Shown here in pieces: positions 1-64,000 of a stretch of DNA of 64,000 nucleotides (the stretch's first letter is position 1; each line of letters starts with the position of its first letter). Made by a program: the position numbers and the translations under genes. Under the pieces are notes generated by a model. The model did no database searches and was not told the DNA's origin. It was given only the letters and a program-made list of their open reading frames with translations. The stretch is from an uncultured Chloroflexia bacterium. Its GTDB lineage: Bacteria > Chloroflexota > Limnocylindria > Limnocylindrales > CSP1-4. The DNA lies in contig CAVXVP010000033.1 in NCBI GenBank assembly GCA_963765245.1, positions 21,104 to 85,103 of the forward strand, in the 5' to 3' direction.

Positions 1-87
1 CTCGAGGGCGTTCGTCTGGTCGACCATCGGCTGGAGGCGTCGGATCTCGCGGTCGTTCGAGTCGACGAATTTGTTCAGGAAGCGCAT
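1..87 (-). CDS. secA: Preprotein translocase SecA, N-terminal 29 aa (runs off the window)
   Basis: Manual translation from ATG 87 gives MRFLNKFVDSNDREIRRLQPMVDQTNALE, which resembles the SecA N-terminus. Not in the ORF track. Confidence 0.8.
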   Translation of the reverse strand, partial: MRFLNKFVDSNDREIRRLQPMVDQTNALE

Positions 88-125
88 TTGGCATCAAGTA
101 TAGGCGAGGACCCGCCGAGGTCCGG

Positions 126-449
126 TCAGACCGCCCTGTGCTCGATGACGATCGCGGCCGGACTCGGGGACGGCTGGACCTGCTCAGCGCCCGAGGACAG
201 CTTCCAGAACCCGCTGCCGTAGCCGATGACGATCAGCAGGAACGTGGCCACGCCGAGGCCAAGCCAGAAGAGGACCGACCGCATCCGCGAGGTCGGGTTC
301 ATCTCCGGGTTCTTCAGTTCGGGGAGGCGTTCGCCCTCGAGCGCGGTCCCCCAGCGGGGCGACTGGAGCTGCGATCGCCAGTCCGGCTCGACGACGGGTC
401 GTGGCTCGAGGCCACCCTCGCCGTCGGGGCGATGGAGCTTGAGCGTCAT
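126..449 (-). CDS. Small single-pass membrane protein, hypothetical
   Basis: MTLKLHRP...LFWLGLGVATFLLIVIGYG: one TM helix. ATGA overlap with the probable prs stop. Confidence 0.6.
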   Translation of the reverse strand: MTLKLHRPDGEGGLEPRPVVEPDWRSQLQSPRWGTALEGERLPELKNPEMNPTSRMRSVLFWLGLGVATFLLIVIGYGSGFWKLSSGAEQVQPSPSPAAIVIEHRAV

Positions 450-1596
450 CGGTCGCTCGCCTGGGCGGACGCGGCAAAGGCGTCGATCGCGGATGCCGTC
501 GTCGGCCTCGCCGACGATGGGCGGATCGTCGCCCGGCTCACCGCCCCGAGTGTCGATCGTGCCCTCGTCGCCGCCCTCCCAGAGGACCATCTCCTGCGTC
601 AGCGAGACCTCGCTCGAGAAGAGCGCACCGACCGATTCACCGCGGTGGATGCGGCGGATCGCCTCGCCGATGAGTGGCGCGACGGAGAGTGTCGTGATCT
701 TGGCCAGCCGCTTGCGCTCGGGGAGCGGGACCGAGTCGGTCAGGACGACCTCGCGCAGGTTCGACGGCCGCGATCCGGTCGATCGCCGGGTCGCTCAGCA
801 CGCCGTGCGTGGCGCAGGCGTAGATCTCGGTCACGCCCTCGCGCACGAGGGCCTTGGTGATCTCGACCAGCGTGCCGCCGGTGTCGATCTCGTCGTCGAC
901 GATGATCGCGCGCTTGCCCTTGACGTCGCCGATGACGTTCATCAGCTCGGCCCGGTCGAGGTTGCCGACCCGGCGCTTCTCGATGATCGCCAGTGGTGCG
1001 TCGAGCAGCTCGGCGAACGCCCGGGCGCGCTTGGCGAAGCCGAGGTCGGTCACGACCACGGGGTTCTCGATGTTCTTGTGCTTGTAGTAGTTCGACAGCA
1101 TGTGGACGGCCGTCAGCTCGTCGACGGGGATGTTGAAGAAACCCTGGATCTGGCCCTGGTGGAGGTCCATCGTGAGGACGCGGTCCGCGCCGGCGACGGT
1201 GATCATGTCGGCGATCAGGCGGGCCGTGATCGGGACGCGCGGCTGGTCCTTCTTGTCCGACCGGCCGTAGGCGTAGAACGGGATGACCGCCGTGATCCGC
1301 CCGGCGCTGGCCCGCTTGAATGCGTCGATCATGATCAGCAGTTCCATGATCGACTGGTTGACCGGGTGGCTGGTCGGCTGGACCAGGAAGACGTCCTTCT
1401 CGCGGACGTTCTCGAGGATCTTGACGAAGATGTTCTCGTTGGCGAACTGGAAGACCTCCAGCTTGCCCGGCTCGGTGCCGAGGTAGCGGCTGATCTTCCG
1501 GGCGAGATCCGGGTTCGAGTTGCCGTGGTAGATCTCGAACTGGTCCGCGTACAAGCCAGCCGCCTCCCGTCCGCCGAACGCCGAGAAGGCCGTCAT
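446..1596 (-). CDS. prs: Ribose-phosphate pyrophosphokinase (frameshifted near 765 and probably near 495)
   Basis: Motifs FANENIFV, PFYAYGRSDKK, MDLHQGQIQGFF, IIVDDEIDTGGT, ATHGVLS. C-terminus VVLTDSVP...SVAPLIGEAIRRIH continues in another frame. Confidence 0.9.
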
Positions 1597-1603
1597 CGCG
1601 GCC

Positions 1604-4170
<2,567 letters not shown>

Positions 4171-4222
4171 GTGCTGGTTTCTCCTGTCGCGTCAGCGTGG
4201 GCGGGCTGCGTGGGGCTCGGCA

Positions 4223-5209
4223 TCAGAGCGGGGGCTCCGGATGGTAGGCGGGATCGGGCAGGCGACCGAAACGGTCGGCGATCTCGGATGCGGCCGAGGT
4301 GGCCGGTGCGCCCGGGCGCTTGCGGATCCCCGCGAGTCGGGTGCGGAACTCGTCGGCAGTGGCCGGGTCGAGCTTGGTGAGGGTGTCGCGGATGACCCAT
4401 GCGCGGTGACCGTCGTCGGTGGCGGCGGCACGCTCGGTCTCGGCGCGGAGGGCCGCCTCGGTCGCCGTCGCGGTCCACTCCCAGCAGCGACCGATAGGCC
4501 CACGACAGCGCCTTCTGGACATCGGGTTCGGCGTCGCCCATCAGCGCCGCCAGCAGGGGCAGGGCGTGGCCGGCGAGCTGCGGGTCGCGACCAGTCTTGC
4601 GGTCGCCATGGGTCATGGTCGCGATGGTCGAACCGATGAGCCGGCGTTCCCAGCGCGACGGGCTGTAGACGAGCTGCTCCAGCTCCGCCCAGCGATAGGT
4701 CTCGGCGGCGATCCCCTTGCCGTATGGGTGCGCCAGCGAATTGACGGTGATCCAGTCGCCCGCCTCGCGGGCGGCGCGGCGCATCAGCTGCCATGTGCGC
4801 TCGGTCTCGGTGGCCAGCGTTCGCTCGAGGAGACCGAAGGCGAACCAGCGTGCCTCAAGCTCGCGCTCGTGGAAGAGCCGATCTGCGATGAACAGGAGGG
4901 GCGTCGACGGCGAGCCCTTCGAGGCGTTCCGGAAGCCGCGCTGGACTGCCGCGAGCAGCGGCCAGCGGACGCCGTGGATGGCGCCGATCCCGGGCGCGAT
5001 CCGCTGCTGTCCGGCCAGATACTCCGGGTCCGCAAGCGACGCGAGCCCGATTGTCAGGGCGGTCGCGAAGCCTTCCGGGTCGTTGCTGTAGTCCGCGAGC
5101 TCGGCGCCGAGGGCCTCGGCGGCATCACGATGGGCGGCCACGAACGCGACAGCGCGGGCGGTCACCTCGCTCGAGGTCGATGCCGGTCCGGATGCCGGTG
5201 TGGCGGTCA

Positions 5210-5213
<4 letters not shown>
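4223..5213 (-). CDS. DNA alkylation repair (AlkD-like, HEAT-repeat) protein, frameshift near 4470
   Basis: HGVRWP, DWITVNSLA, SRWERR, EPDVQKALSWAYR match AlkD-family patterns. C-terminus is in ORF 4223..4522. Confidence 0.7.
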
Positions 5214-8604
<3,391 letters not shown>

Positions 8605-8608
<4 letters not shown>

Positions 8609-9414
8609 GACGCCACCGCCTCGGGCGATTGGGACCGATCCGGATCATCCTGGTTGTCGCGCGCACGGAGTTCGTTGGTGAGGGCCGCATACGCGAGGGC
8701 GCCCGTCGAGTCCGGGGCATACCGCGAGATCGGCTGGCCGTGGCTGGGTGCCTCCGACAAGCGGACGTTGCGCGGGATCACGGTCTTGAAGACGTGATCA
8801 CCCAGGTGGCGACGGACCTCGTTGGCGACGTCAGCCGACAACTTGGTCCGCGCGTCGAACATCGTCAGGACGACCCCCTTGATGTCGAGCTCAGGGTTCA
8901 AGTGGTCGCGGATCAGGTCAAGCGTGGCAAGCAGCTGGGTCAATCCTTCCAGGGCGTAGTACTCGCATTGCAATGGGATCAGGACGGAGTCGGCTGCCGT
9001 CAGCGCATTGACGGTCAGCAATCCGAGCGATGGTGGGCAATCGATCAGGATGTAGTCGTAATCGGCTTCGACTTCGGCCAGGAGGCGGCTGAGGCGTCGT
9101 TCGCGGCCCTCGATCGGTGCGAGCTCGACTTCTGCGCCGGCGAGCGCGATCGTCGATGGCACGACGTCGAGTTCGTCGACCGGGCCGGGGAGGGTCAGCT
9201 CACGAAGGCTGACACCGTCGACGATCGCGTCGTAGATGGATCGCTCGATGGAGTTGCGGTCGAAACCGAGGCCACTCGTGGCATTGCCCTGGGGGTCGAA
9301 GTCGATGATGAGGACTCGCTCACCAAAGAGGGCGAGGTAGCTCCCAAGATTCACGACTGTCGTGGTCTTCCCGACGCCGCCCTTTTGGTTGGCACAGGCG
9401 ATCGTTTGGCCCAC
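8605..9414 (-). CDS. parA: Chromosome partitioning ATPase ParA/Soj
   Basis: NQKGGVGKTT, DPQGNAT, DCPPSLG, IPRNVRLSEAPS. Confidence 0.97.
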
Positions 9415-9552
9415 TCAGCGGCCTGCCCGGATATGTCTCACGATGAATGATTCTACCATCGCTGGCCCTTTCACCTCGGCATCCGCCCGTAGGCGGCCAG
9501 TGTGTCGCCCGGCGCTCATCCCACACGTATCTGGCAGGTTTTGATCGGCGGC

Positions 9553-9568
9553 GGTTTCACGTGAAACA
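9553..9568. promoter_or_regulatory. parS site 1
   Basis: GGTTTCACGTGAAACA, 15/16 match to consensus TGTTTCACGTGAAACA. Confidence 0.92.
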
Positions 9569-9610
9569 CGGGAAATAGGGGCGCCGGACGGGCCGAATTG
9601 GCGACGGCCG

Positions 9611-9626
9611 GGTTTCACGTGAAACA
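9611..9626. promoter_or_regulatory. parS site 2
   Basis: GGTTTCACGTGAAACA, 15/16 match. Confidence 0.92.
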
Positions 9627-9720
9627 CGGTATGCACTCGCGGTTGGTCTCGCGATGGGAACGGCCTGACCAGCGGAAAGCGGAGCCCCTTGAAAACGGTT
9701 GAGCCACGGCCGATCACGCT

Positions 9721-9736
9721 CATTTCACGTGAAACA
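9721..9736. promoter_or_regulatory. parS site 3
   Basis: CATTTCACGTGAAACA, 14/16 match. Confidence 0.85.
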
Positions 9737-9917
9737 GTGCACAGTCCCGGACCAAGGTCGACCGTCGCTACAGGACGAAAGGCCACCATATCTCCGTTGC
9801 TGGGAGGCCCCGTCCGTGGGATACTTCGCGGGAGGTCGCCGCCGTTCGACCGATTCCCGAAGGACCGTGCGGGCGGGGTGCGACCTTGGGCCAATCCACC
9901 GAGGATCGACGCGCTCG

Positions 9918-10418
9918 ATGACACTGTTGCTGGCCGCGTTCGGTGCGACGGTGACGGCCTTGCTGGAATTGACCGTCGGGCCATACCTGCGGTTCGGGAT
10001 CGCGCAACCGCACCTCATGCTCGTCTGTGGGATCGTCGTCACCGTGGCGATCGGCCTCGAGGCGGGCCTCGTCTGGGCCTTCGTAGGGGGCCTCGTCCTG
10101 GATGTCCTTGCTCAACGGCCGCTCGGTTCGACCGCGTTCGCCCTCCTCCTCTGTGTGGGCTTCACTGCAGTCCTCGGACGCCTTCTCCTTCGTCTCCGCC
10201 CGATCGTTCCCATCCTTGCCACTCTGCTGCTGAGTCTCTTCTACTCAATGACCCTGTACGTCGCGTTCAATGCCCTCCGGACACCGATCCCGGTTGCCGA
10301 CCCGATCGGCATCCTGCTGCCCGGCGTCGTCTACGACACGATCCTCGCGGCTTTGATCGGGCCGCTTGCGATCTCGATCCACGATCGCCGAACCGAATCG
10401 GAACGGCTCGACTGGTGA
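9918..10418 (+). CDS. mreD: Rod shape-determining protein MreD
   Basis: Hydrophobic protein of about 166 aa (QPHLMLV, GLVWAFVGGLVLD) that overlaps the PBP2 start (GTGA). Confidence 0.85.
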   Translation: MTLLLAAFGATVTALLELTVGPYLRFGIAQPHLMLVCGIVVTVAIGLEAGLVWAFVGGLVLDVLAQRPLGSTAFALLLCVGFTAVLGRLLLRLRPIVPILATLLLSLFYSMTLYVAFNALRTPIPVADPIGILLPGVVYDTILAALIGPLAISIHDRRTESERLDW

Positions 10419-12313
10419 GTACGTTCTACGACGAACGTCCTCGACCCGTCCGGAACCTCTCCCGCTTCCTCGTCTTCGCCCTCGCGGTGATCATCGCGGT
10501 CACCGGCCTGACAGCGCGACTCTTCTATCTCCAGATCGTCGATGGTGGTCGCCTTGCCACGCTTGCGACCCACAATCGGACGGTTCAGGAGTCGATCCCG
10601 GCTCCGCGCGGTCTGATCTATGACCGCAACGGTCGCACCCTCGTCACGAACGTGGCCACCTTCGTCGTCAAGCTCCGTCCGGCGGACCTGCCACTTGACC
10701 AACGCCCGGTCGTCGTCGATCGCCTGGCCGCCCTCCTCGGAATGCCTGCCACCGACATCAACACGACCATCGACGGCAACCCCGGGTCGACCTTCGATCT
10801 CGTCCGGATCGCCACCGACGTGGACGAGCGGACCGCCCGCCTCATCTCGGAGGCCGGCTTTGAGCTTCCGGGGGTCGAGGTCGCGGTCGAGGCAAGACGG
10901 TTGTACGCGGACGGGCCGCTGATGTCGCAGATCCTCGGCTACACGGGTCCGGTCTCCGGCGAGCAACTCCTCGACCTGAAACAGGACGGCTACCTGCCCG
11001 ACGACCTGATCGGCAAGGTCGGCATCGAAGCGCAGTACGAGAGCAGCCTGCGGGGCATCTACGGCACGCAGAGTGTCGAGCAGGACGCCTCGGGCCAGAA
11101 GACCCAGGTCCTCCAGACGCTGGCACAGGCGCAGCCGGGCGATTCGTTGACGCTCACGATCGACACCAAGGAGCAGAGGTACGCCCAGAAGGCGCTCCAG
11201 TGGGCGATGAAGAAGGTCGGGATCAAGCGCGGCGTGGTGATCGCGATGGACCCGCAGACGGGCGAGGTCCTCGCGCTCGTCAGTCTCCCGACCTACGACA
11301 ACAACCAGTTCGCTCGCGGCATCAGCATCAAGGACTACACGAAGCTGCTCAACAACCCGGACAAGCCGCTCCTCAACCATGCGACCCAGGCGCACTACCC
11401 GCCCGGATCGACCTATAAGCTCGTCGCCGGCACGGGCGCCTTGGCGGACAAGAAGATCACGCCGAGCACGCGGGTCCGCACCGCCGGTTTCCTCACGCTC
11501 GGCGGGACGCGCTTCTACGACTGGAACCACCGCGGATTCGGAGCGTGCAACATCTACTGCGGCTTCGGCCACTCGAGCGACACGTTCTTCTTCCAGATGG
11601 CAGGCAAGCTCGGCATCGATCGGCTGGGCTACTGGGCCAAGCAGTACGGCTTCGGCAACCCGACCGGCATCGATCTCCCCGGCGAGGTTCCAGGGATCGT
11701 TCCGACCAATGAATGGAAGCAGTCCACCCTCGGCGCACCGATCTTTGGTGGAGAGACGTACCAGGCGGGGATCGGCCAGGGCTATGACGTGGTCACACCC
11801 ATCCAGCTGATCAATGCCTATGCGACCCTGGCCAATGGCGGCACGCTCTACCAGCCTCAGATCGTGCGCGACATCGTCGGACCCGATGGCACCGTCGTCC
11901 GGCCGTTCAAGCCCAAGATCATCCACAAGATGAAGGTCCAGGCGAACGTCCTGCGTGTGATGCGCAACGCGGCCCGCAACACGGTCCTCGTCCGGCACAC
12001 CTACAACCTGGTCGACATGCCGATCAAGGTCGCCGGCAAGTCGGGGACGGCCGAATTCGGCACTCGCGACAGCAAGGGCCGGCTGCCGTACCACTCGTGG
12101 TTCGTCGGCTTCGTGCCCAAGGACGCCAAACACGGCTCCTTCAACAGCACGAGCGCCCAGATCGTCGTCCTCGCCCTGGCCTACGACTCGCGGACGAAGG
12201 GCAATGTCGCCACGGAGATCGTGAAGTACTTCTACCAACTGCACTTCGGGATCAAGAAGGATTACCGCCTTCCCGACCTGCTCAAGCGCGGCAACTTCTA
12301 CCAGAGCAACTGA
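10415..12313 (+). CDS. mrdA: Penicillin-binding protein 2 (class B)
   Basis: PAPRGLIYDRNG, PPGSTYK (SxxK), SSD (SxD), KSGTAE. Confidence 0.95.
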   Translation: MSTFYDERPRPVRNLSRFLVFALAVIIAVTGLTARLFYLQIVDGGRLATLATHNRTVQESIPAPRGLIYDRNGRTLVTNVATFVVKLRPADLPLDQRPVVVDRLAALLGMPATDINTTIDGNPGSTFDLVRIATDVDERTARLISEAGFELPGVEVAVEARRLYADGPLMSQILGYTGPVSGEQLLDLKQDGYLPDDLIGKVGIEAQYESSLRGIYGTQSVEQDASGQKTQVLQTLAQAQPGDSLTLTIDTKEQRYAQKALQWAMKKVGIKRGVVIAMDPQTGEVLALVSLPTYDNNQFARGISIKDYTKLLNNPDKPLLNHATQAHYPPGSTYKLVAGTGALADKKITPSTRVRTAGFLTLGGTRFYDWNHRGFGACNIYCGFGHSSDTFFFQMAGKLGIDRLGYWAKQYGFGNPTGIDLPGEVPGIVPTNEWKQSTLGAPIFGGETYQAGIGQGYDVVTPIQLINAYATLANGGTLYQPQIVRDIVGPDGTVVRPFKPKIIHKMKVQANVLRVMRNAARNTVLVRHTYNLVDMPIKVAGKSGTAEFGTRDSKGRLPYHSWFVGFVPKDAKHGSFNSTSAQIVVLALAYDSRTKGNVATEIVKYFYQLHFGIKKDYRLPDLLKRGNFYQSN

Positions 12314-13473
12314 TGGGCGTCATCCGAGCTCAACCGGCGCGCATCAACGATTGGGCCGCGAAGTCGGTCGGTGCCGCCTGGCGCGCGTTCGACCTCCAAC
12401 TGACGACCTACGCCGGCCTTCTCCTGGCCATCGGTCTCGTGATGGCCTACACGAACAGCATCGAGCAGGGATCCGTGCCGTTCGAGGCCGGAACGACGTT
12501 CAGTCGGGGTCTGATGTGGGCGGCCATCGCGGTCACCGTCTTCGTGCTCGCCACGGTCTTCGACTACCACTGGCTCAAGACGCTCGCCTGGCCGATCTAT
12601 GGCGTCCAGATCGGACTGCTTGTGCTCACCCTCGCGATCGGGAGCGGCGTCGGGAGCTCGTCGCGCTGGGTCTCGATCGGGCCGTTGACGTTCCAGTTCA
12701 GCGAGATCGCGAAGATCCTGATGATCGTGGTCCTCGCTGCCTATCTCGCTGGTCGGCAGGGTCGCCTCGACTCCCTGCCACCATTGGTCGGCGCCTGCCT
12801 CCTGGTCGCTCCACCGCTCGCGCTCGTGATGCTCCAACCCGACCTCGGGACATCCCTCGTCTTCGCGGCGATCCTGGCCGGGATGCTCTGGATGTCCGGC
12901 GCGAGCCTTCGCTGGCTGACCGTCCTGGCTGTCGGAGTCGCGGCGATGATCCCGATTGCGTGGACGTACCTGCTGCGCGACTACCAGAAGGCCCGCCTCG
13001 AGGCGTTCTTCAACGCCGCGCCGGATATCCAGGGAGCCGGCTTCCAGCTCCATCAGGCGCAGATCGCGGTCGGAGCCGGTGGCCTCGTCGGCAAGGGGCT
13101 GACGAATGGCACGCAGACGCAGGGAGCCTACCTGCCGGTCCAGGCCACCGACTTCGTCTTCGCCACTCTCGCTGAGGAGCTCGGCTTCATCGGCGGCGTC
13201 GTCCTGTTCGTCCTCTTCGTACTCCTCCTCTGGCGTGTCCTCGTGTCCGGTTGGCGATCGCGCGACGCATTCGGGACATTGTTCGCGGCAGGTGTGGGCT
13301 CGATGATCCTGTTCCAGCTCATCGTCAACGTCGGGATGGTCCTCGGGATCATGCCGATCACCGGCATCCCCCTTCCGTTCGTGACGCATGGCGGCGCCTC
13401 GCTCGTGAGCATGGCGGCCGGGCTCGGTATCCTCCAGAGCATCAATATCAGACAGACCCGAGCCGCCTGGTAA
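12313..13473 (+). CDS. rodA: SEDS peptidoglycan polymerase RodA
   Basis: FQFSEIAK, LQPDLGT, TDFVFATLAEELG, GIPLPFVTHGG. Follows PBP2. Confidence 0.93.
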   Translation: MGVIRAQPARINDWAAKSVGAAWRAFDLQLTTYAGLLLAIGLVMAYTNSIEQGSVPFEAGTTFSRGLMWAAIAVTVFVLATVFDYHWLKTLAWPIYGVQIGLLVLTLAIGSGVGSSSRWVSIGPLTFQFSEIAKILMIVVLAAYLAGRQGRLDSLPPLVGACLLVAPPLALVMLQPDLGTSLVFAAILAGMLWMSGASLRWLTVLAVGVAAMIPIAWTYLLRDYQKARLEAFFNAAPDIQGAGFQLHQAQIAVGAGGLVGKGLTNGTQTQGAYLPVQATDFVFATLAEELGFIGGVVLFVLFVLLLWRVLVSGWRSRDAFGTLFAAGVGSMILFQLIVNVGMVLGIMPITGIPLPFVTHGGASLVSMAAGLGILQSINIRQTRAAW

Positions 13474-13501
13474 CCCGAGGTCCCATCCCCGTGACCGTCT
13501 G

Positions 13502-14824
13502 ATGGACGAGGCGGAGCTCCCGCACGCGATCGAGCTGCTGGTCGGCCTTCTCGGCCTGGCCGCGTTCGTGGCGATCGTCGCGCGCCCCCTGAGACTGCCC
13601 TACACCGTCGCCCTGGTGATCGCCGGGCTCGCGGTGGGCATCGCCGCCGGGGCGGCCGGGATCCCGAGCCTGCCCGTCTCGTCCGACGTCGTCCTGCTCG
13701 TGCTCCTGCCCGGGCTCGTGTTCGAGGCGGGCTATCGGCTCCGGTTCGCCGAGCTCCGGCGATGGTTCCGTGGCCTGGCACTCCTGGCGATCCCCGGCGT
13801 CGTGATCTCCGCGGGGATCGTGGCGATCGTCCTCAACCTCGCCACCGGCCTTCGACTGGACCTCGCGTTCATCGTCGGGGCGATGGTCTCGGCGACCGAC
13901 CCGGCCGCAGTCGTCGCGACATTCAAGCGTCTGCGCGTCCCGCCGGCGCTGTCGACGTTGGTCGACGGAGAGAGCCTGTTCAATGACGGCACGGGTCTGG
14001 TCCTCTTCGCCATCGCGTTGCAGGTCGTCGTCGCTCCGATCGGTCCCGGCGAGGCCGTCGTCACCTTCGTTGGGACTGTCGCGATCAGCGTTGCCATCGG
14101 CCTGGCGACCGGCGTCCTCGCCGCTCGGATCATCTCGTTGGTGGACGATCACCTCATCGAGTTGACCATCTCGGTCGTGCTCGCCTACGGCAGTTACATG
14201 CTGGCCGACGTCTTCCACCTGTCCGGGGTGATCGCCACGGTGACGGCCGCCATCGTGCTCGGCAATGCTGGACCCGGCCGGGCGCTGACGGCGACCGGAA
14301 CCGACGCCATCGACACGGTCTGGGAGTTCTTCGCATACCTGCTGACGGCCGTCGTCTTCCTGCTCGTGGGGCTCGCCATCCCGCCGGTGCGCCTCGTGGA
14401 TTCGCTCGGTCCGATCGCCTGGGCGATCGTGGGCATCCTCGTCGGGCGTGCCGTCGTGGTCTACGGGCTCCTGGGCGGTCTCTCGCGCCTCGTGCCCGGC
14501 CCGGGGCTGGTCGAGGCGGTGCCGACAGGCTGGCTCCACGTCCTGTTCTGGGCCGGTCTGCGCGGGGCGGTGGCCGTCGCGATGGCTCTGTCACTCCCGG
14601 CCGACATCCCGCAGCGGGCGCTCCTCCAGGAGATCACGTTCGGGGTCGTCCTGTTCACGCTGCTCGTCCAGGGAACGACGATCGGGTGGGTGGTCGACCG
14701 GACGATCGACACGACCGCGACCGACGTGCCTCGACTGGCGAAGCCCCGACCGGCGAAGCGCCGGCCTAGCGCACTACTTGCGGCGGAACAGCCCTCGGCG
14801 GTCCGTCTCGCCCGCGTCGGCTGA
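13502..14824 (+). CDS. CPA1/NhaP-type Na+/H+ antiporter
   Basis: SATDPAAV, GESLFNDG, WAGLRGAV. Confidence 0.9.
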   Translation: MDEAELPHAIELLVGLLGLAAFVAIVARPLRLPYTVALVIAGLAVGIAAGAAGIPSLPVSSDVVLLVLLPGLVFEAGYRLRFAELRRWFRGLALLAIPGVVISAGIVAIVLNLATGLRLDLAFIVGAMVSATDPAAVVATFKRLRVPPALSTLVDGESLFNDGTGLVLFAIALQVVVAPIGPGEAVVTFVGTVAISVAIGLATGVLAARIISLVDDHLIELTISVVLAYGSYMLADVFHLSGVIATVTAAIVLGNAGPGRALTATGTDAIDTVWEFFAYLLTAVVFLLVGLAIPPVRLVDSLGPIAWAIVGILVGRAVVVYGLLGGLSRLVPGPGLVEAVPTGWLHVLFWAGLRGAVAVAMALSLPADIPQRALLQEITFGVVLFTLLVQGTTIGWVVDRTIDTTATDVPRLAKPRPAKRRPSALLAAEQPSAVRLARVG

Positions 14825-15466
14825 CTTGCGCCGGCCACTCTTGCGCAGGATCTCGTCGATCTCCTGGCGGTAGTTCCGGCCGATCGGCGCGCGGTCGAGC
14901 CACTCGACGTACTCCATGTCGCTCCGGGCGACCTCGCCCAGCGACCACCCGGCATAGCGACCGAAGTTCAGGACCGTCCCCGACGGCCGGCCCGGCGGCG
15001 GACCGGCGGCACCGAATCCATCCGCCGAATGCATCGACTCCTGATAGCCGCTGCCCTGCGTCGAGCGGCCCGAGGTCCAGTCGCGCGAGACGGTCTCGGC
15101 CGGTGGCGTGGAAGCCGACGATGTGCCTCCACTGCTCGACGACGACCCCGAACGGGTCCCGGTCGATGCCCCGCCGGGTGAGGCGGCACTCCCCGACCCG
15201 GGCTGCGTGCGATCGGCACCACCCGCCGGCTGGACAGGCGTCGTCGCGAGGGGAACGCGCTCGCGGTCGTACGCCGCCCGCTTCGCCGGCTCGCCGATCA
15301 GCTCCCAGGCGGCATTGATCGCGGCCATCCGGTTCGCCGCGTCGGGGCTGGCCGCGAGGTCCGGGTGATACTTGCGGGCAAGCCGGCGATACGCCGCCTG
15401 GATGACTTCGTCCTCGGCCTCCGAGTCGACCTGCAGGATCTTGTATGGGTCGATCTGATCAGGCAT
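14774..15466 (-). CDS. J-domain protein with a small C-terminal FGRYxG domain
   Basis: DPYKILQV...AYRRLARKYHPD, then a low-complexity linker, then LNFGRYAGWSLGEVARSDMEYVEWL. Confidence 0.85.
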   Translation of the reverse strand: MPDQIDPYKILQVDSEAEDEVIQAAYRRLARKYHPDLAASPDAANRMAAINAAWELIGEPAKRAAYDRERVPLATTPVQPAGGADRTQPGSGSAASPGGASTGTRSGSSSSSGGTSSASTPPAETVSRDWTSGRSTQGSGYQESMHSADGFGAAGPPPGRPSGTVLNFGRYAGWSLGEVARSDMEYVEWLDRAPIGRNYRQEIDEILRKSGRRKSADAGETDRRGLFRRK

Positions 15467-16712
15467 CGGTCCACTCGTGGGATGGGCCCATCCCGATCGG
15501 CTCCAGCGACGCCGCCAGGGCCGCGGGCTCATCGGGCGAGAGTCGCCGGAACAGATAGCGCACGACGTCGCGGAAGGCGGCGGTCATCGGCAATGCCAGG
15601 ATCGCCCCGATGAGCCCGGCAAGCGCCCCGCCGACGATGATCGCGAAGATGACCGCCGCCGGGTGGAGCTGGATCGCGTCGCCCTGGATCTTGGGAACGA
15701 AGAAGTTGTTCTCGATCTGCTGGACCAGGGTGTACAGCAGGAGCGCCGCGATGACGGCGGCTGGCCCGGCCGTCGCCGCCAGGAGGACCGCAGGCACCGC
15801 CGAGATGATGGGGCCGATGATCGGCACGAGCTCGAGGACGCCGGCGATGATCGACAGGAGCACGGCGTAGCGACCGAAGATCGGGTCGACCAGCTGGCTC
15901 AGGATGAGCAGCCCGATGAACGTGAAGACCCCGACGACGACTCCGAGGATCAGCTGGCCCCGCACCCACTGGCCGAAATCGTGCTCGACGGTCTTGATGA
16001 TCGCCCACGTGTCGAACCGCCAGGTCTTCGGAAGGTTGTGGTCGAATTGCCCGACGAGCGTCACCTTGTCCTTGACCAGGTAGGCGACCCAGACCGGCAG
16101 GATCAGGTAGCCGAAGACGAGTCCAAGCAGGCTGCTGGCGCCCGTGAGCACTGGCAGCAGGAATGACAGGTCGAGGCCGCCTCCACCCGACCCGCCCTGG
16201 CCGAACCCGGCGATGATCCCGTCGATCCAGTCCCGGATCGCGACCGGGATCTGGAGATGCGCGTAGAAGTCCCCGAGCCGCTTGAGCTGCGTATCCAGGT
16301 CGGCGGCGAGCTTCGGGAAGTCCGTGATGAAGCGCAGGATCTCGTTGAGCAGTGGCGCAAGGGTGAGCCACAGGAACACGACGAACGCCGTGATCCCGAC
16401 CACGTAGACGATGAGGATCGCGAACGTTCGACGGATGCCGCGGCGCACCAGCCAGCGGACCGGCGGATCGAGCAAGTAGACGAACAGCAGCCCGACGATG
16501 AATGGCCGGACGCTGTCGCGCGCCATCCAGAGCAGCAGCCCGACGATGATCGCAGCCACGATCAGGACGGCGACCCGCGGCGAGAGCTGACCGAACCGTG
16601 TCCTGCCGGGACCTGCCGCCGGATCGAGGAACGGCGCGGGCGGTAGGGAGGCTGCCCAGCGAGCCAGGTCCACGGCCGGAGCATCTGTGGTCGGTGGCGC
16701 GGGCTCCTGCAT
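15459..16712 (-). CDS. AI-2E family transporter
   Basis: YLLDPPVRWL, WVRGQL, ELVPIIGP, VQQIENNFFVPKI, LHP, GAILALP. Confidence 0.92.
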   Translation of the reverse strand: MQEPAPPTTDAPAVDLARWAASLPPAPFLDPAAGPGRTRFGQLSPRVAVLIVAAIIVGLLLWMARDSVRPFIVGLLFVYLLDPPVRWLVRRGIRRTFAILIVYVVGITAFVVFLWLTLAPLLNEILRFITDFPKLAADLDTQLKRLGDFYAHLQIPVAIRDWIDGIIAGFGQGGSGGGGLDLSFLLPVLTGASSLLGLVFGYLILPVWVAYLVKDKVTLVGQFDHNLPKTWRFDTWAIIKTVEHDFGQWVRGQLILGVVVGVFTFIGLLILSQLVDPIFGRYAVLLSIIAGVLELVPIIGPIISAVPAVLLAATAGPAAVIAALLLYTLVQQIENNFFVPKIQGDAIQLHPAAVIFAIIVGGALAGLIGAILALPMTAAFRDVVRYLFRRLSPDEPAALAASLEPIGMGPSHEWTDA

Positions 16713-16732
16713 CGTGCCGCAGACTACCAGAC

Positions 16733-17482
16733 GTGGACGCACGCTCAGAGTCAGCTTCAGGGCCTCCGACCGAGGCGCCGGCCGAGCAGAACCTGCCGCC
16801 GCCGCGTCAGCGTTGGCGGCTTCTCCTGGCCCGCTCCGCCGAGGCGCCCGAGCTGGGGAGTCGCGAGGCGGTCGATGCCTGGGAGACCGCCCTCGAGGCC
16901 TCTGGTTTGCCGCTCTTCCGGGCACCCGGGCGGGCCCGGCCTCGGATCGCCTTCGGGGCGCCGATCCCGGCCAGGCTTGAGTTGGAGCGCGAGCTCGCCG
17001 ACATCGTCCTCACCGAGTTCGTCCCGACGTGGCGGGTGCGAGAGGGCCTCGCCGAGCACCTCCCGGCTGGCTGGCGCCTGGTCGATGTCCACGATGTCTG
17101 GCTCGGCAGCCCGGCCCTCGCCGGACAGGTCGTCGCGGCGGACTACAGGATCGAGGTGGCCGGCGCGGACGCGCACGCGCTCGCGGCCGCTGCGACGGGC
17201 CTGCTCGACGCCACGGAGCTCCCGCGCGAGCGCCTGAAGGGTGGCTCGACCGTTCGCTACGACCTGCGCCCCCTGCTGGCCGACGTGGGCGTCGTGAACG
17301 TCGGGCCTCCGGTGGTGCTTCGAGTCCGGACCCGCTTCGACCCCGTCCTGGGGACCGGGCGGCCGGACGAGGTCGTCGCAGCGCTCGGCGATGCGGTCGG
17401 TGGTCCACTCGTCATCGCCTCGATGGTTCGCGAGCGCGTGATCGTGAGTGATGAGATGGATCGAAGGGGGCCGGCCGATTGA
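16733..17482 (+). CDS. Radical SAM-linked protein (TIGR03936/DUF2344-like)
   Basis: [30 protein letters not shown]. This family often lies near rplU. Confidence 0.7.
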
Positions 17483-17508
17483 CCGAATCGTGCTTGGAGC
17501 CGTACAAT
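17479..17508 (+). promoter_or_regulatory. Sigma70-type promoter for rplU-rpmA
   Basis: TTGACC, 18 nt spacer, TACAAT, about 95 nt upstream of rplU. Confidence 0.6.
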
Positions 17509-17602
17509 CCTCGTTCTGCGCTCGGCGTCGCCGCGCGCCATTTCTACAGTCCGATGTCGCGATCGCCGCGCGCGGTCGCCAGACACGCAACCCTGAGGAT
17601 CC

Positions 17603-18266
17603 ATGTACGCAGTCATCGAGACCGGCGGTAAGCAGTACCGCGTCGAAGTCGGGACGGAGCTCGAGGTCGAGCTTCTCGACGTCGAACCGGGCAAGACGGT
17701 CACCATCGATCGCGTCCTGCTGGTCGCCGACGGCGACGAGTCAACGATCGGCCGGCCGCTGGTCGACCGACGCGTCGGTCAGCGCCGAGGTCGTCACCCA
17801 GACCCGCGGTCCCAAGCTGATCTCGTTCAAGTACCGGCCCAAGGCGCGCAGCCGGGTCAAGAAGGGCCATCGCCAGGAACTGACCGTCCTGCGCATCGCC
17901 GACATCACGTTCGGAGGCAAGAGCGCGGCCAAGGCGGCCAAGAAGGCCGACGACGAGGCCAAGACCGAGCGGTCCCGCGTCGAGGAGGCCGCAGCGGCGC
18001 AGGCAGCCAAGGACGCCGAGCTCGCCGCGAAGCTCGCGGTCGGCGCGGACGCCGAGAAGAAGGCGACCAAGACCGAGGCGAAGCCGAAGACGGCGACCAA
18101 GGCCAAGGCCGAGACGACCACCGCGAAGACCGAGACCGCGTCCGCTTCGAAGACCGCGACCAAGTCAGCGGCACCGAAGAAGACGACCGCCAAGGCCGAC
18201 GCCGACGCCCCGAAGGCGAAGACGGACGCACCGAAGAAGCCCCGCGCCACGAAGAAGGACGAGTAG
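17603..18266 (+). CDS. rplU: 50S ribosomal protein L21 with a long Lys/Ala/Thr-rich tail (frameshift near 17768)
   Basis: [14 protein letters not shown], then [20 protein letters not shown] in the other frame. Confidence 0.95.
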
Positions 18267-18271
18267 ACGAG

Positions 18272-18547
18272 ATGGCACACAAGAAAGCGGGCGGCAGCGT
18301 CAAGAACGGCCGCGACAGCGTCGGCCAGCGCCTCGGCGTCAAGGCCGGTGACGGCCAGCTCGTGAGCGCCGGCTCGATCATCGTCCGCCAGCGTGGCATG
18401 ACGTTCCTGAGTGGACCCGGCACCGGCCTGGGCCACGATTACACCGTGTTCGCGACAGTCACCGGCAAGGTGAAGTTCGAGCACGCAACCAAGTCCAAGA
18501 AGCGCATCCGGGTCGAGGCGGTCGAGACGACCGCCGCGAGCGCCTAG
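18272..18547 (+). CDS. rpmA: 50S ribosomal protein L27
   Basis: [16 protein letters not shown]...IIVRQRG. Confidence 0.97.
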
Positions 18548-18617
18548 ACCCCGGAATCACCGGCGACCACCGGCTGGGCCACTGCCCGGCACGGACGGCG
18601 ACGGAGGAGAGCACATC

Positions 18618-18831
18618 GTGAAGCCCGATATCCATCCCACCTACTACGAAGCCAAGGTCCATTGCGGCTCCTGCGGGACCGAGTGGACGGTCGGTTCGAC
18701 CCGACCCGAGCTGCGTGTCGACGTGTGTGGCAACTGCCACCCGTTCTTCACCGGCAAGCAGACCATCATCGACACGGCCGGCCAGGTCGAGCGCTTCCAG
18801 AAGCGCCTGGAGCGCCAGGTCCGCGAGCTAG
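18618..18831 (+). CDS. rpmE: 50S ribosomal protein L31, zinc-binding type (3' end probably frameshifted)
   Basis: [32 protein letters not shown] at 18829 lies just before a terminator. Confidence 0.95.
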
Positions 18832-18850
18832 CACACCGAGTCACACACAG

Positions 18851-18878
18851 ACGGCGGGCCAGACGGCCCGCCGTTTTT
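18851..18878 (+). terminator. Intrinsic terminator after rpmE
   Basis: ACGGCGGGCC-agac-GGCCCGCCGT followed by TTTT. Confidence 0.8.
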
Positions 18879-18919
18879 CGATTCCGGCTCGAAACGCCCC
18901 ACCCGCTAGACTGGCGGGC

Positions 18920-19939
18920 ATGCCCAGCTACACCTACGGCGGCCAGGCCCTCATCGAGGGCGTCCTGATGCGCGGTCGCGATGCGATCGCGGTCGCCCTG
19001 CGCCACCCGGACGGCGAGATCGTCTACGCCACCGAGCGCCTCGACGCCGGCTTCCATGGCACGCGCTGGTCGAAGTGGCCGCTGATCCGCGGCCTGGTCG
19101 TCCTGTACGAGACGCTCGTCGTCGGCACACGCTGGCTGGTCCGAAGCGCCAACGTCCAGGCCGAGGAGGAAGGGGTCGAGCTGGGCAAGGGCTCGGTCAT
19201 CCTGATGCTCACCCTGACGCTCGCCGCCGGTGTCGGGATCTTCTTCCTGTTGCCACTGTTCGTGGCGTCGGTGACGACGCAGAACGTCGAGAACGGCAAC
19301 GTCCAGCACCTCGTCGAGGGGCTGGTGCGGGTCGCGATCTTCCTCGGTTACCTGTGGGTCATCGGCCGCTCGCCGGACATCCGGCGCGTCTTCCAGTACC
19401 ACGGCGCCGAGCACATGACGATCCACGCCCTCGAGGCGGGCGATCCGCTGACCGTCGGCGAGGTCCGCAAGTACCCGACGGCTCACCAGCGCTGCGGCAC
19501 CGAGTTCCTGGTCGTGGTCATCCTGCTGTCGATCATCGCCTTCTCGTTCGTTGGGCGGCAGGCGCCGCTGGTCATGATCGCCAGCCGCATCCTGCTGATC
19601 CCGGTCATCGCCGCAGTCGGCTACGAGATCCTGCGCTTCGGGGCGCGCCACCGGAAGAACCCGGTGGTCAAGGTCCTGCTCTACCCAGGGCTCCTCGTCC
19701 AGAAGATCACCACCAAGCAGCCGACCGACGACATGATCGAGGTCGCGATCGTCTCGATGGAGCAGGCGCTCATCGCGGACGGCGAATTGGTCCCCGCCGG
19801 CTCGGCCGACTTCGAGCAGCGACCGATGCGCCTCGAGCCGGCGGCGGCAACTGCCGACACGACCGCGCAGACCGCCCCGCCGACTACGACCGTTCCACCG
19901 GTCCAGACCGTACCGACCGACCCGCCACCCGGGCGATGA
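18920..19939 (+). CDS. DUF1385 membrane protein
   Basis: [28 protein letters not shown]. Usual position between rpmE and prfA. Confidence 0.9.
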
Positions 19940-21029
19940 GCGATCTCGACGCCAAGCTGGCCGAGGTCGCGCGGCAATACGACGAGATCCAGGCCGACCT
20001 GTCGCTGCCCGAGACCTCGACCGACCCGGCCGCGATCCGCCGGCTCGGCCAGGAGCTGTCGCGGCTCGAACCCGTCGTCGAGGCCTTCCGGCGCCTGGAA
20101 GCCACCCGGGCCGAGCTGACCGGCGCGCGCGAGCTGCGCGACGCCTCGGATGCCGACGACGAGATGCGCGACGATGGCGCGCGACGAGATCGAGCGGCTC
20201 GAGGCCGACGAGACGCGCCTGCTCGAGGAGCTGAAGGTCCTGCTCCTGCCGCGCGACCCGAACGACGGCCGCGACGTGATCATGGAGCTGCGCGGCGGCG
20301 CCGGCGGCGACGAGGCCGCACTCTTCGCCGCCGAGCTCTACCGGATGTACATCCGATACGCCGAGCGCCACCGCTTCACGCCCGAGATCCTGAGCCTCAA
20401 CGAGACGGGGATCGGCGGGATCAAGGAGGCGATCCTCCAGATCCACGGCGACGGCGCCTACAGCCGCCTCAAGTTCGAGGGCGGCGTCCATCGCGTCCAG
20501 CGGATCCCCGCGACCGAGTCCTCGGGGCGCATCCACACATCGACGGTGACGGTGGTCGTCCTTCCGGAGGTCGACGAGGTCGAGATCGAGATCGATGAGG
20601 TGCGCGACCTGCGCATCGACGTCAAGCGGGCCTCGGGGCCGGGCGGTCAGTCCGTCAACACGACGGACTCGGCGGTGCGCGTCACGCACCTGCCGACCGG
20701 ACTGGTCGTCGAGATCCAGGACGAGAAGAGCCAGCACAAGAACAAGGCCAAGGCGATCTCCGTGCTCCGCTCGCGGCTGCTACGACCTCCAGCAGCAGAA
20801 GCAGCGCGCGGCCGATTCCGTGGCGCGGCGCTCGATGATCGGGGCGGGCGACCGGTCGGACAAGATCCGGACCTACAACTTCCCGCAGGACCGGGTGACC
20901 GACCACCGGATCGGGAAGACCGTGCACAACCTGCCCAACGTGATGGACGGCGACCTCGACGACCTCATCGACGCGCTCGTGATGGCCGACCAGGCCGATC
21001 GCCTCGGGGACGTCGACGGCGCCGCCTGA
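19936..21029 (+). CDS. prfA: Peptide chain release factor 1 (frameshifts near 20170 and 20782)
   Basis: [19 protein letters not shown] (PxT), [24 protein letters not shown]. Confidence 0.95.
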
Positions 21030-21030
21030 C

Positions 21031-22043
21031 GTGTCGGGTCCGCCGGGCGGGTTCAACGGTCGAGACGACCGGGGAGTTGCTCCGGGAAGGTACCGATCGC
21101 CTTGCCGCGGCCGGGTCCGAGACACCGCGCCTCGACGCCGAACTTCTGCTCGGCCAGGCGGTCGGGGCGGGCCGGACGGCCGTCGTCGCGCATCCCGAGG
21201 CGCCGGTCGGAGCCGATGCGGCCCGGCGGTATCGCTCCGATCTCGAGCGGCGGGCGGCCGGCGAGCCCGTGGCCTACCTGCGCGGGATCAAGGAGTTCTA
21301 CGGGCTCGCCTTCGAGGTCGACGCACGCGCGCTGATCCCGCGACCCGAGACGGAGCGCCTCGTCGACCTGGCGGGGGACGAGGTTCTGCGGCGGCTGGCC
21401 TCGAGCGCGCGGCCGCCCGGGAGCCGCGACCTCCAGGTCGTCGACGTGGGCACGGGGAGCGGCGCCATCGCCGTGGCGCTGGCCGTGCGCCTGCGGCGGG
21501 TCAAGGCTCTCGACGCCGTCCGGATCCTGGCCGTCGACATCTCGCCTGACGCGCTGGGGCTCGCCCGGGAGAACGCGGTCGGGCACGCGGTCGCGGACCG
21601 GATCTCGTTCGCCGAGGCCGACCTGCTGCCGCCCGATGCCAGAGGCTTCGACGTCGTCCTCGCCAACCTGCCGTACGTCCGGCACGACGCGATGGCGGGC
21701 CTGCCTGTCGCGACCTCGTTCGAGCCGGTGCTGGCGCTCGACGGCGGCGTCGACGGGCTCGAGGTGATCGGGCGGCTGCTCGACCTGCTCCCCGACGCCA
21801 TGGCCGATGACGGCGTCGCGATGCTCGAGATCGGGGCCGACCAGGGCGAGGCGATCGTGGCGCTCGTCGCCGCGAAGCTGCCCGGCTGGTCGTGCGCCGT
21901 CGAGCTCGACCTGGCGCGGGCTGCCGCGCGTCGCCCGGATCGCTCCGGCCACCGGCCGCCGGAAGCGCCTGAGCCCGCCGTCCGGCATCATCAGGACGTG
22001 CCCAGGATCAAGACACCCGAACCCATCCTGCCCATCCAGCTGA
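21031..22043 (+). CDS. prmC: Release factor glutamine methyltransferase PrmC/HemK (ends uncertain, frameshifted)
   Basis: [35 protein letters not shown]. Confidence 0.9.
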
Positions 22044-22946
22044 TCGCGCTCGACATCGACGGGACGCTCGTCGGCGACGACCTCGAGATCGGACCGGACA
22101 CCCGGGCCGCGGTCCGCGCGGCGCGGGCAGCGAGGCGTGATCGTCAGCCTGGTGACCGGCCGGATGGTCTCGAGCGCGATGCATTTCGCGCGCGTGCTCG
22201 AGCTCGATTCGCCGGTCGTCGGCTACCAGGGTGCGCTGGTCCGCGAGATGCCGGCGGCCGGCTCCGATCGGCTCGGTCGCCTGCTCGTCCACACGCCGAT
22301 GCCGGCGGCGGTCGCCCGCGAGATCGTGGCCTGGACGCGCGAACGCGGGCTCGACCCGCACCTCAACCACCTCGAGCGCCTGATCGTGCGGACCGACGAC
22401 CCGCGAGCCGACGAGTACGGCGCGTTCATCGGCGGCGACCCGGAGCTGTCCGGCGACCTCGTCGAGTCGATCCGCCATCCGATCACCAAGATCCTCGCGG
22501 CCGGCGAGCCGCCGCTGCCGAGCGAGCTGGCGCCACTGGCCCGCGAGCGGTTCGAGGGGGCGGCCGCGGTGACCATCAGTCATCCGCGATTCCTGGAGTT
22601 CACGGCACCCGGCGTGTCGAAGGGCCGCGCGATCCGCTGGCTCGCGCGCCGGATGCGGATCCCGCTCGGAGCGGTGCTGGCCATCGGCGACCAGTGGAAC
22701 GATTTCGAGATGCTCGCCGAGGTCGGCCACGGGGCGGCGATGCCGACCGCGCCGGTCGAGGTGCGGGCGGCGGCACGCTACGTCGCGCCGCCGCTGGCCG
22801 AGGAAGGCGTCGCCCGGATGATCGAGGCGCTTGGTCCTGGCGCCGCTGCCCGAGGCTCGGGCTGCCGCGTCTCGACTGGCCGAGGAGGGTCAGGCGGCGC
22901 GGGAGGCCGACGCCGGCGAGCCGACCGTGTCACGTCCTCGGCATGA
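21998..22946 (+). CDS. Cof-type HAD-IIB hydrolase (frameshifted)
   Basis: [26 protein letters not shown]. Confidence 0.88.
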
Positions 22947-23608
22947 GCGCCCGGATCGTGCCCGACGACATCGACGGGCGCGCGGCCGAGGCGATCGACG
23001 GTCCTGCGGCGCGGCGGCGTCGTCGCGCTGCCGACCGACACGGTCTACGGGATCGCCGTCGCACTCGACGTCGCCGGCGGCATCGAGCGCCTGTTCCAGG
23101 TGAAGCGGCGACCGCCGACCGCGGGATCATGCTGCTGCTCGATGACGGCGTCGCAGGCGGCGTCGATCGGCGGTCATGGGTCCGGCGGCACGCCGCTCTG
23201 CCGCCGCAGCTGCTGGCCCGGCGGGCTGACGGTCGTCGTTCCGCAGCGGCCCGAGACGTCCCGTTGCCCGCCGGCGCTCACGGGCGGAGCCGCCGACGAT
23301 CGGGCTTGCGCGTCCCGGACCACGATGCTCCCCGGGCGCTCGCCGCGGCCGTCGGGCCGCTGCCGACCACCTCGGCCAACGTCTCCGGCCTGCCCGAGGC
23401 CCGCGACGCGCAGGAGATCCTCGCCCAGCTCGGGGACGGCGTGGACCTGATCCTCGACGGGGGAGCGGCGCGCGGCGGGCCGCCGTCGACCGTGGTCGAT
23501 TGCACGGGCGAGCGGCCGCTGGTCCTGCGCGACGGTGCCATCCCCGTGGCGCGTCTCGTGGCGATCCTCGATGCCGCGGGCATCGCCCACGACCTGGTCG
23601 GCGGGTAA
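22943..23608 (+). CDS. tsaC: L-threonylcarbamoyladenylate synthase Sua5/TsaC (several frameshifts)
   Basis: Fragments [38 protein letters not shown] across frames. Confidence 0.85.
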
Positions 23609-23611
23609 CCC

Positions 23612-24720
23612 TCAGCCGTTCCTGCCGCGCGCGTCCACGGCCCACGTGTCGACCGCGTGCCCGTCCTGTGCCACGACGAACGTGTCGACGAGGTTGATGA
23701 CCGGACAGACGTGATTGGGCACGACCCAGACGATCGTGCCGACCGCCGGTCGCGCCGCGCCCGCCGGCAGGTCCACCACGCCGTGGTGATCGTTGAGCCG
23801 CTGGATGACCGCGTCGGGGTAGCCGACGACCGCGCCGTGGCCCGCGATGAACGGCGCGACGTCCTGGGCGAGGATCTTGGCCCCGGCGTCGATGACGAAC
23901 CCGCCACCGGCTCCGGCGCTGACGACGGTCGTCGCGACCATCAGCGCTGCATCCTCGGGCGGTTCTCCGGCGAGCGCAGCCTGCAGTCGGTCGCCGAAGA
24001 CGTACGTCCCGGGCCGCTCCTCGGTGACTGCCCCATGCGCGGAGAGCGCGGCGGTCGGCGTCGAACCCGCGCTCAGGACCGTCGGTTCGATGCCTTCGGC
24101 TCGGAGCGATGCCGCGGCAACGGCCAGACCATCGGCCGCGTCCTCACCGGCCGCCGCCCGCAGGTCCGTGCCCTTGTAGCCGTGGCCCTCGTGGGTGAAC
24201 GCCCCGCCCACCTCCAGGCCAAGGTCCGTGGCACGACGAGCGAGCGATCCCGCCTCATCGGGCCGGACGCCGGTCCGCGCCCCGCCCGAGTCGACCTCGA
24301 TGAGGACGCGCAGCGTGGCACTCGCTCCCCGCATGGCGGCCGCCAGCGCCTCGAGCCCGACGGTCGAGTCCGCCCCGACTGACAACGTGCAGCGACTCGC
24401 GAGCTCCCGCAGGCGCCCGGCCTTGGGCCCGGACGCCACGACCGGATAGGCGATGAACAGGTCCGTGAAGCCGGCGTCGGCGAAGACCTCGGCCTCGCCG
24501 ATCGTGGCGACCGTCAGGCCGACCGCGCCCGCGTCGATCTGGCGCCGCGCGACCGCGATGCTCTTGTGCGTCTTCGCGTGCGGGCCGCAGCGCGATGCCT
24601 CGCTCGCGCATGAGCCGCGCCATCGACTTCGATCCGTTCGTCCATCCGGTCGAGATCGACGACGACCGCCGGCGTGTCGAGCGCGCCAGCCTCGCCATCG
24701 TCGAGGAATCCCTGGCTCAT
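23612..24720 (-). CDS. Alanine racemase-fold PLP enzyme, D-threonine aldolase/DSD1 family (frameshifted)
   Basis: DTPAVVVDL, RPHAKTHKS, GSTPT, ERPGTYVF, DAGAK, PNHVC. Confidence 0.85.
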
Positions 24721-24848
24721 CGCGGCCTCCATCGCGCGGGCACCTGCCACGCGTCTCGGCGGTGGCCCCGTTCGTGGGAAGATACCGCTCGGGCGCGCCG
24801 GTGGTGGGGGATGGGCAGCCGGTGGTGCAGGAAGGAGTCGGCGACGTC

Positions 24849-26196
24849 ATGACGATCTCCCCAGGGATGGGCCTTGCGCTCGAGTCGATCGAGGACCTCG
24901 ACCCCGTCCTGTGGGAGGCGATGGTCAACGAGCGTCGCCGCCAGCACGACAAGATCGAGCTGATCGCCAGCGAGAACTACGTCGTCCGCGGCCGTGATGG
25001 AAGCGCAGGGCTCGTGGCTGACCAACAAGTACGCCGAGGGCCTGCCCGGCAAGCGCTACTACGGCGGCTGCGAGTTCGTGGATATCGCCGAGCGACTCGC
25101 CCAGGAGCGTGCGCTCGCCCTCTACCCGGGCGCCGAGCACGTGAACGTCCAGCCGCACTCGGGCGCGCAGGCCAACATGGCGGCCTACTTCAGCGTCCTC
25201 GAACCGGGCGACCGGATCATGGGCATGAACCTGGCCCACGGCGGCCACCTGACCCATGGCATGGCCCTCAACTTCTCCGGGCGGCTGTACGAGGTCCATG
25301 CCTACGGCGTGCGCCAGGACACGGAGCGCATCGACTACGACGCGATGGAGATCCAGGCGCAAGGAGGTCCGCCCGAAGCTGATCGTGGGCGGGGCGAGCG
25401 CCTATCCGCGTCTCGTGGGACTTCGAGCGGATGGCCGCGATCGCCGCCGACGTCGGGGCGATGCTGTTCATCGACATGGCCCATATCGCCGGCCTGGTGG
25501 CGGCCGACGTCCACCCGAGCCCCTTCCCGCACGCCGACCTGGTCACGACGACCACCCACAAGACCCTGCGTGGACCACGTGGCGGGATGCTCTTCGGCCG
25601 GCGCTCGCTCCGGCCCGGCCTCGACCCGGCGGCCTTCCCGGCGGTCAAGAACGGTGAGGCCGAGGGCGCCCTGGGCGCCTCGATCGACCGGAACGTCTTC
25701 CCGGGCACCCAGGGCGGGCCGCTGATGCACGTCATCGCCGGCAAGGCCGTCGCCTTCAAGCTGGCCGCCGAGGAGCCATTCCGGGAGGACCAGCGCCGGA
25801 CGATCGAGAACGCCCGCGTGATGGCCGAGACGCTTGCCGAGCCTGGGCGCCCGGGTGGTCTCGGGCGGCACCGACAACCATCTCCTGCTCGTCGACGTGA
25901 CGCCGCTCGGCGTGACCGGCAAGGAGGCCGAGCACCTGCTCGACGAGATCGGCATCACCGTCAACAAGAACGCCATCCCGTTCGACACGCTGCCCCCGAA
26001 CACAGCCTCGGGGATCCGGATCGGGACGCCGGCGACGACCTCGCGCGGCTTCGGCCCCGACGAGATGCGGACGGTCGGCCGGATCATCATCGACGCGATC
26101 GCGAAGCGCGACGAACCGACGGCCCAGTCCCGGTTGGCGGACGAGGTCCGCGAGATCGTCGCGCGCTTCCCGGTTCCCGGCCTGCCCGCCGCGTGA
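24849..26196 (+). CDS. glyA: Serine hydroxymethyltransferase (several frameshifts)
   Basis: [58 protein letters not shown]. Confidence 0.95.
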
Positions 26197-26236
26197 GGGC
26201 CGGGAGACTCACCTCACCCGCGCGCGCCGTGCCTCG

Positions 26237-27371
26237 ATGACCTTCATCCCGACCGTCGGCAATGCCATCGGGCCGATCGTCGTGGTGTTCGTGCTCGCCG
26301 TCGTCCTCGCCCTCGTCCTCACGCCGGTGGTCCGGCGCATCGTCATCCGCTACGAGATCGTCGATCGACCGGAGGCCCGCCGGGTCAACACGATCCCCGT
26401 GCCGCGCGGCGGCGGGCTGGCGGTCTGCGCGGCGTTCCTGCTGGTCGCGGGTACGCTTCCTGCTCCTCAACCAGAGCCGCGGGTTCGTCCCGGTGCCCGT
26501 CGGTTTCTCGCCGACGGAGGTCGCGGCGTTGCTGCTCGGCGGGGCGGTCGCGGCGGGCCTTGGCGCCATCGACGACCTGTTCGACCTCCGTGCGCGTTAC
26601 CAGCTGCTTGGCCAGGTCGCGCTGGCCTGTGGGGCGGTCGTCCTCGGGATCAGCATCGATTTCATCGCCAACCCGCTCGGTGGCGTGCCGATCCGCTTCA
26701 CCGCCGGGCCTGTCGCCGCGGCGCTGACGATCTTCTGGATCGTCGGGATGATCAACAGCATCAACTGGATCGACGGTCTCGACGGGCTGTCGACGGGCGT
26801 CGCGTTCATCGCGGCCGTGACGCTCGGGATCATCAGCCTCACCACGGACGTGCGCCAGCCGCTGATCGCGGTCCTGTGCTTCGCCCTCGCCGGGGCGCTG
26901 CTCGGGTTCCTGCGCTGGAACTTCAACCCGGCCTCGATCTTCACCGGGACGAGCGGCGTCCAGTTCGTCGGCTACACGCTCGCCGTGCTCGCGATCCTGG
27001 GCACGGCCAAGGTCGCGGTGGCGTTGCTGGTCCTCGGCGTCCCGATCATCGACACGTTCTGGATCATCGTCCGGCGCATCCAGCAGGGCCGCTCGCCGTT
27101 CAGCCCGGATCGCACGCACATCCACCACCGGCTGCTCGACCTCGGGCTCAGCCATCGCCAGACGGTGCTCGCCATCTACGGCATCTGCCTGGCCCTGGCC
27201 GTCCTGTCGCTGCTCCTCTCGGGTGTCACCCAGCTGTATGCGTTCCTGGGCATCTTCGTGGCCTTCGGGCTGATCCTCTTCCTGCCGACGCGTGGCGACT
27301 TCGATCGCCCCGACGAGCTCGAGGCGGAGGCCTACGAGAACGGAGCACACTCGGACACGACCGGGGACTAG
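26237..27371 (+). CDS. MraY/WecA/TagO-family polyprenyl-phosphate HexNAc-1-phosphate transferase (frameshift near 26452)
   Basis: [41 protein letters not shown]. Confidence 0.9.
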
Positions 27372-27517
27372 GGTGACCGACCCTCTGGGCGACTCCCCGA
27401 TCGAGTGCTAGCATGCCGACCCGGCACGCGGAGGCGGGCCGACATGCGGGGATCCATGGCACCTGAACGCATCATCCTGAGCGCGGCACCGTGGCGCACG
27501 TCGGCCGCGAGGGTCTC

Positions 27518-28459
27518 GTGACGAGGCAGCCCGGCTCGGACGGGACGCCGGGACCGGCCGCGACGGACGGATCCGGTCCTGACGCCGCGCCCGACGCGGT
27601 CGGCGGTGCCCTCGACGTCATCGACCGGTCGATCGGGATGTACGTCGTGCGGCGCCTGACCGGCCGCGGGACGAGCAAGCCCGAGGAGCCAGCTCCGCCG
27701 GTCGTCCTGAGCGCCGATCAGGTCGCGTATCGGATCGGGGCCGTCGGAGCGTCGCGGGCCGGGCAGCTCCGGACACCTGCCGATCCGCCGAGGCCGGCAG
27801 TTCCCCTCGTGGCCGGCACGGCGGCGGCCGCCGCAGCGGCACGCGCGGCCGCCACACAGTCCGCGACCGGGCGTGGGGCCCGCGACGCACGCGCGTCCTC
27901 CAGGCGCGGGCGCGCCGCGTGAGCGACTCGTGCGCAATTCGGGCGTCGCGCTCCTTGCCCTTGCGATGATCGGCCTCGTGGCCGTCGTGCTCTGGCCGCA
28001 CGGCCCGACCGGCGAGCCCGACCAGAGCATCTTCGGGGTCAACCGAACGGTGGTGACGCCCGGACCGACCGGCGAGGTCGACGCAGCGACCGCCGAGCCA
28101 ACAGGCGACACGTCGGCGGGAGCATCCAGAGCCGGAGACCGCGGTGCCGACATCCGATGCGACGTGCGCCGGTCGTCCCCCGCGCGGCGGCGCCCGCCGG
28201 GCAGCCGACCCCGAAGCTCCCCCCGGGCGCGACGCCGAGGCCGACCTCGAGGCGCGCGCCGACCCCGACTCCGACGACGGGCGCGACCCCGACCCCGACG
28301 ACGGGTGCGACCCCGACGCCTGAACCGACACCGACACCGACGCCCCCGGAAGCGACACCGACGCCGACCCAGAAGCCGACACCCGACGCCGACCCGAGCC
28401 GACCCCGACGCCACCGGAACCGACGCCCGACCCCGCCCGATCCAACCCCATCCCCGTGA
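27518..28459 (+). CDS. Hypothetical single-TM protein with a Pro/Thr-rich tail (frameshifted)
   Basis: Coding-like segments in three frames: DVIDRSIGMY, TM segment SGVALLALAMIGLVAVVLW, and a PTPTP run. Confidence 0.5.
28258..28445 (+). repeat. Pro-Thr coding repeat (ccgacn units)
   Basis: Tandem CCGACC/CCGACG/CCGACA hexamers, plus a duplicated TTGATPTP unit. Confidence 0.8.
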
Positions 28460-28511
28460 CGGTCGCGGCAAGTCGCCTCTGCTATACTGCCGCGGCCGTG
28501 TCAGGTCGCCC

Positions 28512-28736
28512 ATGATCGAGCCCGGCCGAGGTTGGGGCTATCTAGTCCTCTTCTCGGAGATCGGCGTCTCACTCCTGGTCACGACGCTGATCGGAGCGCT
28601 CGGTGGCCATTGGGTCGACGAGCGGCTTGGAATGACGTTTCCGGTCTTCATGCTCATCGGGTTCTTCCTCGGCGCCGGAGCCGGGACCGTGATGATCATC
28701 AGACTGGTGAGTCGGTTCCTGAAGTCATTCGATTAG
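28512..28736 (+). CDS. AtpZ/AtpI-family ATP synthase accessory protein
   Basis: 74 aa, two TM helices, GHWVDERLG. First gene of the atp operon. Confidence 0.85.
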   Translation: MIEPGRGWGYLVLFSEIGVSLLVTTLIGALGGHWVDERLGMTFPVFMLIGFFLGAGAGTVMIIRLVSRFLKSFD

Positions 28737-28808
28737 CCGGTCATTCCTCGACCGGTCAGGGAGGATCCGAGCGCGGCGTCAAGCCGCGCTCCTGTGTGTG
28801 GAGCGAGA

Positions 28809-29849
28809 GTGTCGAGCGAGCAGGACGTGACCCCAGAGGTCGCCGAGGCCACAGCACCGCCGCCGAAGCAAGGCCGTGGTCTGTCCTCGCGCTGGTTCCT
28901 GATCATCGGCGCCATCATCGTCTTCAACATCATCGCCTTGATCTTCGTTCCGCCTTTTCCGAAGGAAGGGGCGCCCGGCGACGTCTGCGCATTCCCGGTC
29001 TGCTTCATCGAGGGGACACTCGAGTTCCCGGCTCCGAACGTCGTGTGGGCACCTGAGGGTTCAACGCCGCCGCCGGCCAACGAGCTGATCACCTTCTACC
29101 CGAGCATCAGCTCGACGATCCTGACGATGTGGATCGTCATGGCGATCGTGCTCCTCGTGTCGTTCCTGATGGTCCGTGGCTCGAAGCTGATCCCGGGCCG
29201 CGCCCAGAACGTGTTCGAGTGGTTCTACGAGTTCCTGAGCGACTTCGGTCTTGGCATCGCTGGGCCCGCCGCGAAGCCCTACATCCCGCTCTTCATCGCG
29301 TTCTTCCTGCTGATCCTGTTCTGCAACTGGAGCGGGCTCATCCCGCCGGTCGGGCGGATCGAGGAGCTGCGCGCCCCGACGAGCGACGTCAACATCACGC
29401 TCGGCCTCGCGCTCGTCAGCTTCGTCTACTTCGAGTTCCAGGGCTTCAAACGGCTCGGCGTCGGCGGGTATCTCGGCAAGTTCTTCCCGTTCTACGAGTT
29501 CAAGCACGGGATCGGCGCCGGCGGGATCGCGCTGTTCGTCGGTCTCGTGGAGCTGATGCTCGAGTTCGTCAAGCCCATCACGCTCTCGATGCGACTCTTC
29601 GGCAACATCTACGGCGGCGAGGTCGCGCTCGGCGTCATCACGGCGTTGACGATCGCATTCATCCCGGTCGGCCTGCTCGGCCTCGAGGTGATGCTCAATG
29701 CGATCCAGGCCCTCATCTTCAGCATCCTGACGCTGATCTTCATCGTCCTCGCCATCGAAAGCCACGCGCACGAGGAGGGCGAGGTGGCCGAGGAGGCCCT
29801 CGACGCCCTGCATGGGTCGGAGCCTTCGCAGCTCCAGCCCGCCCACTGA
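28809..29849 (+). CDS. atpB: ATP synthase F0 subunit a
   Basis: PGRAQN, APTSDVN, KPITLSMRLFGNIYGGE, IQALIFSILT. Confidence 0.95.
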   Translation: MSSEQDVTPEVAEATAPPPKQGRGLSSRWFLIIGAIIVFNIIALIFVPPFPKEGAPGDVCAFPVCFIEGTLEFPAPNVVWAPEGSTPPPANELITFYPSISSTILTMWIVMAIVLLVSFLMVRGSKLIPGRAQNVFEWFYEFLSDFGLGIAGPAAKPYIPLFIAFFLLILFCNWSGLIPPVGRIEELRAPTSDVNITLGLALVSFVYFEFQGFKRLGVGGYLGKFFPFYEFKHGIGAGGIALFVGLVELMLEFVKPITLSMRLFGNIYGGEVALGVITALTIAFIPVGLLGLEVMLNAIQALIFSILTLIFIVLAIESHAHEEGEVAEEALDALHGSEPSQLQPAH

Positions 29850-29925
29850 CACGCCGCCCAGGCGTACCAACCAACGGTCTCGATATCTCGTGCCGCAGGC
29901 ACGGGGAACAGGAGGAAGACACGAC

Positions 29926-30144
29926 ATGGATTACACAGGCGCCGGACTCGCAGCCCTTGGCGTTATCGGCCCGGGCATCGGCATCGGCATCCTCGGCGGT
30001 TTGGCGGCTTCCGCCATCGGCCGCAACCCGGACGCTGCCGGACAGATCCGCGGCATCGCGATCATCCTCGCGGCCTTCGCAGAAGGCCTCGGCGTCCTCG
30101 CGATCGTCGTCGGCCTGCTCGCGATCTTCATCCAGCCGGCCTAG
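29926..30144 (+). CDS. atpE: ATP synthase F0 subunit c
   Basis: GPGIGIG, GRNP, AFAEG. Strong GGAGG ribosome-binding site. Confidence 0.95.
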   Translation: MDYTGAGLAALGVIGPGIGIGILGGLAASAIGRNPDAAGQIRGIAIILAAFAEGLGVLAIVVGLLAIFIQPA

Positions 30145-30150
30145 GTCGTC

Positions 30151-30718
30151 GTGGAAGCCTTGGCCGTCGCCACCGGGGCGGGCCAACACGTCGCACGACT
30201 TGCCGCCGAGGGCGACGCCCTGTTCCAGGTCAACCTGTTCTGGGTGATCGTCAGCGCGCTCAACTTCATCCTGTTCTTCATCCTGATCTGGTCGTTCGCG
30301 TTCAAACCCGTGTCGGCCATGCTCAGCGAGCGAAAGTCCAAGATCGAACAGGGTCTCAAGGACGCCGAACAGGCCCGGCGCGATCGGGAGAACGCGGAGC
30401 AGGAGCGCATCACTGCGCTGACAGAGGCTCGCCGCGAGGCGAACGAGATCCTTGCCCGTGCTCAGAAGGTCGCCCAGGAGACGCGTGACGCGGACATCGC
30501 CGCCACCCGCGAGGAGCTCGAGCGCCTGCGCGTCAAGGCCGCCGGCGAGATCGAGGCCGAGAAGACCCGTGCCATCCAGGAGGTCCGCGGCGAGGTCGCC
30601 GATCTGGCCCTCCTCGCGGCGAGCAAGGTCCTCGGCGAGATCGATGACCGACGAGCGTCAGCGCCGCCTGGTCGACGAGTTCCTGCGGACGTCCGGCGTC
30701 GGGGATTCGAAGAACTGA
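30151..30718 (+). CDS. atpF: ATP synthase F0 subunit b (frameshift near 30643)
   Basis: [17 protein letters not shown], then a coiled coil ending QRRLVDEFL. Confidence 0.93.
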
Positions 30719-31263
30719 TGGCCCGCCGAGAATCGGCTGCACGTCGCTACGCGGAGGCCGCCTTCGAGGTGGCCACGCGCGACGACGCCCTCGAGGCATG
30801 GCGGACCGAGCTCGACATGGCCGCGGACGTCGTGACCGACGAGCGCGTCGGGCGGATGCTCGCCAACCCGGCGGTGCCACTCGAGCAGCGCACCGAGATG
30901 GCCAAGTCCATCTTCGGGAAGTCGGTCAGCAAGCCCGTGCTCAACCTGATCGGCTTGATGCTGCGGCGCGGCCGTATCCACGAGCTGCCCAGGCTCGCCG
31001 CCGAATTCCGACGGCTCGACAACGCCCGCCAGGGCATCACCGAAGCCACTGCCATCACCGCCTCGCCGTTGACCCAGGACGAGATCCGCGCCCTGACCGA
31101 GCGGCTGGAAAAGTTGACCGGCGGTCGCATCGAACTCGAGGTCCAGGAAGATCCCAGCCTGCTGGGTGGCCTGGTCGTCCGAGTCGGCGACCGCATGATC
31201 GACGGAAGCGTCCGCGGCCGCCTCGAGCGACTCCGGAACCAGCTCGTTTCGGGCACCCTCTAG
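30718..31263 (+). CDS. atpH: ATP synthase F1 subunit delta
   Basis: [27 protein letters not shown]. Confidence 0.95.
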
Positions 31264-31277
31264 GAGAACTGACACCG

Positions 31278-32970
<1,693 letters not shown>

Positions 32971-33014
32971 ACATGACGACCGCGCGGTCGCCGCAGGTGG
33001 CCGAGGATCTAGCG

Positions 33015-33866
33015 ATGGCTAGCCAGCGAGATATCCGCCGACGGATCGGCTCCGTCAAGAACATCAAGCAGATCACCCGTGCCATGCAGTTCGTGGCCGC
33101 TTCGAAGCTGAAGCGCGCCCAGGACGCGACGCTGGCGGCGCGGCCGTACAGCGAGAAGCTGGACGAGGTCCTTGCCGACCTCGCCGCGGTCCTCGGCCAG
33201 GAAGACCATCCGCTGCTGGCCGCGCCCAAGGAGGGCAAGCGGCTGATCGTGCTGATCACGACCGACCGACCGCTGTCGGGGCCGCTCAACACGAACATCG
33301 TTCGCTTCGTGGCCCGCGACATCATCGACAACCCGGGTGACGTGGCCGTCATCACCGTCGGGCGCAAGGGCCGCGATGCGATGCGCCGGACCGGCGTGCC
33401 GCTCGAGGCACATTTCGCGACCTACGGCGATCGCCCGACCTTCGCCGATGTATTGCCGCTCGCCCGCCTCGTGACCGACGACTTCCTTGCCGGCACATAT
33501 GCCCGTGTCGACATCGTCTACAGCCTGTGGGTCTCGACGCTCGTCCAGCGGCCCACCTCGCTGACGATCCTGCCGATCCAGCCGGCCGAGGACACCGAGG
33601 GCATCCCCGGCAACCAGTTCATCTTCGAACCCAGCGCATCGGCGGTGCTGGAGCGGCTCCTTCCCCGGTACGTGGCGACGCGCCTCTTCCAGACCGTGCT
33701 CGAGGCCAAGGCCAGCGAGGAGTCGAGCCGGATGGTCGCGATGAAGAACGCGACCGAGAACGCCGAAGAGCTCATCGAGGACCTGACCCTCTCCTACAAC
33801 AAGGTCCGCCAGGCCAACATCACCCGCGAGATGATCGAGATCGCGTCCGGCGCGGAAGCGCGTTGA
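33015..33866 (+). CDS. atpG: ATP synthase F1 subunit gamma
   Basis: [38 protein letters not shown]. Confidence 0.96.
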
Positions 33867-35306
<1,440 letters not shown>

Positions 35307-35309
35307 GCC

Positions 35310-35741
35310 ATGCCTCTCCTGCTCGAGATCGTGACCCCGGAGCGCCTTGCCTATTCGGACACGGTCGATTCGGTCCAGCTGCCCGGCGTCGAGGGCGAGC
35401 TGGGGGTCCTGCCGCACCACGCGCCGCTCGTCTCGATGCTCGGCGTCGGCGAGTTGCGCATCCGGAAGGGCGGCTCAGAGGAGTCGTTCGCGATCGCCGG
35501 CGGGTTCCTCCAGGTCCGGCCGGACCGCGTCGTCGTCATGGCCGAGACGGCGGACCTCGCAAGCGAGATCGACCTGGAGAAGGCGCAGGAAGCCCGCCGT
35601 GAGGCCGAACGCGCTCTCGAGGGCGCCGCGCCGACGGATACCGTCGACCTGGCCGCCGCGCGAGCGCAGCTCCAGACGGCACTCCTCCGGATCCGCGTTG
35701 CCGAGCGCCGACACCGCGAGGGTCCGCGGCGCCGCGGCTGA
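35310..35741 (+). CDS. atpC: ATP synthase F1 subunit epsilon
   Basis: LEIVTPE, GELGVLPHHAP, GGF. Confidence 0.96.
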   Translation: MPLLLEIVTPERLAYSDTVDSVQLPGVEGELGVLPHHAPLVSMLGVGELRIRKGGSEESFAIAGGFLQVRPDRVVVMAETADLASEIDLEKAQEARREAERALEGAAPTDTVDLAAARAQLQTALLRIRVAERRHREGPRRRG

Positions 35742-35757
35742 CGCCGCACAACACAGG

Positions 35758-37104
35758 ATGGCCGACGCCAAGCCGTTCCATTGGGAGTACAACCCAGAAC
35801 CGGTCGCCAGGGAGGTGTTCCGGGTCGAGGGCGGTCACGCGTTGTCCGGGACCGTGCCGATCAGTGGCGCCAAGAACGCCGCGCTCAAGCTGCTCGCGGC
35901 CGCGACGCTGACCGGTGAGCGTTGCCGGTTCACCAACGTTCCCGAGATCGAGGACGTGCGGGTCATGGCCGAGACGCTGCGCGACCTCGGTGTCGTCGTC
36001 GATCATCCCGCCGACAACGTCTACGAGGTCGCCTCGGGCGACGTCGAGTGGCTCTTCGTTCCGCTCGAGGCGGCCGCCCGGATGCGCGCCAGCTTCATGC
36101 TCCTGGGGCCGCTGCTGACACGCTTCGGGCGGGTCATCATCAGCAACCCGGGCGGCGACCGGATCGGGCGGCGGCCAGTCGACCTCCACGTCGAGGCGAT
36201 GCGCGCCCTGGGGGCCTCGATCGAGTACCGCAACGGCTACTACTTCGCGACGTCGCCCGGGCGACTGCGCGGTGGCGAGGTCCGCTTCCCGTTCGTGTCG
36301 GTCATGGGCACGGAGAACGCGATGCTGGCGGCGACCCTGGCCGAGGGCACCAGCGTCATCCGGCCGGCTGCCCAGGAGCCCGAGGTCGATGACCTGATCG
36401 CATTCCTCCAGGCGATGGGCGCCGCCGTCGAGCGGACCTTCCCCGACACCATCGAGATCGAGGGGCGCAAGCGCCTCCGCGGCGCGGAGCACCGGGTGAT
36501 CCCGGATCGGATCGAGGCCGGGACGTTCATCACGGCCGCTGCCGTGACCGGCGGCAAGATCACTCTTCAGGGAGCGTCCTGCGACCACCTCGAGGCGTTC
36601 ATCGCGGCGGCCGATCGGGTCGGTGTCGGCCTTGGCTGCAGCGCCGACACGATCGAGGTCGACGGTTCCGCCCTTCGCGCCGGCGGCTACACGGCGACCG
36701 ACATCGAGACGGCGCCGTACCCCGGCCTGGCGACCGACCTCCAGCCGCCGACCTCCGTGCTGCTCTCCCAGGCGACCGGCGTCTCGCACGTGCATGAAGC
36801 GATCTTCGAGGACCGCCTCGAGTGGCTCAGCGAGGTCCGCCGGATGGGTGCGACCGTCGAGATGCCCGACGCCCACCACGCCACGATCCACGGACCGGCC
36901 CGGCTCGTCGGGGCCGAGGTGGAGATCGGCGACCTGCGCGCTGGCGCGTCGCTGATCCTTGCCGCCCTGGCCGCCGAGGGCACGACCACCATCCACGGTG
37001 CGCACCACGTTCACCGGGGCTATGAGAACATCGAGCGCAAGTTCCTCGACCTCGGGGCGAAGATCACGAGCAGCGCGGAAGGGACAGCAGACACCCCCTC
37101 ATGA
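35758..37104 (+). CDS. murA: UDP-N-acetylglucosamine 1-carboxyvinyltransferase
   Basis: [48 protein letters not shown]. Confidence 0.95.
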
Positions 37105-38099
37105 AGATCGGCATCGACCTCGGCACCGCCAATGTCCTCGTGTACGTCAAGGGCAAGGGCATCGTCATCACCGAGCCCAGCGTGGTGGCCGTCTCCGATG
37201 ACAACCGGATCGTCGCGGTGGGGGAAGAGGCGCGCGAGATGATCGGCCGGACCCCCGGCAACATCCACGCCATCCGCCCGATGAAGGACGGCGTCATCGC
37301 CGACTACGTCATCACCGAGGCGATGCTCAGCCACTTCATCGGCAAGGTCCGCAAGGGCCGGGTGGGGTTCGGGAAGCCCGAGGTCATGATCTCGGTGCCC
37401 GCTGGCGTGACCAGCGTCGAGAAGCGGGCCGTTCGCGACGCGGCGCTCAAGGCCGGGGCCAAGGAGGCGTACCTCATCGAGGAGCCGCTGGCCGCCGCGA
37501 TCGGCGCCAACGTGCCGATCAGCGGACCATCCGGGAACATGATCATCGACATCGGCGGCGGGACCAGCGAGATCGCGGTCATCGCCCTCGGCGGGATCGT
37601 CGTGTCGCACAGCCTGCGCGTCGGTGGCAACCGATTCGACGAGGCGATCGCGACCTACATCCGCAAGAAGTACAACCTGATGGTCGGCGAGCGGACGGCG
37701 GAGGAGGTCAAGATCCAGATCGGGACCGCCCTCCCGCTCGAGCGCGAGCTGACCATGGAGGTCCGCGGCCGCGACCTGATCGCCGGCCTTCCGCGCACGA
37801 TCCCGATCACCAGCAGCGAGGTCATGGAGGCGATCGAGACGCCGCTCCAGCAGCTGGTCGCCGCCGTTCGATCCGTGCTCGAGCAGACGCCGCCTGAGCT
37901 GTCCTCGGACATCATCGACAAGGGCATGGTGATGTCAGGCGGCGGCGCCCTCCTGCGCAACGTGGACAAGCTGCTGACCCAGGTGACCGGCGTTCCGTGC
38001 CACGTCGCCGAGAACCCTCTGAATTGCGTCGCGCTCGGCACCGGGCTCGCACTCGAACACTTCGACTTCTTCAAAAAGTCGTTGGTCCAGCAAGTCTGA
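37101..38099 (+). CDS. mreB: Actin-like rod shape protein MreB/Mbl
   Basis: [31 protein letters not shown]. Confidence 0.95.
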
Positions 38100-38105
38100 G
38101 GCGAC

Positions 38106-38819
38106 ATGACCCGCGCGTTCATCGACCTGCATTGCCACTCGAAGGGGAGCTTCGACTGTCTGTCCGACCCGCGGGACATCGTCAAGGCTGCGAGTGACCG
38201 GGGACTGACCCACGTGGTGATCACGGACCATGACCGGATCGATGTCGCCCTCGCTGCTCGGGAGATCGCGCCTGCCGGTCTGACCGTCATCGTCGGGGAG
38301 GAAGTGAAGACCACCGACGGGGACCTGATCTGCGTTTTCCTCGACCGCGCCATCCCGCCAGGGCTGTCGGCGGTGGAGACGATCGCGGCGGCTCGTGAGC
38401 AGGGCGGTCTGGTCGGCATCCCGCATCCGTTCGATCGGATGAGGGGATCGCTGCTGCGCGATGCCTCGATGGCCAGCCTGGCGCCGCTCGTCGACTGGGT
38501 CGAGACCCACAACGCGCGCGTCGTCGGGCATGGCAACGAGGACGCGCAAGCGTTCGCGCTCGAGCACGGTCTTCCCGGCGTGTCGGTCTCCGACGCGCAT
38601 TCGATCATGGAGGTCGGCGTCGCCTACACCGCACTCGATGGCGATCCGTCCACCGCGGCTGGGCTTCTCGCCGCGCTCCAGAGCGCCGAGATCGTCCCGG
38701 GGCGCGCGACCTTCTTCGTGCGCCTCTGGACACCGATAGCGAAAGGCGTCAACCGCATCCGTGGGAACGGCCGCGTCCAGCCCGTCCACGCCGCTCGATC
38801 TCCGGACCGGCCGGGGTGA
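38106..38819 (+). CDS. PHP-domain phosphoesterase
   Basis: DLHCHS, ITDHD, GEEV, PHPF, SDAH. Confidence 0.9.
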   Translation: MTRAFIDLHCHSKGSFDCLSDPRDIVKAASDRGLTHVVITDHDRIDVALAAREIAPAGLTVIVGEEVKTTDGDLICVFLDRAIPPGLSAVETIAAAREQGGLVGIPHPFDRMRGSLLRDASMASLAPLVDWVETHNARVVGHGNEDAQAFALEHGLPGVSVSDAHSIMEVGVAYTALDGDPSTAAGLLAALQSAEIVPGRATFFVRLWTPIAKGVNRIRGNGRVQPVHAARSPDRPG

Positions 38820-40036
38820 GCGACCAGATGGGCCCGACCGGCACCGACGGAGACGATCGGCAGGACCATCGTCAGGGGGCCGACCCGGAGGCCGGTTCGG
38901 TAGGGTCTGGTGCGATGGAGTCGACGCCTGCGCTGAACGCGCCGATCACGCACCACGAGCCCGAATCGCTGATCGACGCCCTCGAGGATGAACCGACCGA
39001 GGTCGCCCCGATCTCACTCGGAAAGCGACTGACCCAGCCGCGGACGATCCTCTCGATCATCGTGCCGCTGGCGATCATCGGCTTCTTCCTGTACCTCAAT
39101 CGCGAACGCCTCGCGGCGGTCCCGGAGCTGATCCTCCAGGCGAACCCCGCCCTCGTCCTGCTCGCGGCGCTCGTGTTCTACCTCGGTTTCCCGTTGCGTG
39201 GGTATCGCTGGAAGCGGCTCCTCCAGGAGACCGGCTTCATCATCGGCTTGCGCGACTCGGTCGAGATCCTGTACATCTCGTGGTTCGTCAACTGCGTCGT
39301 GCCGGCCAAGCTCGGCGACGTCTACCGCGCCTACCTGCTCAAGATGAACAGTGACGCATCGTTGAGCCGAACCTTCGGGACGGTCTTCATCGAGCGCATC
39401 CTCGACATCTTCGCTATCGCGATCCTGGGGCTCGCGGCCGGCTTCTGGAGCTTCCGCGACGGGATGCCGCCGGCCATCCGGCTCGTGTTCATCGTCGGCA
39501 TCGTGGTCGTGGTGGTCGCCGCGATCGGCCTGTTCACGATGCGCAACTTCGGACGGAGGATCATCGTGCGGCTGCCGCTGCCGCCGCGGATCCTCGAGCT
39601 CTACGAACGATTCGAGGAGGGCGTCTTCGGGGCGATCGGTCTCAAGCACCTCCCGACCCTCGCCATCGTCACCGGCCTGATCTGGCTGACCGAGGGACTG
39701 CGCCTCTACATCGTGGTCCAGGCATTCGGCTTCCCCGACGTCGAGATCGGTCTATCGGGGGCCATCTTCGTCGCCCTCATCGGCTCGCTGCTGACGGCGA
39801 TCCCGCTCAGCCCGGCCGGTCTCGGCTTCGCCCAAGCCGGTGTCATCGGCGTCCTGACGGTCGCCTACGGGATCCCGCTCGCTGAGGCGACCGCGATCAC
39901 GATCCTCGACTGGGTGATCAGCGTCCTCTCGATCATCGTGTTCGGCGCCGTCCTGTACGTCGTCTCGCCGATGCCGCGCGGGATGGGCCACATCGTCCAA
40001 CCACCGACGGCAAAACCGGCGGCGACGGCGGCCTGA
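38816..40036 (+). CDS. Lysylphosphatidylglycerol synthase TM-domain (UPF0104, flippase-like) protein
   Basis: RGYRW, NCVVPAKLGDVYR, ERILD, IPLSPAGLG. Confidence 0.85.
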   Translation: MSDQMGPTGTDGDDRQDHRQGADPEAGSVGSGAMESTPALNAPITHHEPESLIDALEDEPTEVAPISLGKRLTQPRTILSIIVPLAIIGFFLYLNRERLAAVPELILQANPALVLLAALVFYLGFPLRGYRWKRLLQETGFIIGLRDSVEILYISWFVNCVVPAKLGDVYRAYLLKMNSDASLSRTFGTVFIERILDIFAIAILGLAAGFWSFRDGMPPAIRLVFIVGIVVVVVAAIGLFTMRNFGRRIIVRLPLPPRILELYERFEEGVFGAIGLKHLPTLAIVTGLIWLTEGLRLYIVVQAFGFPDVEIGLSGAIFVALIGSLLTAIPLSPAGLGFAQAGVIGVLTVAYGIPLAEATAITILDWVISVLSIIVFGAVLYVVSPMPRGMGHIVQPPTAKPAATAA

Positions 40037-40288
40037 GGCCCCGGATCGCCGTACCGCCGACCTCGGTCGTGATCCGATCCGTGCTGCCAGACGTACAAAG
40101 GTCAGGGGGCCTGTGTCCGACGAGTCCATGCCAAACATGGATTCAATACACCGGACCGCTACGGTTCTTGCATGGAACCCGAAACGCGACCGGTACCAAC
40201 GGGTGATACAGACGTCCGCACGCCCCGCCGATAGTTACTGCAGCGAAACCTCCATTCGCTGGATCCCAACGGAGCGCCCAGGCAGCAT

Positions 40289-40810
40289 ATGACCACCCAG
40301 AACGGCCGAGCGTTCAACGAATGGCTTCGAGCCCAGCTCAAGGCCAAGAAGATGTCGCAACGGCAGCTCGCTCAGCAATCGGGCGTGGACCATTCCACGA
40401 TCTCCCGGCTGATCCGTGGCGACCGCATGCCGTCGCTCGGGACAGCCACCAAGCTCGCCCGCGGCCTTCGCGAGTTGCGCGATGACGCGGACACGCCGCA
40501 GTACCTCGGTCTGGTCGCGGCCGGCAACACGAATCCAACCGCGCGGGTCGAATACGCGCTCCGCGCCGACGAGCTCCTGAGCGAACCGCAGGTTCGCCAG
40601 ATCATGGAGTACTACCTCGCCGTACGGATGCGCCGCTACGGCCGAACCTTCCAGCCGCACGAGGCGAGCAACGGGTCCGATCGGACTCCCGAGCGAACCC
40701 CGGGGCGGACGACCGCCTCAGCCAGTCCGGTCGGGGTCGGGGTCGGGTCCACCATCAGCACGGTGCGCCCGGTCTCACGCACATCGAGCCGGGAACCGGG
40801 GCGTTACTGA
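40289..40810 (+). CDS. XRE-family HTH transcriptional regulator
   Basis: MSQRQLAQQSGVDHSTISRLIRGDRMPS. Confidence 0.88.
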   Translation: MTTQNGRAFNEWLRAQLKAKKMSQRQLAQQSGVDHSTISRLIRGDRMPSLGTATKLARGLRELRDDADTPQYLGLVAAGNTNPTARVEYALRADELLSEPQVRQIMEYYLAVRMRRYGRTFQPHEASNGSDRTPERTPGRTTASASPVGVGVGSTISTVRPVSRTSSREPGRY

Positions 40811-40864
40811 GCACACACCAGGGCACGACCCGGATTCGCCCTCCACGGTCCGGGTCTCGGGGCA

Positions 40865-40897
40865 GCGAACGCCGGCGTCTGGGGCGCCGGCGTTCGC
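40865..40897. terminator. Strong hairpin after the XRE gene (no U-tract)
   Basis: GCGAACGCCGGCG-N7-CGCCGGCGTTCGC, a perfect 13-bp stem. Confidence 0.5.
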
Positions 40898-41152
40898 GAT
40901 TCCCGGCGGCCGATTGCGGCAGCTAGGCTCGCGGTCCCCAAGTTGGTCCGGCCCGAGCCGATCCGCCTGGCCGAGCGCCCAAGACACCTTGGCCGGGCAA
41001 ATGCTGGCCCCACCAGCAAGATCGGGTTTGGATGGGCATAAGGACCTCTGAGCAGCCCATGCCACGCTCAACGGCGTGCCACCGCGTTCCGAACCGACGG
41101 CGTTGAGCCGGGTTATCGCCACGTAAGTCCCATATGTGATGGTCCCAGCAGC

Positions 41153-41936
41153 ATGGACCGACATAGGCGTACCGGTTTCGAGTTGGATGGCAGCGTCGAG
41201 GCGGCCTCGATCGCCGGGTCACTCGGGCGCGACCTCAGAGCGACGGCCAGACGACGCCGATTGACTCAGGCCGAAATCGGGCGACGGGTCGGATTGAGCG
41301 GCCCGCGGATCGGCGAGATCCAACGCGGCCAAGGCGCGAGCGCGTCACTCGAGACCTGGGTCAAGCTCGGCAAGGCGGTCGGTCGACCGCTGGCCGTGTC
41401 GTTCTCGCGCGACATCGATGCCGCGAGAACCGCGCGACGCCGGTCACTTGGCGGCGCAAGAGCTGGTCCTAGGTCTGGCGCGACGCCACGGTCGCCGCGC
41501 CGACTTCGAGTTGCCGACGAGACCCTCCGACCCGGCGCGGTCGATCGACGTTGCCCTTCGCGACGATCCTGCACGCGCTCTGATCGTGGTCGAGATCTGG
41601 AACCGGCTCGATGACGTTGGAAGGGCGGCAAGGGCCACGTCGCGAAAGGCGATCGAGGCCGAAGGACCGGCTGTGGTCGCCGCCCGAACCGGCCCCGCCT
41701 ACCGCGTCGCATTGTGCTGGCTCCTGGTCGACACGGCCGCGAACCGCCGGCTCGTGGCCCGATACCCGGAGATCCTTCAGAGCCGATTCCCGGGATCGTC
41801 ACTCGGCTGGGTCAGATGCCTAGGCGAAGGCTCGCCGCCCCCGGACGAGGCCGGGATCGCCTGGATCGACCCGCGAGCCGGCCGGATCGTGCCGTTGCGC
41901 TTCCGCTATCGCGCAAACGCCAGCGCGCCCCGATAG
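41153..41936 (+). CDS. XRE HTH fused to a putative PD-(D/E)XK-like domain (frameshift near 41425)
   Basis: LTQAEIGRRVGLSGPRIGEIQRG, then SIDVAL...LIVVEIW in the second frame. Confidence 0.6.
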
Positions 41937-43593
41937 ACCGAGATCGTGCGGCCGGGTGCTGCCAGGAAGCGGTCGACGGGCTCGCCGAATCGGTCAGGGG
42001 GCGCGACCGTGGCCTCTGCCGGACCTCCGCACGGCGCACCGATCGACTCCTCGAAGAGCGAATCGCAGATGACGACGAGCGCCCCGTTCGAGCTGGCGAC
42101 GGGTCCGCTGCCCGTGTCTGCGAGCACGGAGGCGCCCGCGCGGATGAGGGGGTACGCATACGCCTCGGTCGACTTGAAGTCGGGGAGCGAGCGAAGCGTG
42201 ATGGTCGTGCCATCGCCGGTCGCGGCGAGGATCCTGGCCGCGGCGGTCTCGGCGGCGGGGAAGCCGCCGTCCGGATGAGCGGCCGGCGGCTGGTTCAGCA
42301 GGTTGAAACCGATCAGGAGGACCAGGCCGACCACGACGACGGCGGGTCCGACCGGGACCGTCCGGCCGATGCCTGCAGAGGCATCAGAAGCGTGGTGGCT
42401 GGGGGGCCGGGCTGTGGCCGGCCTGCGAGGCACGTTCGGACGCGCCGCGCCGACTGCGAGCCGCTCGACCCGGCCGAACACGCCACAACGCCCCGGCTCC
42501 CAGACCGACGAGCGTGAAGACCATCGGGTCGGCGAACGCGTGGTAATGGTCGTTGGGCAGCCCCGGGATCACCGTCGCCAGGCTCGGCGAGATGAACGTC
42601 AGCGCCAACGCGGTCCACAGCAGCCCGAGACCCAGCCACCGAGCCGCCTGCCGCTCGCGCAGGGTCCCCAGCCGAGCGAGCCCGATCACGATGGCGATCA
42701 CGACCACGGTGGCGAGCAACCCTGCCAGCGCGGCGTCCGTGAACAGGCCCGTCAGCGGCCACGACACGACGCGGGCGCCGATGACCAGGAACCGCGCCAG
42801 CGGGCCGAGAGCGGTGGGGTCGCCGCCGGAACGGATGTAGACGAGAGCAGCGTTGATCTCCGAGAAGTTCGTGGTCAGCTCGTGGATCGCCAACGGCACG
42901 AAGGCAAGCACGACGATCGCCAGACGCCCCGAGCCCGAAGCGCAGCACCCGCCGACGCTCGGCGCCACCAGCCCGCGACCGGGCATCCGCAACGAGCAGG
43001 GCACCGACGATCGGCAGCATCGTCACGCCCAGCACGTGGCATTGCATCGTGACCGCCGTCCCGACGCCGGCCAGCAGCCACCAGCGCGGGTCGCGCGTGG
43101 TCCAGGCCCGCCAGGCGCCGGCCAGCGCGACCGCGCTCGAGAGCGCGATGAGGTTCGGGTTCCAGATGAACGTCAATTCGTCGACCGCGGACGTCGAGAC
43201 CGCCATCGCCAGCCCAGCGACGAGCCCCGCCACCGGGCCGCCGATCGAGCGCGCCAGCCACCACGTCACGAGGACCGCGGCGATCCCGGCGAGCGCGATG
43301 AGCGCGACGACCGCCAGAGGCGAATCCCCACCGGTCAGGAACGCGGCGGGGGAGAGCAGGTAGTAGTAGACCGCGCCGTGGTGGACGTCACCGATCGACG
43401 TCGGTGGCCCGAGCAGCGGGATGACCCCGTCGCGGACCAGCGCCCGCAGCATCAGCATGTCGTGACCCTGGTCGGCGTCCCAGGTGCCGCGCGTGGCAAG
43501 GTTCGGGAGCCGCAGCAGGGCCGCGACGACGAGCAACCCGATGGGGACCAGGACGAGCGCCAGTCCCGGCCGAACACGAGGGCCGGTCGTCAC
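41906..43593 (-). CDS. GT-C (ArnT/PMT-like) membrane glycosyltransferase (frameshifts near 42930 and 42490)
   Basis: LRLPNL, WDADQG, PLLGP, HHGAVYYYL, WNPN and multiple TM helices across three frames. Confidence 0.75.
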
Positions 43594-44564
43594 TCGCTCG
43601 CGTCCTCGTCATCTGCCGGCGCGGGGCCGCTCTTCGCCCGACTGCCGCGCAGGTTCATCGCCTCGGGTGGCAGGTCGGCGAGCGGACGGCAGGCGGCGAT
43701 GTCGTAGGCACGGGCCACGTTGACCGCGTCGTAGCCCTCGTCCATCCCGGGCGTCTCGAGGTAGTACGTGACGTGAGCCAGCGCAGGGTGGCGCAGCAGG
43801 TGGCCGAGCCCCGCGGCACCGATCCGACCGGCGCCGAGATGCTCGTGTCGATCGAGACGCGAGCCGAGCTCCGACTTCGAGTCGTTCAGATGGATCATCA
43901 CCAGCCTGTCGAGCCCGATCCGATCGTCAAAGTCGGCCAGGAAGGCATCGATCGCTGCGGGCTCGGAGACGTCGATCCCGGCCGCCCATGCGTGCGCGGT
44001 GTCGAGGCAGAACCCGATGCGTTCGGGCGGCAGACCTCGCGCCGCAGCGGCCTCGGCGATGCCGGCCAGCTCCGCGACATCGGTGCCGAGCCCGAACCCG
44101 CTGCCGGGCGAGTTCTCGAGGGCGATCATCGCCGCGTCGGGAGCGCCGTCGACCTCGGCCAGGGTGAGCGCGAGCCCGTCGGCCAGGCGCTCCGTGCCGG
44201 CCGCGACGCCCGCGCCCCGATGCGACCCGATATGGACGTTGACGAACCGGCCCCCGAAACCGGGCGCGGCCCGCAGGTCGCTGGCGAGGACCGCCACCGA
44301 GCGACCGAAGAAGTCCTCCTCGACGCCGGCGAGGTTCACGAGGTACGAGGCATGGACCGCGACCGGAGCGATGTCGTACTCGGCGAGGCGGGCCCGGAAC
44401 GCCGGCAGCTCCGCGGGCGGCAGAAGTCGACGGCGCCACGCGGTCGGGTTGTCGACGAAGACCTGGATCGCGCTGGCCCCGATCTCGTGGGCGCGATCGA
44501 CGGCCTTGACCATGCCGTTGCCGAGCGGCAGGTGGGCGCCAAGACGTCGGCCATCGGGAAGCAT
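43590..44564 (-). CDS. nfo: Endonuclease IV
   Basis: GAH, QVFVDNP, HASYLVNL, HIGS, LEN, CLDTAH, HLNDSK, DRHEHLG, LETP. Confidence 0.93.
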   Translation of the reverse strand: MLPDGRRLGAHLPLGNGMVKAVDRAHEIGASAIQVFVDNPTAWRRRLLPPAELPAFRARLAEYDIAPVAVHASYLVNLAGVEEDFFGRSVAVLASDLRAAPGFGGRFVNVHIGSHRGAGVAAGTERLADGLALTLAEVDGAPDAAMIALENSPGSGFGLGTDVAELAGIAEAAAARGLPPERIGFCLDTAHAWAAGIDVSEPAAIDAFLADFDDRIGLDRLVMIHLNDSKSELGSRLDRHEHLGAGRIGAAGLGHLLRHPALAHVTYYLETPGMDEGYDAVNVARAYDIAACRPLADLPPEAMNLRGSRAKSGPAPADDEDASE

Positions 44565-44614
44565 TCGCGGCATCGTACGACGTGCGGCGGTCGGGCACGC
44601 CGAGGGCTGGTTCG

Positions 44615-45232
44615 CTACCGACGCCCCGTCGCGGCGCGCTCCGGCGCACTCGGGGCATGGCTGCGTCCCTGCGTGTAGTCGCCACCGACGACGGGCTCGA
44701 TCAGGCCGTAGTCGTCGTCGTCGCGCCGGTAGAGGATCGCGACCCGCTCGGTCTCGGCGTTGACGAAGACGAAGAACCGGTGACCGAGCTCCTCCATCGC
44801 CGCGACGGCGTCCTCCTCGAACATCGGCTCGATGGCGAAGCGCTTGGTCTTGACGATCCTCGCTTCCCGGCGCGGACCCTCCGAGCCGTCGGCGAGGCGA
44901 CGAAGGATCTGCTTCTCCTCCTCCGGGCGCGCCCGCAGCCGCGGCTTCTCCTTGTACTCGACCGCCTGGCGCTCGACCTTGTCGATGACGTCGTCGATCG
45001 CGGCCTCGTAGGTGGTCCCGGTCGCCCGACTGCGCAGCACGCGCCCGTGGACGATCAGGGTGACCTCGACGAGGTGGGTGTCGGCGGCGCTCTTGTGGTG
45101 CTCGGTCCAGAGCTCGACCGTGGCGTCCGTCTGATCGTCGAGGAGCCGCTCGGTCCGCCTGAGTTTGCGCTCCGCGTACTCGCGAACGCGATCGGGGACC
45201 TCGGCGTTCTTGCCCTTGACGATCGTCCTCAC
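44615..45232 (-). CDS. hpf: Ribosome hibernation promoting factor, long form
   Basis: YAERKL, YEAAIDDVIDKVERQ, PMFEEDAVAAMEELGHRFFVF, YGLIEP. Confidence 0.93.
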   Translation of the reverse strand: MRTIVKGKNAEVPDRVREYAERKLRRTERLLDDQTDATVELWTEHHKSAADTHLVEVTLIVHGRVLRSRATGTTYEAAIDDVIDKVERQAVEYKEKPRLRARPEEEKQILRRLADGSEGPRREARIVKTKRFAIEPMFEEDAVAAMEELGHRFFVFVNAETERVAILYRRDDDDYGLIEPVVGGDYTQGRSHAPSAPERAATGRR

Positions 45233-45340
45233 GCAAACCCCCCAACGGTGGCCCGGCTGCGGGTGAGCGGATCCGGCGCGGGTGGTCGGGCCGCCGCCCT
45301 TCCGGTCCCGAGTATACCCTCGTCAGCCGGTCGCCCCGGT

Positions 45341-46028
45341 TCAGCGCTCGCGGGCGACGGCGATCGCCGAGACCGCGAGCGCCCCGGCGCGCTCGAGCGC
45401 GAACGCGCAGGCTGCGAGCGTCGCGCCGGTCGTGACGACGTCGTCGACGAGCAGGATCCAGCGCCCGGCGATCGCGCGCGCCGCCCGTGCTCCGGCGCCC
45501 GCGCGGACCCGGAACGCGCCGTCCACGTTCGCTGCCCGCTCGTCGCGGCCCAGCTCGAACTGGGCGACCGTCGCCCGCTGGCGCTCGAGAGCCCGGACGA
45601 CAGGCAGCCCGAGCCGCTCCCCGGCGACCTCGGCGATGAGCGCCGCCTGGTCGTACCCGCGCTGCCGCTCGCGCTCGGCATGGACGGGGACCGGAACGAT
45701 GACCTCGGCACCGGTCCCGACCCGCGCCCAACGCCGGGCAAGTGCCTCGCCGAGCGGCGCGGCGAGCCGCCGCTCCCCGGCGTACTTCAGGTCGTGGAGG
45801 GCTGCCCGGACCGGCCCGGCGAAGGGCGCGCACCATTCGAGCTGGAGCAGCGGCGCGGGCAGCTCGGCCGGGCAGTCCGATCGGCGTTCCGCCCGGCAAC
45901 GCCAGCCGGGCATCGAGCGCGGGCAGGCACGCGGCGCACAGCGGCTCGCCCTCGCGACCGCACCCGGAACACGCGGCCGGGAATGCGAGATCGAGCGCAG
46001 CTCCGGTGAGCCGGCGCAGCGTGGCCAT
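45341..46028 (-). CDS. comF: ComF-family competence protein (frameshift near 45875)
   Basis: CSGC/CAAC zinc ribbon, LKY, PVPVH, RGYDQA, LVDDVVTTGAT. Confidence 0.9.
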
Positions 46029-46063
46029 CAAGCGATGATGGCCGGTGGCGCTTACCCCTGCGC

Positions 46064-46465
46064 TTACGCGGAGCCGGCCGGCTCCAGCACCACGAGGTCC
46101 CCGACCGCGGTCCCGCTCCGCTCGATCGTGCCGACGGGGAGTTCCAGCACCCCGTGCGCGCCACGCACCAGCGGCACGAGCCCGGTCCAGGCCCGCAGCC
46201 CGCGATGGACGGACACGACGGGCCGCGCGCCCTCGCGACCCGGATCGGGGTTGCCCAGGAAGACGGCGTCGATCGCGAAGCGCATGAACATCATGTGGAT
46301 CCCGTTCGAGTCGGTCAGCCACAGCCCGGCATCGGGTTCGAGCCCGGGCCGGCCCATCAGGCCCATGAACTTGCCCCACAGGCCGTCGGCGACCTCGAGC
46401 CGCTCGGCGATCGCGGTCGAACGGCTGAGATTACGGGCGCGCAGGGGCGCGGTCGGCGCGGTCAC
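46064..46465 (-). CDS. DUF192 family protein
   Basis: GLMGR, IHMMFMRFAIDAVFL, VLELPVG. Confidence 0.85.
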   Translation of the reverse strand: MTAPTAPLRARNLSRSTAIAERLEVADGLWGKFMGLMGRPGLEPDAGLWLTDSNGIHMMFMRFAIDAVFLGNPDPGREGARPVVSVHRGLRAWTGLVPLVRGAHGVLELPVGTIERSGTAVGDLVVLEPAGSA

Positions 46466-46491
46466 GTCGATGTGGACGTCGGCGGAGGCGC

Positions 46492-47429
46492 CTAGACCTT
46501 CAGGTTCAGGACGATCAGGATGATGGCCGGTCCGAGGATGACGATGAACAGCGACGGGAAGATGCATCCGACGAGCGGGAACAGCATCTTGATCGGCGCC
46601 TTGGCCGCCTGCTCCTCGGCGCGCTGGCGGCGCTCGATGCGGAGCTGTTCGGACTGGACCTGGAGGACCTTGGAGATCGAGACACCCAGCTGCTCGGCCT
46701 GGATGATCGCGCCGATGAAGTTGGTCAGCGGCACGACTTCGGTGCGCGCCACGATGTCGCGCAGCGCGTCTCGGCGCGCCTTGCCGACGCGGACCTCGGC
46801 CAGCGCCCGTCGGAACTCGTCCGACAGCGGTCCCTGGAGCTTCTCGACGACCTTCCCGAGCGCGGCGTCGAAGCCGAGACCGGCACGGACCGAGATGGTC
46901 AGCAGGTCGAGGGCGTCCGGGATCATCATGAGGATGGCCTTCTGGCGCTTCTTGACGCGGCCGCCAAGCCAGAACTCCGGGATCGTGTAGCCGAAGAGGG
47001 CACCGACCACAGGCATGAGCAGGCCGCCGATGAAGAACGGGAAGCCCAGGATGCCGACGACGCCGAACAGGAAGAAGAACAGGATCGCGCCGACGATCGC
47101 GCCGATCGCCTTGATGCCGAGCCAGTCGGCAACGCGCAGGTCGCCCGGGTTGCCGGCGAGCGCGAGACGTTTTTCGGTCTTCGCGGTGAACGACGAGCTG
47201 GCCATGCTCGAGACGCGTCCCGACAGCCGAGCCGCGAGCGGGCCGCAGCGTGCGCTCGATGAACGGCTGCTGAAGCTCGAGCTCTTCGAGGTTCTTGGCC
47301 TGCATCGTCCCGAGCTGGGTCAGCCGGGCCTGGACCGGGTCGACCGACGAGCCTGCCGGCGAGAGCGATGACGATGAGCAGGATGCCGCCGGCCGCGAGC
47401 GCGGCGATGACGATCGGGAGGATGGGCAT
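46492..47429 (-). CDS. tadC: Tad pilus platform protein TadC (frameshifts near 47360 and 47240)
   Basis: PDALDLL, AGLGFDAAL, QAEQLG, RAEEQAAKAPIKMLFPL. Confidence 0.92.
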
Positions 47430-47433
47430 GACG

Positions 47434-48448
47434 CTAGACCTCGATGTCCACGATCTTGCGGATGAACATGAACCCGAGGAACATCATGAACCCGCCGATC
47501 ATCAGGATGATGACGCCGGCCGGTAGGCCGAGGATCTCGGGGGGATTGGCGAACATCGGCTCCATGAAGCCCGGTGCGGCGACGAACAGGAAGGCCGCCA
47601 GTCCGATCGGCAGGCCGGCCACGACGTAGCCGGACAGTCGCTGCTGCGCGGTGAGGGTCCTGATCTCGCCCTTGATCCGGACGCGTTCGCGGATCGTGTA
47701 GGCGATCGAGTCGAGGATCTCGGCGAGGTTGCCGCCGACCTGGTGCTGGATGCTGATGGCGGTCGCCATCAGCTCGAGGTCGTCTGACCGCACGCGGCGG
47801 ACCATGTTCTCGAGCGCCTGGTCGAATGGGAGGCCGAGGTTGACCTCGCGGATGACGCGGCCGAACTCGGTCGAGACCGGCGGGCGGGACTCACGCACGA
47901 CGAGCTCGATCGCCTGGAGGAACGAGGAGCCGGCACGGAGGGCGTTGGCGATGAGGGTGATGGTGTCCGGCAGCTGCTTGTTGAACGCGCCGAGCCGGCC
48001 GTTCTTGCGGCGTCCCAGCCAGAAGCGTGGCAGCAGGAACCCGAACAGGGCCCCGACCAGCAGGACGATGGGGTTGCCGAGACGCCGGCAGGAGGGCAGA
48101 CAGCAGGAACATCGCCACCGGGATGCCGACGATCGAGGCGGCCCAGATCATCAGGAACTCGGACGGCTTGAGCTTGAGGTCCGCTCGCGCGATGTCCCGG
48201 GCGAGGTTCGCACCGAAGTCGCGCTGTTCGACGACCTTGTTCAGGCTGTTGAGCGCCTGACTCTGGGCGATCAGTTCGGCGACCCCGCCCTTGCCGGTCG
48301 CTCCGTCCTTGGCGCCAGCCGTTGGCTTTGCGGCGTAGCGCTCGAGACGGTCGGAGATGCCCGAGCCACCCGAGGTCGCGACGCCCACCGCGAGCAGGAC
48401 GATCGCCAGCGCGGCGACTCCTGCGACCGCGAGTGCTGTGATTTCCAT
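47434..48448 (-). CDS. tadB: Tad pilus platform protein TadB (frameshift near 48080)
   Basis: EFGRV, GGNLAEILD, TIRERVRIKGEIRTLTAQQRLS. Confidence 0.92.
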
Positions 48449-48472
48449 CGGGGGTGTGCGCTCCTTCCGAGC

Positions 48473-49895
48473 CTAGTAGGTGAAGCCGAACAGGCCGGGC
48501 GGAAGGTTGATGCCCATGACCTCGAACTTCTCGACGAACTTGGGCCGGATCCCGGTCGGCTTGAGCCGGCCCTGGATCTTGCCCTCGACCACGCCGGTCT
48601 GCTCGAAGACGAAGACGTCCTGCATGACGATGACGTCCCCCTCCATGCCCTGGACCTCGGTGATGTTGACGATCTTCCGCGTCCCGTCCTTGAGACGTGA
48701 CTGCTGGACGATGAGGTCGACCGCCGAGGCGACCTGCTCGCGGATGGCCCGCAGCGGCAGGTCGACGCCGGCCATGAGGACCATCGTCTCGAGTCGCGAC
48801 AGCATGTCGCGCGGGCTGTTGGCGTGGCCGGTGGACATCGAGCCGTCGTGGCCCGTGTTCATGGCCTGGAGCATGTCGAGCGCTTCGCCCGAACGGCACT
48901 CCCCGACGATGATCCGGTCGGGCCGCATGCGCAGGGCGTTGCGGACGAGCTCGCGGATCGGGATGGCGCCCTTGCCTTCGATGTTGGGCGGGCGCGACTC
49001 GAGGGTCACGACGTGCTCCTGGCGGAGCTGGAGCTCGGCCGCGTCCTCGATCGTCACGATCCGCTCGTCGTTCGGGATGAACGACGACAGGACGTTGAGG
49101 GTCGTGGTCTTGCCCGAGCCGGTGCCGCCGGAGACGAAGACGTTGAGGCGTGCTTCGACGCATGCCCGCAGGAAGTCGAACATGTCGGCCGTCGCGGTCC
49201 CGAACCGGATGAGGTCCTCGACAGTGAACGGCGAGGCCGAGAACTTCCGGATGGTGATGACCGGCCCCACCAATGAGAGCGGCGGGATGATTGCGTTGAC
49301 GCGGGAACCGTCGGTCAGGCGGGCGTCGACCATCGGCGACGACTCGTCGACGCGGCGACCGATCGGGGCGATGATCCGGTCGATGATGCGCATCACGTGG
49401 TCGTCGTTCTGGAAGACGACGTTGGTCAGCTCGAGCTTGCCGGATCGCTCGATGTAGACCTGGCGCGGGCCGTTGACCATGACTTCGGTGATCGACTCGT
49501 CACGCAGGAGTGGCTCGAGCGGCCCGAGGCCGATGATCTCGTCGGTGATCTGCTCGAGCATCCGGACGCGCTCGGCGCGGGTCAGGGCGAGGCCTTCCTC
49601 GTCGATGACCTTGCCGAAGATCTCCTCGATCTGGCGCCGGACCTCGACCTGGTTGGACAGGTCGAGCTTCGGATCCAGGTCCTGGATGACCCGGTTCTGG
49701 ATCCGGAACTTCACGTCCCGGAACGACTCGCGGACGGGCGCCTGGCTGGTCAGCCGGCCGGGCGTGGGCGCGCTCGGCGGCCCGCCCGCGGGTGCGGCTC
49801 GGCAGGTTGGACCCCGGTGCGCCCGGTGTGCCCGGTGCAACCGGTGCGCCAGAGGCTCCCGGTCGAGCGCTCTCGATCCGCTTCAGCAGAGACAT
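48473..49895 (-). CDS. cpaF: Tad pilus ATPase CpaF/TadA (frameshift near 49800)
   Basis: GLGPLEPLL, GGTGSGKTT, LRMRPDRIIVGE, MNTGHDGS. Confidence 0.96.
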
Positions 49896-49939
49896 CGCCT
49901 ATACCCCTTCTCGCCCCGAGGGGCCGACTGTGGACGCGT

Positions 49940-51199
49940 TCATCGCCATGCGAACAGCGATTTCTTCTGGGTCGATTTTCCGGCGTCGACGGTGTCGGGC
50001 TGAGCCTGACCACCGACCACTGACCGGGCCAAACGAAGGATGTCCTGGGAGACCTGCGCCTCCCGATTGGAAAGGAAGAAAGGTACTCCCCGATTGAGGG
50101 CGTACACAACGCTTCGACCGTCGCTGACGACGGTCTCGTCGACCTTTCGACCGATCGAGTGCTCGACGTCCGCGACGCGGATGCCGAGCGCCGAGTCGGC
50201 GCGGTTGAGGACAAGGCGGACCTTGCCCTTCTCATACCCGAGTTGTTCGGCGACCTCCAGGAAGAGGCGCATGTTCTTGATGCTCGTGATTTCGAGACTG
50301 AGCATCGTCAGGATCACATCGGCGGCGTCGAGGATGGCCAATGTCGTGTCGTTGAAGTACGAGGTGCAGTCGACGACCACGAGGTCGTGGTCGGCGCGCA
50401 GCCGTTCGAGGACCTTCTTGACGCCGCCCGCCGTGATCATCTCGGCCGTCTCGGGAGACGGAGGCGCGAGCAGGACCCGGATGCCGGCGGTGTGGTTGAT
50501 CAGGAAGGTGTCGATCGATTCGAGCTCACCCGCCTCGAGCTCGGGGATCAGGTCGGCGATCGACTTGCTCTTCGGGTTCAGGTTGAGCAGGACGCCGACA
50601 TCGCCGAACTGGAAGGAGCCGTCCATGATGACGACCTTCTTGCCGAGCTCGGTGGCGGCCGCGACGGCCAGGTTGACCGCGACGGTCGTCCGGCCCACCC
50701 CGCCCTTGGGGCTGAACACGGCGACGATCAAACCGGGCTCGCCCGGTTCGCCGGAGCGGGTGCCGTTCGTCGCGACGCCGGCCGTTGCCATGGTCGTGAC
50801 GGCGATGCGGCTCTGCTTGTCACGCTCGCGCGCGCTGACCTGACGGATCGAGGCGGTCAGCTCGTCGCTGCTGAACGGTTTGACCAGGAACTCGCGTGCG
50901 CCGGCAAGCATCGAGCGGCGGAGGTAGTCGGCCTCGCCCTGGACGGACATCATCACGACGGCGGCCCCGGGCACGATCGAGGCGAGCTGCTCGGTCGCGG
51001 CGATGCCGTCCATGTCGGGCATGTTGATGTCCATGAGGACCACGTCCGGGACCAGTCGAGCGGCCATCTCGAGGGCTTCGCGTCCGGACGCGGCGGCACC
51101 GACCACATCGATGTCGCTTTCGAAGCCCAGGAGCTTCGTCAGGTGATCGCGGGTCTCGGGGATGTCATCGACGACGAGGACGCGGATCTGGTCGGCCAT
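49940..51199 (-). CDS. cpaE: CpaE/TadZ: receiver domain plus MinD/ParA-like ATPase
   Basis: VLVVDD...LMDINMP receiver domain, FSPKGGVGRTT, LVLNR. Confidence 0.9.
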   Translation of the reverse strand: MADQIRVLVVDDIPETRDHLTKLLGFESDIDVVGAAASGREALEMAARLVPDVVLMDINMPDMDGIAATEQLASIVPGAAVVMMSVQGEADYLRRSMLAGAREFLVKPFSSDELTASIRQVSARERDKQSRIAVTTMATAGVATNGTRSGEPGEPGLIVAVFSPKGGVGRTTVAVNLAVAAATELGKKVVIMDGSFQFGDVGVLLNLNPKSKSIADLIPELEAGELESIDTFLINHTAGIRVLLAPPSPETAEMITAGGVKKVLERLRADHDLVVVDCTSYFNDTTLAILDAADVILTMLSLEITSIKNMRLFLEVAEQLGYEKGKVRLVLNRADSALGIRVADVEHSIGRKVDETVVSDGRSVVYALNRGVPFFLSNREAQVSQDILRLARSVVGGQAQPDTVDAGKSTQKKSLFAWR

Positions 51200-51300
51200 T
51201 TCGGTCTGCGTGGTTCCTTCTGTTCCCAAGCGTGGGATGTCGGGTCGGCGATCGAGGGGTTGTAGTGCCCGACCCCAAGGGGCCGGGCACGGTGCGAGTG

Positions 51301-52245
51301 CTAGTTGGTCGGGCGGATCGGCGTCGGGAGCCGGTTGTTCGGGAGGACCGGGCCTTCGATGACCGGCGGCAGGACGCCGTACTGGTCCAGCAGGATCTTG
51401 AGGGTCACACCCGTGGTCTCGGCGGAGGCCGGGGTCAGAGGCTGACCGGTGGCCGGGTCGATGAAGTCGTCAGGCGAGCGCAGGATCAGGGAGAGCGTCA
51501 GCAGGGGGTTGGCCTGCAGCTGTGCGTAGCGGATGACCTCGGCCTGCTGGGGATTGACCGAGAGGATCACGATCTCCTGCTGCTCGTTGAGGGTGGTGGT
51601 GCCGGGGGGAGGCGTGGGTGCGCCGGATGCCGCGGGAGCAGCCTCGGCCGGCGGAGCGACCGGCGGCAGAAGAGACCCGAGCACCTGCATGCCCTGGAGG
51701 AGGACCTTGGTGGTCGCGCCCTTCGGTCCAGGGGCAGTGATCGTCGCTTCGTCAGCGGTATCGACGCCCTTGATCGACAGGAACTGCTCCTCGGTCAGGC
51801 CGACGATCGCGTCCACGTAGTCCCCGGTCTTGATGACGGTGCCGACGCCGCTGATCTGGTCGACCCGGACAGCGATGGCTCGCTGGCCGACGGGAACCTG
51901 GACGTTGATGATGGTGCCGGTCTGCCCACCGTTCAGGGTCGTCGCGGTGATCTGGGCACCGGTGGCGACAGGCTGGCGTGCGATCTGCCCGATCACCTGC
52001 GACGGGTCGGTGAAGGCACCGGCGCTGATCGAGGTCAGCGGGAGGGTGATCGTCTTCACCTGCTCGGCCTTGATGCGCGTCGACAGCGGGATATCCGCCG
52101 CGGCAACGACGACCGGGCCATCGACGGGGGGCTTGTTCGTTGCGTTGTCCGTTGGCGGTGTGCGGACGAGCAACAGGATGCCCACGAAGGCTACGATCGC
52201 CAGGAAGACCCCGACGAGTAGGACGAGCCGATTAGAACGCTTCAA
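51301..52245 (-). CDS. cpaB: Flp pilus assembly protein CpaB/RcpC
   Basis: N-terminal TM, SAF-like VVVAAADIP, GQRAIAV, GDYVD, LSLILRS. Confidence 0.9.
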   Translation of the reverse strand: MKRSNRLVLLVGVFLAIVAFVGILLLVRTPPTDNATNKPPVDGPVVVAAADIPLSTRIKAEQVKTITLPLTSISAGAFTDPSQVIGQIARQPVATGAQITATTLNGGQTGTIINVQVPVGQRAIAVRVDQISGVGTVIKTGDYVDAIVGLTEEQFLSIKGVDTADEATITAPGPKGATTKVLLQGMQVLGSLLPPVAPPAEAAPAASGAPTPPPGTTTLNEQQEIVILSVNPQQAEVIRYAQLQANPLLTLSLILRSPDDFIDPATGQPLTPASAETTGVTLKILLDQYGVLPPVIEGPVLPNNRLPTPIRPTN

Positions 52246-52385
52246 GTTGGTACTCCCCGACGAGATGGTGTGACAGGTGGCACCACTCTAGCACCGCGTC
52301 ACGAGCGCGCGACTATACCAATGGGCTAGGACCATAGGGAGGAAACGGCAGGAAATCAAGCGTGATGCAAGGATGACTGCAAGGT

Positions 52386-52406
52386 TGGTTCGGGGCCGAC
52401 GGCGCC
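52386..52406 (+). repeat. Left arm of a 21-bp inverted repeat flanking the flp cassette
   Basis: TGGTTCGGGGCCGACGGCGCC; 20/21 identical to the reverse complement of 53639..53659. Confidence 0.7.
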
Positions 52407-52430
52407 CTCGACGTGGCGGTGCGTGGCAAC

Positions 52431-52468
52431 AAAAATGGCCCGCCGGATGTTGGTCCGACGGGCCGTTG
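52431..52468 (-). terminator. Intrinsic terminator downstream of the pilin cassette
   Basis: Minus strand AACGGCCCGTCGGA-ccaaca-TCCGGCGGGCCATT then TTTG. Confidence 0.7.
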
Positions 52469-52506
52469 GATCCGATGCGCCCTACGGTGATGCGACGGAA
52501 ACGACG

Positions 52507-52537
52507 AAGCCGCCGGGCCTCTCGGCACCGACGGCTT
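52507..52537 (-). terminator. Hairpin after flp pilin 1 (GAGA tetraloop)
   Basis: Minus strand AAGCCGTCGGTGCC-GAGA-GGCCCGGCGGCTT. Confidence 0.6.
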
Positions 52538-52563
52538 GATCGCCGATCGATTGAATAGCGGTC

Positions 52564-52737
52564 CTAGACGGAACCGCCAACCGTGCTCAGGATCTTGCTG
52601 ACCTGGCCGCCCAGGAAGATGAGGGCGACGATCGCGACGATCGCGATGAGCGCCAGGATCAGGGCGTACTCCGCGAGTCCCTGGCCTTCGTCGTCGTTGC
52701 TGATGTGCGACTGGATAAGAGCGATGAGCTGATACAT
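52564..52737 (-). CDS. flp: Flp pilin 1
   Basis: MYQLIAL...EG|QGLAEYALILALIAIVAIVALIFLGGQV; AAGGAGG ribosome-binding site. Confidence 0.93.
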   Translation of the reverse strand: MYQLIALIQSHISNDDEGQGLAEYALILALIAIVAIVALIFLGGQVSKILSTVGGSV

Positions 52738-52788
52738 GTATTCATTCCCTCCTTTCCGTGAAGATTCCACGAGCCTCGTGGGTCGCAC

Positions 52789-52818
52789 AAGGTAGATGGC
52801 AGTCGCGGCTTGTGTCAA
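52789..52818 (-). promoter_or_regulatory. Sigma70-type promoter for flp pilin 1
   Basis: Minus strand TTGACA, 18 nt spacer, TACCTT. Confidence 0.6.
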
Positions 52819-52863
52819 CCCCACGCGACGCATCCAGGCACCACCAATCCTTGGACAAACGAA

Positions 52864-52893
52864 GACCGCCGGAACCCGAAGGCTCCGGCGGTC
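52864..52893 (-). terminator. Hairpin after flp pilin 2 (cUUCGg loop)
   Basis: Minus strand GACCGCCGGAGCCTTCGGGTTCCGGCGGTC then TTCGTTT. Confidence 0.7.
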
Positions 52894-52920
52894 CAGGCGA
52901 TGAAGTGTCTGTCCCGATGC

Positions 52921-53095
52921 TTAGACCGACCCGCCGACCTCGCTCAGGATCGTGCTGACCTGGCTGCCCAGGAAGATGAGGGCGACGATGGCGACGATGG
53001 CGATGAGTGCGAGGATCAGGGCGTATTCCGCGAGGCCCTGGCCCTCCTCGTCGGTCGCTCATGTGAGACGTGACGAGGGCGATCAACTGGTTCAT
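52921..53095 (-). CDS. flp: Flp pilin 2 (one extra base near 53053)
   Basis: MNQLIALVTSHMSD / DEEGQGLAEYALILALIAIVAIVALIFLGSQVSTILSEVGGSV, stop TAA. Confidence 0.88.
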
Positions 53096-53138
53096 GTTCT
53101 GTCCCTTTCTCTGATGTCCCCCGGTAATGACAAATGAG

Positions 53139-53172
53139 AAGACCGCCGGGACCCGAAGGCTCCGGCGGTCTT
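53139..53172 (-). terminator. Hairpin after flp pilin 3, near-identical to 52864..52893
   Basis: Minus strand AAGACCGCCGGAGCCTTCGGGTCCCGGCGGTCTT. Confidence 0.7.
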
Positions 53173-53193
53173 GTGTAGCCGGTGGCTTCGGTC

Positions 53194-53376
53194 CTAGACC
53201 GAGCCGCCGACCGTGCTCAGGATCTTGCTGACCTGGCCGCCCAGGAAGATGAGGGCGACGATCGCGACGATCGCGATGAGCGCGAGGATCAGGGCGTACT
53301 CAGCGAGCCCCTGGCCTTCCTCGTCCCGATCAAGGGCGGCGAGGAACTTGAGATACATGTCCGTGATGACCGACAC
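53194..53376 (-). CDS. flp: Flp pilin 3
   Basis: GTG after AGGAGG; ...DEEGQGLAEYALIL...STVGGSV. Mature part is identical to pilin 1. Confidence 0.92.
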   Translation of the reverse strand: MSVITDMYLKFLAALDRDEEGQGLAEYALILALIAIVAIVALIFLGGQVSKILSTVGGSV

Positions 53377-53492
53377 TTCGTGCCTCCTGGATGAGTTCGA
53401 CCCCCAAACGAGGGCATGCGCAATATACGGAGACCGTGAGGGAAACACACTAGGATGATGGTACGGGGTGACGAGGCCGGACCACGGGCCGA

Positions 53493-53660
53493 TCAACCGC
53501 CCGTGGCCGCATCGATCGCGTTGCCGATGAGCCCGAGGATGTCGGCCAGCGTTCCCCCGAAGACCCCGAGGATGAGCGCTGTGAACGTGCTCGTCAGCGC
53601 CAGGATCAGCCCGTATTCGACGAGCCCTTGGGCGGCGCGGCGACGTCGGCCCCGAACCAT
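53493..53660 (-). CDS. Divergent Flp-like pilin 4 (55 aa, missing from the ORF track)
   Basis: Manual translation MVRGRRRRAAQGLVEYGLILALTSTFTALILGVFGGTLADILGLIGNAIDAATGG. The ATG abuts the kinase TAG. Confidence 0.8.
   Translation of the reverse strand: MVRGRRRRAAQGLVEYGLILALTSTFTALILGVFGGTLADILGLIGNAIDAATGG
53639..53659 (-). repeat. Right arm of the 21-bp inverted repeat, overlapping the pilin 4 start
   Basis: Minus strand TGGTTCGGGGCCGACGTCGCC. Confidence 0.7.
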
Positions 53661-54878
53661 CTACGCCTTGGACGCGACGACAGGGTCGGGTGGCATCTCC
53701 ACCACGATGCGTACTTCGTCGCCCTCGGGAGATAGCTCGGCGAGCATACCGAGGGTCGCGGCGCGACTCTGGATCTCGCGCCAGGTCGATGGTGGCAGGA
53801 CGACGATCGCCTCCCGCCTCGCGGCCTCGAGCGCATCGCGTGCATCGGCACGACGGTCGGCCATCATCGCCGCGAGGGCTGGCGGCAGGTCCTTGTCGGC
53901 GGCCTCATCGGGGGTCTGGTCAGGACGCACCTCGGCGCTCGCACGCGATGCGGAGACGCGCACATCGAGCACCTCCGACCAATCGAGCCGGACGGACACC
54001 CGGTCGGCACGAGCGCCGAGATAGGCCGCGGTCGCTTCATCGACCATGCGGAACATCCCACTCTCGAGGTCCATGTCCAGGCGCCGATCGGGGCCCAGGG
54101 AGTCGAAGTCGACCGGGACCCCGGCACGTCCGCCTCGCTCCCTGGCCGCCCGGCGGAGCGTTGGGACGAGCCCGAGGTCGTCGAGGACCATGGGGCGGAC
54201 GTCAAAGATGAACGACTTCGTCGCCTCGAGCGTCTGCTGGACCATGGCGACGAGCTGGCGCGCCTCGCCGCCGGCGCCCACCGGGTCGGTCGCCACCAGT
54301 CGCTCGACGATCTGTGCCTGCAGGATGATGTTGGTCAGGCTCTGAGCGGGTCCGTCGTGCATCGCCCTGGCGATCTCGCGCCGAAGGTCTTCCTGGGCTC
54401 CGAGGAGCAAACGCGAGACGGCCGGCGGTGCCCCGGTCGGGTCGGCGATGACCTTCGATCCGGCCTTGGCCGATCGCTGTGGCAACGGCACGTCGCCGAA
54501 CGCGGTCAGCGCCTCGAGGTACACCGCGAGCGTGTCTCGGTAGCGTGTGAGGGCGCGGCGCTTGCCCTCCAGTACGTCGACCTGCGATTCCATGAGGGCC
54601 GCCCTCTTCGTCAGCAGGACGAGCTGAGTGTTGAGGTCGGCAGCGACCGTGGGTTCCAGGGTGCTACCCGCAGACGCCGCGGCCGCCGTCGCGGTGCTGA
54701 GCTTCTCCACGGCGGCGACCCGTCGCGTCTCGTGCCGAGCGGCTTCCGTCCGGGCCTGCTCGACCAGCAGCTCCACCTCGCTCAGCTCGGACTCGAGCTG
54801 CGCCAACTCATCCGCCATCTTCCCGGAGAGCTCGGGCAGGCTGGCGGGCGGCGTCGGAGACGGGGCGACGTCGGTCAT
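53661..54878 (-). CDS. Soluble DegS-like histidine kinase homolog (HisKA_3) with a degenerate ATPase domain
   Basis: Coiled-coil N-terminus; AQEDLRREIARAMHDGPAQSLTN; DVRPMVLDDLGL. No N, G1 or G2 boxes. Confidence 0.82.
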   Translation of the reverse strand: MTDVAPSPTPPASLPELSGKMADELAQLESELSEVELLVEQARTEAARHETRRVAAVEKLSTATAAAASAGSTLEPTVAADLNTQLVLLTKRAALMESQVDVLEGKRRALTRYRDTLAVYLEALTAFGDVPLPQRSAKAGSKVIADPTGAPPAVSRLLLGAQEDLRREIARAMHDGPAQSLTNIILQAQIVERLVATDPVGAGGEARQLVAMVQQTLEATKSFIFDVRPMVLDDLGLVPTLRRAARERGGRAGVPVDFDSLGPDRRLDMDLESGMFRMVDEATAAYLGARADRVSVRLDWSEVLDVRVSASRASAEVRPDQTPDEAADKDLPPALAAMMADRRADARDALEAARREAIVVLPPSTWREIQSRAATLGMLAELSPEGDEVRIVVEMPPDPVVASKA

Positions 54879-54917
54879 CGGCGGTTCAACGGCAGGCTCG
54901 AGGATGTTCGGTCCGGC

Positions 54918-55664
54918 TCAGTCTTCCGGCATCCGGATCCAGCCCTGGCGCATCGCATAGACGACGGCCTGGGTCCGGTCGTTGACGGACAGCTTGCGCA
55001 GGATGGAGCTCATGTGGTTCTTCACGGTCTGTTCACTGATGGACAACGCATAGGCGACCTGCTTGTTGGTCATTCCCTGCGCGATGTTGTCGAGGATCTC
55101 CACCTCGCGCGGTGACAGCGGCGCGAAGATCGGCGCGGCGTCCTGGCCGTAGACGGCCAGCTCGCGGAACTCCTTGAGGACGCGGGACGCGACGGCCGGC
55201 TTGGAGAAGACCTTGTCGTTGATGAGGTACTCGCCGGCGACGACGCGTCGGATGATCGTGACGAGGTCATCCGGGCCGACGTCCTTGAGGATGAAGGCGG
55301 CCGCGCCTGCCTTGATGGCGTCGAAGAGCGCGTCCTCGTCCTCGGTCTGGGCAAGGACGATGATCCCGGTCGAGGGCAGCTCGCGCTTGATGCGCTGCGT
55401 CGTCTCGATGCCGCCCGGAGAGGGCAGCGACAGGTCCATCAGGATGATGTCGGGCGACGTCTCGAGAGCGCGATCGATCGCGCCACGCGAATCCTCCGCC
55501 TCGGCGACGATCTCGAAGTCGGGCTCCCGGCCGAGGATGTTGGCGATCCCCATCCGAAAGAGGGCGTGATCATCGACCACGAGGATGCGCGTGACCTCGT
55601 CGAGCGCTCGGCGATCCGGACCGCCCCGGCGGCGATCGGGCCCGCTGTAATCCTGTGCAGTCAT
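54918..55664 (-). CDS. NarL/DegU-family response regulator (receiver plus LuxR HTH)
   Basis: VVDDH, LMDL, ILKD, LSPREVEIL...TVKNHMSSILRKL. Confidence 0.93.
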   Translation of the reverse strand: MTAQDYSGPDRRRGGPDRRALDEVTRILVVDDHALFRMGIANILGREPDFEIVAEAEDSRGAIDRALETSPDIILMDLSLPSPGGIETTQRIKRELPSTGIIVLAQTEDEDALFDAIKAGAAAFILKDVGPDDLVTIIRRVVAGEYLINDKVFSKPAVASRVLKEFRELAVYGQDAAPIFAPLSPREVEILDNIAQGMTNKQVAYALSISEQTVKNHMSSILRKLSVNDRTQAVVYAMRQGWIRMPED

Positions 55665-55823
55665 CTGCTCTCCTCTCCTCCCGCGGCCGGTTCCGTCGGG
55701 ATCGTCAGGCGGACGATAGTGCCGCCATCCGGCCGCGATCGTACGTCGAATCGTGCGCCGACCTGGCTCGGCTCGTTCGCGCATGAGCCGGAGTCCGAAG
55801 TTGCACCGTCCTCGGGCCGCCAC
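55661..55823 (-). pseudogene. Orphan histidine kinase ATPase C-terminal fragment
   Basis: VAARGRCNFGLRLMRERAE / QVGARFDVRSRPDGGTIVRLTIP...; its stop overlaps the regulator ATG. Confidence 0.65.
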
Positions 55824-55848
55824 GGTCCGGATTGAGTATAGGCGTCGG

Positions 55849-57483
55849 TCACGGACAGACGACCTCGAATGCGCTGACGTCAGCAAGCGGATCGTTCGTG
55901 CCGGCCTCCCCGGTCCATGGACCGAGCGGGATCGGTCGGAAGCAATCGGCCTGCGGGGCGCCCGCTTCAAGGTCCGCCGGCCAGTGCTTGTCTCGCGGCT
56001 GGATCAGGATCAGGTAGCGGGTCCCATCGAAGGACCGGGCCAGGTCAAGGACGTCAGCCGGTGGTTCGTTCGGGAGGGCCAGGGTCGGGATCCGCTGTGT
56101 CTCGGCAAGCCAGATCGGGAAATCGGTGATCACCGGACCCGCGCTGGCATCGAGCGGATGACCGGCGGCCGCCATGCGGACCGCCAGCTCATTGAAGACA
56201 CGTGCAGTCCCGGCCGAGTCCGCGGCGAACGACGATAGGAGGACGACCGAGAAGATCGTCGACCCGAAGATGCCGAGCGTCGGACCAAGCCACGCCACGG
56301 GATTCGTCCACGACCGCCGCCGCCCGACCCAGGCGATCAGGGTATCCAGCGCGAAGAGGCCGCTGATGACCAACAGGACATGGACAGGCCCGGCTCCGTG
56401 CAGGAATGTGCCCCATTGGGTCGCGGCCGGGAAGACAAGGCTCGTGAACAGGAACGTGACAGCGCTGATGAGGAGGAGCGGACGCAGGGCGAGCGAGCGC
56501 AGCACCCACGGCAGACCGACGATGCCGACCAGCGACATCGGCAGGCCAAGAAAAACCAGGACGTTGAGCAGGTTGTGCGTGAGCCCGACCCAGCGGAGCT
56601 CCAGGAGCGCTGTCGGTCCGATCGCGAGGTAACGGGCGAGCGTCGGCCGATCGTGCCACGCGAAGATGTCCAAGCCCGATATGTATAAGGCGTTCGTCGC
56701 GGCGCCCCCCGGTAGTGGGGTTCCGAGCACGGTCAGATTCCGGTAGGCCCACGGGGCGAAGACGAGCAGGGCAACGACCGCGACGACGCCGATCAGGCGC
56801 AGCCGCACCGCCCGTGGCGCGATCGTGGCGAACCACGCGATCCCCGCCCAGATGACTGCCAGCCAGGCAGTCTCGTTGCGGGTCAACGCGCCGAGACCGA
56901 ACAGGACGCCGAGCCCGATCAGCCGTGGGTCGGTGAGACGGCCACCGCGGGGATCGCGGGCGATCCGGGTCATGAGCAGGCACGCACTCAGGACGATGAC
57001 CGTGAACGGCATCGTGGTGTCCGGGAGTGCCGAGTTGAGCAGAAGCGGCAGGTAGACCGCGGTCGTGAGCCCGACGCCGATCGCGACGGTCCGGGCCCGG
57101 CCCGTCGGCAGGCCACGTTCGGCCGTGATGTCCCACGCGAGCACCCATGCCAGGACCGGCACCAGGGCCCCTACCAGCACGGACGAGACTTGTGCGGCTT
57201 GGAACGTGGTGCCGAGGAACGCCATCGGGATCGCCGCCAGGAAGGTCGGCAGGGGCAGCCAGACCTCGAACGCCGGATGCGGGATCACGAGGTCAGGCGT
57301 CGCGAAAGTCCACAGCGCGTCCGTCACCAGCCCGCGACCTTCGACGAGGTTGCGCGCGACACCGACGTAGTACGCCGTGTCCTCGGGCTTCGGGAAGACG
57401 ATGACCGAGGCGACGACGATGCGCGTCACCAGCGCCACGACGAACAGTCCGAGGGCGGTCAGGATCGCCTCGCGCCTGGTCAT
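55849..57483 (-). CDS. GT-C (family 39/83-like) membrane glycosyltransferase
   Basis: PEDTAYYVGVARNL, WLPLP, ALTRNE, PWAYRN and many TM helices. Confidence 0.75.
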   Translation of the reverse strand: MTRREAILTALGLFVVALVTRIVVASVIVFPKPEDTAYYVGVARNLVEGRGLVTDALWTFATPDLVIPHPAFEVWLPLPTFLAAIPMAFLGTTFQAAQVSSVLVGALVPVLAWVLAWDITAERGLPTGRARTVAIGVGLTTAVYLPLLLNSALPDTTMPFTVIVLSACLLMTRIARDPRGGRLTDPRLIGLGVLFGLGALTRNETAWLAVIWAGIAWFATIAPRAVRLRLIGVVAVVALLVFAPWAYRNLTVLGTPLPGGAATNALYISGLDIFAWHDRPTLARYLAIGPTALLELRWVGLTHNLLNVLVFLGLPMSLVGIVGLPWVLRSLALRPLLLISAVTFLFTSLVFPAATQWGTFLHGAGPVHVLLVISGLFALDTLIAWVGRRRSWTNPVAWLGPTLGIFGSTIFSVVLLSSFAADSAGTARVFNELAVRMAAAGHPLDASAGPVITDFPIWLAETQRIPTLALPNEPPADVLDLARSFDGTRYLILIQPRDKHWPADLEAGAPQADCFRPIPLGPWTGEAGTNDPLADVSAFEVVCP

Positions 57484-59069
57484 GAGCCGAGCTCCAGCGG
57501 GTAGACCATCAGCCCGGCGATCCCGGTGCTCAGCGGCGGCCCGACCCATGACGGCCGGTTCCCGGCGAGGATCGGCGCAGCGGCCGGCACCGACTCCTTG
57601 GCATCCAGGACGAGCCACGCGATCCCGTATGCGCGCGCGACCTCTTCGATCGTGTCGATCGGGTCGTTGACGAGGACGACCCCACCGTGGTTCGTCCAGT
57701 ACTTCGTTGAGGAGGCGTCGATCGACATGACGCGGGACGCGGCGTCGGCGCCGGCCTGGGTCAGCGTCGTCGCCACCGCCAGCTCGCGCTGGCGACGATC
57801 CTCCCAGACGCCGTGGACCACGACTGACCCCGCGACGGCGCACACGACCGCGAACGCGAGGACGGCGCCGGTGAAGATCCGGCTTGCCCTCGCGGCGTCC
57901 CACGAGGATCGCCGCCTGGCGACCCATTGGACCGCGACGTCGATGCCCTCAAGGGCCAGGATGTAGCTGAACGGTGCAAGCGCGATCGCAGAATGGATGA
58001 AGGTCCCACCCGGCACGTGGACCGCCGACACGATCGCCGAGAACGCGAACAGCAGACCGGCGTAGATGAAGAACGGACCGAAGTCGCGCGACCTGCGCCG
58101 CGCCCAGCCGCCGATGAGCATGAACGGGGCGAGGACAACGCCGGCGACGAGCGTGATGTAGATCATCACTGCGGCGACGAACCCATCGATCCGCGTCTGG
58201 AGCAGCGGCCCGATCCCCATGTCGAGCAGCCGTCCGAGCGTGGCCGGGGTCGTGATGCTGTTCCACTCCTCGATCGAACGGATGAAGAGGACCTTGCCCG
58301 ACGCGGTCGATGGCGAGAGCGACCCAAAGACGGCCAACTGCCGCGCCCACCACGGGGCCATGACGAGTGCGAACGCCGCGACGCAGCCAGCGGCCGAGGC
58401 ATACGAGATCGCAGGTGGCCTGGTGCCGGCCGAGCGCCAGGACCGCCATCGATCCCAGGCGAAGGCCAGACCGAGCGCCGCGAGGACCAGCAGGCCGTCA
58501 TTCCGCGACAGCGTCGCGAGGCCGGCCAACAGTCCGGCGCCAACGAACGCCCACGGAGACGAGCCGCGCAGTGCCCGGGCGCCGAGCCACAGCGAGCCGA
58601 TGACCAGCGGCTGGAAGAGCGAGAAGTTGTCGGGCTGGACCAGGTAGACGGCCGACAGCAGCGGGACCGCCGTCAGGATCCCGGCCCCCACCGCGACACG
58701 ACGGACCGCCCCGAAGTCGCGCGCGATCGCCCAGGTGAGGGGCGCCGCGATCGCGCCGATCAGCGCGAAGGGGAGTGCCTCCGCCCAGGCGACGTCGCCG
58801 AAGACGGCCATGAAGGGGACCTGCACGATCGAGGCCAGGGGCATCCAGTGGGCGTTCGATGGGATCGGGAGCATCGGGTCGGCCGGGATCTTGGCTCCGA
58901 CCTCGGCGAAGATCCAGACGAAGTCGATGTTGAAGCCGGCGCCGGCGTGGAGGCTCCTGGCGACATCGACGTAGTACGCGGAATCCGGGTAACCGGGATA
59001 GGGAAACTGCGCGATCAGGACCAAACGGACGGCAAGGGCAAGCCCGTATAGGAGGAGGGGGATACGCAC
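57480..59069 (-). CDS. GT-C membrane glycosyltransferase, paralog of the adjacent gene
   Basis: PDSAYYVDVARSL, WMPL, LSRNDG, PWWARQ, GTFIHS. Confidence 0.75.
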   Translation of the reverse strand: MRIPLLLYGLALAVRLVLIAQFPYPGYPDSAYYVDVARSLHAGAGFNIDFVWIFAEVGAKIPADPMLPIPSNAHWMPLASIVQVPFMAVFGDVAWAEALPFALIGAIAAPLTWAIARDFGAVRRVAVGAGILTAVPLLSAVYLVQPDNFSLFQPLVIGSLWLGARALRGSSPWAFVGAGLLAGLATLSRNDGLLVLAALGLAFAWDRWRSWRSAGTRPPAISYASAAGCVAAFALVMAPWWARQLAVFGSLSPSTASGKVLFIRSIEEWNSITTPATLGRLLDMGIGPLLQTRIDGFVAAVMIYITLVAGVVLAPFMLIGGWARRRSRDFGPFFIYAGLLFAFSAIVSAVHVPGGTFIHSAIALAPFSYILALEGIDVAVQWVARRRSSWDAARASRIFTGAVLAFAVVCAVAGSVVVHGVWEDRRQRELAVATTLTQAGADAASRVMSIDASSTKYWTNHGGVVLVNDPIDTIEEVARAYGIAWLVLDAKESVPAAAPILAGNRPSWVGPPLSTGIAGLMVYPLELGS

Positions 59070-59183
59070 GGCCGGTGCAGCGTAGCACCGGGTCTACACG
59101 GGTTCCGACGGTACGAAAGGGCCACCCGCGGCAGCCCTAGGTCAGGCGCCAGAGGCCTCGGTCAGGCGCGACGTGATGGCATC

Positions 59184-60564
59184 TCAGGCGCTGTAGGTGG
59201 TGACCAGTGTCTGCAGGTTGACCACCATGATCACGAGCAGCATGCCGATCATCGCGAGGGCGTCCAGGCGCCACCTTGCGAATCGGATCCCATACGCGGA
59301 GAGCAGGATCAGGAGCCAGACCGGCGCCAGGTATCGCCCTTGAAAGCCGATCTCCCCATTGCACGATCGGCAGGAACGCGAAGAGGACGATGGCCATTGA
59401 CACGAATGTCGCAACGGCTACCGCGGCCAGCAGCATCCGCTGGCCTGTCTGTAGGCCGACTTCCTCCTCCCTGCCGAAGAAGAACGCGATGCCGGTGAGC
59501 AGAACGAACAGGTAGAGGGCTGTCGGGAGAGCGACGGTGAGCCACCCGAGGACGCCGACACTCTCCAGCGTCCACTTCAAAAGGTGGTTCTGCAGGTTCG
59601 ACCAGAGGATTGCGAGGAACTCGAAGGGCTCGCGTATGACCAGGATCAGCCCGTTTCGAGCGCCTACATCGGTGTCGACGCGGGCAGCTGCGCCCGTCAG
59701 GTAGTAGGTGAGCAGGGTGAACCCAACGACGACGAATACCGTGGCGGCCAAAAGCGCCAGGAGCTTCCTGCGGCCGCCCAGTTGCGACGGCCGGAGGAGC
59801 AGCACCAGCAGCGCTAGTGCGCCATATCCCGGCTTGATGTTGAGGAAAACTGCCGCGGCGGCGATCACCAGGGCACTGTCGAGTCCTCGAAGTGTCGGGC
59901 GGGTGGACGCCCAGAGGAGAAGCGACGTGAAAAGGAACGCACCCGAGATCGTGATGGCGTCGGGGGAGACGCTGGCCAGCTGAAACATCGTCATCGGGAG
60001 TAGCGCCAGGAGCATGACGAGCTGCTTGCCGAACGGCGCCAATCGGATGGCGAAGAAGAACAACAACACTGCCGCGAAGAGGTTCGCCAATCTGGCCAAG
60101 TAGAAGGAGGCCAGAGGCGAAGCGCCCATAAGCCGCCCGAGGCCGACCCCGGCCGCCTGGGGAAGGTATCCGACCGGGCCGTAGTTCGCGGCCCGGGAGA
60201 CAACCTCTATGGCGTCGGAGGACGCGGTGTCGTTGAACAGGTCGTCATAGCCCGTGAAGCCTGGTTGCCCGTTCAGGGACGCGGGCAGGACCTGTGTGTC
60301 GCTGATCAGCCCCGCATAGAAGTCCGCAAGCCGGGCGAACGACCCCGGAAGGGTGACCGCTCCCGCTGGATCCGTCGTGAGCTGACCGTTGGTCATGGCC
60401 CACGCCCGGAACCAGTGATCCCCCTCGTCCGGGACTTGTAGGGGAGGCACGATGAACACCTGGGCAGTGCCGCCCACGAGGGCCAACACAAGGAACACGT
60501 ACTCAAGGCGTGCCCGTTCGAGCCGTGCGTTGACGCGACGCCAGAGCCGTCGGATGTGACTCAT
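59184..60564 (-). CDS. DUF2142-family membrane protein (frameshift near 59358)
   Basis: PPLQVPDEGDHW, YLPQAAG, YLARLAN, LPMT, KPGY; GFQGRYLAP in the second frame. Confidence 0.75.
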
Positions 60565-61649
60565 AAGCCGGTCGATCCGGCCACGGGTACGTCACCGAGT
60601 TCGAGGCGGCTCTGGCGCGCCCCAAGAACGTCCGGCCATCGGTCCATGGCGATCAGCGACCAGGCGACCATGGCCACCGCGATCCAGATCAACGACCCCG
60701 CGTATGTCGAGACGAGGATGGCCGCGACGAGTGCGATCTCGCGCCGGATGAGGATCATGCCGGGGAGCAGGAAGAGCACCGAAAACATGTGGAGCGACGG
60801 CGACCCGACCAGGGCAAGGATGCCGATCCACGCGCTCGCGCGACGCGGCGGCACCACAAAGACCGCCAACACGGACAGAACCGACAGGGCAAGGCCGATG
60901 GGCAGCCCGACATAGATCGACAAAGGGGCGCCGATGTAGGGCCACGAAGGGTCACCGGATCGGCTCGCTTGCGATAGCCAGTCGAACCACGTATCGATGC
61001 CGACGGCCGGCAGCGTCACGAGCGCCACGATCACGAACGGCGTGAGACCGATCAACGCCGCCGCGGGACGGCGTCGCAGGACATAGACCCACGCGTGCAC
61101 CTGCGAGACCTTGAGGGCTCCCACGAACGCGCCGAGGATCCCGTCGACAAAGGCCGGGCGTTCGCGGTCCGCCGGATCGAGTTGCCGGCCGTCGCGGTGC
61201 ATCAGAACGACGTAGGCCAGGAACAACAGGATCTGGATGTTCCCCCCGAGCAGCGCCTCCAGGTACGGCGGCCAGAGCAGGACCACTGCGGCAGCGACCA
61301 GCCCGAACCCGAGGCGCCGTGCCGACGCGTAGGCTGCTCCGACGATGAGGATCCACCAGGCGATGAAGACGACCGTTCGCGGCAGGAAGGTCAGCGGTGC
61401 GATCAGCGGCAGGACGAACGGCGGGTAGAGGAACGGAAGATCGGGGCCGCTGCCGGCCGAAAAGGCACTGACCGGATACGGGTCGGCACCTGCCAGCCAC
61501 CGTTCGGCGGCGCGCAGCGGGATCTCCAGGTCGACGCCGATCGGGTAACCGGTCAGCAGCCGTCGGATGTCGTCGGCAATGACCAAGGCGAGGATCGCCA
61601 GGAGAACGACGGTGAGACCGTTTTCCCTGATGGCGCGGCGGACATCCAC
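60561..61649 (-). CDS. GT87/DUF2029-family glycosyltransferase
   Basis: VDL...PY, FLYPP, GNI, ALK; polytopic membrane protein. Confidence 0.78.
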   Translation of the reverse strand: MDVRRAIRENGLTVVLLAILALVIADDIRRLLTGYPIGVDLEIPLRAAERWLAGADPYPVSAFSAGSGPDLPFLYPPFVLPLIAPLTFLPRTVVFIAWWILIVGAAYASARRLGFGLVAAAVVLLWPPYLEALLGGNIQILLFLAYVVLMHRDGRQLDPADRERPAFVDGILGAFVGALKVSQVHAWVYVLRRRPAAALIGLTPFVIVALVTLPAVGIDTWFDWLSQASRSGDPSWPYIGAPLSIYVGLPIGLALSVLSVLAVFVVPPRRASAWIGILALVGSPSLHMFSVLFLLPGMILIRREIALVAAILVSTYAGSLIWIAVAMVAWSLIAMDRWPDVLGARQSRLELGDVPVAGSTGL

Positions 61650-61695
61650 GTGCGCAAGTATGTCTGGGCGTCGGGCGCCAGATAGGATGCGTCCG

Positions 61696-62571
61696 ATGAG
61701 CGTCGACGTCCCGAGACTGTTCGCGTCGCGACGCGTGCTCTGGGTGTTCATCGCCGCCAGCGTTCTGGGCCTGATCATCGGCCTCGACACGCTGATCCTT
61801 CACCTCCGGCTCGATCCGCTCGCGGACGTCCGGGCCTACTACGACGCGGGGGCGCGCCTGAACGCCGGCCAGCCGCTGTACATCCAGCCCGCCACGACCG
61901 ACGACCCCGGCTTCTACCGCTACCCGCCGTTGCTGGCGATCGCCTTCCGGCCGCTGGCCCTCTTGCCCTACGAGACGGCCGCCCTCATCTGGGAGGCCTT
62001 CCTCATCGTGTTGTTCGTGGCGACGCTCGTCCGCCTCGGGCTCCGCAACCGGTGGACATGGATCGTGACCGGCTGGCTGGCCGCGCCCATCGCCTGGAGC
62101 CTGGCGATCGGCCAGGCACAGGTCGCGGTCACGTTCCTGGTCGCGCTCGGGGCGCCGTGGGCGATCGCGCTGGCCGCGAACCTGAAGATCCTGCCGATCA
62201 TCGTCGCGGTCTACTGGATCGGCCGGCGCGACTGGCGGGCGGTCGGCGTTCTCGTCGGGTGGCTGATCGGCTTGGCCGTGCTGCAGTTCGTGCTCGAGCC
62301 GGCCGGCACCATCGCGTTCATCACGTTCTCGGACCTCGGCCAGGTCGGCAACGTCGAGAACCGCTCGCTCTATGCGATCTCGCCGATCCTGTGGGGTGTC
62401 TTCGTCCTCGGGCTCCTGGCGCTCGCGTTGCGCTTCGCGCCGAGTCGGGCCGGCTGGGCTCTGGCGGTCTCGGCATCCGTGTTGGTCAGCCCTCGCCTCC
62501 TCATGTATCAGCTGTCGACGCTGCAGGCCGCAGTCAGGTCCCCTGACGATCCGGACGCTGGCCCGACGTGA
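61696..62571 (+). CDS. GT87/DUF2029-family glycosyltransferase
   Basis: DVRAYYDAG, PLY, YRYPP, GQ, NLKILP. Confidence 0.8.
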   Translation: MSVDVPRLFASRRVLWVFIAASVLGLIIGLDTLILHLRLDPLADVRAYYDAGARLNAGQPLYIQPATTDDPGFYRYPPLLAIAFRPLALLPYETAALIWEAFLIVLFVATLVRLGLRNRWTWIVTGWLAAPIAWSLAIGQAQVAVTFLVALGAPWAIALAANLKILPIIVAVYWIGRRDWRAVGVLVGWLIGLAVLQFVLEPAGTIAFITFSDLGQVGNVENRSLYAISPILWGVFVLGLLALALRFAPSRAGWALAVSASVLVSPRLLMYQLSTLQAAVRSPDDPDAGPT

Positions 62572-63444
62572 ACGAACGTCCGCTCGATACGACCATCCCT
62601 GTCGCCGCGGGACCGCGACCCCTTCGACGGGCCTTGCGAGACGGCGCGGTGATCGCCGGCCTCCTGTTCACGGCCTACCTCTTCGTCATCGTGGCGCCCG
62701 TCCAGCAGACGGTCGGGTTCGATGCGTTCGCCTACTGGAATGTGAACGGCGCCGATCCTTACCAGACGGGCGTCGGGGGACTCGGAGCCTTCAACTACAC
62801 GCCACCGATCGCGCGTCTGTTCGATCCGTTCGGCGCGCTGGCGTGGCCGACCTTCCTGTGGCTGTGGCTCGCGCTCTTGATCGGCAACGTCATCTGGCTT
62901 GGCGGACGCGGCCACCGGATCATCTGGCTGCTGGCATTCCCGCCGGTCGCGCTCGAGCTCTATGAAAGCAACATCCACCTGTGGATCGCTGCCGCGATCG
63001 CGCTGGGGTTCCGCTATCCGTGGACCTGGGGGTTCGTGCTGCTGACGAAGGTGACGCCGGGTGTCGGCCTGCTCTGGTTCGCCGTCCGGCGCGAATGGCG
63101 GGCACTGGGCATCGCGCTGGGCGTCACCGGCGGCGATCGTGGCGGTCTCGCTGCTCGTCAACGGCCAGCTCTGGATCGACTGGGTGTCGTTCATCGTCTC
63201 GACGCCGGAGGGCGGCTCGGTCGCGCAATTCCAGATCCCGATCCCGCTGTGGCTCCGCCTGCCCGTCGCGGCCGTGCTGGTGGTCTGGGGCGCGCGCACG
63301 GACCGACGCTGGACGGTGCCGGTGGCGGCGACGCTGGCGTTGCCGGTGTTGTGGGTGAGCGGGTTTGCGATCTGCGCGGCGTTGGCGAGTGACGGGCTGT
63401 CGCGGGAGCGATGGATCGAGGGCCACGTGCGGCGGAGTCTTTGA
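62568..63444 (+). CDS. GT87/DUF2029-family glycosyltransferase (frameshift near 63130)
   Basis: DAFAYW, FNYTPP, NIH, LTKVTPG. Confidence 0.78.
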
Positions 63445-63626
63445 CGATGGCGTGGCATTTCGGGGCACGCTTCGCCGACCCATCCTTCCGCCCTGTCAAT
63501 GGCTGGTACCCTCGGTACGTGTCGAGGACACGTCTCATCGAGGGCGAGGGTTCCGTGAGACGCAGGCCTCGGCGTCCAGCTCGACTCGATCCCGGTGGCG
63601 TCAGCGATAACGACAGACGAGGTCCC

Positions 63627-64000
63627 TTGCGACACGGTAGCCTCGCCGCCCCCAAGGGCCTCGGCGCCGGCGACATATGGGCGCTGGCGGGCCTCTTAGT
63701 AGTAGGGATGGCGATTCCCCTGGCCCTTGCCGCCGCCGCCGGCGCGATCGGCCTCCCGAGCAACGACGACTGGGTCTATCGGCGAGCGGCGGATAGCCTG
63801 TTTCGCACCGGCGTGGTGGACATGCCGGGGCACACGGCGTCCGCGATCGGCCAGATCGCACTGATCCAGCCCTTCCTGTGGTTGTCACGCGGTGAGCCCT
63901 GGGCGTTCCTGGCGTTCGGGCTGACGATGTCCTCGATCGGGATCGCTTCAACGTACTTGCTCGCTCGCCGGTTCATCGCGATGGCTTGGGCGGTCCTCGT
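63627..64000 (+). CDS. Probable GT-C glycosyltransferase, 5' part (runs off the window)
   Basis: TTG after GAGG; TM helix, then NDDWVY, IGQ, and STYLLARRF. Open to the window end. Confidence 0.6.
   Translation, partial: MRHGSLAAPKGLGAGDIWALAGLLVVGMAIPLALAAAAGAIGLPSNDDWVYRRAADSLFRTGVVDMPGHTASAIGQIALIQPFLWLSRGEPWAFLAFGLTMSSIGIASTYLLARRFIAMAWAVL

Follow-up and report, generated by a model that had tools for sequence, protein, structure and literature searches.

What might an arginine-rich peptide do at the very beginning of a response regulator that stands ahead of a set of pilus genes? The question is raised by a locus within a window of 64,000 nucleotides, the whole stretch of DNA analysed here, from an uncultured bacterium of the class Limnocylindria (phylum Chloroflexota), in which an atypical NarL/LuxR-type response regulator heads a flp-tad gene cluster (Table 1). 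A preliminary description of this DNA had proposed that the regulator takes c-di-GMP as an input and controls the adjacent Tad pilus genes.

Table 1. Features of the regulator locus and the neighbouring pilus genes, in window coordinates.
Feature	Coordinates	Strand	Basis and remarks
Remnant of the canonical upstream histidine kinase gene (final ~60 codons, with one frameshift)	55661..55852	(-)	tblastn
NarL/LuxR-type response regulator, 248 aa	54918..55664	(-)	translation, Pfam
Arginine-rich tail core, Y6 to R19 (YSGPDRRRGGPDRR)	55608..55649	(-)	translation, orthologue alignment
Receiver domain, residues 27-139	55248..55586	(-)	Pfam, alignment, AlphaFold2 strands
GerE/LuxR helix-turn-helix, residues 182-237	54954..55121	(-)	Pfam; class-wide nearly invariant
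Downstream DegS-like pseudokinase	53661..54878	(-)	HisKA_3 H-box intact, ATP-binding domain degenerate
flp pilin gene 1	53493..53660	(-)	follows the pseudokinase stop directly; Flp_Fap E 0.0047 (Pfam), below cut-off
Conserved element GTACCATCATCCTAGT, 106 nt upstream of flp gene 2	53449..53464	(-)	locus comparison
flp pilin gene 2	53194..53358	(-)	Flp_Fap E 1e-4, below cut-off
flp pilin gene 3	core 52921..53058, with 5' end to 53095	(-)	5' end MNQLIALVTSHMSD... out of frame with the pilin core
flp pilin gene 4	52564..52737	(-)	Flp_Fap E 6e-4, below cut-off
cpaB-cpaE-cpaF block	48473..52245	(-)
cpaB	51301-52245	(-)	Pfam RcpC/SAF
cpaE (CpaE/TadZ-type ATPase), N-terminal receiver	49940-51229	(-)	Response_reg (1.1e-27) + AAA_31/ParA
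cpaF ATPase	48473-49840	(-)	Pfam T2SSE 2.8e-65

The regulator begins MTAQDYSGPDRRRGGPDRRALDEV (its opening is also given as MTAQDYSGPDRRRGGPDRR), and positions 55610-55664 of the reverse strand correspond to codons M1 to R18 and the first base of R19. Pfam assigns a Response_reg domain (5e-25) and a GerE/LuxR helix-turn-helix (1.3e-22) to the protein; beyond these two, the scan of the regulator returned sub-threshold matches to Sigma-70 region 4 only, and no PilZ domain. Translation and domain assignment together bear out the two tandem GPDRR copies that had been described ahead of the receiver. By its receiver and its GerE domain, the protein belongs to the NarL/FixJ (LuxR-type) regulators, and the helix-turn-helix and the linker before it are nearly identical class-wide in the alignment. 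For its close homologues (at least 88% identity), the sources are given as Chloroflexota and Candidatus Limnocylindrales. Among solved structures, VraR, NarL and DevR come closest (E 2.4e-37 to 4.5e-32); they have the two-domain fold and the family in common with the regulator, but residues 1-22 are left uncovered in every alignment. Since the structure alignments to these proteins all start at residue 23-26, the tail lies outside every known model. With 157.8 bits, the protein stays below the cut-off of the NCBIfam NarL model (250) and is thus not an equivalog of any named regulator.

The ATG at position 55664 is preceded by GGAGGAGAGGAGAG, a Shine-Dalgarno sequence is present, and the start overlaps the stop of the upstream kinase remnant (ATGA). 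The next in-frame start codon is a GTG at V29, within strand beta-1. Because no start lies between the ATG and this strand, a true start downstream of the motif, which the preliminary description had named as a possible objection to its own proposal, is refuted, and the N-terminal tail must be translated.

For the conservation of the tail, the best match per genome was taken from 30 species-level genomes of the regulator's own family (L001-L030), from 20 loci of the sister family (L031-L050; 73-78% identity to the regulator) and, at 55-62% identity, from 20 loci of two further families, the third and the fifth (L051-L070). The tail core reads Y-x-G-P-[DE]-R-R-R-G-G-P-D-R-R and is embedded in a disordered N-terminal tail of about 20 residues. 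Within the own family, Y6, G8, R11, R12, R13 and R19 are each found in 30/30 genomes, as is [DE]10, followed by G15 (29/30) and P9 (26/30), and the flanking positions 2-5, 7 and 20-25 vary among homologues. All codons for arginine and glycine are in use at the invariant tail positions, and synonymous changes are saturated among the 30 own-family genomes. As the residues are fixed while their codons vary freely, selection acts on the protein, and the tail core is under strong protein-level selection.

The first copy, YSGPDRR in this genome, fits [Y/F]xGP[D/E][R/K]R in 26 of the 30 own-family genomes, and the conservation of YxGPDRR on which the earlier proposal had been made to depend is accordingly strong. 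A second copy of the form GPxRR accompanies a consensus first copy in 16 of these genomes; among the 120 closest database homologues, 114 carry the first copy and 103 carry both. A reduced core, [DE]RR..G..[DE]R[RK], is present in 23/30 own-family and 20/20 sister-family genomes. One own-family genus has lost the second copy (7/30 loci) and carries strings such as PGPGGR instead, and three further own-family loci have Q or NS instead of P. The aspartate after the second RR (RxxD), D22 here, is occupied by D in 7, E in 10, G in 9, S in 3 and A in 1 of the 30 own-family genomes. In the sister family, the tail is compressed to [DE]RRxGxDRR in all 20 loci, where it follows a variable acidic N-terminus and lacks both the Y and the GP, the first-copy consensus being found in 0/20. 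The regulator orthologues of the third and fifth families bear no arginine motif (0/20). More distant representatives, below about 55% identity, begin straight at the receiver, and a few representatives at 57-76% identity bear degenerate arginine tails.

A database search with residues 1-40 gave 298 matches, all of which fall into the regulator's own protein family, and six-frame scans of the 3.88-Mb genome revealed no second coding-looking open reading frame with the tandem motif. In an AlphaFold2 model (96-sequence alignment, mean pLDDT 82.8), residues 1-18 are predicted to be disordered (pLDDT <50), which fits a peptide that folds upon ligand binding and equally fits any disordered arm. One 755-bp contig encodes a stand-alone CheY-like protein of 143 amino acids (P0185), the first 32 residues of which match the regulator family including the tail before the sequence diverges fully. 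This contig is probably a chimeric metagenome assembly; if the protein is real, it would represent a Cle-like single-domain form. Two other sources of such strings were considered. A Tat signal can be discarded, as the RR is not followed by a hydrophobic stretch and the regulator is cytoplasmic and binds DNA. The GPDRR of the downstream pseudokinase (FDSLGPDRRLD) was likewise set aside as carrying no meaning, since it falls on the usual G-x-D-x-R-L framework site of HisKA_3 kinases, at which canonical kinases have GIDARL.

The receiver is atypical. It keeps the acidic pair D31/D32, the phospho-accepting D77, the aromatic switch residue F124 and K127, as judged from the alignment and the AlphaFold2 strands, but the position of the Thr/Ser switch at the end of strand beta-4 is taken by Ala105. 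The phospho-Asp, the lysine and the alanine had been read correctly in the preliminary description, and the phosphorylation set that is canonical for NarL/FixJ regulators is incomplete. In a representative alignment holding 13 of the 70 sequences, the switch position is Ala in the rows of the own and the sister family, save for one own-family Ser, and Thr in the rows of the third family. In the sister family, the acidic pair has become D[GT] and the second acidic residue is gone. The tail-less orthologues of the third and fifth families have likewise lost the second acidic residue and carry Glu at the phospho-Asp site in 19 of 20 cases, which suggests a phosphorylation-independent form.

Further changes concern the kinases. 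The conserved gene order places a canonical DegS-like HisKA_3 kinase directly upstream of the regulator, and such a kinase is found at this place in all three families. Of the 30 own-family loci, 28 have it, three of them with a gene that runs past the end of the fetched locus; besides the present genome, one other locus of the 30 lacks it. Here, tblastn with the intact orthologue from own-family locus L002 matches only residues 320-347 and 349-380 of this query, in two frames, and no orthologue of the canonical kinase was found elsewhere in the assembly, which is 76% complete. The remnant abuts the end of an open reading frame for a 692-aa membrane protein (55849-57927). Downstream of the regulator follows the pseudokinase, in which Pfam recognizes HisKA_3 only, with no HATPase_c match even at E<=10. 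Compared with the canonical upstream kinases, it has neither the N-box Asn nor the G1 and G2 motifs (DxGxG, GxG). It follows the regulator in the own and the third family and is absent from the sister family. Since the switch Thr is Ala, the canonical kinase is a remnant and the downstream kinase lacks ATP-binding motifs, the phosphorylation input of the regulator looks weakened.

The regulator and the pseudokinase are followed by four flp genes and then by cpaB, cpaE and cpaF, which identifies a flp-tad (type IVc pilus) cluster. The adjacency to Tad pilus genes that had been pointed out before is therefore real, and the linkage holds in two families. In at least 33 own-family genomes (counted by hand), a single contig carries the regulator and cpaF at a distance of 5-6.5 kb, and 18/20 sister-family loci have cpaF downstream of the regulator at no more than 8 kb, the remaining two being short contigs. 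None of the 20 loci of the third and fifth families has cpaF within 8 kb of the regulator; the gene is present in 49/49 genomes of the third family, but elsewhere, for instance 459 kb away in one genome (G016). The presence of the tail and the linkage to the pilus cluster thus coincide at the level of families and may go back to a single evolutionary event. Own-family loci carry two to seven flp genes in tandem, those of the sister and third families one. The break of frame in the third flp gene reflects a frameshift or else an error of sequencing.

Upstream of an flp start, loci of all three families (L071-L110 and L032-L050) share an element of the pattern G[TG]AC[CG]N6[CT][TC]A[GT]T, located mostly 78-106 nt and in a few cases 14-36 nt before the start codon (overall range 14-106 nt). 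The element may be an flp promoter or operator. A sigma-54 promoter was rejected, because the spacing from GG to GC is 4 nt too long. No riboswitch or other known RNA was detected upstream of flp with Rfam, either at the gathering thresholds or at E<=1, and no palindromic operator of the NarL type could be defined in the flp-upstream regions compared.

The closest precedent for the tail is provided by the Cle proteins of Caulobacter (CleA-E) and by the c-di-GMP-sequestering peptide derived from CleD. According to two reports (eLife 2017, PNAS 2020), the Cle proteins bind an intercalated c-di-GMP dimer via a peptide of 28-36 residues that follows a CheY-like receiver; binding occurs with a stoichiometry of 2:1 and nanomolar affinity, and the peptide is unfolded without its ligand. 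The consensus given there is a tandem of [Y/F]XGPX[R/K]R or [Y/F]XGP[D/E][R/K]R, and the motif was cited in agreement with it in the preliminary description. The binding functions of CleD are assigned to a DRR and an [R/K]RxxD, 11 residues apart, and to a stacking tyrosine (PNAS 2020): D154-R155-R156 reads a guanine, with the Asp on its Watson-Crick edge and the Arg on its Hoogsteen edge, and a Y163A exchange weakens the Kd 25-fold. The first Y-x-G-P is dispensable, as CSP4, a 19-mer starting at DRRR, binds with a Kd of 177 nM vs 154 nM, and single-residue deletions in the spacer raise the Kd 2- to 7-fold. The list from a published search for Cle peptides, as far as its accessible part goes, comprises 302 proteins, of which 294 are alphaproteobacterial; the regulator's type is not among them.

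In both systems, an arginine-rich peptide adjoins a receiver that no longer relies on the phosphorylation switch, and the disorder predicted for the tail has its counterpart in the disorder of the Cle peptide without ligand. The first copy, YSGPDRRR, equals the YVGPDRRR of CleD at seven of eight residues, and the second, GGPDRRALD, keeps the GP-x-R-R-x-x-D of YKGPRKRKAD; even the ERRRGGDRR of the sister family keeps the type of residue that carries binding in CleD. However, the differences are considerable. The Cle peptide is C-terminal to a stand-alone CheY-like receiver and the target is the flagellar motor, whereas the tail stands on the N-terminal side of the receiver in a REC-GerE protein that binds DNA. 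The Cle copies are 13 residues apart, but those of the tail only 7, with five residues between R12 and R18. The second tyrosine (Y163 in CleD) has no counterpart in RGGPDRR, where Arg takes the place of Tyr or Phe, and the conserved Arg of helix alpha-4 is missing from residues 110-119 (EDALFDAIKA). Finally, the regulator belongs to the Chloroflexota, in contrast to the 294 of 302 published members. The likeness to the Cle site that had been claimed thus stands for the first copy and fails for the 13-residue spacing, the second aromatic residue and the C-terminal position. Because of the spacing, the missing second Tyr, the Asp of RxxD that varies among orthologues, the missing alpha-4 Arg and the side of the receiver, we do not file the regulator as a member of the Cle family; by analogy, the tail may nevertheless work like a Cle peptide.

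We tentatively propose that the tail is a compact arginine-rich peptide of the Cle type that binds c-di-GMP, a reading that we consider quite possible, if still short of probable. Each [DE]RR unit would read one guanine, as D154-R155-R156 does in CleD. In the (beta-alpha)5 fold of receivers, strand beta-1 begins at the pole at which helix alpha-5 ends, so that a tail at the N-terminus comes out at the exit point of the C-terminal Cle peptide; here, it would adjoin the linker that leads to the DNA-binding domain. The tail would become ordered on binding c-di-GMP, perhaps as an intercalated dimer that might be shared by the two tails of a regulator dimer, and the ordered tail would favour the dimeric, DNA-binding form. 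In this way, c-di-GMP would add to or replace the phosphorylation input and turn on the neighbouring flp and tad genes.

The cellular background is compatible with such a role. In Caulobacter, Tad pili are a known output of c-di-GMP, according to the accessible literature. The present genome has 16 GGDEF matches and no Pfam match to PilZ, and in the class 145/151 sampled genomes have GGDEF, at 4-22 matches per genome, and 7/61 have PilZ. Since GGDEF is common and PilZ is rare, few of the c-di-GMP receptors of the class are known. In the small-genome family f2, GGDEF, cpaF and the regulator are all absent (0/6 each). The tallies by class and family take in seven genomes flagged as unpublished. 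Co-occurrence with GGDEF was discarded as a discriminator, because the tail-less third family has GGDEF genes too, in 49/49 genomes. As this family combines GGDEF and cpaF but lacks the tail, the co-occurrence of c-di-GMP and Tad pili does not always require the tail.

Other regulators resemble parts of the arrangement. In VpsT, FleQ, BldD, BrlR, MrkH, Clp and LtmA, c-di-GMP acts directly on a transcription factor, and VpsT is also of the LuxR/receiver type. VpsT binds c-di-GMP via a W[F/L/M][T/S]R motif at the receiver dimer interface, and the c-di-GMP motif of BldD is RXD-X8-RXXD. The VpsT-type motif is absent from the regulator, the sole Trp of which lies in QGWIRM. In the accessible part of a 2025 review of these seven c-di-GMP-responsive transcription factors, none is described with a Cle-type peptide. 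Our literature searches returned no report of such a peptide on a NarL-type regulator, and a search combining Limnocylindria, Tad pili and c-di-GMP found no mention of Limnocylindria. At the family level, the regulator is also similar to PprA-PprB of Pseudomonas aeruginosa, which the available sources describe as a two-component regulator tied to type IVb/Flp (Tad) pilus genes. With such PprB-like regulators of pilus clusters it shares the adjacency to flp and tad. For PprB, we know of neither an arginine-rich tail nor a c-di-GMP input.

It is also conceivable that the tail binds no nucleotide and is a charged, disordered arm that contacts DNA or RNA by the operator, the kinase or the pseudokinase, RNA polymerase, or the receiver or helix-turn-helix of the regulator itself, the latter as an autoinhibitory element or a dimerisation aid. 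We regard this as rather unlikely, yet several observations are in its favour: the AlphaFold2 model leaves the tail disordered, the tail is basic overall, the fold topology would place it beside the pole of the receiver from which the linker runs to the DNA-binding domain, and it is confined to one orthologue group, as a family-specific protein contact would be. The spacing of the copies, unlike that of Cle, and the compressed form of the sister family, which lacks the Cle-defining Y and GP, point in the same direction. A kinase contact, however, does not agree with the distribution of the genes, since the tail-less family has the pseudokinase, the tailed sister family lacks it and the canonical kinase is found in all three families, so that neither tracks with the tail. 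Moreover, a conserved acidic residue before each RR would be unusual in a nucleic-acid-binding arm and would suit the reading of guanine better than contact with the DNA backbone, and the match at seven of eight residues to a ligand-binding peptide would have to be a coincidence.

If the tail does bind a small molecule, this could in principle be another guanine-containing or anionic one, such as (p)ppGpp, GTP, cGAMP or polyphosphate. The [DE]RR units might read any guanine base, and the shorter spacing may suit a ligand smaller than an intercalated dimer of c-di-GMP; however, c-di-GMP is the only ligand documented for peptides of the YxGP[DE]RR type in the accessible literature, and the genome is rich in GGDEF proteins, which makes a different ligand improbable. 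An origin of the motif by chance, as a low-complexity stretch of a GC-rich genome or as an untranslated sequence, is refuted. Indeed, the genome has 69.6% G+C and arginine-rich strings are plentiful in its non-coding frames, but six tail positions stay the same in 30/30 species while synonymous changes occur freely, the gene has a Shine-Dalgarno sequence, an ATGA overlap and no alternative start ahead of strand beta-1, and no other coding-looking open reading frame of the genome bears the tandem motif. As a proposal, the interpretation put forward in the preliminary description is the best available one. Should c-di-GMP not be bound, a strongly selected, unexplained tail on an atypical regulator remains.

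If the tail binds c-di-GMP as proposed, it would be the first peptide of the Cle type beyond the CheY-like motor regulators and also the first carried by a transcription factor, and a short linear motif would be seen to work on either side of a receiver. The homologues would then form a natural structure-activity series, from the full tandem via the loss of one copy and the compressed 9-mer to the tail-less form with a Glu phospho-site. More far-reaching, and in our opinion doubtful as a whole, is the idea that the Cle-type peptide is a portable minimal sensor that also functions ahead of a receiver, that the regulator is the main link from c-di-GMP to transcription for the Tad pili of the class, that the nine residues [DE]RRxGxDRR of the sister family might be the smallest natural c-di-GMP-binding element, acting via the two tails of a dimer, and that the phosphorylation input is decaying, from the change of Thr to Ala and the loss of the kinase to an Asp-to-Glu change after loss of the tail. 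Judging by the source names of close homologues, the class is widespread in freshwater and soil and is uncultured; binding of c-di-GMP by the tail would name an effector for a class that makes c-di-GMP and yet is mostly without PilZ.
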